Below are positions 1 through 64,000 of a stretch of DNA of 64,000 nucleotides, one piece after another (within the stretch, counting starts at the first letter, position 1; every line of letters begins with the position of its first letter). The notes below the pieces were generated by a model, which worked only from the letters and a program-made list of their open reading frames with translations, had not been told where the DNA came from and ran no database searches. The stretch is from Octopus vulgaris (lineage: Eukaryota), in contig OX597830.1 in NCBI GenBank assembly GCA_951406725.2, positions 34,472,001 to 34,536,000 on the forward strand, in the 5' to 3' direction. The position numbers and the translations under genes were made by a program.

Positions 1-380
1 TTTTCCACAATCTTCTTTCTACGAGGATCTCCTATGCCACTGTTTGCCCTGGTGTTGTCCTTCATATACATCACAAATCCAAACGCCAGCACTCTCTTCG
101 GTCTTAAAGCACTACACACAAATTCTCTTCTATTTTGTTTTTCTCTCACATCATTTGTGCTCCATCATTCATTCATTTATATGAACAATTTACATCCAGA
201 CATGGATATAATTTCCATAGAAGAGCTGCAAATATAACCTTAACAAATAATGTAAAAGTGCACTGCTAACACAGTAAAACGTGGTATTGACTTATAAAAA
301 CGTTTAATATACTTTATAGTATATTATGCTTACATAACAAGATACCACGTACCTATCAGCCATTAATATTTATGAACTAG

Positions 381-1053
381 AAGGCAGTGATCGGGCAGAA
401 ACGTTAGTACACGGGGTGAAATGCTTAACGGTATTTCGTCTGACTTTACATTCTGAGTTCAAATTCCACCATGGTTGACTTTGTCTTTCATTCTGTCGGG
501 CTCGATAAATTAAGTACCAGTTGCGTACTGGGGTCGTTCTAATCGACTGGCCCCTCTCCAAAATCTTCGGGCCTTGTGCCTAGAGTAGAAAAGATTCTCT
601 TCTAAAAAAAAGGCAGCGATTTGGCAGAAACGTTAGTATGCTGGGCAAAAGGCTTAGCGTTATTTCGTCTGTCTTTACATTCTGAGTTCAAATTCAACCA
701 AGGTTGACTTTGCTTTTCATCCTCTCGGGTCGATAAATTAAGTACCAGCTGTGTACTGGGGTCGATCTAATCGACTGGCCCCCTCCCCCAAAATCTCGGG
801 TCTTGTACCTAGAGTAGAAAAGATTCTCTTTTAAAAAAAGGCAGCGAGCCGGCAGAAACGTTAGTATGCTGGGCAAAAGGCTTAGCGGTATTTCGTCTGT
901 CTTTACATTCTAAGTCCAAATTCCACCACGGTTGACTTTGTCTTTCATTCTCTCAGGGTCGATAAATTAAGCACCAGTTGCATACTGGGTCGATCTAATC
1001 GACCAGCCTCCTTCCCCCAAAATTCCGTACCTTATGCCCAGAGTAGAAAAGAA
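381..1053 (+). mobile_element. Three head-to-tail copies (~229 bp unit) of a tRNA-derived SINE (family A)
   Basis: Units start at ~381, ~610 and ~838 (aaggcagcga..ggcagaaacgttag). Each has a B-box-like gagttcaaattcc, a central ttcatcc..gggtcgataaattaagtaccag block and the tail tagagtagaaaagat. The same family is dispersed across the window. Confidence 0.85.
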
Positions 1054-1515
1054 TATTTATATACCAGCTTCCAGGAATGTGTTTAATATGTACAGTTGGT
1101 ATATCCAATAACGTTAAACAGCTGTATTTTGTGGTTATTTAATCAAGGAGTTTGTGGATGATTAAGGGGTTAGATGGTTGCTGATAAAGGGGCAAAAACT
1201 CCCAAAATATGGCATATGGGCCCATTACCCATTTATCCATCTTCGATCATATTGTTTGTTTACATCTGACGTTTTGGTTAAGAAATGTCATAATAAAAAT
1301 CAGTGATGGCTATAATTTCCATAGAATATTTGTTGAGATAACCTTAACAAGTGATGTAAATCGCACTGCTAACACAGTAGAATATGGTTATTGACTAATA
1401 AAAATGCTTAAATATATTATGGTTGCATGACTAAATACCGTGTGCCTACAAGTCATTACTATGGTTCCACCATCTTCTTTCAGCCTTCATACATCCTCTA
1501 CATTCAATGCACAAT

Positions 1516-1617
1516 AGTATACTATTAGCTGTAAGTAAAGGGGTGATAATATACTACTGCATGGAAGAAAATGCAATGGTATGCTATCACCCCTTTACTT
1601 GTAGCCATCAGTATACT
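1516..1617. repeat. Imperfect ~47 bp-arm inverted repeat (MITE-like hairpin)
   Basis: agtatactattagctgtaagtaaaggggtgataatatactactgcat pairs with atgcaatggtatgctatcacccctttacttgtagccatcagtatact across an 8-nt loop. Confidence 0.8.
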
Positions 1618-1711
1618 GTAACCCTTTTAATTGCAAAAATAATAACTGTATAAACTTGCAGCACCCTCTCCTGACACTGGTTACTATACTATTGCAATTG
1701 ATATTTACTAT

Positions 1712-2095
1712 TACTCTTTTACTTGTTTCAGTCATTTGACTCTGGCCATGCAGGTGCACTGCCTTTAGCCGAGCAAATCGACCCCAGGACTTATTCTTTG
1801 GAAACCTAGTACTTATTCTATCAGTCTCTTTTGCTGAACCGCTAAGTTACGGGGACATAAACACACTAGCTTCAGTTGTCAAGCGGTCGTGTGGTGGAAA
1901 AACACAGACACACAAACATATACATATATATGATGGTCTTCTTTCAGTTTACATCTACCAAATCCACTCACAAGACTTTGATCGGCTGGAGGCTATAGTA
2001 GAAGACACTTGCCCAAGGTGCCACGCAGTGGGACTGAACCCAGAACCATGTGGTTTGTAAGCAAGCTACTTACCGCACAGTCACCCCTACACCTA
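1712..2095 (-). mobile_element. SINE family B (tRNA-like head, CORE-like block, internal (TA)/(TG) microsatellite, gtaaaaga tail)
   Basis: Reverse complement matches the 10636-11045 copy along its full length. Confidence 0.85.
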
Positions 2096-2111
2096 TAAAA
2101 GGATAGAAAGA

Positions 2112-2230
2112 CATTTACAGCACCGAGGTTTCCTAAGCATTCAGACATCTAAGTACTAACTAGGCTCGATGTTGCTTAACTTTGGTGATCAGATGAGAAC
2201 CAGTGTTTTCAAAGTGATATGGCCATAAAC
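2112..2230 (-). pseudogene. 5S rRNA pseudogene (full length, diverged)
   Basis: Reverse complement gtttatggccatatcactttgaaaacactggttctcatctgatcaccaaagttaagcaacatcgagcctagttagtacttagatg...ggtgctgtaaatg aligns with metazoan 5S rRNA (~119 nt). Most CpGs are mutated and it is a solitary copy. Confidence 0.9.
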
Positions 2231-4555
2231 AATTGATTAAATCATCTTGATAACAGGAGTTTCTAGCCATTTGTAATGAGTCAGTCCATCATTTGAAAAA
2301 TGTTGGTCTGACTACTAACCATACCTGTGTAGCTGCTACTCTTGAAGTTCGTATTTTTTAAGTATGCATGTATTTTTGTTTCATCTCTGGTGTCGTACTA
2401 GTTACATTGAATCCTTACATTGAATCCAGAATTCTTACATATTTCTTTGTGCATATTGATCATGATTGCTTTCCATTTAGTGGTAGACTTCTCTTGCTAA
2501 GACATTTGTCTATGGTAGAATTACTTTTGGATTTACTTTTTACTGTCTGTTAGGGGTTCTGCTTTGACATTTCCAATTTTTCTCTTGTATTCCAAGGTAT
2601 TTGGCTATGAGAACTAGATAGATATCTTGGATGCAGGAAATCTAAAGGATAACTACTGTTGGACTGTTTTGGAATTACACATACACACGCGCATACATGT
2701 ACACATGTATGCATGCACACATACATACACACATGCACACACACACACACACACACACACACAAGTCTGAAAATAAATCAACAGAGAAGTACTGTGGTTT
2801 ATTCATCTCTTTTCAATCTTTCTATTAATTTTCTTTCTCTTAAGAATTAGTTATAACTTTTAAAAGAATGTTTTTTCAAAATGTAACCACAAAATTCCAT
2901 GGCAAAGTGATTGCCATTGCTTTTCTATGAGATCTGATAGAATATTGTATCATATTTCTTTCCTTTTTTCCGTAGAGAAAATGATAACATTTTTACAGCA
3001 ACAAATTACAAATGGGAATCCTCTATGTAATCTGGGTTTCATTTGTGATTGAAATCATAGACCTATTCTCCAGATAAGTTTTAGTTAGCACTAGAGCAAA
3101 CAGGTTGAGTGTCACTCATCATGTAGATATTGTGGTTTATACCACAGTTCACCAATTGGAGTGGACAAACCTGTTATCAAAAACATTCTTTCTATGATTA
3201 CTCCTATCATTTCTTTTCAGTCAGCGTGATTCTTGATCTACATTGTCCAGCAAGCGTGTCCTTTTTAAATATAAGCTGGAATTTGAAGATTATGAAATTG
3301 AAAATATAAAATTATGTTTGTAAATTAACAAGTATTAGTGTAAAACTACTTGTGTATGTTTCAATAAAGTTTTGCAGAAAAAGATAAAGGGAAAGTGAAA
3401 CTACGTTTTATAAACCAGTTTAGAGTTTTCACCTTTGTGAAGTTTAAATTATGTTCATCAATGCAATTATTAATCCATGTGGTGGAAGAAACATGTTGGA
3501 TTAATTTTAAAATAGAAATGTTGCTTATGTCATGTTTACACAAGGTATGTAATGCTGCTTTGTGTGTTTCATATCACATATCTTGTTTTGATAGAGACAT
3601 ATATTGGTTATTTTTTTTCAATAAGTTATATTCTGATTTATACAAAATAAAGGTTCTTTCTTTCTAGGAGGAAGGATATTTAATTTAGATATCTGATAAA
3701 CTTGTAACAAATTTCTGATAAAAAAAAAAAAATCAGCTTTACACAGCATGTGTCAAATCAGTGGTTGGATTTTTAAAAATAGAAGATAAGGAATATATTC
3801 AGTATTTTAGGTTAATTAAAATATGTTTCTTTTATTGTTTTATTACTTTTCCATTATTGAGTCAGTATATTTTAGAATCGAGAGACTGAATCATTTAGTA
3901 AAACTACTCCCCCAAAATTTCTATACACAGACTCAAGGGATTTATTCTTGTATATGGTTCCCTGATCTGCTTTTGGTGTACCAACATTCTCTTCCTAGGT
4001 GACATGCTTGTTTGTCCAGTATAGTCTTCACAGAAACATTTACCAGTTGTAATGCATTACTAAGTTGTTATCATTACAATAAAATTTGCTTTGAGTTTTT
4101 GGAAAAGAGATCTTTGTAATTCCCTAATAAAGAGATAGTAGTGTGTTAAGCAAAATGAAATTGGTTTATTTCATATATTGTATCCTTCCACAGAGCCAGA
4201 ATACTTCAACTTGCACTTCAGAGGAAACTTGATTCATCTGAAGAAATGAGCATTTAAAAGTTCTACATACATATACATGTATGTATGTATGTATGTATGT
4301 ATGTATGTATGTATGTATGTATGTATGCATGTATGTATGTATGTATGTATGTATGTCTGTATGTATGTATTATGATGTATGTATGTATGTATGTATGTAT
4401 GTGTGTGTGTATGTGAGAAGTATATACACATACAAAGGTGTCTTTGAGCTACAGATGCATAACCTTTCTGAGTTCTGTTGTATATCAATTCCCAATTCTT
4501 GGATGGGACGCCATTCTACTGCAGGAATACTTATTTTGTACAAGCTACCAGCATC

Positions 4556-4893
4556 GCCTTACTGGCAATTGTGCCGGTGGCACGTGAAAAATCATTCGAG
4601 CAAGGTCGTTGCTAATGCTGCTGGACTGGGTCCTGTGCAGGTGGCATGTAAAAAACACCATTTGAACATGGCCATTGCCAGTACTGCATGATTGGTCCTC
4701 GTGCTGGTGCCACATAAATGCACCCACTATAATCTCGGAGTGGTTGGCGTTAGGAAGGGTATCCAGCTGTAGAAACTGCCAGATCAGATTCGAGCCTGGT
4801 GCAGCCATCTGGTTCGCCAGTCCTCAGCCAAATCGTCCAACCCATGCTAGCATGGAAAGCAGATGTTAAACCATGATGATGATGATGATGATG
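4556..4893 (+). mobile_element. SINE-like family C (ggttggcgttaggaagggcatccagctgtagaa core, (GAT)n tail)
   Basis: Same core and the tail catgctagcatggaaa..gttaaa(cgat/gat)n recur at 31300, 45838, 55345, 56275, 60850 and 61984. Confidence 0.75.
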
Positions 4894-4894
4894 T

Positions 4895-5022
4895 TGAGCA
4901 GGCTGGAGCAATGGGGAATGGAGTGCTTTGCTCAAGAACACAACACATTTTCAGATCCTGAAATCAAAACCACATCCTTATGATTACGAGTGCAACACCT
5001 AACCACAAAGCCATACACCTCC
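4895..5022 (-). mobile_element. SINE family D head fragment
   Basis: Shares ttgctcaagaacaca and a tRNA-like head with 26833, 28670, 58958 and 62360. Confidence 0.55.
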
Positions 5023-5319
5023 ACTATATATATATATTGGCATAATGAACCTCCCAAGATAAAATTATATATATGTGTGTGTGTATAGGTGGTCCATTCA
5101 CATACACAGCAGCTCTCACAAACACACACATGGAAGAGAGTGAGCTGGTATACACGTGAACACCAGTATCTTCAGAAATCATCTCGGCACATATTTGTAC
5201 ATTGTTCCAGGCACGATTACGCAGCTATAATAATTATGTTTGATTTATATAGTATATGAATGTACATATCAAAGCATTATATATCTTGACATGAATGTAC
5301 TTGTGTATGTAAGAGTATG

Positions 5320-5371
5320 TTTGTGTTGTATGTGTGTGTGTGTGTGTATGTTTGCATATACGTATATGTAC

Positions 5372-5413
<42 letters not shown>

Positions 5414-5575
5414 TTGTATGAATATGTTTGTATATATTTATACAGATAGATATTCATATGCACATACATATGCATACATATATATATACATACGTACATA
5501 TATGTATATATATATACATTTATATATACATATATATATATACATTTATATATACATACACATATTTATATATAC

Positions 5576-5630
<55 letters not shown>

Positions 5631-5784
5631 TTCATCTTAATTCAAATAAATGGTAAAACAAATATACAGACAGCTGCATGTATATATAGTTTGACATTGA
5701 TTGAACATTGTGTATATGTATATATATATATATATGAATACATACATATATATATACATATATAAATGTGTGTTAGTGTGTGTG

Positions 5785-5845
<61 letters not shown>

Positions 5846-5890
5846 TCAGAGAGAAAAGAGAGAGAGAGAGATAGAGAGAGAGAGAATGTG
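5320..5890. repeat. Compound (TG)n/(TA)n/(GA)n microsatellite field
   Basis: Directly visible. Confidence 0.95.
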
Positions 5891-6815
5891 TTTGCCCAGT
5901 GGTTGTTTGTATTGTGAGTGTGTGAGTGAGAGTGAATACATGTGTGTTTTTCTGCCAATAGATATGTTTGTGTGTAAGTGTTTTTTCTGATAAGTGATTG
6001 TTATTGTGGTATAAAATGTTTATCTTCTTTGAGCTTCCGCAATTAAAGTACATTATAACAACGTTCAAAGACGGAACAATAAGAATTACCAGACTAATGA
6101 GGTAACATTAATACTAGCAGCAGCAACAGCCACCAGAACACCAACAACAACAACAATGATAGCAAAAATTATATCTTGTCATGTAAATATATCTGTGTGT
6201 ATGTGTGTGTGTTTGTATATATGTATATGTGTGTGTATGTGTTTGTATATGTAGTGTGTGTGTGTGTGTGTTTATGTCAATGCAGGTTAGTGACTATTTA
6301 TTATTTCTGTTGTCTCCCTTAATATCATAGCTTAGCAGTTCAACAAAAAGAAATCGATGAATTAGCTATGAACTGATGTAATCACTTTGTTCAATGCGAT
6401 CAACAAAAAATCTCTGAAATGTAGTACCCCAGAATGGCTGCTGTCCAGTGAGTTATACCAGTGAAAGCATAAAATAATATTAGCTTATCTTGTCAGATAT
6501 AAACTATTAAATAAAGGATTGCCATTGCCAATAAGGTTCGTTTATAGTCATGCACAGCCAGGATTGACCTGGGGCTAAATAACAAGATTAAAACACAATA
6601 TTTCATTTATCCACTATTTTGAAACATATTGCATAACAGCAAGAACTATGCTGATATCAGGAAACAAAATTTACATCACAAGGCTGTCATATCTTCATAC
6701 ATGTATTCAATGATTGTTTTATTGAATTCATTCATTTGATTGTTGTCAGACTGGAGCACCAAGTTTGAGTGCTTCATTTGATTTCATCAATACTAGTACG
6801 TTGTCTGGCACCAAT

Positions 6816-6973
6816 GAGTGGCTGTGTGGTAAGAAGTTTGTTTGCCAACCACATGGTTTTGGGTTCAGTCCTACTGTAGTGCACTTTGGACAGGTGTCTT
6901 CTGTGGCCTTGGCCAATCAAATCCTTGTGAGTAAACTTGGTAGAGAAAAAAAACAGAAAGTAGCCTGCCTGCC

Positions 6974-7020
<47 letters not shown>

Positions 7021-7212
7021 TTTGTCCTCTACATCCACTTTACAACTGGTGTTGGTGTATTTATGGCACCATAACTCAACGGTTCATCAAAAAAAAAATG
7101 ATTGAATAAGTACCAGGCTTATAAAAAGTATACTGAGGTCAAATCATTTGACTAAAATTCTTAAGGTGGTGCCCCAGCATGGCCAGAGTCTCATGACTGG
7201 AATAATAAAAGA
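6816..7212 (+). mobile_element. SINE family B, diverged
   Basis: Head gagtggctgtgtggtaag, internal (TG)n, tail ccccagcatggcc..gactgg. Confidence 0.8.
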
Positions 7213-7496
7213 CAGAAAAAGATGAACTGTAAAGCAAGATTAGCATATAGGGGATGTAATACCATAAAGTATTTTGCTATCATTATAACCTTTGACACAA
7301 GTGTGATTTTGTGGTTGAGAAACTCTCCTTGCAACTATATGGTTTGGGTTCACTCCCAGTGCATGGTTCATTGGGCAATGCTTTCTAATATAAGCCTTGG
7401 GCACACCAATGCCTTGTGAGTGAATTTGATACAAGGAAACTGTACAAAACCCTATTGTACATATATGTATGTGTGTGTGTATGTGTGTATATATAT

Positions 7497-7690
7497 GTTC
7501 TGGAGAAGGACATCATGCTCGGAATGGTCAGTGGCAAGAGAAGAAGAGGCCGACCAAGAACCCGCTGGCTTGACACCATCAAGAGTGATACCAGAATGGA
7601 CATAGCCAATCTGAAAGAAGTGGCCCAGGATAGAACTGACTGGAGGACACTGATCCAATGAGTAACCAAGAGTCGACTTCGACTGAGCGG
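7497..7690 (+). mobile_element. RTE-clade (BovB-like) LINE 3' terminal fragment inserted in a SINE B microsatellite
   Basis: Translates LEKDIMLGMVSGKRRRGRPRTRWLDTIKSDTRMDIANLKEVAQDRTDWRTLIQ*VTKSRLRLS, the characteristic RTE/BovB C-terminus. Preceded by a SINE B head (~7300-7496). Confidence 0.85.
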
Positions 7691-7896
7691 ATATATATAT
7701 ATATATATATATATATAGATATATATATATATGGGTGTGTGTGATTGTGTATAGAAGAATATATTAATAAAAAGAATTCCAACCTTGTCTGATTTTCACG
7801 TTTTATTTACAATCTTATAATGATATATTATAAGATAATATATTATAATTGAATAAAATAAAATGAAATAGTAGAATGTTAAATATTCATTCTGAT

Positions 7897-7941
7897 TGAA
7901 CTAGTACTTTCATGCATTGAATTCTGCAATCTTCGGGTTCA
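7897..7941 (-). ncRNA. Minimal type I hammerhead ribozyme motif (C4 core variant)
   Basis: Minus strand: ugaac-CCGAAGA-u-ugca(gaauucaa)ugca-u-GAA-AGUACU-A-guuca. Stem I ugaac/guuca, palindromic stem III. Confidence 0.7.
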
Positions 7942-8435
7942 TGTAGTAGTGTTGACAGTCATGCTTCACAATTTTTGACTGTAGCAAGATGAGTGATTCT
8001 GTGCTATAAATACAGCTGGGTAGGCTCCAGAGTGCTAGGTTTTGCAAACTGTATTCTGACCAATCAGTGTGTAGTATCACTCCATTACTTAAGCTGATTG
8101 GTTGGTTGAGCTGATTGGTTTAGGCATCACGCTTTGTTGGACAGGTCAAGAGTCCTGTATCTTGACCCTGGCCGAAGCAGCAATTGTTGGGTTATTTTTA
8201 GAAATGTTGTAAATATCCTTTGTCAGAGATTTTTATATTTTTATATTTCAATTGTCATCATCATCATTGTCAGCACCTTAATTATTGTTGCTAGTGGTGA
8301 TGGTGGTGGCAATAGAACTTTTAACCCTAAATAAGATAATTTTCCTGCTATCTTCGTCTTGATCACCTTTAGTATTGTTGTTGTTGTTAGTGGTCATGGT
8401 CGTAGCAGTGGAAGTAATACCTCTAAGTATTATTA

Positions 8436-9146
8436 TTATTGCTTATTTAGCTTGGGTTCGAATTTATCAATAAAATTCTTTTCTCTGATTTTCCTCTCGA
8501 TTTCACTTGGGCTGTGTAATTTGTAGAATGGAAATATTATATATATTTTCCGACCACATCTTGCTAGGTGGTTACTCAAAGGTATCTGACGGACCTCTGG
8601 GTCTCTAATCTGTTGCCGGTGTACACGTGAGCGTTCTAATAGTGCGTTTCCCGTCTGACCTACATATATTTCTTCACAATTTGGGCATTTGATGCAGTAA
8701 ATTAAATTTCTGCTTTTGCAGTTCATATTCGCGTTTGTGAATATTTTCCCGGTTTTTGTGTTTATATATTGACCGGTATGTATGAATTGGCATGTGCCAC
8801 ATCGGCTATCATTGCATTTAGATACCGTGAATGTTTGGTCTTTGTTGCTGAGGTCAAATTTTGCCTTTGTTAGTAATGTTTTCAAGTTTTTAGGCTGTCT
8901 TTTACTAAGCACCATAGCTCGATCTTTGATTATGTCTTTTAATTCATTACTTTGGGCAATGATTGGTAGGTTTGCTTTGGCAATGTTGAAGATATTCTGG
9001 TGACATGGGTTGTGTGTCACTATGAATGGTATGACTTGTTCTTGTTTTCCTCTTCCTTGGGTTGTCCTAAGTTGTTGTATAGGTATTTTTATAGCCCGCT
9101 GTATGCCATTTTCTATAAGTAGAGATGGGTATTTTTGTTTGAGCAA
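8436..9146 (-). CDS. Partial PLE ORF: C-terminal GIY-YIG endonuclease (frame open further to ~9215)
   Basis: Motifs CNDSRCGTC, NMNCKSRNLIYCIKCPNC-EEIYVGQTG..ER..H and RE..I..FEPKLN. The 5' end is truncated, so it is not a complete gene. Confidence 0.85.
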   Translation of the reverse strand: MLKQKYPSLLIENGIQRAIKIPIQQLRTTQGRGKQEQVIPFIVTHNPCHQNIFNIAKANLPIIAQSNELKDIIKDRAMVLSKRQPKNLKTLLTKAKFDLSNKDQTFTVSKCNDSRCGTCQFIHTGQYINTKTGKIFTNANMNCKSRNLIYCIKCPNCEEIYVGQTGNALLERSRVHRQQIRDPEVRQIPLSNHLARCGRKIYIIFPFYKLHSPSEIERKIREKNFIDKFEPKLNKQ

Positions 9147-9372
9147 AAATTCTCTTAGTTCTATTAGGTGTTTGTTCCTGATATTTGCATCTTCTACAAT
9201 AGTACAAATTCTTCTGGCTTATATGTATATATAAGTATATATATATAAATTAGAAACAAAACCCACCATTTATCAATTCAACAATGAAAAATTACATATT
9301 ATAGAGAGATTAAATATAAGATAAAAAATATAACAATGATTACATAATATGCAAAATAGTAAATAAATAAAA

Positions 9373-9720
9373 TGTGTTACAGGAACATAAACCCACAAAC
9401 ACCAGTTGTCAAGCAATGGTGGTGGGGAAGACAAATAAAACACACAAAGACACAAAGATATATATCTATATATCTATATATGTGTATATATATATATATG
9501 TATATATATTCTTTAATTCGTTTATTTGTTTCAGTCATTTGACAGTGGCCATGCTGGAGCACTGCCTTTAGCCAAACAGATCAACCCCAGGACTTATTCT
9601 TTGTAAGCCTAGTACTTATTCTATCGGTCTCTTTTGCCAAACTGCTAAGTTACAAGGACATAAACACACCAACATCAGTTGTCAAGTGATGGTGGGGGTA
9701 GACAAACACAGACACACAAG
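9373..9720 (-). mobile_element. Two partial SINE B 3' halves
   Basis: Match to the SINE B tail (tttcagtcatttgac..ggccatgctggagcac). Confidence 0.75.
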
Positions 9721-9734
9721 CATATACATACATA

Positions 9735-9765
<31 letters not shown>

Positions 9766-9771
<6 letters not shown>

Positions 9772-9965
9772 AGAAAAAAAGTCATCAGAATTTTGAAAAA
9801 AAAAATTTTTTTATCTCTTCATTATTATTAGTGCTTTCGTTCCTTTCTCGAACTTATCAGATAAGATTTTATTTGACAAGTTCAAGAAAGGAGCGAAAGC
9901 GCTAATAATAATAAAGAAGTAAAAAGATTTCTTTACCAAAATTCTGACGACTTTTTTCTCAATAT
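9766..9965. mobile_element. ~100 bp-arm palindrome carrying two divergent hammerhead-like motifs (putative PLE pLTR fold-back)
   Basis: Arms atattgagaaaaaaagtcatcagaattttg... and ...caaaattctgacgacttttttctcaatat, centre ~9866. Hammerhead motifs at 9825-9864 (-) and 9869-9908 (+). Confidence 0.75.
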
Positions 9966-10029
9966 TCAATTTCTGTATATCACACTTAACACACACACAC
10001 TCTCTCTCTCTCTATATATATATATATTG

Positions 10030-10285
10030 ATAGAAATGTTAAGACAACATAAGAAAAAGACCTCGATATAAATAGAGGAATTTATCTGTAAATATAATAT
10101 GCAACAATTATTCGGTAGCCATGATAAAATTCCAAGTTTTGGATGTCGGGACGGAAACCCATGCTGCCATCTCTTCAGTTATCCAGCCATCGAAAAAAAA
10201 TTTTTTTTGGTGACCAGATAACTGAAGAGATGGCAGTGTAGGTTTGCATCCCAACATCCGAAACTCGGAGTTTTATCATGGCTAC
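10030..10285. mobile_element. Asymmetric palindrome (arms 10115-10200 / 10201-10285) of a Naiad-related pLTR with two divergent hammerheads
   Basis: Arms are homologous to the Naiad 3' region 11970-12056. Flanked by (TA)n. Confidence 0.8.
10214..10281 (+). ncRNA. Type I hammerhead ribozyme motif, canonical core
   Basis: ccagauaa-CUGAAGA-gaug..cauc-c-GAA-ACUcggAGU-U-uuauc(a)ugg. Stems I, II and III can all pair, predicted cleavage triplet GUU. Confidence 0.75.
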
Positions 10286-10337
10286 TATATAAGTGTCACA
10301 TATTATATTTACAGATATATATATATATATATATATA

Positions 10338-10523
10338 TACACGACAGACTTATATATACATACACACAGGGTTTTTCTTGGTTTCTGTGTATCAAATTCA
10401 CTCTCAAGGCTTTGGTTGGACCAAAGCTGTAACAGAAGACACTTGCCCAAAGTGGCACACAGTGGGACAGAACCGTGAATTATGTGGCTAGAAAGCAAAC
10501 ATCTTACCACTCAGCCATGCCTA
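10338..10523 (-). mobile_element. SINE family B 5' half
   Basis: Reverse complement matches the SINE B head. Confidence 0.75.
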
Positions 10524-10635
10524 TACAGACATAATTACATATACATAAATAAATAAATTTACACAGTTATATTATTTTGATACATATATTGGTAATTTTG
10601 TATATTATTCATGATATATATATAGATATATATAT

Positions 10636-11045
10636 AGGAGTGGCTGTGTGGTAAGTAGCTGGCTTACCAACCACATGGTTCCGGGTTCAGTCCCACAGCA
10701 TGGCACCTTGGGCAAGTGTCTTCTACTATAGCCTCGGGCCGAACAAAGCCTTGTGAGTGGATTTGGTAGTCGGAAACTGAAAGAAGCCTGTCGTATATAT
10801 GTATATATATATGTGTGTGTGTGTATGTTCGTGTGTATGTGTTTGTCCCCCTAGCATTGCTTGACAACCGATGCTGGTGTGTTTATGTCCCCGTCATTTA
10901 GCGGTTTGGCAAAAGAGACCGATAGAATAAGTACTGGGCTTACAAAGAATAAGTCCCGGGGTTGAGTTGCTCGACTAAAGGCGGTGCTCCAGCATGGCCG
11001 CAGTCAAATGACTGAAACAAGTAAAAGAGTAAAAGAGTAAAGAGT
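10636..11045 (+). mobile_element. SINE family B, full length, CpG-retaining (young) copy
   Basis: ggagtggctgtgtggtaag (A-box-like), gggttcagtccc (B-box-like), ggcaccttgggcaagtg (CORE-like), internal (TA)(TG), tail (gtaaaaga)n. Confidence 0.9.
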
Positions 11046-11612
11046 ATATGTATTATATTGTAGATAAAACACACACACACATACACACATAAATATGTAA
11101 ATGTATATATATACAAATAAAACAAAAAGTATAATAGTCTGTGTATATAAGTACACACACAACAGGTATCCGTATGAAATTAAAAAAAAAAAACATACAT
11201 TATAAACACACAATTACATCAAGAGGAACAATGGAAATAACAGTATGAAAGTACAAATCAGACAGCAATATGAGGAAACTAAAGCAACAAAAACAAGAAA
11301 AATTGAATATTAGAAGAACAAAAATAACAACAACAACAACAACAGCAGCAGCAGCAGCAGCAACAACAACAACAGTTGTATCTTCAGAAACAAAAACAAT
11401 TCCAATTGTAAGTGTTAATAATACGAATGATAATAATGAGGAGAGCAAGTACAAACAAAACAATCTGTTTGGAAGAAATAGTTCGCAACAATTAAAAATA
11501 CATGAAGATGATATAAAGAGAAGACATTTGAATTAAAAGGAAATACAGATGTATATCCTTTTTTGTGCACTGTGTATATGTGTTTGTGTGTGTAAGTGTG
11601 TGTGTGTGTAGT

Positions 11613-11663
<51 letters not shown>

Positions 11664-11664
<1 letters not shown>

Positions 11665-11860
11665 CCGGAGTAAACACATAAATGTGAAACAAGGTGGAAG
11701 AAAGAGTACTCAAATACCAGTGGTATAGTAATATGCTTTATTTAAAGCAACAGAAAATTCAACAAAACCTGTTACTCTGAGTTTCCCATTGCCATTCATG
11801 AATGGCAATGGGTAACTCAGAGTAACAGGTTTTGTTGAATTTTCTGCTGCTTTAAATAAA

Positions 11861-11866
<6 letters not shown>
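11664..11866. mobile_element. Asymmetric near-perfect palindrome (68 bp arms, 11731-11866), pLTR-like, in (TA)n
   Basis: Centre ttca|tgaa at 11798/11799. The left arm read on the minus strand gives GAAACUCAGAGUAacagg (hammerhead 3' half). A related copy lies at 62198. Confidence 0.8.
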
Positions 11867-11941
<75 letters not shown>

Positions 11942-11975
11942 TATATATATCTATACAATATGTTACATTACTCGG

Positions 11976-12049
11976 TAGTCAAGATAAAACTCTGAGTTTC
12001 AGATGCCGAAGTGGAAATCCACAACACCATCTCTTCGGTTATCTGGCTA
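11976..12049 (-). ncRNA. Hammerhead ribozyme motif in the Naiad 3' pLTR (C4 core variant)
   Basis: Minus strand: uagccagauaa-CCGAAGA-gaug..cauc-u-GAA-ACUCaGAGU-U-uuaucuugacua. Confidence 0.7.
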
Positions 12050-12239
12050 TTTGAAAACGTTATGAAAAAATACCGTTAAAAATGAAGGGAAATTACTCTG
12101 TTATAACTCTGCTTTGCCTGCGTACTTATACATCGCTCGCATTTTTCGTCATAAAAATTATATAAAAATACATAAAAAATATATAAAAATATATAAAAAT
12201 ATATAAAATCTTCTTGGGACATAACACAGAAAGCATGTT

Positions 12240-14030
12240 CTATCCGTTTTCTTTAGGGGACCAAAAACGTAACAGAAATTTAGTCACATGTGGGCATGAT
12301 CCGAAAAGTTCTGTCCTTGTATTTAGACATGTGGTAGGGTCTAAGCTGCTTTTCCAGATAAGCCATCTCTCCATGTCGCATAAACCGCACCTTCCGCTGC
12401 CGTTAGTATAGGGCTTACATCTGGCCAAAATCTTCCATTGTATGTTATAATCGACACCTTTATCTCTTAAAGACCAAATATGATTGGATAATTGTGTCGC
12501 TTTTCTTTTGTTCCAGTGCCTAAAGCTCAAAGTGTGGTTATTGAACCTGGTCTTGAAATTACCCTCTGTCAGGCCCACGTATTTCTTCGTCAAAACGGTG
12601 TCTTTAGTGGTTATAGAGTTTACGGTAGCCTCATATATGATGGTCTTGGACATGCAAGCTCCATTTAGCGGGCACAATTCTTTATTCCTGCATGAACAGC
12701 TGTTTTCTTCTTGTGTTTTTTGTATGTTATGATTGATTATGTTTTTAAAATTGGTAGTTGAACTAAAACTAATTTTTAAATTGTGTCTATTGAAGAGTTT
12801 CCTATAAGCATGGTTAACTGGAAAATGTCTATCTATCAGTGCTAGGAAATATTTACCTATATTGAAGGCCACCTCGGGTGAGTAAGGGGGCGTAAACCAG
12901 ATGACCTTCCTATTTCTATTATTCCTTTTCCTTATTGTTGGGCTGGTGATAGGTGTATATTTTATTTTTTCGCTAAAACCACTATCTTTTAAAGCTTTAT
13001 TATAAACTGGGGCAACGCTATTGAAGATGTCCTCATTAGATGAGAGGCTAGAAATCCTCTTACTAATATTTTTAACTAAATTTTTGAATACTATAGGGGG
13101 ATGGCATGAACCTACATTAATATAACTTAGTCTATCATTGGGCTTCCTATAAGGCTTATAAATATTATTATTAAGATCTAAGGAAACGTCTAAGAAATTG
13201 ACAACCGTCAGGTTAGTGTCTATAGTTATACTAAGTCCGAAGTGTTTCATTAACTGGATAATATCCTTCCTAAAACGATCTTGTGCTGGTCCATTTGTAT
13301 TAGCTGTTAAGGCGAGGGCATCATCTTTGTAGATGGCGAAATGTACGTTAGGGAATGTCTTACTGAAGGTATCTAGGAGAAAGAGTCCAATTAGATCACA
13401 GATGCCTGCCCCATCATATGAACCCATGCTCACATCGAAAGCGCCCTCCGTGTCGGTGTTTTTTACCCACTTTGCATTCTCACTGAAAAGTAATGTCTTT
13501 CTAGCATGGAAGATTATATCCTTATCATTGGTACTAATTTCTATGAAGTCACTAGCGAAGATTAGGGCTTTATCTAGCAGTTCTTTAGAGATAGAGGCAT
13601 AAAAATCAACAATATCGAATTGTGTAAACCTCGCTTTTTTCTTATTCTTAATAGCTTTAAACCAGTCTACGACTTCTATACTATTGGACCATTGCACTAG
13701 CCTAGTATCGCTCTTAATTTTCGTATTTATTTTATCTAAAATTTCTTTGCTAATAATCCCTAGTTCTGACTTGGCTGGGTTGATAAGCCTACATTTAGGA
13801 TTGGAAAGGAAGTTTTCTTTGTGGTCTTTAATAGTAATAAAGGCCTCTTTTTGGGGGAGGGTTTCTATTTTTTTATCTAATTTAAGTTTAGCGGCGATGA
13901 CGCTAGCTTCTTTATTAATTTCGTTATATGTCTGTGCCCTAGCTTTAGTATAATTATTAATGATGCTGTTGTGTAAGAGTTGTGTGTATTTGCTGTTATC
14001 TACCAGGTATAAGTTCTTGGTTTTATCCGA
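12240..14030 (-). CDS. PLE reverse transcriptase + GIY-YIG endonuclease (Naiad-like); frame open upstream of the called start, frameshift at ~14030-14045
   Basis: By manual translation upstream: [17 protein letters not shown] and [12 protein letters not shown]. Within the called ORF: FDIVDFY, MGSYDGA, YKDD, FLDV, CSCR..CPL.G.C, IIYEA..YVGLTE..FK.R..NH, CGLC..E and CPH. Confidence 0.9.
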
Positions 14031-14208
14031 AAAAGTGCTTTTTTCTTGGAGCTTTTTATATGATCAATATCTTTCTTCAATTTATGTTGGAAATTGTTAA
14101 AAGACTTACGAAACTTTATTTTGCTCATGATCTTCAGCAGGTCCGCTTGGAAGATTTCACTGCCCCCAGAAACCCTTTCTTTCTTTTGTTATCTTACCGT
14201 TTTATCAA

Positions 14209-14346
<138 letters not shown>

Positions 14347-14522
14347 TTTTTACAGTTTGATTTATATATATATGTGGGGGGGGGAGAATGAGGGAGGGCC
14401 TGCATATAGAATCGTACGTATCTATGCACACACACACACACACACAAACACACACGCACACACTCAGAGTATATATTATGTTTTTATGTACACACGGCTA
14501 GATAGATAAATAGACAGATAGG

Positions 14523-14614
<92 letters not shown>

Positions 14615-14896
14615 CAGAAACATGCATACATACATACATGCATACCTGCACACATAGACAGACAGACAGACAGACAGCCAACCAGCCAGCTAGCCAGCCA
14701 GACAGACAGATAGATAGATTGATAGATAGATAGATAGATAGATGTAACATATATATGTTATATTTTGGCATTAGGAACTTGTAGAAACCATCTCAAAGTG
14801 AACCATGTGATTGACCAGATCCAGTATAATTATCGCAATCCATGCCAGCATAAAAAATGCAAACTAAATGATGAAGATGTTGATGGTATATATATA

Positions 14897-15424
14897 TAGT
14901 AGAAGATACTTGCCCAAGGTGCCATGCAATGGGACTGAACCCAGAGCCAAATTTGTTGCCAAACAGCCACTCCTGTACCTATATAGGCACAGGAGTGGCT
15001 GTGTGGCAACAAATTTGCTTCCTAACCACATGGCTCTGGGTTCAGTCACACTGCATGACACCTTGGGCAAGTATCTTCCACTATAGTCTTAGGTCAATCA
15101 AAGCCTTGTGAGTGGATTTGAAATTGAAAGAAGACTGTCGTATACATACATACATACATACATATATATGTGTGTGGTGTGTGTGTGTGTGTGTGTCTGT
15201 GTTTGCACCCCCTCCTCACTACTTGACCACCAGTGTTGGTGTTTTTACATTCCCATAACTTAGCAATTGGGCAAAAGAGACCAATAGAATAAGTACTAGG
15301 CTTAAAAGATATGAGTATGTATATATATATACACACACACGTCTCTTTGTATGCATGTATGTATATATGTATGCATGTATGTATATATGTATACATGTAT
15401 GTATGTATGTATATATATATATAT

Positions 15425-15456
<32 letters not shown>

Positions 15457-15865
15457 ATGTATGCATGTATGTATGCATGTATTCTCTTTTACTCGTTTAC
15501 TTGTTTCAGTCATTTGACTGGCCATGCTGGAGCACCGCCTTTAGTCGAGCAAATTGACTCCAGAACTTCTTCTTTGTAAGCCTAGTACTTATTCTATTGG
15601 TCTCTTTTTGCTGAACCACTAAGTTACAGGGATGTAAATACACCAGCATCGGTTGTCAAGCGATGTTGGAGTGGGGGGACAAACACAGACACACATATAT
15701 ATACATATGTATACATACGACAAGCTTCTTTCAATTTTCATCTACCCAATCCACTAACAAAACTGTGGTCGGCCCGAGGCTATAGTAGAAGACACTTGCT
15801 CAAGGTGCCACACAGTGGGACTGAACCCGGGACCATGTGGTTGGTAAGCAAGCTACTTAACACAC
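14897..15865. mobile_element. SINE B cluster: minus head fragment 14897-14982, plus copy 14984-15308, minus copy 15483-15865
   Basis: Direct matches to SINE B in alternating orientation. Confidence 0.8.
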
Positions 15866-16364
15866 AGGTATGTATGCTTGTATGTATATATGTATGTATG
15901 CCTATATGTATGCATATATGCATGTATGTATGTATATATATATATGTATGTATACATGTATATATGTATGTATGTATATGTATATGCATACAGTAAGGGT
16001 GAAAGCCTACTGCCAATTTGTGGCAATGATAGCATGTATCTCAAGGAGGTCGATAACTTCAAGTAATTCAGCTCTATATTGCTGACAGTTTGATAGACGC
16101 CCTTCACATGAAGTACATGACTGGAATGCCGGTAACAAATTTCAAAACATCTGACAATTAAGTATCTCAAAGTCAACAAGAATGGCTTTAAATAAGGCCA
16201 AAGTAGAAATCCTTCACAAAATATGTATTTTGAAGAAGGAACTTTGATGGTCTGGAAGGTATGTGCACCAAACCTCTGTAAAGAAATCTATATCATTAAC
16301 CAAAATAAATTTCAAATACATTAGCAAAAACCAGTCCATAATCATACACATATATATATATATA

Positions 16365-17158
16365 CAAGGTACGATGGGTAAATTGTTGCCATTTTATATT
16401 TTTGATTTAAGGCATGCACATTGTTTTTAATTTTGTCAACTACACAGTATAGTAGGGTCACTTTGGCACCATCTGTGAGTAAAACATCATCATGACGCAA
16501 TACACTCTATTAAAAAAGTTTGAAATGACATGCTGTACTGCTTGGCATTCCCACTGAAAGCTCTAATATGAACATTTCAGAGTATTTGGGTGTCAATCTG
16601 CGGACATTGCAATCTGAGGATATGTACAAAGAGTGATAAAAATCAAGCATCCAGTCAACATCGTGGATTTTGAAGTGATCACAACTTTATGCCTCCATTT
16701 ATCTTCCCACACCGCTTTACACTCAACACAGAGGCCTAAGACCTATGTCTGGCAACTGGACTTTACACCATGCTACACAAGCAGGAGAACCCAGTCATGG
16801 TTATCAAACAATTTCTGCAACCACATCATCCCTAACATCTGGCCACCTAACTCCTCAGACTGCAACCCCTTGATCATTTTGTGTTGGGCCAGTTGAGGGA
16901 GAGACCAACAAAATTCCTTGTAACACCAAAGATGAACTGAAGGCAAGGATTATGGTAGCATTCACCAACTTAAATGAGGAGACCGTCCAGAAGAGTTGCA
17001 GGAGATTCCAAAGCCAATGGCGACTTTATTGATTAAATTTACTCTTTAGTATTTCAAGATACTTTCATGTAATTTGGTAAATATATCAGTTAAAATGAGA
17101 TGTCAGTGTTATTTTCATTTTCGTGTAATTTAGACAACAGTTTATTCACTGCACCCTG
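16365..17158 (+). mobile_element. Internally deleted Tc1/mariner-superfamily DNA transposon (DD37D, maT-like)
   Basis: Imperfect TIRs caaggtacgatgggtaaattgttg / caacagtttattcactgcaccctg with TA on both sides. Remnant YVWQLD-37 aa-WPPNSSDCNPL(D after a 1-nt frameshift), then ETNKIPCNTKDELKARI. Confidence 0.8.
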
Positions 17159-17821
17159 TACATATAAACAAACATTTGTTAAATGTACAAAATAGAAAGC
17201 CAGCTCTGACTACAGGAGACATACGAACAAACATAGAAACAAGCACACACAAACAAATCTTTATAATACAAAAATCTCTTGCTCTAAGCAAACAAAATTC
17301 ATTAATTGGTTGTTTAACAGAACAGGGTTTATTGAGATAATCTCAATAAATCTTATTATTCTCCTCATCCCATGAATATCAAAACAAATTTCAAGCAAAT
17401 TACCAAAAGCTACTCAAATATGAAAGCGTACTTGTAATTTTAAAAACTCTAGCATAAATAGGTAAGTTCCTAATTAGTTTTACAATTGAATTGCCTTAAA
17501 GACAGTCTTTAAAAATTCCCTAATTGTAATAAAACATGGTACTCACCAACAGAACTGGTCTACCATAATAACAATATTTTCAAACATAATATAAATCTAA
17601 TCTAGCAGTGGTCTGCCTTTGGGTAGGTCCTTTGCATGGAAACCTTCTCCAGTATTCTCTATTCAACTTGAGAGTACCTGTCCCCTACCCGAACACTGTT
17701 AATTAGGTTGCTGGAACTTTGGGATGTTTTCGGTTTGAACGGCAGTTTTTTCTAGCAGTATCATATGAAATTGTCACCCATAATTATGACCCTAGTATTG
17801 ATCTATTGCATTTCAATCTAT

Positions 17822-17862
17822 TTTAGGGTTAGGGTTCGAGTTAGGGTTGGTTAGGGTTAGGG
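17822..17862 (+). repeat. Short degenerate interstitial TTAGGG array
   Basis: ttagggttagggttcgagttagggttggttagggttagggg. Confidence 0.8.
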
Positions 17863-18089
17863 GTGGGGGAAGGGCATCTTTTTTTTTCAGAAATGTAAAT
17901 AAACCCGATCTGTTTCTTATACGAGAGACATTTTCATACGGCACAGAATGTTTTCACCTCAATAGATGTCATTGATTGGTTGAAATTACAGAAATTGAAG
18001 AAAAAATAAACAAATATCTTATAAACCATAGAATTTTCTCAATAAAGCCAAGAGAAAAAAATCTTTTATAATCTTTTATATACAAGGTA

Positions 18090-18825
18090 AGTTATGGATG
18101 CATAAGAGATGCAGTGGAATTGTGGGTCGGTTATCAGGTAAGGTCACTTTCATGTGTGGCAGATGCGCAGGAAAAATAAATAGTAACTGCAAGAGGGACT
18201 TAAACTCTCTCAAATGCTCAGGAGGTTCTCTTGAGGTGGTAGATAGTTTCTGCTATTTAGGGGACCAAATTAGTAATGGTGGTAGATGCTTTGAAAGTAT
18301 GTTTCCTACAATAAGGATAGGATGGAGGAAGTTCAGAGAACTACTATCTCTGTTGGCAGTAAAAGGACACTCTCTCAGAGTGAAAGGTAGATTGTATGAT
18401 GTTTGTGTGGGGGCTGCTGTGTTACATGGTAGTGAGACATGGGCTCTGACTGCAGAGGGCATACCTAGACTGGAGAGGAATGAAGGTAGTAGGCTCTGTT
18501 GGACTTGCAACATCAGTGTGCATGACTGATAAAGCACAACTGTGTTGAGAGAAAAATTAGGCACAAGAGGGATTAAATGTGGCATGCAGGAGAGGAGAAT
18601 GCTTTGGCTTGGACATGTGATGCTTATGAGAGAAGACAGTTGTATACAGAAGTGCCTGTTACTGAAAGTGGATGGTACCTGTGAAAGACGGAGACTCAGG
18701 AAGACATGGGATGAAGTGGTGAGGACCGATCTTAAGATGTTGGGGCTCATGGAGGAAATGACAGTGGACCGAGATGTTTGGCATTATGAGGTTCTAAAGA
18801 AAACACACCCAAGAAACTGAGCACT
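18090..18825 (+). mobile_element. RTE-clade LINE 3' fragment (degenerate RT C-terminus)
   Basis: HKRCSG..FMCGRC, LEVVDSFCYLGD, SLRVKGRLY..VLHGSETWAL, RMLWLGHV, RKTWDEVV..DL, DRDVW. One in-frame stop at ~18527. Confidence 0.88.
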
Positions 18826-19422
18826 AGAAAAGCTGTGTCCACTCGCATGTAATAACACACTATTCACACACTCTACCCTAAGAAACTGAACTACAACTCA
18901 CCTTCTAAACTGCATGTTACTCTTCCTCACATTTCCTTTTCATAAACTATGACTGTTTTCCAATCCCTTTTCTTGCCCTCACTGCCCCCAGAAACCCTTC
19001 TTAATTTCTCTTCATTCCAATTCCATATAGCTGAGGATGGAAGTACACTTCTTCACCAATAAAACTTTAAGCAAAGCAGAGCTAAGTTAATCTTTTATTA
19101 AATTTTTACAACTCCATAAATATGTTGATAGCTTTTTCATTTCTTCACCTGCCTACCTACCTACCAGTCTACATACCTATCTACCAATCTACCTACATAT
19201 ATACATATATGTATCTATATGTATGAGAGTGCATGTGTGTGTGTATGAGTACGTGGGTGTATATGTGGCTGTACATGTGTGTATGTTTATATTTTTATAA
19301 TCTCACCAAGAAGTTATAAAAATAAACCATCACTATAATGAGACACAACAAACAAACTCCCTGCCCACACTGTTACACATACATGCAAAGAGATATAGAT
19401 ATTCAATTACACACACACACAT

Positions 19423-19481
<59 letters not shown>

Positions 19482-20136
19482 TATAAAATCACTCAGACAC
19501 ACATATACCTACAAGCAAACATGAATAATTGACATAAAACAAAAAATAACACACAAACATACATTAAAAAAATCAAACCATAAATATATATAATTGTAAT
19601 AATAACAGTAATGATAATGTTTTTCATACATGTACCTTTCAGTGACTATCTTAAAACTTTTTTCCTTTCTCATATTCTATTTGTTTTGCTTTTCAACTAT
19701 TTCAATATTCACATCCTACCCCCATACATCCACCTTCCTAACTAGTTTAATATTTTTTTTTTTTTTTGTTGTCTGGGGAGAGTCATTGTCTTTTAGTGCC
19801 TTATTATTTAACACACCGCTTAAGTTTCCACTCATTTACTTATTTATAAATTTACCAAAATTTTTGTGGCATCTTGCAACCTTTTCAATAGTCGTTGATT
19901 CTCCAAAGACGAAATTACTTTTTTTAAAATTCCATTATCTTTATCATAAATCTATGTGATTGGGGATTTGCCATTGGTCAATGACACATTGTGATGTCAT
20001 TGTTGATAGCAGTCAAATCTTTGTTGCATTTGCTTGTCACCCAGTAAACTTGCCTCATTTGGGGCTCAGGTAATTAAAATGTAGGAAGACTCCCTGCTGC
20101 CCTTTCAGGAAAAATATCAGCCAATTGAAAATACAT

Positions 20137-20296
20137 CTGTGGTTGTGTGGTAAGAATCTTGCTTCCCAACTGCATGGCTCCAGGTTCAGTCTTACTGTGT
20201 GGCACCTTGGGGAAGTATCTTCTACTACAGCCTCAGGCCAACCAAAGCCTAATCAGTGGTAGATGGAAACTGAAAGAAGCCCGTCAAATATATATA

Positions 20297-20384
<88 letters not shown>

Positions 20385-20575
20385 CATGCACAGGCATGGC
20401 TGTGTGGTAAGAAGCTTGTTGCTCAACCACATGGTGCTGTGTTCAGTACCACTGTGTGGCACTTTGTGCAAGTGTCTTCTACTAAAGCCACGGGCTGACC
20501 AAAGCTTTGTGAGTGGATTTGGTTGAAAGAAACTAGAAGAAGCTTGTTATATATATATATATATATATATGTGTA

Positions 20576-20616
<41 letters not shown>

Positions 20617-20812
20617 TTATGTCTGTGTTTGTAACCCGATTACAGCTTGACAACTGGTGTTGGTGGGTTTATGTCCCCATAACTTAGCGTTTCAGCAAAA
20701 AGGAGTGATAGTATAAGTACTAAGCTTAAAAAATAAGTTTGACTAAAACCCTTCAAGGTGGTGCTCCAGCATGGCCACAGTCAAATGACTGAAACAAGCA
20801 AAATAGAATTAA
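20137..20812 (+). mobile_element. Tandem SINE B copies (head 20137-20286; near full length 20388-20812)
   Basis: Match to SINE B. Confidence 0.8.
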
Positions 20813-21579
20813 AGAATCCTTAGCAGAGATGAAAATTATTTTCATCTTTTTGTTTTCGTTTTGTGATGCAACGTTTGAGAAGAAAGAGCAGTTTCCCTAA
20901 TCCCACTTTTTCTTCTTTCTGAGGGCTCAAAAGTTGGTGAGAAGAAGAGTGAGGTCACCATCTCACCCCCAGAGGCCTGGCTCAAACATTTCCTCTGTGT
21001 GAGTTGTTTGAATTCATATTGTGTGAATTCTACTACACACAACTGATGTCCAAATGGAAGATTTAAATTAAATGATGGACTTTGTCTGTCCCCTAAAATT
21101 TCAGAACATGAAGACCTGGAACAATTCTCACAAGGCATTACATTCAAAGCTCTATTGATTTTTCAGTACCCTTCTGGGTTTCTTTAATTTCTCGATTCCT
21201 CAGAAAGGATGAAAGATGAAATGTTGATCTCAACTGCATTTGATCTCGGAGTACAGAGTGCAGTATGAAATACCACAAAGTAATTTATACTGTACCTTAA
21301 TAACACTGCTAGTTCTCCACCTGTACTTAAGCAGCAATATATCTAGAGGCTTTCCAAAAGGGAAAGCCTCTAGAGTTAATTTCCAAAAATCAAACGATAA
21401 TATTCAATAAAAACATGCAGTGACATGTGAATTCTTGTTGCTGCCTTAGCACTAGTCAACCTTAACTAAACAGACTTGTTAATAACACTAAACACATTAT
21501 CTCAACACTATATGACAATATCAGAAAATAATAAAACCACCACAGATCTCCTATAATGGTGAGGCAACTAGTAAATTCT

Positions 21580-21790
21580 TTTCAACTCTTGACACAAGGC
21601 CCGGAATTAGTGGGGAGGGGGCCAGTCGATTAGATTGACCCCAGTACACAACTGGTACTTAATTTATCGACCATGAAAGGATGAAAAGCAAAGTCAACCT
21701 TGGCAGAATTTAAACTCAGAACGTAAAGACAGACAAAATACTGCTAAGCATTTCGCCTGGCATACTAATGTTTCTATCAACTCGATGCAA
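21580..21790 (-). mobile_element. SINE family A
   Basis: Reverse complement of the 381-1053 unit. Confidence 0.8.
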
Positions 21791-22528
21791 CTAGGGAATT
21801 GCTACAAGGACACTTGATCTGCAAGAAATGCCAACCAAATTGCAACCAAATCATTCTCTTTCACCATAAAAAACATTTGAATGAGGTCGTTGTCACTGCC
21901 GCTGGACTGGTTCCTGTGCAGGTGGCACATAAAAGATACCATTTGAGCATGGCTGTTTTAGCTCTAGGAAGAATGCCAGAGAGATGGACAACCTAGTACT
22001 TAAGTTTCGATCTTTTCAGAATACTTTTGATACCATAAAGCTCATTGGTCCTTGTCAGCTAGGTCCACCGAGGAGACTAAATTTAAAATATCTGCTACAT
22101 CAATGCCTGTATACTCGGCCAATGGCCCCAGCCATAACCAGAACCAAAATCAGGGAAAAAGTTTTATATATATATATATATATATATGTGAACATATATA
22201 TCTCTGTGTGTTTAGAAAAAAGTAAGTAATAGATTTGCTTTGTTTGATCAGACCCATCAAGGCAGTGCTCCAGCATGACTACAGTCTAATGATTGAAACT
22301 AGGGAAAGGATAGAATATAAGGTTAAACAACAGAAGCAACAAACAAGATGCCAACACACCAAATTATACATGGCAGAATTAAACTAAACTCTACATCCCA
22401 CTCTGACAGAGAAACAATCAGTCTGTCAAAAGGGCAGACAGACAGACAGGCAGACAGTTAAACAGACAAACTGGCAGTTAGACAGACAGACCAGCATGCT
22501 TAAAACCACACACACACACACACATATA

Positions 22529-22901
22529 GACGCAGGAGTGGCTGTGTGGTAAGTAACTTGCTTCCCAACCAGATGGTTCTGGGTTCAGTCCCACTGTATG
22601 GCACCTTGAGCAAGTGTCTTCTAATATAGCCTCGGGCTGACCAATGCCTTATGAGTGGATTTGGTAGATGGAAACTAAAAGGACCCCATTGTATACTCTC
22701 TTTTACTTGTTTCAGTCATATGACAGCAGCCATGCTGGAGCACCACCTTTAGTCAAGCAATTTGACCTCAGGACTTATTCTTTGTAAGCCTAGTACTTAT
22801 TCTATCGGCCTCTTTTGCCAAACTACTAAGTTACAGGGACGTAAACACACCAGCATCGATTATCAAGCGATGTTGGTGGGACAAACACACACACAAACAC
22901 A

Positions 22902-22971
<70 letters not shown>

Positions 22972-23360
22972 TACGATGAACTTCTTTCAGTTACCGTCTA
23001 CCAAATCCATTCACAAGGCTTTGGTTGGCCTGAGGCCATAGTAGAAGATACTTGCCCAAGGCGCCAGAACCAGGTGGTTGGTAAGCAAGCTACTTACCAC
23101 ACAGCCACTCCTGCGCCTATATATATATATATTTATTTATATATGTGTATATATGTTTGTGTGTCTGTGTTTGTCCTCCCACCATTGCTTGACAACTGAT
23201 GCTGGTATGTTTACATCCCCGTAACTTAGCCGTTCGGCAAAGGGACCGATAGAATAAGTACCAGGCTTACAAAGAATAATTCCTAGGGTCTATTTGTTCG
23301 ACTGAAGGAAGGTGCTCCAGCATGGCCACAGTCAAATGACTGAAGCAAATAAATAAAAAA
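22529..23360. mobile_element. Nested SINE B: minus copy (22695-23118) inside the microsatellite of a plus copy
   Basis: Plus head 22529-22693 resumes as plus tail 23119-23360 around a nearly complete inverted copy. Confidence 0.85.
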
Positions 23361-23505
23361 AATAATAATATTTATATACACTGCTTGCAGACCAATCAGT
23401 AAGTAACAGTTTGGTGATTTGGTATATTCATCTTAGGCTTACGACCTCTTCTTCTTACCTACCTACTTATCAACCGGCAAACAACACCAGCCCAGGCTGA
23501 AGCAT

Positions 23506-23538
<33 letters not shown>

Positions 23539-23739
23539 GTAGACCGACTGACAGGCAGACGGACAGGAAGGCAGACAGAGAGACAGAGACAGAGACAGAG
23601 GCAGACATTGAATAGACAAAGTAGCTGCAGATATTTAACCATGTGACTCATTTCCGATATTGGACTGGTCTACAGATTTTTCTTCTCTGGAAACATTCTC
23701 CAAGCCCCTTACATCTCACCACCCACCCTCCCTCACCCA

Positions 23740-23782
<43 letters not shown>

Positions 23783-23892
23783 TGCAAACACATACATACA
23801 CTGTCCTCTTTCTTTTCATTCCCTTCTTATTAATGCACCCCCTCCCTTCTTCATCACTTTCTTTTTCTGTCCACTGCTCCCCCTTTGTATAT

Positions 23893-24204
23893 ACATCACC
23901 ATCACCACCACCACCACCACCACCACCGCTGCCACCAACACCATTGCTGCTGCCATCATCATCATCATTATCATCGTCAACATCATCACCGTCATCATTA
24001 TCATCATCATCATCACCAACACCATTGCTGCTGCCATTATCATCATCATCATCGTCAACATCATCATCATCACCACCATCACCAACACCAACACCATTGC
24101 TGCAGCCATTATCATCATCATCATCGTCATCATCGTTATCATCATCATCATCACCATCACCACCATCACCAACACCTCCAACACCATTGCTGCTGCCATC
24201 ATCG

Positions 24205-24237
<33 letters not shown>

Positions 24238-24402
24238 CCAACTGCATTACCACCACCATCATTGCTGCTGCAATCATTGTCATCATCATCATCATTATCA
24301 TCGCCCCCATCACCAACACCAATAATACCAATACCACCAACACCATTGCTGCTGCCATCATCGTCATCATAATCGTCATCATCATCATCACTACCACCAC
24401 CA
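23893..24402. repeat. (CAT/CAC)n compound repeat with ~80 bp higher-order unit
   Basis: The anchor (accaac)accattgctgctgcc recurs about 6 times between CAT runs. Confidence 0.9.
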
Positions 24403-24544
24403 CTTTTTTTTTTTTCCTTACATCCTCATATCCTTTCTAAATAACTGCTGCATCATATGCCATCAAGGGGACATGTCAATTATATGTGATATTCTGCTGC
24501 TTCTAATACATACATACATATATATACACATATATATATATATG

Positions 24545-24616
<72 letters not shown>

Positions 24617-25825
24617 TATATGTGTGTGTATTTTTTTTTTCTCTTTCCCCATCTGACATATACCACCATCATCCATTGCTACTCCATCATTTACTACCTT
24701 TCTATATTATCTCGGCCCTCAGTAACCATCACCTCTGCTTCCACCTCTGCATTTTATATGATGGCAGGGAGGGATGGGTGGGTGGGGTGTGGGTGTTTGT
24801 GTAAGAGGAAAGATTGCAGGGAGGAAGGATGATGAATGGTAAGGTGAGGTGAGGTGAGGTAATGGGCAGGATGGAAGGGGTAGGGGAGAGCAGGGCAGAA
24901 GGTCTGGTAGCCATTTTTTTTTGTGTGTCTGTGTATGTGTATGTCCCTCACTCTCTCTCTCGCTCTTTCTCTCTTTCTCTTAGATAGCCCTTGCCAATAT
25001 TTCAAGAAAGAATATGGCCCAACCAACTGCACTACCACCACCCACCACAACCACCACCACCAACATTGCAACTACCATCACTACCGCCACCGACATCACA
25101 ACTACCACCACCACCATCAACAACAACAACAGCAACAACAGTAGTAATGAGCCAGTAATAGGCTTCTGTGTGGTTATCTAACTAACTAGAAATAGCAACT
25201 AAATGTCCTTCAAAATTACATCTTACTGTCTTACTGGCTCATATATATTATGCTTGAAAAACAAAAAAGAAAGAAGGAAAATAAGAGGATAACCACAGTT
25301 GGAACATCTTTGGTCATAGGTCTACTTAGATGCTCTAGCATGGCCACAGTCTCATGACTGAAACTAGTAAAAGATAGAAAATTTCTAATGGCCACTAACA
25401 CCCAACACATGTAAAAACAACATTTACACTGACCACTGCAGCCACTAATACCACCAATAACATTGCCACAAGCACCACTGCCACCACCACCACCACCACT
25501 ACTACAACTACTAGTACTGCTAAAACCTCTACCCCCATCCCTACCCTACCCAAAAAGCATCAACAACAACATCAATTAAAAATAACAGTGCCAATGATAA
25601 TGTTACTCTGATTGCCACTTGTGCCCTTCAGCATCCCCACAAACAACACTGGTACAGACATCACCATTATCATCATCATCACCACCATTAGCACTACTAC
25701 TTTGACAACTACTGCTATTAATACATCACCACTAACAACAACAACAGCTGTTCCAACAAGGCCAGGACCATTATGCTAATGATTGCCAACACTAGGACAA
25801 GAAAGATAAAAAGAAATATGTATGA

Positions 25826-26230
25826 ACACTACCACCACCACCACCACCACCACTAATGCCACCACCACAACCACCACCACAATCACCACCAATACTACCA
25901 CCACAACCACCACCACAATCACTACCACTACCATCACCACAATCACCACCACCTCCACCACCACAATCACCACCACCACCACAATCACCACCACCACCAC
26001 CACAATCACCACCACTACCACCACAATCACCACCACCACCACAATTACCACCGCCACCTCTATCACTACCACTACCATCACTACAATCACCACTACCACC
26101 AACAAAATCACCAACACAGTCACCACCACCAACACTGCAATCACCACCACCACAATCACCACCACTGCAACCACCACCACCACCACCACAATCACCACCA
26201 CCACAATCACCACCACCACCACCGCCAACA
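25826..26230. repeat. (ACC)n-based cryptic minisatellite (accaccacaatc units)
   Basis: Directly visible. Confidence 0.9.
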
Positions 26231-26832
26231 CATCGCAATAATCACTACGTCATCATAAACCCTTACCATTTCCTTGCCACAATCTTAAACACCACTTACA
26301 TTCCTTCAATCACCAATCGCTCAGGGAGGAATTCCACCCATGTGTCATGGTTCACTACCTCAACAGCTCCATTACTGTTTTAGACATGGCAAGGCCCCAT
26401 TTTTTTGGAGATGTCTTCAGCTCTGGTGTTGAGTGCATTCCTTCTTCCGCTTTTTTCTTTTGTTCTTTGGTTTCTTTGATGCAGCGTCAACAAATGTCTG
26501 TGGGCAACTGACCATCCTGCCAAATTTCCCTTTAAATACTCACCAGTAGGCTCCAGCAACGAGCAGCAGCTAACTGTCATGTGACACTGTCTCAGCTTCA
26601 ACTGCCCAATGGAGCGAAAGGGCACGTACTACCACTACTACCACAAACACCATTACTAACATACACAACTCAACCATGTGAAACAAGGGAGACTCTATGT
26701 CAATGGTTCTTAACCAGGGTCCATGAAATGTTGGGGGGTCCATGCAAGTAAGATAATAAGTTGGGTACCCACGGAACTATTTTAAGGATCCATGAAAGAT
26801 CTTTTGCTTTCAGTGTATTTATTGCAAGGGAA

Positions 26833-26922
26833 GGCACATGGTTCAGTGGTTAGGACATCAGGCTCACAGTCATGAGGTAGTGAGTTCGATTCTCAGACCA
26901 GGTTGTGTGTTATGTTCTTGAG
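26833..26922 (+). mobile_element. SINE family D tRNA-like head
   Basis: tggttcagtggttagg (A-box-like), gagttcgattct (B-box-like), gtgttatgttcttgag. Confidence 0.65.
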
Positions 26923-27564
26923 TCTTGAAGAATTTCAGTCAAATGAATCGATCCCAGTACTTATTTTTCTGAAGCCAGATACTTATTTTATCATTCTCTT
27001 TAGTGAACCACTAAGTTACAAAGATCTTGATCTAACAGGCATATGAAGAAATGCATTCCAACTATGACAGTCCTGCCTGTCAGCCGATGTGCAAGGAACA
27101 CAGAATGACATCACTCAATCTCTTTTGGGTTCCTTGCACATAAAAAAAGAAAAAAATTAAGACAGAATGGTCATTATTGGAATGCATTTGATTATATGCC
27201 AGCTGAGTCAGAACTGACCCGGGACCAGGCATCAATGTGTCTGTGACTTTTTCTAGGGTGCTGACTTATGATTTGGTTGCTATTTCTAGCAAACTGAGCA
27301 CCTGGTGTGGCTGTGATGTTTGTTTTCTGTCTGTGACTGGAAATGAATGAGTTTAGGAGATTGTGATAACAATCGCAGCAATGGTGGTGGTGGCGGCGGC
27401 GGTGAGGGTGGTGGTTGTCATCAATGTTTGTCTTCTTTGTTGTTGTTATTGATGCTAATGTTGTTATTATGTTGCTGGTGAATAAAGTTAAGTGGGATGG
27501 GGTGAGAAATCGGGTTTCTGAGCTCAAAAGATCGATCAATCATCAACAAACGAAGACACACACA

Positions 27565-27595
<31 letters not shown>

Positions 27596-27705
27596 ACATT
27601 ACAAACAAAACTTGGTGCTAATTTCCTTTTAAAGTAACCTTATATACTACATACTGAATCTCACACTAGCTGTGTGCATCTCTCTCACTCTTTCTTTCTG
27701 TGTAT

Positions 27706-27738
<33 letters not shown>

Positions 27739-28346
27739 AGCTATGGACCTTAATTAGAATACTTTAATGCTCAGAAATGTTTCTTGTTAATTGGCATTGC
27801 TGGTTTTAATGCTGTTATTGTTGACTCTGTTTTCGGTGTCACTCATTTTCATTTATTTCTTTAATTGATTGTTATTTTAGTCGATGATTTTTTTTGTTGT
27901 TTTCTCTGGTGTTTGTCGTCTGATGGGCCAGATGCCAAAATTAGAACCTCATTCACTCCTTCCAGTGTTCTTTGCGTTCAGACATCTCCTAACTCGCACA
28001 TATTACAAAACCACCTTTCAGCTCAAATAATTAATCTCTAATTTTATTTAATGCAACACAAACATACAAAAAAAAAAAAAAAATAGCAAAAGTCCAAATT
28101 TGATTCAAGATATGTGGACCATCACTAATCAACTAATTTTAGTGATACAGAAAATTCTGAGGAAATAAGTGATGTTTTATGTCAGAGCAAATAGTGAATA
28201 CCAAATGACCAAACAGTCAAATAAATGTTAAATGATGAGAAGGAAAAATAGCTGAAATGATGAGAAGGAAAAATAGCAGAAAACCTTAGTTATAAGAATT
28301 AGAAAGAGAGAGAGAGAGAGATATGAGTATTTATGTTGTTTGATGC

Positions 28347-28915
28347 AGTGTGGTAAGTAGCTAAGGCGGTGGGTTGGCAGAAATGTTAGCACACCGGGCA
28401 AAATGCTTAGTGGTATTTCATCTGCCGCTACGTTCTGAGTTCAAATTCCGTCGAGGTCCACGTAGCCTTTCATCCTTTCAGGGTCGATTAAATAAGTACC
28501 AGTTACTGGGATCGATGTAATCAACTTAATCCCTTTGTCTGTCCTTGTTTGTCCTCTCTATGTTTAGCCCCTTGTAGGCAGTAAAGAATTAAGCCACTTG
28601 CTTACGAACCACATGGTTCCAGGTTCAGTCCCACTGCGTGGCACCTTGGGCAAGTATCTTCTACTATAACATGCAAGTGGCTGAGCACTCCACAGACACG
28701 CATACCCTTAATGTAGTTCTTGGGGAGATTCAGCATGACACAGAGTGTGATAAGGCTGGCCCCTTTTGAATTACGGGTACTACTTATTTTCGCCTGTTGA
28801 GTGGACTGGAGCCATGTGAAATGAAGTGACTTGCTCAAGGACACAATGTACACCAGGAATTAAACTCATAGCCTTATAACCATGAGCTGAATACCCTAAC
28901 CACTAAACCCTGCCC
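28347..28915. mobile_element. SINE pile-up: SINE A (28363-28590, +) inserted in a SINE B head, followed by SINE D (28670-28915, -)
   Basis: The SINE B head gtgtggtaagtagct is interrupted by SINE A and resumes at cttgcttacgaaccacatggttcc. Confidence 0.75.
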
Positions 28916-29624
28916 CTTCTGCAACATACCCAAGACCACGTTATCCAATGAATTAATTTCTAAAATGGTAGGATGTAATTTAAGGAAGATTTGGCTGCTA
29001 TTTCAAGCAAATCAGATGACTATATATAGGCTCCTTTATGGGCTAGTGCTGTTAATGTTAATGCTATTGGTGTCATTAGTACTTGTAGTATCGTTATGGC
29101 TAGTGAAGTTTATCTTGTTTTAGATTGTTGCTATATCTCTATACATGTTGTTGTCACCAAAGTTGTATCTTTATTACTATTGTTGTCATTTGTGCCATCA
29201 ACATTGTTGTAGTAACTGGTCTTCAGTTACTTCTACTGTCACTGATATTGTTGCTTCTGTTTTAGATGTCTGTTGATGTCGTTTTCTATAAAAGAGACAG
29301 GCTTTAACTCCCTCCCGCCCGTCCTTTCACCAAACCCTCAACCCATTACTATCAATGCCTGCATAGTTGTAGCAACAACACGCAAAGAAGGAGAATCCTA
29401 ATTACACATCTTCATTATGAGAGCTAATTATAGACTGTTCTCACGAAATAGATATTGGCAATGTGGTGGCTTTGTTTGTCAGAATTGTGTGCATATGTAT
29501 GAGTGTGTGTGTATGAGTGTGTATTTGTGTGTGTGAGTATATGCATGTGTACATACCTATATACATACACACATACGTATGTATGTGTACATATATATAT
29601 AACCATACTTACACACACATATAT

Positions 29625-29666
<42 letters not shown>

Positions 29667-30156
29667 CACAAATATCTATCATTATGCATGTCTTTATATA
29701 GATATACATAATGATAAAGTCCACTAAAGATAATACATTTATCCTTTGAGTGTCATGCTAAAATAAAGCTGTGAAACATCAGACTATAAAAAGATAAGAG
29801 CACTTTCCAGAAAAATCCTGACGAATGTAACTGGACAAAATAAGTGATTATTCAGGATAAAAGGGGCATGTTTGCTTTGATTTTTCTCATGAAATAACTT
29901 GAAGATAGCATAATTTTTAATAGGGAAAGATAGGGATAGCTTCAGGTGAGGCAGTGGAATTTAATTCAACATATTATATATTTTATATATGTAAAATTGT
30001 TTGACAAGTGTTCATAAGTAAAAAAATTCAAGCTTAGACTTCTTTAGGCATACCTTATACTTTGGGAAATCTAAACTTGTATGAAACTGCCAAGATACTT
30101 TCCTTGATCACAACATGATTCACAATATATAATTTTGTATTCACTTCATATAGATA

Positions 30157-30559
30157 TACTCTTTTACTTGTTTCAGCCATTTGACTGCGGCCACGCTGGA
30201 GCACCGCCTTTAGTCGATCAAATCGACCCCGGGACTTATTCTTTGTAAGCCCAGTACTTATTCTATCGGTCTCTTTTGCCGAACCGCTACGTGACGGGGA
30301 TGTAAACACACTAGCATCGGTTGTCAAGCAATGCTAGGGGGACAAACACAGACACCCCCCCACACACACACGCACATACATATATACATATATACGACAG
30401 GCTTCTTTCAGTTTCCGTCTACCAAATCCACTCACAAGGCATTGGTCGGCCCGGAGCTATAGCAGAAGACACTTGCCCAAGATGCCACGCAGTGGGACTG
30501 AACCCGGAACCATGTGGTTGGTTAGCAAGCTACTTACCACACAGCCACTCCTGCGCCTA
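30157..30559 (-). mobile_element. SINE family B, full length, young
   Basis: Near-identical to 10636-11045 with CpGs retained. Confidence 0.9.
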
Positions 30560-30764
30560 TGTATATGTATTTATATTAAGATAAACTCACACACACACAC
30601 ACATGCACATGCACATACATAAATATATAATACATGGTGATATGGGGATCTGGCTAAGCATACAACGTTCTCTATGTTTCATTCTTAACAGTTCACTTTT
30701 TAAATCAGTTACTTGCTAACTCCCCTGAGCATCATGCAATTTCCTGCTAATGTATTCTTTTCAT

Positions 30765-31467
30765 TCTTTTACTTGTTTCAGTCATTTGTTTCAACCCCAG
30801 GACTTATTCTTTGGAAGCCTAGTACTTATTCTATCAGTCTATTTTGCCAACCCGCTAAGTTACGGGAATGGAAACACACCAGCATCGGTTGTCAAGCGAT
30901 GTTGGGGGGAGGGACAAACACAGACACACAAACATATAAACATCCTCCTCCTCCTCATCATCATCATCATCATCATTATCCAGTGTTTTAAATCCAGATT
31001 TAGTCCCTGTTAACAGGGGTGGCTGGATCTACCTCAATGCCTACCGACGTAGGCACGTGCAGCCCACCCCACCCTTTGGGTGTGCTGGTTGGTGGTCATT
31101 CTCTTTTGCTATCATGAGACATTTTTGGAGCTGGATTTTCTATGGGAAACATTCCTTTGCTTACCCACAACCTCATTTTCTAGACATGAGTGGTCCTGAG
31201 ACGAAGGTCTCTACCATGATTTTTAAGAAATGTGGTGGAAAACATATACACACACATACACACACATGTGTATATATATATATATCTATATATATATGTA
31301 GCGCACCCACTACACTCACAGAGTGGTTAGCGTTAGGAAGGGCATCCAGCTGTAGAAGCACTGCCAGATCAGACTGGAGCCTGGTGCAGCATCCTGGCTT
31401 CCCAGACCCCAGTCGAACCATCCAACCCATGCTAGCATGGAAAACGGACGTTAAACGATGATGATGA

Positions 31468-31503
<36 letters not shown>

Positions 31504-31657
31504 GATGGGCTTCTTCCATTTTCCATCTACCAAATCGACTCACAAGGTTTTGGTCTGCCTGAGAATATACTAGAAGACACTTTCCCAAGGTGCCATGCAG
31601 TGGGACTGAACCCAGAACCATGTGGTTGGTAAACAAGCTACTTACCACACAGCCACT
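30765..31657 (-). mobile_element. SINE B split (tail 30765-30938, head 31500-31657) by an insert containing a family C fragment (31300-31470, +)
   Basis: Complementary SINE B halves flank ~560 bp of other sequence at the internal microsatellite. Confidence 0.65.
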
Positions 31658-34600
31658 TCTTTTTTCATCTCTACAAACGCATATGATCTACCTTGATCAT
31701 TCTTTCACATATAGTATAGAGTTGTGTGAGACTACAGTTTTCCATTTTGCTTTAACTCTCATTACCTATATGTTTCCATATCTCTTCTTACTCTACACCC
31801 AATGACCTTTAAACATACATATGTATGTGTATGCTTTTTTTTCTGTTTTGTGTGTATGCATTCATAGTTGCGTAATGATACATTTAACTTTTGTTCACCT
31901 GCCTCGTTTCAGTTTTTTTATGTCTTACTGTTTCTTCTCTCTGCCATTACACTTAATTATCATTTAGCATACATCTTTGTGTATGTATGTTTGTGTTTGT
32001 AAATGTATGCTCTGAATGTTATACATTTATACCACCATTGTACAGATGTATTCGTTTGTAAAGATTTACACCAATATGATTTTGATTTTTTTTGATTTTT
32101 CCAGTTTCAGCTTATGAGCTGTGGCCATGCTGGGGCACCGCCATTTATGTATATGTATATGTATATGTATATCTATTGTATATGTATATGTATATGTATA
32201 TCTATAATATGTATATGTATATCTATTTATATTTTTGTAAGTGTCAGCATGTGCAGTGAGAATGTATGTACGGACACATACACACACAGACATATAAACA
32301 CACACTCACACATGCACAACACATACACACACATAGATATATATGGCCACTCTAAATGCATTAAACCCCAGTACAGAATGTAAAAGGGATGGAAAAGTGC
32401 ACTTTGTCATTGACCTGGCCTTCCCTCATGCTTAACACCATTGGCAGTTAGTTGTGTGTGCAGCCAGCATGTTCTTTAACGAAAAGTTTCAAAACTCCAT
32501 CAATCTTTAAAACCTCTGGAGAAAGGGATTAAGTTAGACTGAACCTCAGTCACATTATACCACAATAAGACTCAGGAGAACCCACAATCTTTGTGATTCA
32601 TTCCATAGTGCAGACCTAAAGAAAAAGAACTGTGAGCAACATTCTCAAGATAGAAGAGCCAAAGTTTAAACTAAAGAAAATGGTTGAAGCATAATCCACT
32701 AGGATTACATCAGGGGTTTACTGAAATAGCACGAACAGTTAATTCATCTGCTTGAGGTGGAAAGCAAACTGAAAATCTGTAAAACTAATAAAGCTACATG
32801 TATGAATATTTTAGAAGTCAACTGGGTGTCTTTAGAATTGGTACTAAAAATCAACGGTTTTCAATGTATTTCCATGCCAAATCAAGTTTCTCAGAACACT
32901 TGTAGATGAGTATAAGCATGTTGGTAATACATCATTGTCATATTTTACTAATTATGTGCAATTTTTCCTTTGAAGGATATGCTGGTTGCACATCTGAGTG
33001 CTGAGCATTTGTAAAAATGTGCTGAGCACATGTAAAATCAAAACAGTGTAGTACAATCAAATTGTTTTTCACAAGCGAGGGGTCACAAATCATGTAGAAG
33101 GACAAGAAAAGGAAACCTAAAGCCAGTACTCCTTAATTGTACAAATGATTGGAAGATAGGGGTGGTCTTTGGATGAGGCAGCTGATTGATAAAGGTTAGA
33201 ATAAGGAAGCACGGGCATTTAAAGACCAGAACTGAGAAGGAAAAACAAATTATTTTTGTTTGGTGGTAAGCTAATAAACTCACTGCACATTTCATGTAAT
33301 TGCAACTGTCTCTGGTTTGTTGTGATGATATGGCTGATAAAATAGTGCAAGAAGAAACAATTTGCCATGGTGTAGGTTAACCAAATTCCAAACGTATTTT
33401 GTAAGGGATTTCCTTTATTTCACTGGTCTTCAGAAACACTGAGTTTGATAATGTATTTTTTACAAGGAATGTATATATGTATATATATATATATATATAT
33501 CACCATTTTGTTCAGTCAGTGCAATGCAAAGATCCAGAATGTATACAATACTTCCTTAAAGTTGACACAATATTTTTCTGCTGGAACAATCTTGATCAAA
33601 GCTTAATCAGCAGCTTGTGTGTTTTCATTCATGCTTGTACCATATACGACTTGGTTTTGGGCTTGTTAAGCCTGAATATCAACTTTGATTCTGCAGTAAT
33701 TATGAAAAACACTTCAGCTAGGACCTTATCGATCTTTCTTATGAACAGTGTATCTAGGACTACATTGTGAAATATGTTTAGCCACGTTTTTTTTTGTTTT
33801 GTTTTCATTTTAATACCTGGTGAAGTGTGATTTGAATGAGTGAATGAGATTGGCCAACATTGATAATTCTTCCTTTGTTGGCTATTCAGTTAATGTGCTG
33901 AGAGCAAAGATGAGCTCTGAGGTTTCATGAACCGGAGCTTTTCTTTAGTACGTGAGCGTCCACATAACTTTAAGTCTCATAAACCTTAAGTCAATATACC
34001 ATGAAGAGATGCAAATTCTGATGTTTCTTTAGTTGCTGTGAAGAATTATGAGTTATGGCATTGCAAGAAACAGAGTCCTTGTTCAGTACAAGAACTTATA
34101 CATAGCATATGAACTTATGTTAGTTTACTGTGAGGAAAGGAAAATTCTGAAATTTCAGGAAGCTGGTTCCTTTCTTCAGCACATGAACTTCCAAACACCA
34201 CACTAATTCCCACATGTTGTAAGACCATATTCAATTTTCATGTATTTTATTTACTAAGTTTTACTATTTTAGACCTTCACAGATTTCCTCTTTCTCTGGA
34301 TTCTTGATAATTGAAAAAATTTTTTCGAGTTTTATAACTTAATCCTTCTTAATCTAAAGTTATAGAAAGCTGATGTTGGAGAGATTTGTAGATATGATAT
34401 AACAAAACTGAAAGCAACAAATTAGTGATAATAATTACAATGATGATGTTGATAATGGCAGTAATAATAAGGATGATAATGATGATGATGATAATAATAA
34501 TAATAATAATAATGATAATAATAATATATGATAGTAATAATAAAAGGGAACACAACTGTGAAAAAATTGTATAATTACATCTTAATTAGGCTATGAAATA

Positions 34601-34875
34601 GCTAATTACGCAGGTTAAGGAAATATTTGCAATGCTAATCTTAAGATTCTTGCCAAGGAAACTCAAAATTTTCTACTTTTGTTTGTTCAAAATAGAATAT
34701 TTTACTAATTTTTTTTTTATTTCAATACATCATTTCTTTATATTTTTATTTAATTCATTAATTATAAACTCTAACATTAATATTACCATTTTTAGTCATA
34801 ATATTATTATCGTGATTATTATTATTATTATTATCATTATTATTATTATTGTTATTATTATTATTATTATTATTA

Positions 34876-34906
<31 letters not shown>

Positions 34907-35754
34907 AATAATTATTAAATTATCAGTTTTATCATCCTTATTATCAAAATGTATTTTTTAAATTTTAAATGATAAAAATGTAGTTATAATAATAATATAT
35001 ATTACTATTATTATTATAAGCATTATTATTATTAACATTATTGATCTTATTAGGACATTGTTAAGTTCATTACTGATGATAACAGAGCAAAATTAATAAA
35101 GCACCAGAAAATTGCTCCAGAGTAGTTAGTGATCCTTATGTTCTGATTTCAAATCTTAGCAAGGTTGAACATACTTTGTTATCATTTCCCCATGGTTTGT
35201 AAAATAGCAAATAATATATTGAAGATGATTTCAATCAACTTGCTAATCTTCTAAATTATAAGTTAATAAATTTGTACTAAGATAAAATTTTTTTTTTTTA
35301 AATCATTAAATGCAGATTCTAGAATATTTTTAATATATTCAATAATTCAATATTCATAAAGTATTGTAAAGGACTCCCTAAATAGAGGCTACATGCTCTA
35401 TTTATGCTAGCCTTACATGAACCAGAAACGTTTTTAGAAAATATAAAAAAAAAAAAATTCCTCTAATTACAATTTAATCAGGCTATGAAAAATAGCTAAT
35501 TACACAGATTAGGCAAATGCAATCACCAAATAATTCAGAAAAAAAAAAAATCTTTAAACAATAAAAAAAAAAAGATATAAAAATACAACTGGGAACTCAA
35601 TAAATAATTCACTTTAAAATGGAGGTGATGAAGTTGTTTTCGTCAATTTGTTTCTCATTGCATGTGACAAATGCAAACTCTTCACATAATCTGAAGCATT
35701 GTTGTAACTGTTTAAACCTGGGTTACGTTAACCATATTTTTTTTAAATATGAGC

Positions 35755-35919
35755 AGTCATGGCTGTGTGGTTGGAAGTTTGCTTCCCAACCACATGGTTC
35801 TGGGTTCAGTCCCACTATGTGACAACTTGGACAAGTGTTTTCTACTACAGCCTCAGGCTGCCCAAGGCCCAGTGAATTTGGTAGACAGAAACTGAAAGAA
35901 GCTCATCATATATATTCAC

Positions 35920-35951
<32 letters not shown>

Positions 35952-36247
35952 GTATATGTGTGTATTTTTTGTGTCTTTGTGTGTGTTTGTACCCCAACCA
36001 CCACTTGACAACTGGTGTTGGTGGGTTTACATCCCTGTAACTTGGTGGTTCAGTAAAAGAGACCGATAAAATTAGTGCTAGGCTTAACAAAATTAAGTAC
36101 TGGGGTCAATTCATTCAACTGAAAATTCTTCAAAGCAGTGCCCCAGCATGGCTGCTGTCTAATCAGTTTAATGACTGAAACAAGTAAAAGATAATATATA
36201 TATGTATATATATATATATATATTGATGATGATGATGATGATGATAA

Positions 36248-36292
<45 letters not shown>

Positions 36293-36496
36293 TATATATA
36301 CACATACATATATATACATATACATATATACATAGGCGCAGGAGTGGCTGTGTGGTAAGTAGCTTGCTAACCAACCACATGGTTCCGGGTTCAGTCCCAC
36401 TGCGTGGCAACTTGGGGAAGTGTCTTCTGCTAGAGCCCCGGGCCGACCAATGCCTTGTGAGTGGATTTGGTCAATGGAAACTGAGAGAAGCCTGTC

Positions 36497-36500
<4 letters not shown>
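35755..36500 (+). mobile_element. SINE B copies (35755-36192 full; 36333-36500 head)
   Basis: Match to SINE B. Confidence 0.8.
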
Positions 36501-36580
<80 letters not shown>

Positions 36581-36624
36581 TGTATTTACATATATATATA
36601 TATATATGATCGATTTCGATATAT

Positions 36625-36690
<66 letters not shown>

Positions 36691-37943
36691 TTTCCTGTCT
36701 GCCTCTACAGGTATATATACATATATATACATATATGGTTGCATGTCCTTAACCAGTTGAGAATGTCCCTTAGTGGCTGATGATATGTACATCTCTGATC
36801 ACAAGCAGAAGAAGTGGGGGTGCATCATAATCATGTGCTGACAGGAGATTTTTGGAGTTTGAATAATTCACCTCTGCCAGCTTGGATGCTTTGTTCAATA
36901 TCCTTAAACAACCCTTCTTCAAGGACCTTTTGAGCAGGATGGGCCACCCGACATGAAGAAAATTCTGTCTGAGCCCCTCTTGCAAGGTCATGCACTTTTT
37001 ATCTTGATATGAGATCACCATATCATGCACATATGGTTGTAATGCATGTACCTGGTGTACCTTTATCAGATAGGTAGTCATGACGGGTATATTGGGCTTC
37101 GTATATTTTATCTCAGTATCACATTGATGGCATGCACTGCTCTCTCTCCCTTGATAATGATAACATTAGTTTCAAATTTTGGCACAAGGCCAATTTTTGA
37201 AAAGAAAGGTTAAGTCAATACCTCTCAAGTGGTACTTTCTTTACCAGCCTTAGCAGGATTTGAACTCATATTCTAAAAAACTCAAAGTAATACCACAAGC
37301 CATTTTGTTAGATGCTCTAATGTGTTTGCTAATCCACTCCACAACATCTCATACCTATATAACTTTATTTTCATGACAAGAAAATATATATTTTAGACAT
37401 TATAAGGAGTAATTTGAGGAATAAAAGAGAAACAAATCTACTCTTTCACTTTTCAATCTCAAATTAGTTATCTCTATGATATTAATGATAAAAATATTAG
37501 CACTTAATTAATTCAAAATATATATTTGATTTACCATTATAATCTCTTTGAATTCCAGCATTTAAATTTTGAGAAATGAATGACTACCACATAATCTTAT
37601 ATTTTCATCATAGGTTGTTCAATTTGTCTATATAACAATTTTTACTTTTTTATTTTACACAACCAATAAATCAAGTGTATACAGTATATATTTTTACAAG
37701 AATTTTGTTTTTTTGTTGTTTTCAATAAATATTGAACTTATTTTGTTATCTTGAAATACAAATACAAGAATATATTACGAATATTAAGTAGTGAATATAT
37801 TAGCAATATTTTAAGTCTATGAATATAATAACAAATAAGAAACAATAACAACAAAAATAATTAATTCCTTTTTTTAAAGAAATTATCATTTATTTATATA
37901 TTTTTGTTAATATCCGTGATAATTTTTCTTTAGATTTTAATTT

Positions 37944-38031
37944 ATGAATAATAATGATGATGAAGAGGATGATAATGATGATGATGATGATAATAATAAT
38001 AATGATGATGATGATGATAATAATAATGATG

Positions 38032-38098
<67 letters not shown>

Positions 38099-38160
38099 TA
38101 ATAATAATAATAATAATAATAAGGATAATAATCATAACTGTAATAAGAATAATAATAATA
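37944..38160. repeat. (AAT)n/(GAT)n microsatellite
   Basis: Directly visible. Confidence 0.95.
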
Positions 38161-38648
38161 AAACGTTAAAAAGATATTGTTTACAAATATTTTTATTTAA
38201 TAATAATACTAATAACATTTTATGATGATAATGATAATAATATTGATAATTAAATAAGTAAATAATTGAATAAATTAAAGCGAAAGGAAACAAAAAAGAA
38301 AAAGAATAAAGAAAGAGAGAAAGAAACATTGCTGCACTAAAAAAAATTAATAATAATGATGTTAAAACAAAAATATAAAGTACAAATTTTGAATTTCCTT
38401 GGCAAGAAATACATGATTACCATTGCAAATATTTGCTTAAACTGTGTAATTAGCAATTTTCATAGCCTGATTAAGTTGTAATTAGAGCAATTTTTTTCAG
38501 ATTTTATTCTTGTCTTATTCCTTTAGTTGTTTCTTGTTTCATTGAACGGTGGGGTTGGAAGGATGGCTGAAATTAATTTCAATTAAGTGTTGTCTTTATA
38601 CTGCAGTGATAATATCTCCCCCTTCACCACAACAAACTATGTTGGATA

Positions 38649-38758
<110 letters not shown>

Positions 38759-39869
38759 GATGATGGTGGAAAGAAGAAGAAAATGGAAGCTAGCACACTC
38801 ATTCTCATGAGATCTAAATTGACAGAAATTTTTGAAAATATAAAAAAGAAACACTCGTGTTCTTGACCTGAGCAATGCATGCTGACTTTTTTCAACTCCT
38901 CCCTTCACCCTCCTCTTCACTCCTGCTACACCTTCTCCTTGCCTCCACCTTCTCCTACACCTGCTACTTCTAACTTGTCCTCCTACTTCTCCTGTTCCTG
39001 CTTCATACTTAATAATAAACACACGTTCATGTACGCATGCACACTTGTAGACATCTCTGTATGTATGTATGTATGTATGTATGTATGTATGTATGTATGT
39101 ATGTATGTATGTATGTATTTATGTATGTGTGTATGTATGCATGTATATATGTATATGTATGTTCTTGTACGTACTCATAAATTTACATAAAGCCCACATA
39201 GATGACACTTAAAAACCCCAATTAAATTTTCTAATCATGTTGGCAACGACTCTAACAATTAGCAGCATCACCAGCATCACAATAATTATCATTATCCATA
39301 CATCCATAGAATATATATCCATATACATATGTCCATATACACATATATGTGTGTGTGTATACATGCATGTACATACATACATACATATATATATATATAT
39401 ATGTATATATTTATATATATAACATCATCATCATCATTATTATGATAATGTCTCATTATTATCATTGTCACAGCAACTACTATCCGACTATCATCAAAGG
39501 ATTCACAAAGCATCATATTCATCATAATGATCTTGATCATCTGGATCCCTACCTTAAACCATCACAAGCACTAATTCAATGGCCACAATACAACCATTGT
39601 CAGCACCATTAATATAATCATTATGATCAATAATGTCATTACCTGCCTTCTCACAACGACTATCATCAACATCATTATCAGCATAACCGTTATCGTTATC
39701 TCCATAGTCGTTATCATTATACTCATATCAACAAAGGGACATTTTAGTGACCTAATGAACACAATCATGTTGTTGTTGTTGGTGATGTTATTTAGCCCTA
39801 GGAGACCTATGATCAGAGCATTCCAGCTCTGACCTGTCTGAGTTATCATAATATTAAATTTTATTTTCA

Positions 39870-40312
39870 AATTTTGGCAAATTTTGGAGAAGGGGCATAG
39901 CTGAATAGATCAACTCCAGTACTCAACTGACGCTTGCTTTATCGATCATAAAAGGATGAAGGCAAAGTTGACCATGGAAGAACTTGAACTCAGAACATAA
40001 AGATGGAGAAAATATCACTAAGCATTTTGCCCAGCAAGCTAACGATTCTGCCAGTTCACCATCTTAATATTAAATAGTATTATATTAACTAAGGATAAGG
40101 TGGCAAGCTGGCAGAATCATTAGCATGACTGGAAAAATGCTTAGCAGTATTTCATCTGCCGATACATTCTGAGTTCAAATTCCACCAGGGTCGACTTTGT
40201 CTTTCATCTTTTCAGGTTTGATTAAACAAGTACCACTTATGCACTAGGGTTGATGTAATCGACTTAATCCCTTCCCCCATATCTGAGGACTTATGCTTCC
40301 AGTAGAAAGGAT
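39870..40312. mobile_element. Divergent pair of SINE A copies (39870-40065 -, 40098-40312 +)
   Basis: Both match family A, with a ~30 bp spacer. Confidence 0.75.
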
Positions 40313-40365
40313 CATATTAACTAAGGATCATATTTTCTGATATATCTTATAGATTTAGGTTCCTT

Positions 40366-40720
40366 CATTCATTCATTAAGCCCTTTGCTCCCTGTGGAGT
40401 ATAGGTTATTGGCAACCTTTCTCTGCTGCTCTTGACTCTGATCGAATCTATCTAGTTTGCTTTTTCAGTTCAGCCTTAATATCGCAGGTCAAGCTAATTT
40501 TAGGGTATTCCTACTTTCTGTTCTGTTTTTCTTGATGTGCAATGCAGGATGCTGGTTTCCCGAAGTTGTGGCCTATCCATCCTTCGAGATTTTGCTGCAT
40601 ATGTTTCCTAGGTCTTGTTGGATTTGAATTGCCATGAATGCTCCTGTATCTTTGCTTTTTCCTAGACAGGAGTGTTGGCTCTCTTCAGACCCACTTTCAC
40701 ATCTGGCAAGAGGTGATTCA
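40366..40720 (-). mobile_element. Highly degenerate RTE LINE 3' fragment
   Basis: Minus strand has a GW(I)GH(N)..RKPAS-like segment and ends ...RKVANNLYSTGSKGL followed by a (GAAT)n tail. Confidence 0.6.
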
Positions 40721-40972
40721 TATTAGTCTGGGCTCTGTCTTTTGACCTGTCCTGGATAGAAGTCTGTACCTGGAGCTTTCACTTTGCTGGCATAACTCTT
40801 GGAGACATTGAGGCACAGAAACCACCCCAAAACAACAAATACTGAGCCATGTGGAGGTCTTTTTAAAGATGATTGGGTGAAATTTTGGAGAAGTTTTACT
40901 GGTATTTCTAGTATAGAAATATCCCAAACACTGCAGCAAAATACCTCACAAACCTAAAAATCTTAAATCTTA

Positions 40973-41971
40973 TAGGCGCAAGAGTGTCTATATGGTAAGT
41001 AGCTTGCTTACCAACCACATGGTTCCAGGTTCATTTGCACTGCATGGCACCTTGGGCAAGTGTCTTTTACTATAACCTCGGGCTAACCAAAACCTTGTGA
41101 ATAGATTTGGAAGATGGAAACTGAAAGAAGCCTGTCGTATATATGTATATATGTATATATATATGTATGTTTGTATCAATGTTTGTGAGTCTGTGTTTGT
41201 CCCCCCAACATCGCTTGACAACTGATGGTGGTGTGTTTACATCCCCGTAACTTAGTGGTTTGACTGAAACGAGTAAAAGAGGCTGCATGATCATCAGGTT
41301 CGTGTGGGGGGATGTTGTATTGTTATTGTTGGTGGTGGTCATTGTTATTTTTGAGCTAGCATTGATTATGATTACATCTATGATGATGATGATGATGACG
41401 ATAATGTAGGTGGTGGTGGGGGATTGATGTAAATATAATGCTACTGATGATGATGATGATGGTGATGAGGATTTTGTTCTTAGCTCTCAGTCAGCTCTGA
41501 AGTCAAGAAGACATTTAACCAAACATACACCAGCCATAACATACCTGATGTTTTGTATAACTTATGGTAAACCTGCGCCATGAACTGGCATGCTGTTCTC
41601 TTTTTTTCCAATTAGTTGGGTAATATCACTGTTACTTTTTGTCAGTATTATGAAGCTATCCCATTCATTGAAAATCCTTGTCACCCATGGTTTATATTAT
41701 TTCATCTCTGAGAATTCCATTTTTTTTCAAAATTCTAGAACTGTATTTTCCAATGTATCTTTCTCTTTTACTCTCTTTTACTTGTTTCAGTCATTTGACT
41801 GCGGCCATGCTAGAGCACCGCCTTTAGTCGAGCAAAATCAACCCCAGAACTTATTCTTTGTAAGCCTAGTATTTATTCTATCAGTCTCTTTAGCTAAACC
41901 ACTAAGTTACGGGGATGTAAACACACGGTTGTCAAGCGATGTTGTGGGGACAAACACAAACACACAAACAC

Positions 41972-42044
<73 letters not shown>

Positions 42045-42205
42045 CATATATATGATGGGCTTCTTTCAGCTTCTGTCTACCAAATCCACTCACAAAGGTT
42101 TTGGTTGGCTCGAGGACACTTGCCCAATGTGCCACGCAGTGGGACTGAACCCAGAACCATGTGGTTTGTAAGCAAGCTACTTATCGCACCGCCACTCCTA
42201 CGCCT
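40973..42205. mobile_element. Convergent SINE B pair (40973-41280 +, 41763-42205 -)
   Basis: Match to SINE B. Confidence 0.8.
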
Positions 42206-42391
42206 GTTAGGAATATCAGCAAAATCTCCCTCAAATCAAAACAAATGCTCTTAGAAAAAAAAAGAAAGAGGCATGCTGGAAAACAGTACCCTAGGTACCT
42301 TGTTGATAAACATATACAATAAATGAATCATGTCATTCCTGGCATACTTTTAAGAATGCATCTAGTTGATCAGGGTTCACCGAGGTTAAAT

Positions 42392-42422
<31 letters not shown>

Positions 42423-42575
42423 GCCAACAATATGATGTTTACTCTGTTTCTGAAAATGTGGTGACCAACTGTTTCCAGTTTTCTTCCTCCCACTCTTCTT
42501 CCTCCTGATCCCTTCTCCTTCAGCATCTTACTACTTTGTATATAATGTACTTAATTTCTAATAGATGGTGACTAG

Positions 42576-42619
<44 letters not shown>

Positions 42620-42629
42620 ACTTTCTCTG

Positions 42630-42711
<82 letters not shown>

Positions 42712-43244
42712 CATATATACATATATATATATGTATGTATGTTTATGTACGTATTTGTTTTATTCATTAATTTTTTGCACATTTTTGTTTTGGTTTTTTT
42801 TTCAAAATTCATTCATTATTGCGTGTTTTTATTAGATGTTTTATTTCTAAGTTAATTATTGGTTTACTTCTTGAAAATATAAGTTTAGAAAAAATATATA
42901 TATATAATATAAATTAAAAAAATAAGGTAATAAAAATATTACCCTATTAACCCTTGCATATAACCCAACACAACATTCCCCCTACTCCTTTTTGAACTTT
43001 GATCTTCAACTTTGCAACTTTCCATCTCATATACTTATATTATTTTTGAAAATTTATTTCATGTTATTATTTTTAATTTTAATTTCTATTTATAATTTCA
43101 TAAAAAAATTATTATTTTGTTTATGTTTATTTTCAAAATGACACTTTGTGAAAAAATAATTTTTTTTTTGTTATTAATTTTTACTAAAATTAACACTTTA
43201 TTTATGCTTTTAATCATCATGATTGTCATCATCATAGTCATCGT

Positions 43245-43545
43245 ATTTCTTCTTCTTCTTCTGCTTCCTCTTCTTCTTCTTCTTCTTCCTCCTCCTCCTC
43301 TTCTTCTTTTTCTTTCTCTTTTTCTTCCTCCTCCTCCTCCTCTTTCTTTTTCTTTCTCTTCTTTTTCCTCCTTTTCTTCTCTTCTTCTTCTTCCTCCTCC
43401 TCCTCTTTTTCTTTCTCTTCTTCTTCCTCCTTTTCTGCTTCCTCTTCTTCTTCCTCTACTTCTTCTTCTTCTTTCTCTACTTCTTCTCCTTCTTTTCCTT
43501 CTTCTTCTTCTTCTTCTTCTTCTTCTTCTTCTTCTTCTTCTTCAT
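43245..43545. repeat. (CTT/CCT)n polypyrimidine tract
   Basis: About 300 bp almost purely pyrimidine on the plus strand. Confidence 0.95.
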
Positions 43546-44719
43546 TGTCGTTGTTGTCATCATTGCCACTGTCACCTTCTTCATCCTCTATATGATAATA
43601 TTGTATCAATATTTCAATATTTTAAAGTATTTAAAATTAATATTGTATATTAATGTTTATTTTTGAAATGTTAATTTTAAAAATATATGTGTTATGTTGA
43701 AATTTATTTTTAATGAACTATATACACACACACACCTACACAAATATATGTGTATATATGTTTGTGTGTGCATTTATATATATATAAACTCACACACACA
43801 CACACATATATATATATGTATATATATAAACACACACACATACATGTATATGTGTGTATGTATCATAATTATTATATTACATGCATACGCACACAACACA
43901 CATTTGTATATCTAAGAAGGTAGTTAGGTGCTGATAGTGGAAAACTTTCCAAATGTGTCTTCTGTAGAAAAAAAAAAGCTAAGTACAGACTACAGGATTA
44001 GAGATGCAGAGTTGAAATTAATTCTTAATTACTTGGACTTAAATTCCTACATGGAAAAGTAAAGTCGTCAGCACTAATAAAAATTTGTTTTCAGAAATGG
44101 CAAAAAAAGATCTTGCAAAAATTTCTGTTAAGGAAAAAGAATTACATGGAAAAATGATGAAAATATGCTGTAGGTAATGAATATCGATTATGGACATGTT
44201 TCAGTGTTATCAAACCTTTTCAGTTCATAGTATATTCAGTGGTGTCCAGGAGCCCAGAACAAATTAATAGTGGTCTATTTTGTGTGCAGAGCATCCACTC
44301 ATAAGAAAAATATATGTATCATACTCTTCATCGTAATCATGAATTTACATCCACTTATCTATGCTGGTATCATTTAGATTTCACAGCATTTCATTTTATA
44401 GGACATTTAGCAATATAGAAAACTGGTTGGCACAATGAAAAAGTAGAAGCTGAACAATGACTACCTGCTCTCTCTCTCTCTCTCTCTCTCAATCTCTCAC
44501 TTTCCACATATATATATATGTATATATGAAAAAATAAGATGACAAAGGAATAAACAATTATCTTATGAAATTCATAACCTTACAGCTGTTTCTGTGTTTC
44601 TACTATATGGTACAGTGGACTCATTGTTGAGGGTCTGGATAACACTTTATATCTTCATCTTAATGAAGCTATGAGGTGTTATTCAAGGACTTATCTATAT
44701 ATATTTATATATATATATA

Positions 44720-45455
44720 GGGAAGAATTCATGAAAAAACAAAAGATAAAGACAGGTAGTGTAGACAACAAACAAATGTATTAGTTTAACGCTTGGGAAG
44801 TGTAAAAGTCTTTAATGTTTCAAGCCTATGCTCTTTCACAGAAAGGAACACAGAAAGAAACAAGGAAAGAAAATAAAGAATGTGTAGTGGTTAGCAATCT
44901 ATCATGGGGAATGCCGGACAGAGGGGTCACACAGGAGAGCTAGGAAGAAGGGGAGATAATAAAGTAGTGGTGAGCCTAAAATGAAGGTGCGTGTGCATGT
45001 GTATAAGAGAGCATGTATGTGTGTGTGGAAGAGGGCTGGTAACCTTGACATGTGTGTTTTTGTGGATGTGGAACTGGGAAGTGGTCAGTGCAAGTGTGTA
45101 CGTGGTGGTGTGATGTGATTTGATGTGGTGTGATGTGGTGTTGTGTGGTATGGTGGTGTATGGTGTAGTGGTGTGTGGTGTGATGGTGTTGGAATGTGGG
45201 GGAGGCAAGAGTGGGGAAAGCAAGGGTGGGGGTAGAGGTTGGGCATGTGGCAGTGGGTGTAAGGGATGGGATGGATAGGGAAGGTGGGGCTGGATTGTGT
45301 AGTGGTGGGGTTATGAGGGAGGGGTGACAATGAAGGGAGAGGGGGAAGGGAGAAAGTGGGTTAAGAGGGAAAGAGAGAACATTAATCCCTGTTCACGGCG
45401 CAAATGGGAGTCCGGGTGGCCCCTGTGCAAGGACAATCTGAACACAGACATGTGT
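44720..45455 (-). mobile_element. 3' end of a Neptune-type PLE: last residues of GIY-YIG, C-rich UTR and pLTR with hammerhead-like motif (44808-44845)
   Basis: Minus strand 45455-45375 gives SVFRLSLHR/(G)HPDSHLRREQGLMFSL with a frameshift. Downstream cugugaaa-gagc(auag)gcuu-GAAACAUU resembles a decayed minimal hammerhead. Confidence 0.6.
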
Positions 45456-45837
45456 TGTGAAGATTACATATATGTATATATATATATATATACTAGTTTC
45501 AAAATTTGGCACAAGGCCAGCAATTTCGGGGGAGGGGACAAGTTGATTAGTGGTACCTATTTTATTGACCTCAAAAGGATGAAAGGCAAAGTCAGCTGCA
45601 GTGGAATTTGAACTCAGAACAAACTCAAGTCTATAGTAAGAGATACTTTCCGAAGGTGCCATACAGTGGGACTGAACCTGGAACCATGTCATTGTGTCAA
45701 CTCACTTATTACTTCGATAAAAGTGGGTTTGGCAAGACACAGGATTCCTTTCCTAATGCAAACCACTCCAAGAGTGTAGTGGGTGCTTTGTGTGTGTGTG
45801 TGTTTGTGTTTATATACATATGTATCTGTATATGTGT

Positions 45838-46040
45838 CATCATCATCATCATCATCGTTTAACGTCCGTTCTCCATGCTAGCATGGGTTGGACGGTTTGA
45901 CCGGGGATCTGGGAAGCCAGAAGGCTGCACCAGGCTCCCGTCTTATCTGGCTATGTTTCTACAGCTGGATGCCCTTCCTAATGCCAACCACTCCGTGAGT
46001 GTAGTGGGTGCTTTTTACGTGTCACCTGCACTGGAACCAG
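45838..46040 (-). mobile_element. Family C element
   Basis: (cat)n-cgtttaacgtccg..ctacagctggatgcccttcctaatgccaacc. Confidence 0.8.
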
Positions 46041-46171
46041 GTGTATATATATATAATAATATCTGTATACATGTATATATGTATATATATATATATATGT
46101 GTGTGTGTGTTTGTGTGACTGTGTATGTATATATGTATGTATATATATATGTATATATATATATGTATGTA

Positions 46172-46216
<45 letters not shown>

Positions 46217-46814
46217 ATATATATATATGTATGTATGTCTGTGTATATATATATATATAAATATATGTGGGCTAGTGACCTATATTTTTTATTCAAATAT
46301 TTGTGAATATTTTAAAAACTTATTTATATTTTTTTACATTTCTTAGATATTTAGGTATTTTTAATTGTTTCCTACATATAGACATCTATTTTTTTTACCC
46401 ACAATTTGAATATAATTAAATTTCAAAAATTTTCAAAATTCTATTTTATAAAATATTTTCATCTTGGAAATAATTTCAATGATAATATTGCACACTTTTT
46501 TTTAATTCTTTTCAACTTGCTATTACAGATGTCAGCAGTGCTGCTACTGCTGCTGTTGTTATTGTTGTTGTTGTTGTTGTTGTTGTAGTTGGTGGTGGTG
46601 CTGACGGTGGTGCTTTACTACTCCTTTGATTTTCGGCATTTCTTTATATTTCTCGATCATTTATGATTCAAATATGATCATATGATAGAATAGTGGATTT
46701 TTAAAAAAATGATATTTTAATTATGTGCCAGTTTGTGTGTGTGTGTGTTGCATTAATATGTTATTGACTAAACACACAAATACATATCTATATCTATTTA
46801 TCTATCTATCTATC

Positions 46815-47057
<243 letters not shown>

Positions 47058-47237
47058 TAGATAGATTGATAGATAGATGATCTTATTAGCAAAAGAAAAT
47101 TTGGAACTGCTCAGTGGGATCAAAACAAACTTATAAATTTTCAATTTTCTTGCTTCGTTTTTTTTTCTAATTATGCAAGAAAAAAATTATTTATTTGATT
47201 TCATTTAGGAAAAGATTTAATATTTTCAGAATAGAAT

Positions 47238-47342
<105 letters not shown>

Positions 47343-48493
47343 GTGTATGTATATATGTGTGTGTGTGCATATATATATATGTGGGATGGTGAATAAATGT
47401 GTGAATGAGTGTTTATGTATGTTTCTATATATTTACATATGTATGTATGCATGCATGCATGTATGTATGTATGTATGTATGTATGTATGTATGTATGTAT
47501 GTATGTATGTATGTATGTATGTATGTCTGCATGCATGCATGCATGCATGTATGTATGTATGTATGCATGTATGTATATATGTTTGTGTATATGTATGTAA
47601 GACTATGGGGAAACTACCATGAGGAGTAGAGCTTCCAACATTTCAGACAGTTCTTCTTCAGGATTAAGATGACAGGAGGAGAATAAAAATGAATGATGCA
47701 AAATTTTACACCCTTCATGTTTGTGCAAATGGCTGCATCTGATGGGGAACTCAAAACAATATAAGCTTACATTTGTAGGTAAGTAGTTGTAGGGGAGAGA
47801 ATCTAGATAAACAAGGAAGAAGAAAGTAAAAAGGAAATGATATAGAGTACTGCTTTGCAACCTTTTTTCACTTATGGTACACTTATATTCTTTTCAAAAT
47901 TCAGCAACACACCTGAACTAAATACATAACTAAGAGTACAGGGAAAAATTATATTCGGGTTACATTGCAGCACATGTAGTATTGTCTCATTGCACACCAG
48001 TGTGCCACAGTATACCAGCTGAGGAGAACTGATATAGAAAAGTGTGCAAGGGTGAGATGAAAGTGAAAACTTAATTGAAGTGAAAGGGGAGCTACCTTTT
48101 AAGAAATGGATTATGGAACTAACAATATGTGTGAAAATAGAAGGAAAAACGTTAATTTAAACCCTTCATGGTTCTAAGTTTGAATAATATGCCATCTCTT
48201 CTAATATCTTGAGTATACAGAACCACGATCTGAAGACACATAGATAAATGGTAAAATGGAGTGGCCTGTTTTATTGAAGTGGGTTGTATGAAGATTACAA
48301 CATATTTATCCCTGTTCACTTCACTTGAATCCTATAAGTCTAACAAGGGACCAAGTCCATCAGTGGTTCTCATTAATTTTTTATCTATGGAGCCCTTCGG
48401 TTCCTATTTTCTTCTGTTCGACCTTCATAGCCATTCGAAGTATATAAAAAAAATCATCCCACTGTATTTTTATAATCAAATATTATAAGAGAT

Positions 48494-48900
48494 TACTCTT
48501 TTACTCTTTTATATGTTTCAGACATTTGACCGAGGCCATGCTGGAGCATCGCCTTTGGTCAAAAGAAATCACACCCAAGGATTTTTCTTTGTAAGCCTAG
48601 TACTTATTCTATCGGCCTCTTTTGCTGAACCACTATGTTTCAAAGACTTAAACACACTAACATCGGTTGTCAAGCAATGGTAGGGGGACAAACACAAAGA
48701 CACACACATAAATATATATATATATAGATAAGTACATATATATATACACGACAGGCTTCTTTCAGTTTCTGTCTACCAAATCCACTCACAAAGCTTTGGT
48801 CGGCCCGAGGCTATAGTAGAAGACACTTGCTCAAGGTGCCACACAGTGGGACTGAACCCATGTCGCTGGGAAGCAAGTTTCTTGCCACACAGTAATACCT
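48494..48900 (-). mobile_element. SINE family B
   Basis: Match to SINE B. Confidence 0.8.
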
Positions 48901-49471
48901 GTATGAAAAATTTTAATTCCTGTGTTTTGTAGAAGTATAAACAATTTATTTCCAATAACAGCAAAATCTTATATTGACCCCCTACTTCTCGTATGTCATA
49001 TACATATACAGGCGTTAGCAACACATAGACACACACACAGACACTTTCACACCCACATATGTAAACAGATGGTGAGCAAGGCAATGATAGGACCTTCACA
49101 CAGTTGTATCGCCTGCTAGCAATAACAACCCAATTTCTCTCCACAGAGGTCATATTGGAAGTTCTAATACTAGATAAATAAAAATGTTACAATAGGCAAA
49201 ATAATTTTTAACATCGGTTTATCTATCTATCTATTTACGTATCTATCTATCTATTTATCTACGTATCTATGTATCTTTCTATTTATCTACGTATCTATCT
49301 ATCTATCTACCTATTTGTCTGTCTGTCTTATAAGTAGGTAAGAATATAATACTTTCCCTATACTTGATATGTGCAGACATCATCTCGATAGTTTTAAACA
49401 TACTTGTGGCTTGTTCTGGTTTTTTTTAAACTTTTAATTCTGTATTTGACATATACTTGATTTTACATGAT

Positions 49472-49513
<42 letters not shown>

Positions 49514-50039
49514 TAATTCATATTTATAATGTATAATTTTAAAATTTTAATTCTTAATATTACAAAGTATAATTTTTATTCTTAATTTTTTTTTAAATTT
49601 TTTATTCTTAGTTTCTAATTCTTAATTTTTAATCTTTAATACTTAATTGCATTGCTTATTTTTAAAGGGATGTAAAATTAGATATATATATTTTGAAATA
49701 GAACCTAAAGAGATGTTGGAATAATTGTAAAGCTGATGATTGCATATATGTATTTATATATGTATATATATAGGTATACAGTTGTGTATATGTTTATATA
49801 TTGCAATCTTCCAATACTGAAACACGTGTAGTTCCTTCATATTTAATAAATTTAAGTATTAACTAAAGTATAATATAATTAATGAAGTATATTATATAGC
49901 TGGTAATTTAGGTTATATCCTTTAAGTGTTATTTCATGATGTGCAAACTGACACCATGAGTTTACTGTCAGATATACTCATTGGGTTATTTTTGCATTAT
50001 CTGAAACAGAATACCCGCATAATGCTTAATCCCAAAATA

Positions 50040-50610
50040 TTGCAAGAACCACATCTGCTCTTTATGTAGAGTGGTTCTCTGTCTCAATGTCATACTTGTC
50101 TGTCCTATATAGTGATATCCACAACCTGACAAGGTTATTACATAAATTAGATTCTCAGAGGCACAAGTGAAGTTAGTTTTAATTGTGAACCTCTCTCCTT
50201 GTTTGAAAAGGAAATCTGAGCCTTCAAGTAGGTTGGGGCATGTTCCACAGTTTGGGCATCCACATTTTTTAACTGTTGGTTTTTTGGTTGTTGTGTAAAG
50301 CTTTTTATTTGTTAGAAGTCTCTTTTCCGATTTCTGTTGCTTTCTGCATTTGATGAATTGATGTGCTTTCAGGATGTTGTTCATTTTGGAGTCTCTAGTT
50401 AGTAAAGGAAGATTTTGCACAACAATGTGGTATGCCTCATTGTTTCTAGGTTTGTGTGTTGATATATACAGTGGTGTTTTGAGATGAGGTGCAGCGTTAT
50501 GTTTTGTTATCCTTAGCGTTTTATGTCTAATTTCTTGGCACACTTAATTCCATCATCTATAAGTGAAGGTGGATATTGTCTTTCAGTTAGTGTTGTTCTG
50601 AAGTCTTTAT
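50040..50610 (-). pseudogene. Degenerate Neptune-type PLE GIY-YIG fragment
   Basis: CGCPNCGTC..NFTCASENLIYVITLSGCG..YIGQTS..LRQR..LH, homologous in layout to 8436-9146. The C-terminus is truncated. Confidence 0.8.
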
Positions 50611-51204
50611 AAATGGTAAAAGGTCATTAATAATAATGGAAATTATTTCAATGAGTAAATTTTATTGAAAGCTCAATCATTTATACCACTTTGTGCATAT
50701 TAAAAAAAACACTCAGAACTTTCCAGACAACCTAATATATATTTTCATACATTGTCCTTTGATGTACAAACATTAGGCAATCACACCCAGGTGATCCAAA
50801 CAAGATTGACCAAACTCCAACTTGTGTCTAGTTAGCACTGCCCCTGGTGGCATTCACTGCTCATCCCAGAGCTCATCTTTCCTGATATGCAATTGTTTCC
50901 ATGCAGCCTCTGTTGTCTCTATCATAAGCTTGATGGCCTTTTGTTCACTGGCTTCTGTGATGAAACACATGTTGTAAACTCTGCAGATGGACTGGCTGGC
51001 AAACCCTCTGCATCTACCTCACTGCTTCTGTGTAGCGCCAACAGCCCAGGTATATATTTCTTCTCTTACTCTCATTTGCCTTCTCAGAAACGGTTTTAAC
51101 AGAAACACCAATTTAGATGCTTCTCTGCATATAACATGGTAAACATGCATGTGTGTGTGTGTGTATTAATATATTGTATAACGATGAATATATATACATA
51201 GGCA

Positions 51205-51420
51205 TATTCTTTTCTACTATAGATACAAGGCCTGGAATTTGGGGGAAGGGAGATAGTTGATTACATCAACCCCAGTGCTTTAGTGGTACTCAATTTATTA
51301 ATCCCAAAAGGATGAAAGGCAAAGTCGACTTTGGTGGAATTTGAACTCAGGACATAAAGATGGATGAAATACTGCTAAGCATTTTGCCCGGCGTGCCGAC
51401 AATTCTGTCAGCTCATTGTC
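51205..51420 (-). mobile_element. SINE family A
   Basis: Match to family A. Confidence 0.8.
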
Positions 51421-51519
51421 TTTAAATATATATATACATATTATGTGTATAAACTTATACATATTGCAAAAATATATATGAAAATTTGTATGCATATATA
51501 TATATATATATATATACAT

Positions 51520-51863
51520 ACAATTGCAGCGTGGAAGGTATTTGTAAGCCATTTAAGAAACATCCAAAAGTCGTTCGATTCACTTCAACATTTAAGTTTA
51601 ATTTGTCAAAATATTTTCGTCGCTATAAGACCGCGACCTGTTCACTGACAAAAATCTGTGACGCAACACGGATTTTTGTCAGTGAACAGGTAGCGGTCTT
51701 ATAGCGACGGAAATATTTTGACAAATTAAACTTAAATGTTGAAGTGAATCGAACGGCTTTTGGGTGTTTCTTAAATGGCTTACAAACACCTTCCACGCTG
51801 CAATTGTTTTCGTTCCAGCACATGATCTCAGATCAAATCACTTGCTATGCAAGTACATCTCCG

Positions 51864-51866
<3 letters not shown>
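51520..51866. mobile_element. Asymmetric palindrome (141 bp arms 51520-51660 / 51667-51807 plus ~60 bp tail) in (TA)n, with two divergent hammerhead-like motifs
   Basis: Arms differ at only a handful of positions, with a 6-nt loop acgcaa. Confidence 0.85.
51602..51652 (-). ncRNA. Minimal hammerhead ribozyme motif with G3-C8 swapped core
   Basis: Minus strand: uuuguca-GUGAACA-g-gucgc(ggucuuaua)gcgac-GAA-AAUAUU-U-ugacaaa. 7 bp stem I, 5 bp stem II, palindromic stem III. Confidence 0.7.
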
Positions 51867-51911
<45 letters not shown>

Positions 51912-52667
51912 ATAGACTCATATTGTCATTGAATGCTCGAAATAATGAGTAGATAGACGGCCGATATCTGAAGAGTCGTTCTCTGTGTTACTTGTCCTGT
52001 TCTCCATATGTTTCTTTCATTGTTTTGGGATTCAACTCATTTGTTTTCGTACTTCATGTTGTTTACACAGTTGGTGATGTCCTGTATGCATATATATATA
52101 TATATATATATATTGTGTGTGTGTGAGTGCATATTCATGCATGCATACATATGTGTTTGCATATGCGCAAATATATCGACACACAAGTCAGTACAGGTGT
52201 GTATATAGCGTCAGTAAAAAGAAAATGGATGGAAACCCACATTTGGCAGGACACAGTGAGTGGTGCATTGATGGTGAATAGGACTGAGAACAAAAAAAAT
52301 GGAAAGGTGAATGTGGAAAAGATGTCTGTTAATGTCGGGTGATGAGGTAATTCTATTTAATAGTTGTGGTTTTATCATGATGGCGTTGGTTGGTAGTGGT
52401 GGTGGTGGTGAACATTTAAGTGCAAAATTGTCAATATAATTATCTACACTAGTCTGTACAGCAATGTTTTTTCAAGCTTCATTTGTAATATTTGTGTTTT
52501 GAATTTTGTTGTTGTTAGTAGCAGCAGCAGCTGCAGTATTAGTAATGGTGGTGGTTAGGGGTTACAGTGATAGTTGTGATTTTAGTTGTGATATTAGTGC
52601 TATTTGCATTAGTAATATTGGGGGTGATAATACCAGTTGTAGTAGATTTGGTAGTTGTAAGTAGTCC

Positions 52668-52762
<95 letters not shown>

Positions 52763-52769
52763 TATATAC

Positions 52770-52821
<52 letters not shown>

Positions 52822-52846
52822 TTATATATATATGTATATATATATG

Positions 52847-53008
52847 GGTGCAGGAGAGGCTGTGTGGTAAGTAGCTTGCTTACTAACCACATGGTTCCGG
52901 GTTCAGTCCCACTGTGTGACATCTTGGGCAAGTGTCATCTACAAGAGCCTCAGGCCGACCAAAGCCTTGTGAGTGGATTTGATAGACGGAAACTGAAAGA
53001 AGCACGTC

Positions 53009-53102
<94 letters not shown>

Positions 53103-53306
53103 TTGTGTGTCTGTGTTTGTCCTCCCAACTTCACTTGACAACTGATACTGTGTGTTTACGTCCCCATAACTTACTGGTTCAGCAAAAGAGACAGATAGAA
53201 TAAGTACTAGGCTTACAAAGAATAAGTCCTGGGGTCGATTTGCTCGACTAAAGGTGGTGCTCCAGCATGGCCACTGTCAAATGACTGAAACAAGTAACAG
53301 AGTAAA

Positions 53307-53308
<2 letters not shown>
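52847..53308 (+). mobile_element. SINE family B, full length
   Basis: Match to SINE B. Confidence 0.85.
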
Positions 53309-53344
<36 letters not shown>

Positions 53345-55182
53345 GCATACACATATATCTATGTTAGCATATATGTAGGTCATTCTTCAGTTTTATTTCA
53401 AGATTTCTTGTTAATAGAGAAAGAGTTGGTTTCTGAGATCCAAATCCCCTTTATAAGAATTTCAGTAATATCAACAGTGTTTGTGCATGTTTGTGTATAT
53501 GTGTGCAATATTTTGAGTCAGTGCATGTGCAGATTTCTATGTTTTGTGTCATGCATGTGCTCTCATACATATATTTGCTTGATTAGACATGCACATATAT
53601 ACTAAAATGATAACATGCTGGAAAATTATACAGGTTTTTACAGTTCTTATGATGGTTTGAATCTGTAGTCTTTAAATCAGCATGCATACATCTATATGTG
53701 TGTGTGTGTGTGTGTGTAATCTCTCAGTTAATTGGTTGTTTATCTTCATTGAAAGGGGGGAGAATCATCTTGATAGGGGTCAAAATCATTTCTAATTTTT
53801 CATTGCAAAAGGTAGGAACAAAATGCACATAAAGTATTTATTTGATCAAATGTTCTCTTGTTAATTTTTCTTTTAATCTTAAGAGTCCTCAACATTCATA
53901 GACAGCTACTATTTCAGTCTAGTTGGATTTCATCAGTGTAACATGATCGAGAATATAAGATCCATTAAACATTTTATTACATTAAATTAAATTATTCCCT
54001 TTACAGAGGACAAAAAAATTTATTACACTCTGTGGGATTTGAACATGTGTGCTGTAAACTGTAATGCTGAACTAACCACCATGCCAAAATGACACCACAA
54101 CATACATATATCTGTCTTTTTATCTGTCTATCTGTATATATGTATGTGCATATGTATTCCTAAAGATGTATATGTTTATAGTATTCAGTGTATTATGTGA
54201 TGGTATTTTGTATTGCACACAACATATACTTATCATTGTAATTGTATGCTTTGCAGTTGTTGCTAGAATTGCTGTTTTTGTTGTTGTAACCAATAAAAAA
54301 ATGACAAATATAAATATATGTATGTATATATATAAGTATATATGTATGTTTGTATATATAATGTATGTATTTGTGTATGTATATATATATATATATATAT
54401 ATATAATGTATTTGTATTTATATATAGGTATATATATGTATACATATACTTCTCCAAACAAATAGAAAAAGCCAAATTAGGATTTTTCGGTCAGCAAATC
54501 AGTCTTAGAGACAGTATTGATTTTGGTTATAATTAATATATTGGAATTTTTTTCCTACCGATTCCTTCATGCATGTAGAGAGATTGTTATTACTGGCACT
54601 GAGTAAGAAGCTTCAATGTATTTGTGCTTTGTTCCATTTGTACTGATTCTCTAGAAATTGTACATCAGTATACAAGTCTGGTGTACGTTATGACAGAGTG
54701 TGGCATGGTTCAGGGTGCGGTGATATGATAAAGTATATTTTGATAAAATGCTGTAGAGTGCAGTTCAGAACAAGAAGAAAAGCAAAAAAAAATCTATACG
54801 ATAAAATATATACCAGCATTGCTATCATTGCGGCTGTTATCACTGTTGTTTAACCCAAGGTCAAATCTGATTGGTCAGAACTATAATTGAAAATGTTCCA
54901 GCCATGACCACCCAATCTTTTTGTATATTAAAGACTACACTGTCTAATGTGTCCTCTTTTATATAAACCAAGAGGGTGCCCATTGAAAAATCTTTAAGTT
55001 ATAGATAGATATTCTATAGCATTTTGATTACTTGTCTCAAGCCAAGTTTGCTGCTCATCCTTTAATGGTTGATAAAATATAGCATCACTCACGTGCTGGT
55101 ATTGATGGCATCAATTAATACCTTCCACTCACAATTATCTGTCTTGAACCTAAATTATTTGTGGTAAAATTTATTTACGACA

Positions 55183-55850
55183 TAGGTTCAGGAGTGGCTG
55201 TGTGGTAAGAAGTTTGCTTCACAACCACGTGGGGCAAGTGTCTTCTATTATAGCCATGGGCTAACCAAAGCCTTCTGAGTGCATTTGGCTGATGGAAACT
55301 GAAGGATGCCCATTGTGCATATATATATATATCATCATGATCATCATAATCATTTAACGTCCACTTTCCATGCTGCCATGGGTTAGATGGCTTGACTGCA
55401 ACTAGTAAGCCAGAGAACTGCACCAGATTCCAGCCTGATTTGGCACGGTTTCTACAGCTGGATGCCCTTCCTAATGCCAACCATTCCAAGAGTGTAATGG
55501 GTGCCTTTTACATGCCACTCGTGTGAGTGCTTTTATGTGCCACCAGCATGAGTACTTTAACGTGCCACCAGCACAGGTGCTAATTACATGACACCTGCAT
55601 TGGCTAGAACTACGATTTCACTTGGCTTGATGAGTCACGTATGTCTGTGTGTCTGTGTTTGTCCTCCTTCACTGCTTCATAATCATTGTTAGTGAGTTTA
55701 CATCCCTGTAACTTAGTGGTTTGGCAAAAGAGACTGATAGAATATGTGCCAGGCTTAATAAATGAAAAGTAATAGGGTCAATTCATGCAACTAAAACCCT
55801 TGAAGACAGTGCCCCAGTATGGCCACAGTCTAATGAACAAAACAAAATAA
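55183..55850. mobile_element. SINE B (+) interrupted at its microsatellite by a family C element (55345-55632, -)
   Basis: Head 55183-55315 and tail 55640-55850. Confidence 0.75.
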
Positions 55851-55861
55851 AATAATATCCT

Positions 55862-56085
55862 TTAGATACCTGTGATTGCTCCTGTGACACGTGATTAGAC
55901 ACCTGTGATTAGACACATGTGATTAGACACCTGTGATTAGACACCTGTGATCAGACACGTGTGATTAGACACGTGTGATTAGACACCTGTGATCAGACAC
56001 CTGTGATTAGACACCTGTAATTAGATACCTGTGATTGCTCCTGTGACACCTGTGATTAGATACCTGTGATTAGACACCTGTGATT
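55862..56085. repeat. 14 bp minisatellite (gattagacacctgt)n, about 16 units
   Basis: Directly visible, with variant units cacgtg and cacatg. Confidence 0.95.
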
Positions 56086-56691
56086 TTCTTTCTTAAAGTG
56101 ACCGAAAGTGAAATCTTCTATCAAAATGTTATTCTACTTTGTTCTAGACAGCACCTTACTAATGGAAAATTCATAGTAATAACTATTCTTTATTTTCAAA
56201 ATAAATTGAAAAACCAAAAAGGAGAATATTTCAACAGAAATATGGTAACAAAATGACCACAGAGCATACTGTAAAGAGGTTGGAACTAGAAAGGGCATCC
56301 TGCCATAGAAACCATGCACAGCAGACACTGGAGCACAATGTAGTCCTTGAGCTAAATGGATCCTGTCCACATGTCCAATCCATAATAGCATGGAATATGG
56401 ACGTTAAATGATAATAATGACGGTCATAGTTTCATAGATATGTTTTGGTACTGTTGTTACCATCGCAACTTTCTTTTACAGTCATATTATACAGCAAATA
56501 CTGAAAACTGCAAATTGTGGTTTAAGAGCAGTTTGGCTGCTATTTCTTGTAGGTTAAATGGTCGTGAAGTATTACAGAAAGACACACAATATGGAAGGGA
56601 GGAATATATATGTATGTATGCAAGTGTGCATGTGTATACTGACACATGTGCTCACACATACACACACACACTATATGCACACATTCCTGTT

Positions 56692-56925
56692 CTTTTACTC
56701 TTTTATTTGTTTCAGTTATTTGACTGCAGCCATGCTGGAGCACCACCTTTAGTCGAGCAAATCGACACCAGGGCTTATTCTTTGTAAGCCTAGTACTTAT
56801 TCTATCGGTCTCTCTTGTCGAACTGCTAAGTTACAGGGATGTAAACACACCAGCATCAGTTGTCAAGCGATCTTGAGGGGACAAACACAGACACACAAAC
56901 ATATACATACACACACACACACATC

Positions 56926-56967
<42 letters not shown>

Positions 56968-57124
56968 TATACAACAGGCTTCTTTCAGTTTCCGTCTACC
57001 AAGTCCACATATAAGGCTTTGGTCGACCTGAGGCTATAGTAGAAGACACTTGCCCAAGGTAGCACACAGTGGGACTGAACCCAGAACCATGTGTCTGGGA
57101 AGCAAGCTTCTTATCTTACAGCCA
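56692..57124 (-). mobile_element. SINE family B, full length
   Basis: Match to SINE B. Confidence 0.85.
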
Positions 57125-57130
57125 TATGTT

Positions 57131-57162
<32 letters not shown>

Positions 57163-57768
57163 GATATATATATATACATACATACATACAAACATATATA
57201 TATATAGAGATATGAAGAAATAGATTCTACTACAGAACTTATATCTTCATTCATCTGTACATATATATACACACACACAGATATATATATATATACATAC
57301 ATACATACAAACATATATATAGAGAGATAGATAGACAGATAGAAAGATAGATAGATAGATAGAGATGTTAATGTGTATGCATGTGTGTCTCCCAGCTTTT
57401 AGAATAGCTACCATATCTTTGTCATAAGATTTGATGTCAGAAATGTCATCGTGCTTTAAAAATCTGCCTCAGATCGTACCTTCAGACTTAGAAAACCAGG
57501 ATATAAAAGCAATTTTGTTGTTGTTGTTGTTATGTTGTTGATGATAATGAGTCTAAAAGTAATGTAAGTGGGAGTTGTGGTGTCACTACTTATATCTATT
57601 TGTTCAAATCTGGTGATTCCGTCTTTTCCTTGTTACTCTGAGTTCCTCCTACATCGACATGTTCATTCCGATAATAGGAGGTAAACTTATATTAGCAAGA
57701 ATGGCAAACATCAGCTTCAAATGAAGAAATAGATTCTACTACAGAACTTACATCTTCATTCATCTGTA

Positions 57769-57803
<35 letters not shown>

Positions 57804-58639
57804 GCTAACACGAATATACACATATGCATTCGAATGGAAACAAGTGTTAGCGCAGATAGTCATACGTACACACATATGTACAGAAGCACTAGCACAGATA
57901 TAGACACAGTCACACATATAGACAGGGAGACATTGAAACACACATACCAGAACCCATACATGCACTCACCGAAAAATATTCGCACAGACAGTCTTACAGC
58001 CATGCACATGCTCACACGCTTGCAAACACATGCACACTCACACAAACATACACACGCTCATGCACAAACACATACAAACACTTACTCACAAACACTCATA
58101 CACACACACGTACACACATACATATGCTCATGAAACACTGATGTTAGATTCTTCACCGCTTACAGCAATTGAACTTATTAAACTTTACTACAAAGTCTTC
58201 TATGGGCTAATTATTGTCGAGGCAGACATTTACCATTCTCTGCAGATTCCAGATTTTACCAATATGCCTCATAAGTCTATCAGGTTTTCAATTACAGTTG
58301 TTAACTGCTGGCTTACTAATTAGACATCCTGTATATGTAAGAATCTACATGTTCTTTTCTCCCCTTCAGGTGGTCTGGAGTTTAAATCTTAATTTTCCTT
58401 CTGAGCCTCTGGACATAGCATTTTAAATATTCGTGCTTTGGTCTGCCTAGTAGAAGCTTGGTATAAATAGTTTGTTTCATAAATTAATAGGCACTTAGCT
58501 ACTTAATTAGATGTGACCTCTGTTAATGATAGATTAATAAGTAGAAAGACAGTGAGGCAAATTAATTGATAGAAATGTAGATAAATGTATAGGGAACAAC
58601 CATGATAGGAATGTAGCTAGATGGATAGACAGACAGATG

Positions 58640-58722
<83 letters not shown>

Positions 58723-58957
58723 GGATAGTTAGGTTCATGGATAGATAGACAGATATGTGAAGATACTTAAATGTATAAGATATTGGAAAGATAAATTTAT
58801 TGCCACATATATATGCATATATATTTATATATAAATATAGGTGAATATTTCTTTATCTATATTACTGTCCAGCAGTATAAATTGATTAGAGTGCTACCCA
58901 CATATGAGGGAGGTATGATACAATGGGTTAGTTAATAAAAGTTAAATTATATTAAGG

Positions 58958-59530
58958 TGTATGACTCACCAGTTAGAGCGTTGGGCTCACAACTATAGTG
59001 AGTTCGATTCCCAGACTGGGCTGTGTGTTGTGTTCTTGAGCAAGACATTTATTTCACATTGCTTCAGTTCATTCAGCTGTAGAAATGAGTTGTAACATCG
59101 CTGGTGCCAAGTTGTATTGGTTTTTGCCTTTTTCTTGGTTAATATCTATTTCTTTACTGTTCACAAGGGGCTAAACATAGAAGGGACAAACAAGGACAGA
59201 CGAAGGGATCAAGTCGATTACATCGACCCCAGTGCGAAACTGGTACTTTATTTATCGACCCCAAAAGGATGAAAGGCAAAGTCAACCTCAGCGGAATTTG
59301 AACTCAGAATGTAACGACAGACGAATTACCAGTAAGCATTTCGCCCGGCGCGCTAACGGTTCTGCCAGCTCGCCGCCTTTCTTGGTTAATATCGATGGTG
59401 TGGAGACAGGAGGCTGGTATGCATGGGTGACCGCTGGTCTTCCATAAAAACAACCTTGCCTGGACTTGCGCATCAGAGGGTAACTTTCTAGGGGCAATCC
59501 CATGGACATTCCTAACTGAAGGGGGTCTTT
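58958..59530. mobile_element. SINE D (+) with a young SINE A (59147-59378, -) inserted, flanked by a TSD
   Basis: Direct repeat ttcttggttaatatc at 59132-59146 and 59379-59393. Confidence 0.85.
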
Positions 59531-59614
59531 ACACTTTAAATTATGTGTTATTATATTTCCTGATATTGCTCTTGATGACAAGTCTTTATTAATATTGCTG
59601 CCGTAATTGAGGGT

Positions 59615-60049
59615 TGGGGTGAGCTGGCAGATTCGTTTACATGCCACGCAAAATGCTGAACAGCTTTTCGTCCATCTTTACATTCTGATTTCAGATTCCA
59701 TTGTGTTTGACTTCGCCTTTCATCCTTTCAAAGTCGATAAATTACAAACCAGTCGAGCACTGGGGTTAACGTAATCGATGTGTCTCCTCCATCAAAATTG
59801 CTGCCCTTGTGCCAAAATTCTAAACCATTATTACTGCTGTAATTGAGGGCAAAGAGCTGGCAGAATCTTTAACAGAATCTTTAAGGTGGAGAGCTGGCAG
59901 AATTGTTAGTGCAATGGGCGAAATGCTTAGTGGTATTTCATCTGCTGTTATGTTCTGAGTTCAAATTCCACCACGGTCAACTTTGCCTTTATAATAATAA
60001 TAACGTTGCCTTTATGATAATGATAATAATAATAATAATAATAATAACA

Positions 60050-60102
<53 letters not shown>

Positions 60103-60530
60103 AGTGGTGTGCTAGCAAAATCGTTTCCACGCCAGGCAAAATAACTAGCATTTTGTCCATCTTTATGTTCTGAGTTCAAATTCTGCCGAGGTCAACTTTA
60201 CCTTTCATCCTTTCGGGGTCAATAAATTAAGTACCAGTTATGTACTGGGGTCGATGTAATCGACTTAATCCCTTTGTCTGTCCTTGTTTGTCCCCTCTAT
60301 GTTTAGTTCCTTGTGGGTAATAAAGAAATAAGAATCATTAGCATGCCTCGCAAAATGCTTAGCAACATTTTGTCCATCTTTACATTCTGATTTCAGAATC
60401 TGTCGAGGTCAACTTCGCCTTTCATCTTTCCTTAGTTGATAAAATAAGTACCAGCTGCATACTGAGGTCGATGTAATTGGCTTACCCACTCCATCAAACC
60501 TGCTGGCCTTATGCCAAAATTGGAAATGCT
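59615..60530 (+). mobile_element. Cluster of 4-5 same-orientation SINE A copies or fragments
   Basis: Heads at ~59620, 59850, 59885, 60102 and 60332, each ctggcagaa or similar, mostly followed by ttctgagttcaaattc. Confidence 0.75.
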
Positions 60531-60849
60531 TATTATTGTTGTAATTCTTGTGATATACTCATGTGGGTCTGTTTGCTGTAAATTCTTAAGTCAAATAATT
60601 AATTGATTAATGCTATCTGTTAATGAACAACCTATTTGGAAAGCATCTAATGAAACTATTTATTGTAATGGACATTATCTATTGCAGAGCATTTTTCGTG
60701 ACAGATATTCTAGTTAGGACTATATGGTATAATCTGTAGCTCTGTTTTAAGACAAAGGGTGTAAAATTTGAGGGAGATTTGCCTACTCTTTCATGCAGGT
60801 CAAATGATTGCATAAACGACTCTTTCGTTGGGGCACAGATCATCATCAC

Positions 60850-61200
60850 CATCATCATTATCATCATCATCATCATCATCATCATCGTTTAACGTCCGTT
60901 TTCCGTGCTAGCATGGGTTGGACGGTTCGACCGGGGTCTGGGAAGCCAGGAGGCTGCACCAGGCTCCAGTCTGATCTGGCAGTGTTTCTACAGTTGGATG
61001 CCCTACCGAATGCCAACCATGCTGTGAGTGTAGTGGGTGCTTTTTACATGTCACCGGCACAGGTGCCAGGGGAGGCTGGCAGCAGCCATGATCAGTTGGT
61101 GCTTTTTATGTGCCACCGGCACAGAAGCCAGTCAAGGCGGCGCTGGCATCAGCCATGTTCGGATGGTGCTTTTTACATGCCACCGGCACAGGTATCACAA
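60850..61200 (-). mobile_element. Family C element with internal tandem ggtgctttttacatgccaccggcacag subrepeats
   Basis: Match to family C with three subrepeats. Confidence 0.8.
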
Positions 61201-61983
61201 CTACTATTTCCATTGTACTCTAATAATGGTAAAGATGGTGATGACAGCAATGATGATGATGGTGGTGGTGGTGATAATGATGATGATGTTGATGATGATT
61301 TTGAATGTAATGGTGATGATGTTGATGATGATTTTGAATGTAATGGTGATGATGGTGATGATGATGACGAGGGTGATGACAGCCACACGAATGACAACAA
61401 CAGTGGAAATGAAGGAGGCAATGATGATGTAGGCATACAAAAATACCTTCATCATCATCATTATCTTATGACTATTTTTCCATGTTGGCATAGGTCTGAC
61501 GAGACATCTTCCAGCAAATTTCTTATAGGTGGATGACTGTCCTGTAGCCAACCCTTATTTCACTCAATATGAATGAGGATGTTGAAACAACATCCACACA
61601 CAGACACATGTACACACAGACACATGCAATGTAATCTTTCTCTGCCTTATGTATCTTGGGTCTAACGAGTAGCTAGCAGAGTACCCCTCATTGAGTAACT
61701 ACTATTCCTGAGTTTCTGCTAGATAAGAAACATATGTAGCATGGATTTTACCTACTGCACTTCCTAAATTAAAATTTTTTTCACATACACAGCAACCTCT
61801 GCTGCTAACTGTGATACAGGAAAAGTTTACAACCATCTACATCAATAAACCACCATTGTTCCTCAAAAGTTGTTTTCATATCTTCTACAGACTGCTTCAG
61901 TCTTACTAGTTTCCTACACTTAGATCCTTGGATCTTAACTTTATATATAATCATATATATGTATAAATACACACACACACATA

Positions 61984-62160
61984 TCATCATCATTGTTTAA
62001 CAGCTGTTTTCCGTGCTGGCATGGATTGGATTGTTTGACTGAGGTCTGGAGAGCTAGTGGCCGCACCAGGCACCAATCTGATCTGGCGATGTTTCTACAG
62101 CTGGATGCCCTTCCTAATGCCTTTTTACATGCCACCGGTACAAGAGCCAGTCAGGCAGGC
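61984..62160 (-). mobile_element. Family C element, internally deleted
   Basis: Match to family C. Confidence 0.7.
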
Positions 62161-62197
<37 letters not shown>

Positions 62198-62199
<2 letters not shown>

Positions 62200-62327
62200 T
62201 GGAGTAAGCACATAAATGTCAAACAAGGTGGAAAAAAGAATACTCGAATACCAGAGGTAGAGTAATATGCCCTATTTAAAACTCTGAGTAACAGCTTTTG
62301 TTATATTTCTGCTGCTTTTAAATAAAG

Positions 62328-62330
<3 letters not shown>
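62198..62330. mobile_element. Collapsed relative of the 11664-11866 palindromic pLTR element
   Basis: Same outer sequence (ggagtaa.cacataaatgt.aaacaaggtgg..) and same right arm, hairpin centre missing, flanked by (TA)n. Confidence 0.8.
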
Positions 62331-62358
<28 letters not shown>

Positions 62359-62359
62359 A

Positions 62360-62624
62360 CAATGGTATCGAGTATCGACCAGACTATTGGATGTTGTTAT
62401 ACATCACTGGTCACAATGTGCTTCCCATTATTTTAGCCTTCAAATGATGCCACCCTGCTTATTAGACAAGCAAGCCAACATTCTGCCACAGAGTTACCTA
62501 TTCACAGGTGAGTGGACTGGAACAAAATGAAATGAAGTGTCTTGCTCAAGAACACATTGAACCACCTGATCTAGAAATCAAACTCCTGACCTTATGAACT
62601 GGAGTGCAATGCTGTAACCACTAG

Positions 62625-62628
<4 letters not shown>
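62360..62628 (-). mobile_element. SINE family D-related copy
   Basis: gagtggactggaacaaaatgaaatgaagtgtcttgctcaagaacac, shared with 28800-28845. Confidence 0.6.
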
Positions 62629-62681
<53 letters not shown>

Positions 62682-62754
62682 GTATGTATATGTATACACT
62701 TATTTGTGTGTGTGTCTGTTTGTTTATGGATACATGTGTAGATGTGTATGTGTC

Positions 62755-62808
<54 letters not shown>

Positions 62809-63747
62809 TACATACAGATATATATACATAGAAAATCACATACAAACATATGAACCAGCATAAATGCATATACAGACTCGCATACATAGACATGAGCATA
62901 TATACGTCATGCATTACCCTGATATACACCTTAATGTATATACACATACAGTATGCATACAGCCACATACATATCACCAAAGATACAGAGATAAGCTAGA
63001 TATGCATTAGGTGAAGTTTTAGGTAGACCTAATTTCACTAATGGCATTAGAGCATCATTAATATGCTGCTATTAATTGTTAATAGCGTGTCAATATATTT
63101 ACAGTATACATGCATATACACATACATGTACGCATATATAAAGCTACATGTATGTGTGTGTATATATATATATATGTATGTATTATATATGCATATATAT
63201 TTATGTATTATATATATGTATTGTATTTGTATGCGTATGTATATATATACATATATAAATACATATATATACCCTTCGCTATCATCAAGGGAAATCAGTG
63301 TCAGAATATTCATCCGCCATGCTAATGTGCTTGGTAAATTTCTGAAAATTGATGATGATGATGATGATGATAATGATGGTGATAATGATGATGGTGATGA
63401 TAATAATATAAATTGTTTTAATGGCAAAATTAAGAGAGCAAAAGTTATGATTTTGCTAAAGCTTAGTGTTCAACGTATTGGAAAACTAGTATTTCTCTGG
63501 TTAAGGCAGTGTATAGATACATTTATTTAATTTTTTCATTATTTGTCTCTTTTCTCTATTTTTTTTTCAATTAATTAATTTTTTAATTTATTAATTTTTA
63601 TCTATTATTGATTTTAAAATAATTTTCAGATTTTCAGAAATTATTGTGTATGTTTTAATTTTTATACTTATAATTTTATAATTATCTCCATAATTAATGT
63701 AATATATGTGTGTGTGTGTGGGGGGGGGGGGTATTTATATATACACA

Positions 63748-63910
63748 AGTGCAGGAATGGCTGTGTGATAGGTAGCTTGCTTACTAACCACATGGTTCCG
63801 GGTTCAGTCCCACTGTGTGGTACATTGGGTAAGTGTCTTCTACTATAGCCTTGGGCTGACCAAAGCCTTGTGAGTGGATTTGGTAGATAGAAACAGAAAG
63901 AAGACCATCG

Positions 63911-63943
<33 letters not shown>

Positions 63944-64000
63944 ATGTGTGTATATATTTTTGTGTCTGTGTTCCCCCGACAACATCACGTTTGAGAACTG
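63748..64000 (+). mobile_element. SINE family B running off the window end
   Basis: Match to the SINE B head and internal microsatellite. Confidence 0.85.

What the first reader, a model, noticed from the sequence alone, without database searches (positions are those of the whole stretch)
51520..51866. Young 141 bp-arm palindrome with a G3-C8 covariant hammerhead
The core GUGAACA swaps the C3-G8 tertiary Watson-Crick pair to G3-C8 in both arms, a compensatory double change that argues for a selected ribozyme fold. Stems I and II are perfect on the minus copy, and stem III is the self-complementary AAUAUU expected for dimeric cleavage. The plus copy has A13>G and a stem II mismatch. CpGs are largely retained, so the insertion is recent.
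Basis: partly seen in the sequence, partly recalled or inferred. Interest (0 to 1): 0.7.

Follow-up and report, generated by a model that had tools for sequence, protein, structure and literature searches.

The report
Penelope stub pair with flipped-core hammerhead
This palindrome is two head-to-head stubs of the front end of an abundant Penelope-type jumping gene, whose hammerhead-shaped RNA motif has its central base pair flipped (G-C instead of C-G) in thousands of copies while two sister families keep C-G or U-A, so the fold is likely selected, but self-cutting is untested and this copy is likely inert.

Summary
Observation confirmed: 141-nt arms (135/141 complementary), each a type I minimal hammerhead with core GUGAACA (G3, C8); minus copy intact, plus copy has A13>G and a stem II mismatch. 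The locus is an ordinary head-to-head insertion of two short 5'-leader copies of a Neptune/Nematis-type Penelope-like element (parent: 1025-codon RT+GIY-YIG frame) in a (TA)n tract. G3-C8 is the family state (3162 of 3521 core matches in one subfamily group; 98 of 100 listed in another). The two arms are therefore not independent covariation. Real covariation lies between families: sisters carry C3-G8 (98/100) and U3-A8 (80/83). Engineered G3-C8 rescue and natural U3-A8 are in print; my searches found no natural G3-C8 report (one key paper unreadable). Side result: short copies stop at one fixed 5' end, often with an untemplated G, likely a copied cap, and show no peak at the cut site, so stubs likely come from uncut RNA. 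Cleavage is untested. This scan reported the same family before on other DNA.

The parts
51520..51660 (-). Left arm: PLE leader stub ending at the proximal 3' site (unit positions 7-147), no tail
51602..51652 (-). Intact type I minimal hammerhead: G3 at 51645, C8 at 51640, extra G at 51638, stem II 51637-51633/51623-51619, AAUAUU 51615-51610; predicted cut after U17 at 51609
51661..51666 (.). Head-to-head junction; ACGCAA is a decayed ATGCAG, the family's fixed 5' end, abutting the partner arm
   Evidence: same junction type in L201, L205, L211
51667..51866 (+). Right arm: PLE leader stub running to the distal 3' site (unit position 206)
51675..51725 (+). Damaged hammerhead copy: G3 51682, C8 51687, C>A 51692, A13>G 51710
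51775..51866 (+). First ~30 codons of the parent ORF (ATG directly after TAA), with a private stop at 51823; start codon inferred from parent L111
51808..51866 (+). Unpaired ~60-nt PLE tail between the two 3' end sites
51494..51516 (.). (TA)n target tract, left
51867..51899 (.). (TA)n target tract, right

Best explanation
The palindrome is a single, likely inert insertion of two head-to-head stubs of the 5' leader of an abundant Penelope-like retroelement, and that leader carries a family-wide G3-C8 minimal hammerhead that is predicted to cut slowly as a dimer or with protein help. Shown: family, parent ORF, position of the motif just upstream of the ORF start, two 3' end sites about 60 nt apart, a fixed 5' end with an untemplated G, three different Watson-Crick pairs at 3-8 in three related families. 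Inferred: the element's protein nicks both strands of a (TA)n tract; each nick primes reverse transcription at one of two internal sites of an uncut, capped transcript; both cDNAs run towards the cap and are joined head to head. Selection on the fold acts in the few master elements, not in stubs like this one.
For: Family size: 3162 exact G3-C8 22-mers, 121 with another base at 3, 238 with another base at 8; a second loop subfamily has 2272 matches, 98 of 100 listed G3-C8. Parent: L109 1025-aa frame with YVDD RT motif, CX3CXXC linker and GIY-YIG PF01541 E 1.8e-5; L111 shows pLTR - hammerhead - TAA ATG - ORF. Sisters at 53-60% protein identity: family A C3-G8 in 98 of 100 listed of 3351, family B U3-A8 in 80 of 83; all three share the extra G, G10.1-C11.1 and a short or palindromic stem III; on a 6-row alignment 5 of 9 pairs change on both sides. 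Within the family, variants at >=10% fall in loop II (5 of 9 sites) and avoid stems and core (1 of 42; Fisher p 3e-4). Palindromes are routine: 13 of 26 insertions have an inverted partner, 12 of these 13 pair a 143-151 end with a 198-206 end. 5' ends: 14 of 30 reach within 6 nt of the fixed start, 0 of 30 start at the cut site; 36 of 62 short copies have G where the parent has C/T, 21 of 37 after removing junctions the partner arm could template (background G 0.125, p 2e-10); family B shows the same extra G in 4 of 5 short copies whose junction is not an inverted arm. PMC11167929: a PLE protein nicks and extends both strands, starts at two internal sites, uses uncut RNA, and C3G/G8C partly rescues its hammerhead.
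Against: No cleavage data. No raw RNA reads were served, only Logan contigs. Stems and core are not significantly more conserved than the rest of the unit as a whole (1/42 against 16/158, p 0.13). A non-pairing G3-G8 state is about ninefold above the C>G background (5 of 177, p 2.5e-4; 48 of 100 listed position-8 variants) on several backgrounds, so elements with a broken pair may have been mobile. The leader also holds a start codon, short upstream frames and a 3'-splice-site-like stretch, which could constrain sequence. Covariation rests on only three families. The untemplated G could be terminal-transferase addition rather than a copied cap. Target-site duplication cannot be read in (TA)n.
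Confidence: 0.82

Rival explanations
1. The hammerhead fold is a catalytically dead relic kept as a structural or protein-binding element (or translation control) in the leader; the 3-8 pair is kept for folding only.
For: Stubs likely derive from uncut RNA; no clear peak of ends at the cut site: 1 of about 24 identifiable partner arms among 100 junctions; G3-G8 copies are over-represented; cleavage is dispensable for insertion in vitro; metazoan PLE hammerheads are weak in vitro.
Against: All catalytic positions (U4, G5, A6, G12, A13, A14, U16.1, H17 not G) are fixed in the family; the 3-8 pair is a tertiary pair of the active fold, kept three ways; engineered G3-C8 retains partial activity.
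Confidence: 0.25
2. This locus itself is a functional, selected ribozyme or regulatory hairpin.
For: The minus copy is intact and folds; a 141-bp duplex could be an editing or small-RNA substrate (inference).
Against: One of thousands of like insertions; about half are palindromes; plus copy decayed; a transcript folds into a long hairpin that hides the motif; no host coding exon recognised among the window's 48 frames of 130 aa or more (by eye only).
Confidence: 0.04
3. The fixed 5' end is a 3' splice site, and stubs are copies of spliced RNA truncated at the exon junction.
For: The parent reads CTAAC - pyrimidines - YAG directly before ATGCAG; Penelope has a pLTR intron ending at hammerhead stem I.
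Against: Beyond the single G no upstream sequence is shared among short copies (position -4: T26 A15 C15 G6); no splice joint in contigs, though the stretch laid held no donor site.
Confidence: 0.12
4. The palindrome is a MITE or a fold-back assembly artefact.
For: Long inverted arms in a TA tract.
Against: Arms are head-to-head with unequal ends and 6 mismatches; single arms are as common as pairs; the unit is part of an RT-encoding element.
Confidence: 0.01

Closest known systems
[quoted passage not shown]
   Same: Type I, pLTR position, extra nucleotide between 9 and 10.1, G10.1-C11.1, palindromic 15.2-16.2 and loop 3, thousands of solo copies, opposite-strand pairs; natural U3-A8 variant described in Schistosoma.
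   Different: Core is G3-C8, which that text does not report; stem I is 7 bp.
Poseidon PAc of Anolis (Frangieh et al. 2024, PMC11167929; read: main text parts 1-2)
   Same: Hammerhead at the pLTR-ORF junction; two internal RT start sites giving the tail; both strands nicked; AT-rich targets; engineered C3G/G8C partly active; uncut RNA is the template.
   Different: Here G3-C8 is the natural state; the tail is about 60 nt (30-40 reported); the ORF starts about 57 nt after the cut site instead of inside stem II; the protein has a Cys linker.
Neptune/Nematis clade EN+ PLEs (as described in Craig et al. 2021, PMC8557442; read: passages)
   Same: C-terminal GIY-YIG, CX2-5CXXC linker, inverted 5'-truncated partner copy, tail at one end, (TA)n bias.
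   Different: Clade not tested by a tree; most copies here are 150-210-nt leader stubs with a fixed 5' end.
Natural hammerhead core variants (Perreault et al. 2011, PMC3088659; read: passages)
   Same: Natural covariation at 3-8 (U3-A8).
   Different: G3-C8 is not named in the passages found.
Small PLE hammerhead variants that cleave as dimers (Lunse et al. 2017, PMC5785218; not held, seen only as a citation and summary in PMC6765202)
   Same: Short stem III, PLE-linked, dimer cleavage.
   Different: Cannot tell whether it lists G3-C8 variants.

Membership tests
Hammerhead ribozyme, type I minimal (PLE) | Stems I and II around the core, G10.1-C11.1 | tested here: met
   (minus copy; plus copy has one stem II mismatch)
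Hammerhead ribozyme, type I minimal (PLE) | Canonical core letters C3 and G8 | tested here: not met
   G3 and C8; no Rfam hammerhead hit
Hammerhead ribozyme, type I minimal (PLE) | Watson-Crick pair between 3 and 8 | tested here: met
   G-C here, C-G and U-A in sisters
Hammerhead ribozyme, type I minimal (PLE) | U4 G5 A6, A9, G12 A13 A14 A15.1, U16.1, H17 | tested here: met
   95-99% of about 175-180 copies per position; the plus copy lacks A13
Hammerhead ribozyme, type I minimal (PLE) | Extra nucleotide after 9; palindromic stem III | tested here: met
   extra G, AAUAUU
Hammerhead ribozyme, type I minimal (PLE) | Self-cleavage at H17 | not testable with these tools
   no raw RNA reads; no genomic peak at the site
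EN+ Penelope-like element | Single ORF with RT and C-terminal GIY-YIG | tested here: met
   L109: YVDD motif by pattern, PF01541 E 1.8e-5; Pfam gave no RT family hit, and L110 gave no hit at all
EN+ Penelope-like element | pLTR partial tandem, inverted truncated partner, tail at one end | tested here: met
   L111, L109, L112
EN+ Penelope-like element | pLTR intron | tested here: inconclusive
   acceptor-like stretch seen; no donor or spliced joint shown
Neptune/Nematis clade | CX2-5CXXC linker before the endonuclease | tested here: met
   CQSNCAVC at residue 896
Neptune/Nematis clade | Placement in an RT tree with reference PLEs | not tested
   no reference set fetched
Non-LTR retrozyme | Head-to-tail tandem monomers each with a hammerhead | tested here: not met
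   solo or head-to-head copies; definition from 10.64898/2026.07.22.740005 part 1

The most novel reading that the evidence does not exclude
A successful animal Penelope family runs on a natural G3-C8 hammerhead, completing a three-way natural covariation (C-G, U-A, G-C) at the 3-8 tertiary pair within one genome, a class that standard descriptors and Rfam miss; and its thousands of stubs record in DNA the PLE insertion step: twin priming at two internal sites on an uncut, capped RNA copied through to the cap.
Probability: 0.5. Interest if true: 0.6.

Novelty: new variant of a known kind. Interest (0 to 1): 0.4.

Why it matters
A natural G3-C8 core would widen hammerhead search descriptors and give a natural test of the tertiary pair so far flipped only by mutagenesis. 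The fixed 5' end with an extra G and the one-short-one-long arm rule give genome-scale support to the in vitro PLE model (two RT start sites, both strands primed, uncut template) and bear on the open question of what PLE hammerheads are for. The locus itself is an ordinary dead copy.

Tried and rejected
Rfam scan 49000-55000: no hammerhead, only microsatellite-driven miRNA noise. The C28 5.2-kb array is a duplication, not the parent. The C2:171.24 Mb direct pair is a 3.45-kb duplication of an old copy. RNA search: no RNA holder listed on record; contigs only, so no start, end or strand; the table of other letters was cut (40 of 221 rows shown), so it says nothing firm on 3/8 in other organisms. 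Cleavage-site footprint: 6 of 374 arms start at positions 55-59 (selected sample, about 2.5 expected, one explained by stem I microhomology), but 0 of 30 in the sample anchored downstream and 1 of about 24 partner arms; not accepted. C3-G8 or U3-A8 revertants inside the family: 0 of 100 listed. G3-G8 as an ancestral intermediate: rejected as unproven, since it sits on young and old backgrounds and is absent from 100 listed copies of the GGATT subfamily. My first descriptor needed 5 bp of stem I and missed the sister motifs; they were found by eye. L273's weak inverted partner was dropped after inspection. Literature searches: hammerhead+G3-C8, C3G/G8C/natural variants (67), G3C8 spellings (80), octopus+Penelope+hammerhead (77) found no natural G3-C8 report; Penelope+non-templated G+cap (66) and retrotransposon+extra G+cap (81) found nothing. 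Lunse 2017 and one Cervera supplement could not be seen and may bear on novelty.

Full report
Observation. The window holds an inverted repeat with 141-nt arms at 51520-51660 and 51667-51807, 6 mismatches and a 6-nt spacer. The right arm continues for about 60 unpaired bases to 51866; both ends abut (TA)n. On the minus strand 51602-51652 reads stem I (7 bp) - GUGAACA - G - stem II (5 bp, 9-nt loop) - GAAA - AUAUU - U - stem I, a type I minimal hammerhead with G3 and C8, one extra G before stem II, the palindrome AAUAUU and U17. It folds as drawn (z -2.59); the plus copy, with C>A at 51692 and A13>G at 51710, does not (z -0.42). Rfam does not recognise it.

Family. The window lies in a 2.8-Gb animal genome; its repeats look like those of an octopus, which is recalled and comes from no call. 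The core 22-mer occurs 3162 times exactly, 121 times with another base at position 3 and 238 times with G3 but another base at 8: 3162 of 3521. A subfamily with a different loop II adds 2272 matches, 98 of the 100 listed G3-C8. None of the 100 listed position-3 variants is C3-G8 or U3-A8. In 64 copies anchored upstream of the core, 62 were G3-C8. So the flipped pair is the family state, and the two arms are two copies of it; they also share a T>G at unit position 103.

Parent. Copies with longer 5' extensions (455 matches) lead through about 1 kb of microsatellite-rich pLTR to a GIY-YIG domain. L109 has a 1025-codon open frame with a YVDD motif, a CX3CXXC linker and PF01541 at E 1.8e-5; Pfam gave no RT hit. 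L111 shows the 5' pLTR, the hammerhead, TAA-ATG and the ORF. The window's unit is thus the last part of the pLTR plus about 30 codons; the start maps to 51775, with a private stop at 51823. The Cys linker and (TA)n bias fit Neptune/Nematis as described in PMC8557442 (passages); I built no tree.

Covariation. A protein search gave two sister families at 53-60% identity. Family A carries CUGAUGC-G (C3-G8, C9) in 98 of 100 listed of 3351 matches; family B carries UUGAAAA-G (U3-A8) in 80 of 83. All share the extra G and G10.1-C11.1. On a six-row alignment (four rows from this family, so not independent) 5 of 9 named pairs change on both sides and slid controls fall to 7-47% pairing. Inside the family, 206 copies not chosen on the core (sets chosen on the core or on likeness to the window were dropped) show shared variants at 5 of 9 loop II sites but 1 of 42 stem and core sites (p 3e-4); against the rest of the unit the contrast is not significant (p 0.13). 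Against a strict need for the pair: G3-G8 is 5 of 177 against a 0.31% C>G background, makes 48 of 100 listed position-8 variants, and sits on several backgrounds. I cannot explain this.

How the palindrome arises. In 374 arms from all loci held (a selected sample), 135 end at unit positions 142-151 and 205 at 196-206, 206 being the end of the reference. In 30 matches anchored downstream of the motif (26 insertions), 13 have an inverted partner and 12 of these join one short-ended to one long-ended arm, as here (147 and 206). PMC11167929 (main text) shows that a PLE protein nicks and extends both target strands and starts reverse transcription at two internal sites, which makes the tail. I infer twin priming at a (TA)n target and head-to-head joining. 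The 5' ends cluster at AGATGCAG, 16 nt before stem I: 14 of 30. The parent has C or T before this A; 36 of 62 short copies have G, and 21 of 37 after removing junctions that the partner arm could template (p 2e-10), with no shared sequence further up. Family B shows the same G in 4 of 5 short copies whose junction is not an inverted arm. That reverse transcriptases copy a cap as an extra G is recalled; two searches found no paper on it for PLEs. The likely reading is a transcription start at that A and templates that the hammerhead had not cut. No peak at the predicted cut was found (0 of 30; 1 of about 24; a weak 6 of 374).

This copy. The arms lie on opposite strands, so a transcript holds one sense motif, and it folds into one long hairpin. 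The copy differs from a close real copy at 5 of 141 and 6 of 206 sites: young, but decaying. No RNA evidence was obtainable.

Known and new. Minimal hammerheads in PLE pLTRs, their extra nucleotide, palindromic stem III, dimer model, low activity, opposite-strand pairs and natural U3-A8 are in PMC4209133; U3-A8 also in PMC3088659 (passages). Engineered C3G/G8C rescue is in PMC11167929, PMC8495972 (passage) and a G3-C8 variant in PMC3884650 (passages). PMC6155905 and PMC11014351 (term look-ups) gave nothing on it. Four searches found no natural G3-C8 report, but Lunse 2017 was not held. It works like a PLE minimal hammerhead and meets every testable feature except the canonical C3/G8 letters; I file it as a new variant with activity untested. 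Earlier notes of this scan describe the same family on other DNA; one gave the sister-family lead, which I tested and confirmed.

Verdict. Real feature, ordinary locus, modestly new core variant, and a useful mechanistic footprint. Interest 0.4.

Noticed in passing
G000 family copies, e.g. L155, L225, L233, L237: C8>G (non-pairing G3-G8) is about ninefold above the C>G background, on young and old GGTCT-loop backgrounds, yet absent from 100 listed copies of the GGATT subfamily; unexplained.
   Followed up: partly
window 19840-19898 (-): Decayed copy of sister family B with the U3-A8 hammerhead core.
   Followed up: partly
L283:482-4417 (+): Sister family A: young, many 1310-1312-codon open frames; hammerhead C3-G8 with C at position 9 family-wide.
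   Followed up: partly
window 12240-14063 (-), 8436-9218 (-), 49986-50543 (-): Three fragments of other Penelope-like ORFs (RT and/or GIY-YIG-like, judged by eye), one about 1 kb left of the finding.
   Followed up: no
L110:7400-7422 and window-family parents: Branch-point, pyrimidine tract and YAG directly before the fixed 5' end; may be a true acceptor used in read-through transcripts.
   Followed up: partly
L021, L123, L159, L296, L275:5500-5540: Further hammerhead-like motifs of other repeat families with U3-A8 or C3-G8 cores and palindromic stem III (ACCGGU, ACGCGU, ACGU).
   Followed up: no
L092, L093, L183, L248: Four small deletions starting at unit positions 57-58, at the predicted cut site; microhomology may explain them.
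   Followed up: partly
L026-L029 (C28, 5.2-kb period): Tandem duplication carrying a three-arm arrangement of the stub.
   Followed up: partly
window 51229-51420: SINE-like repeat just left of the insertion (resemblance recalled, not tested).
   Followed up: no
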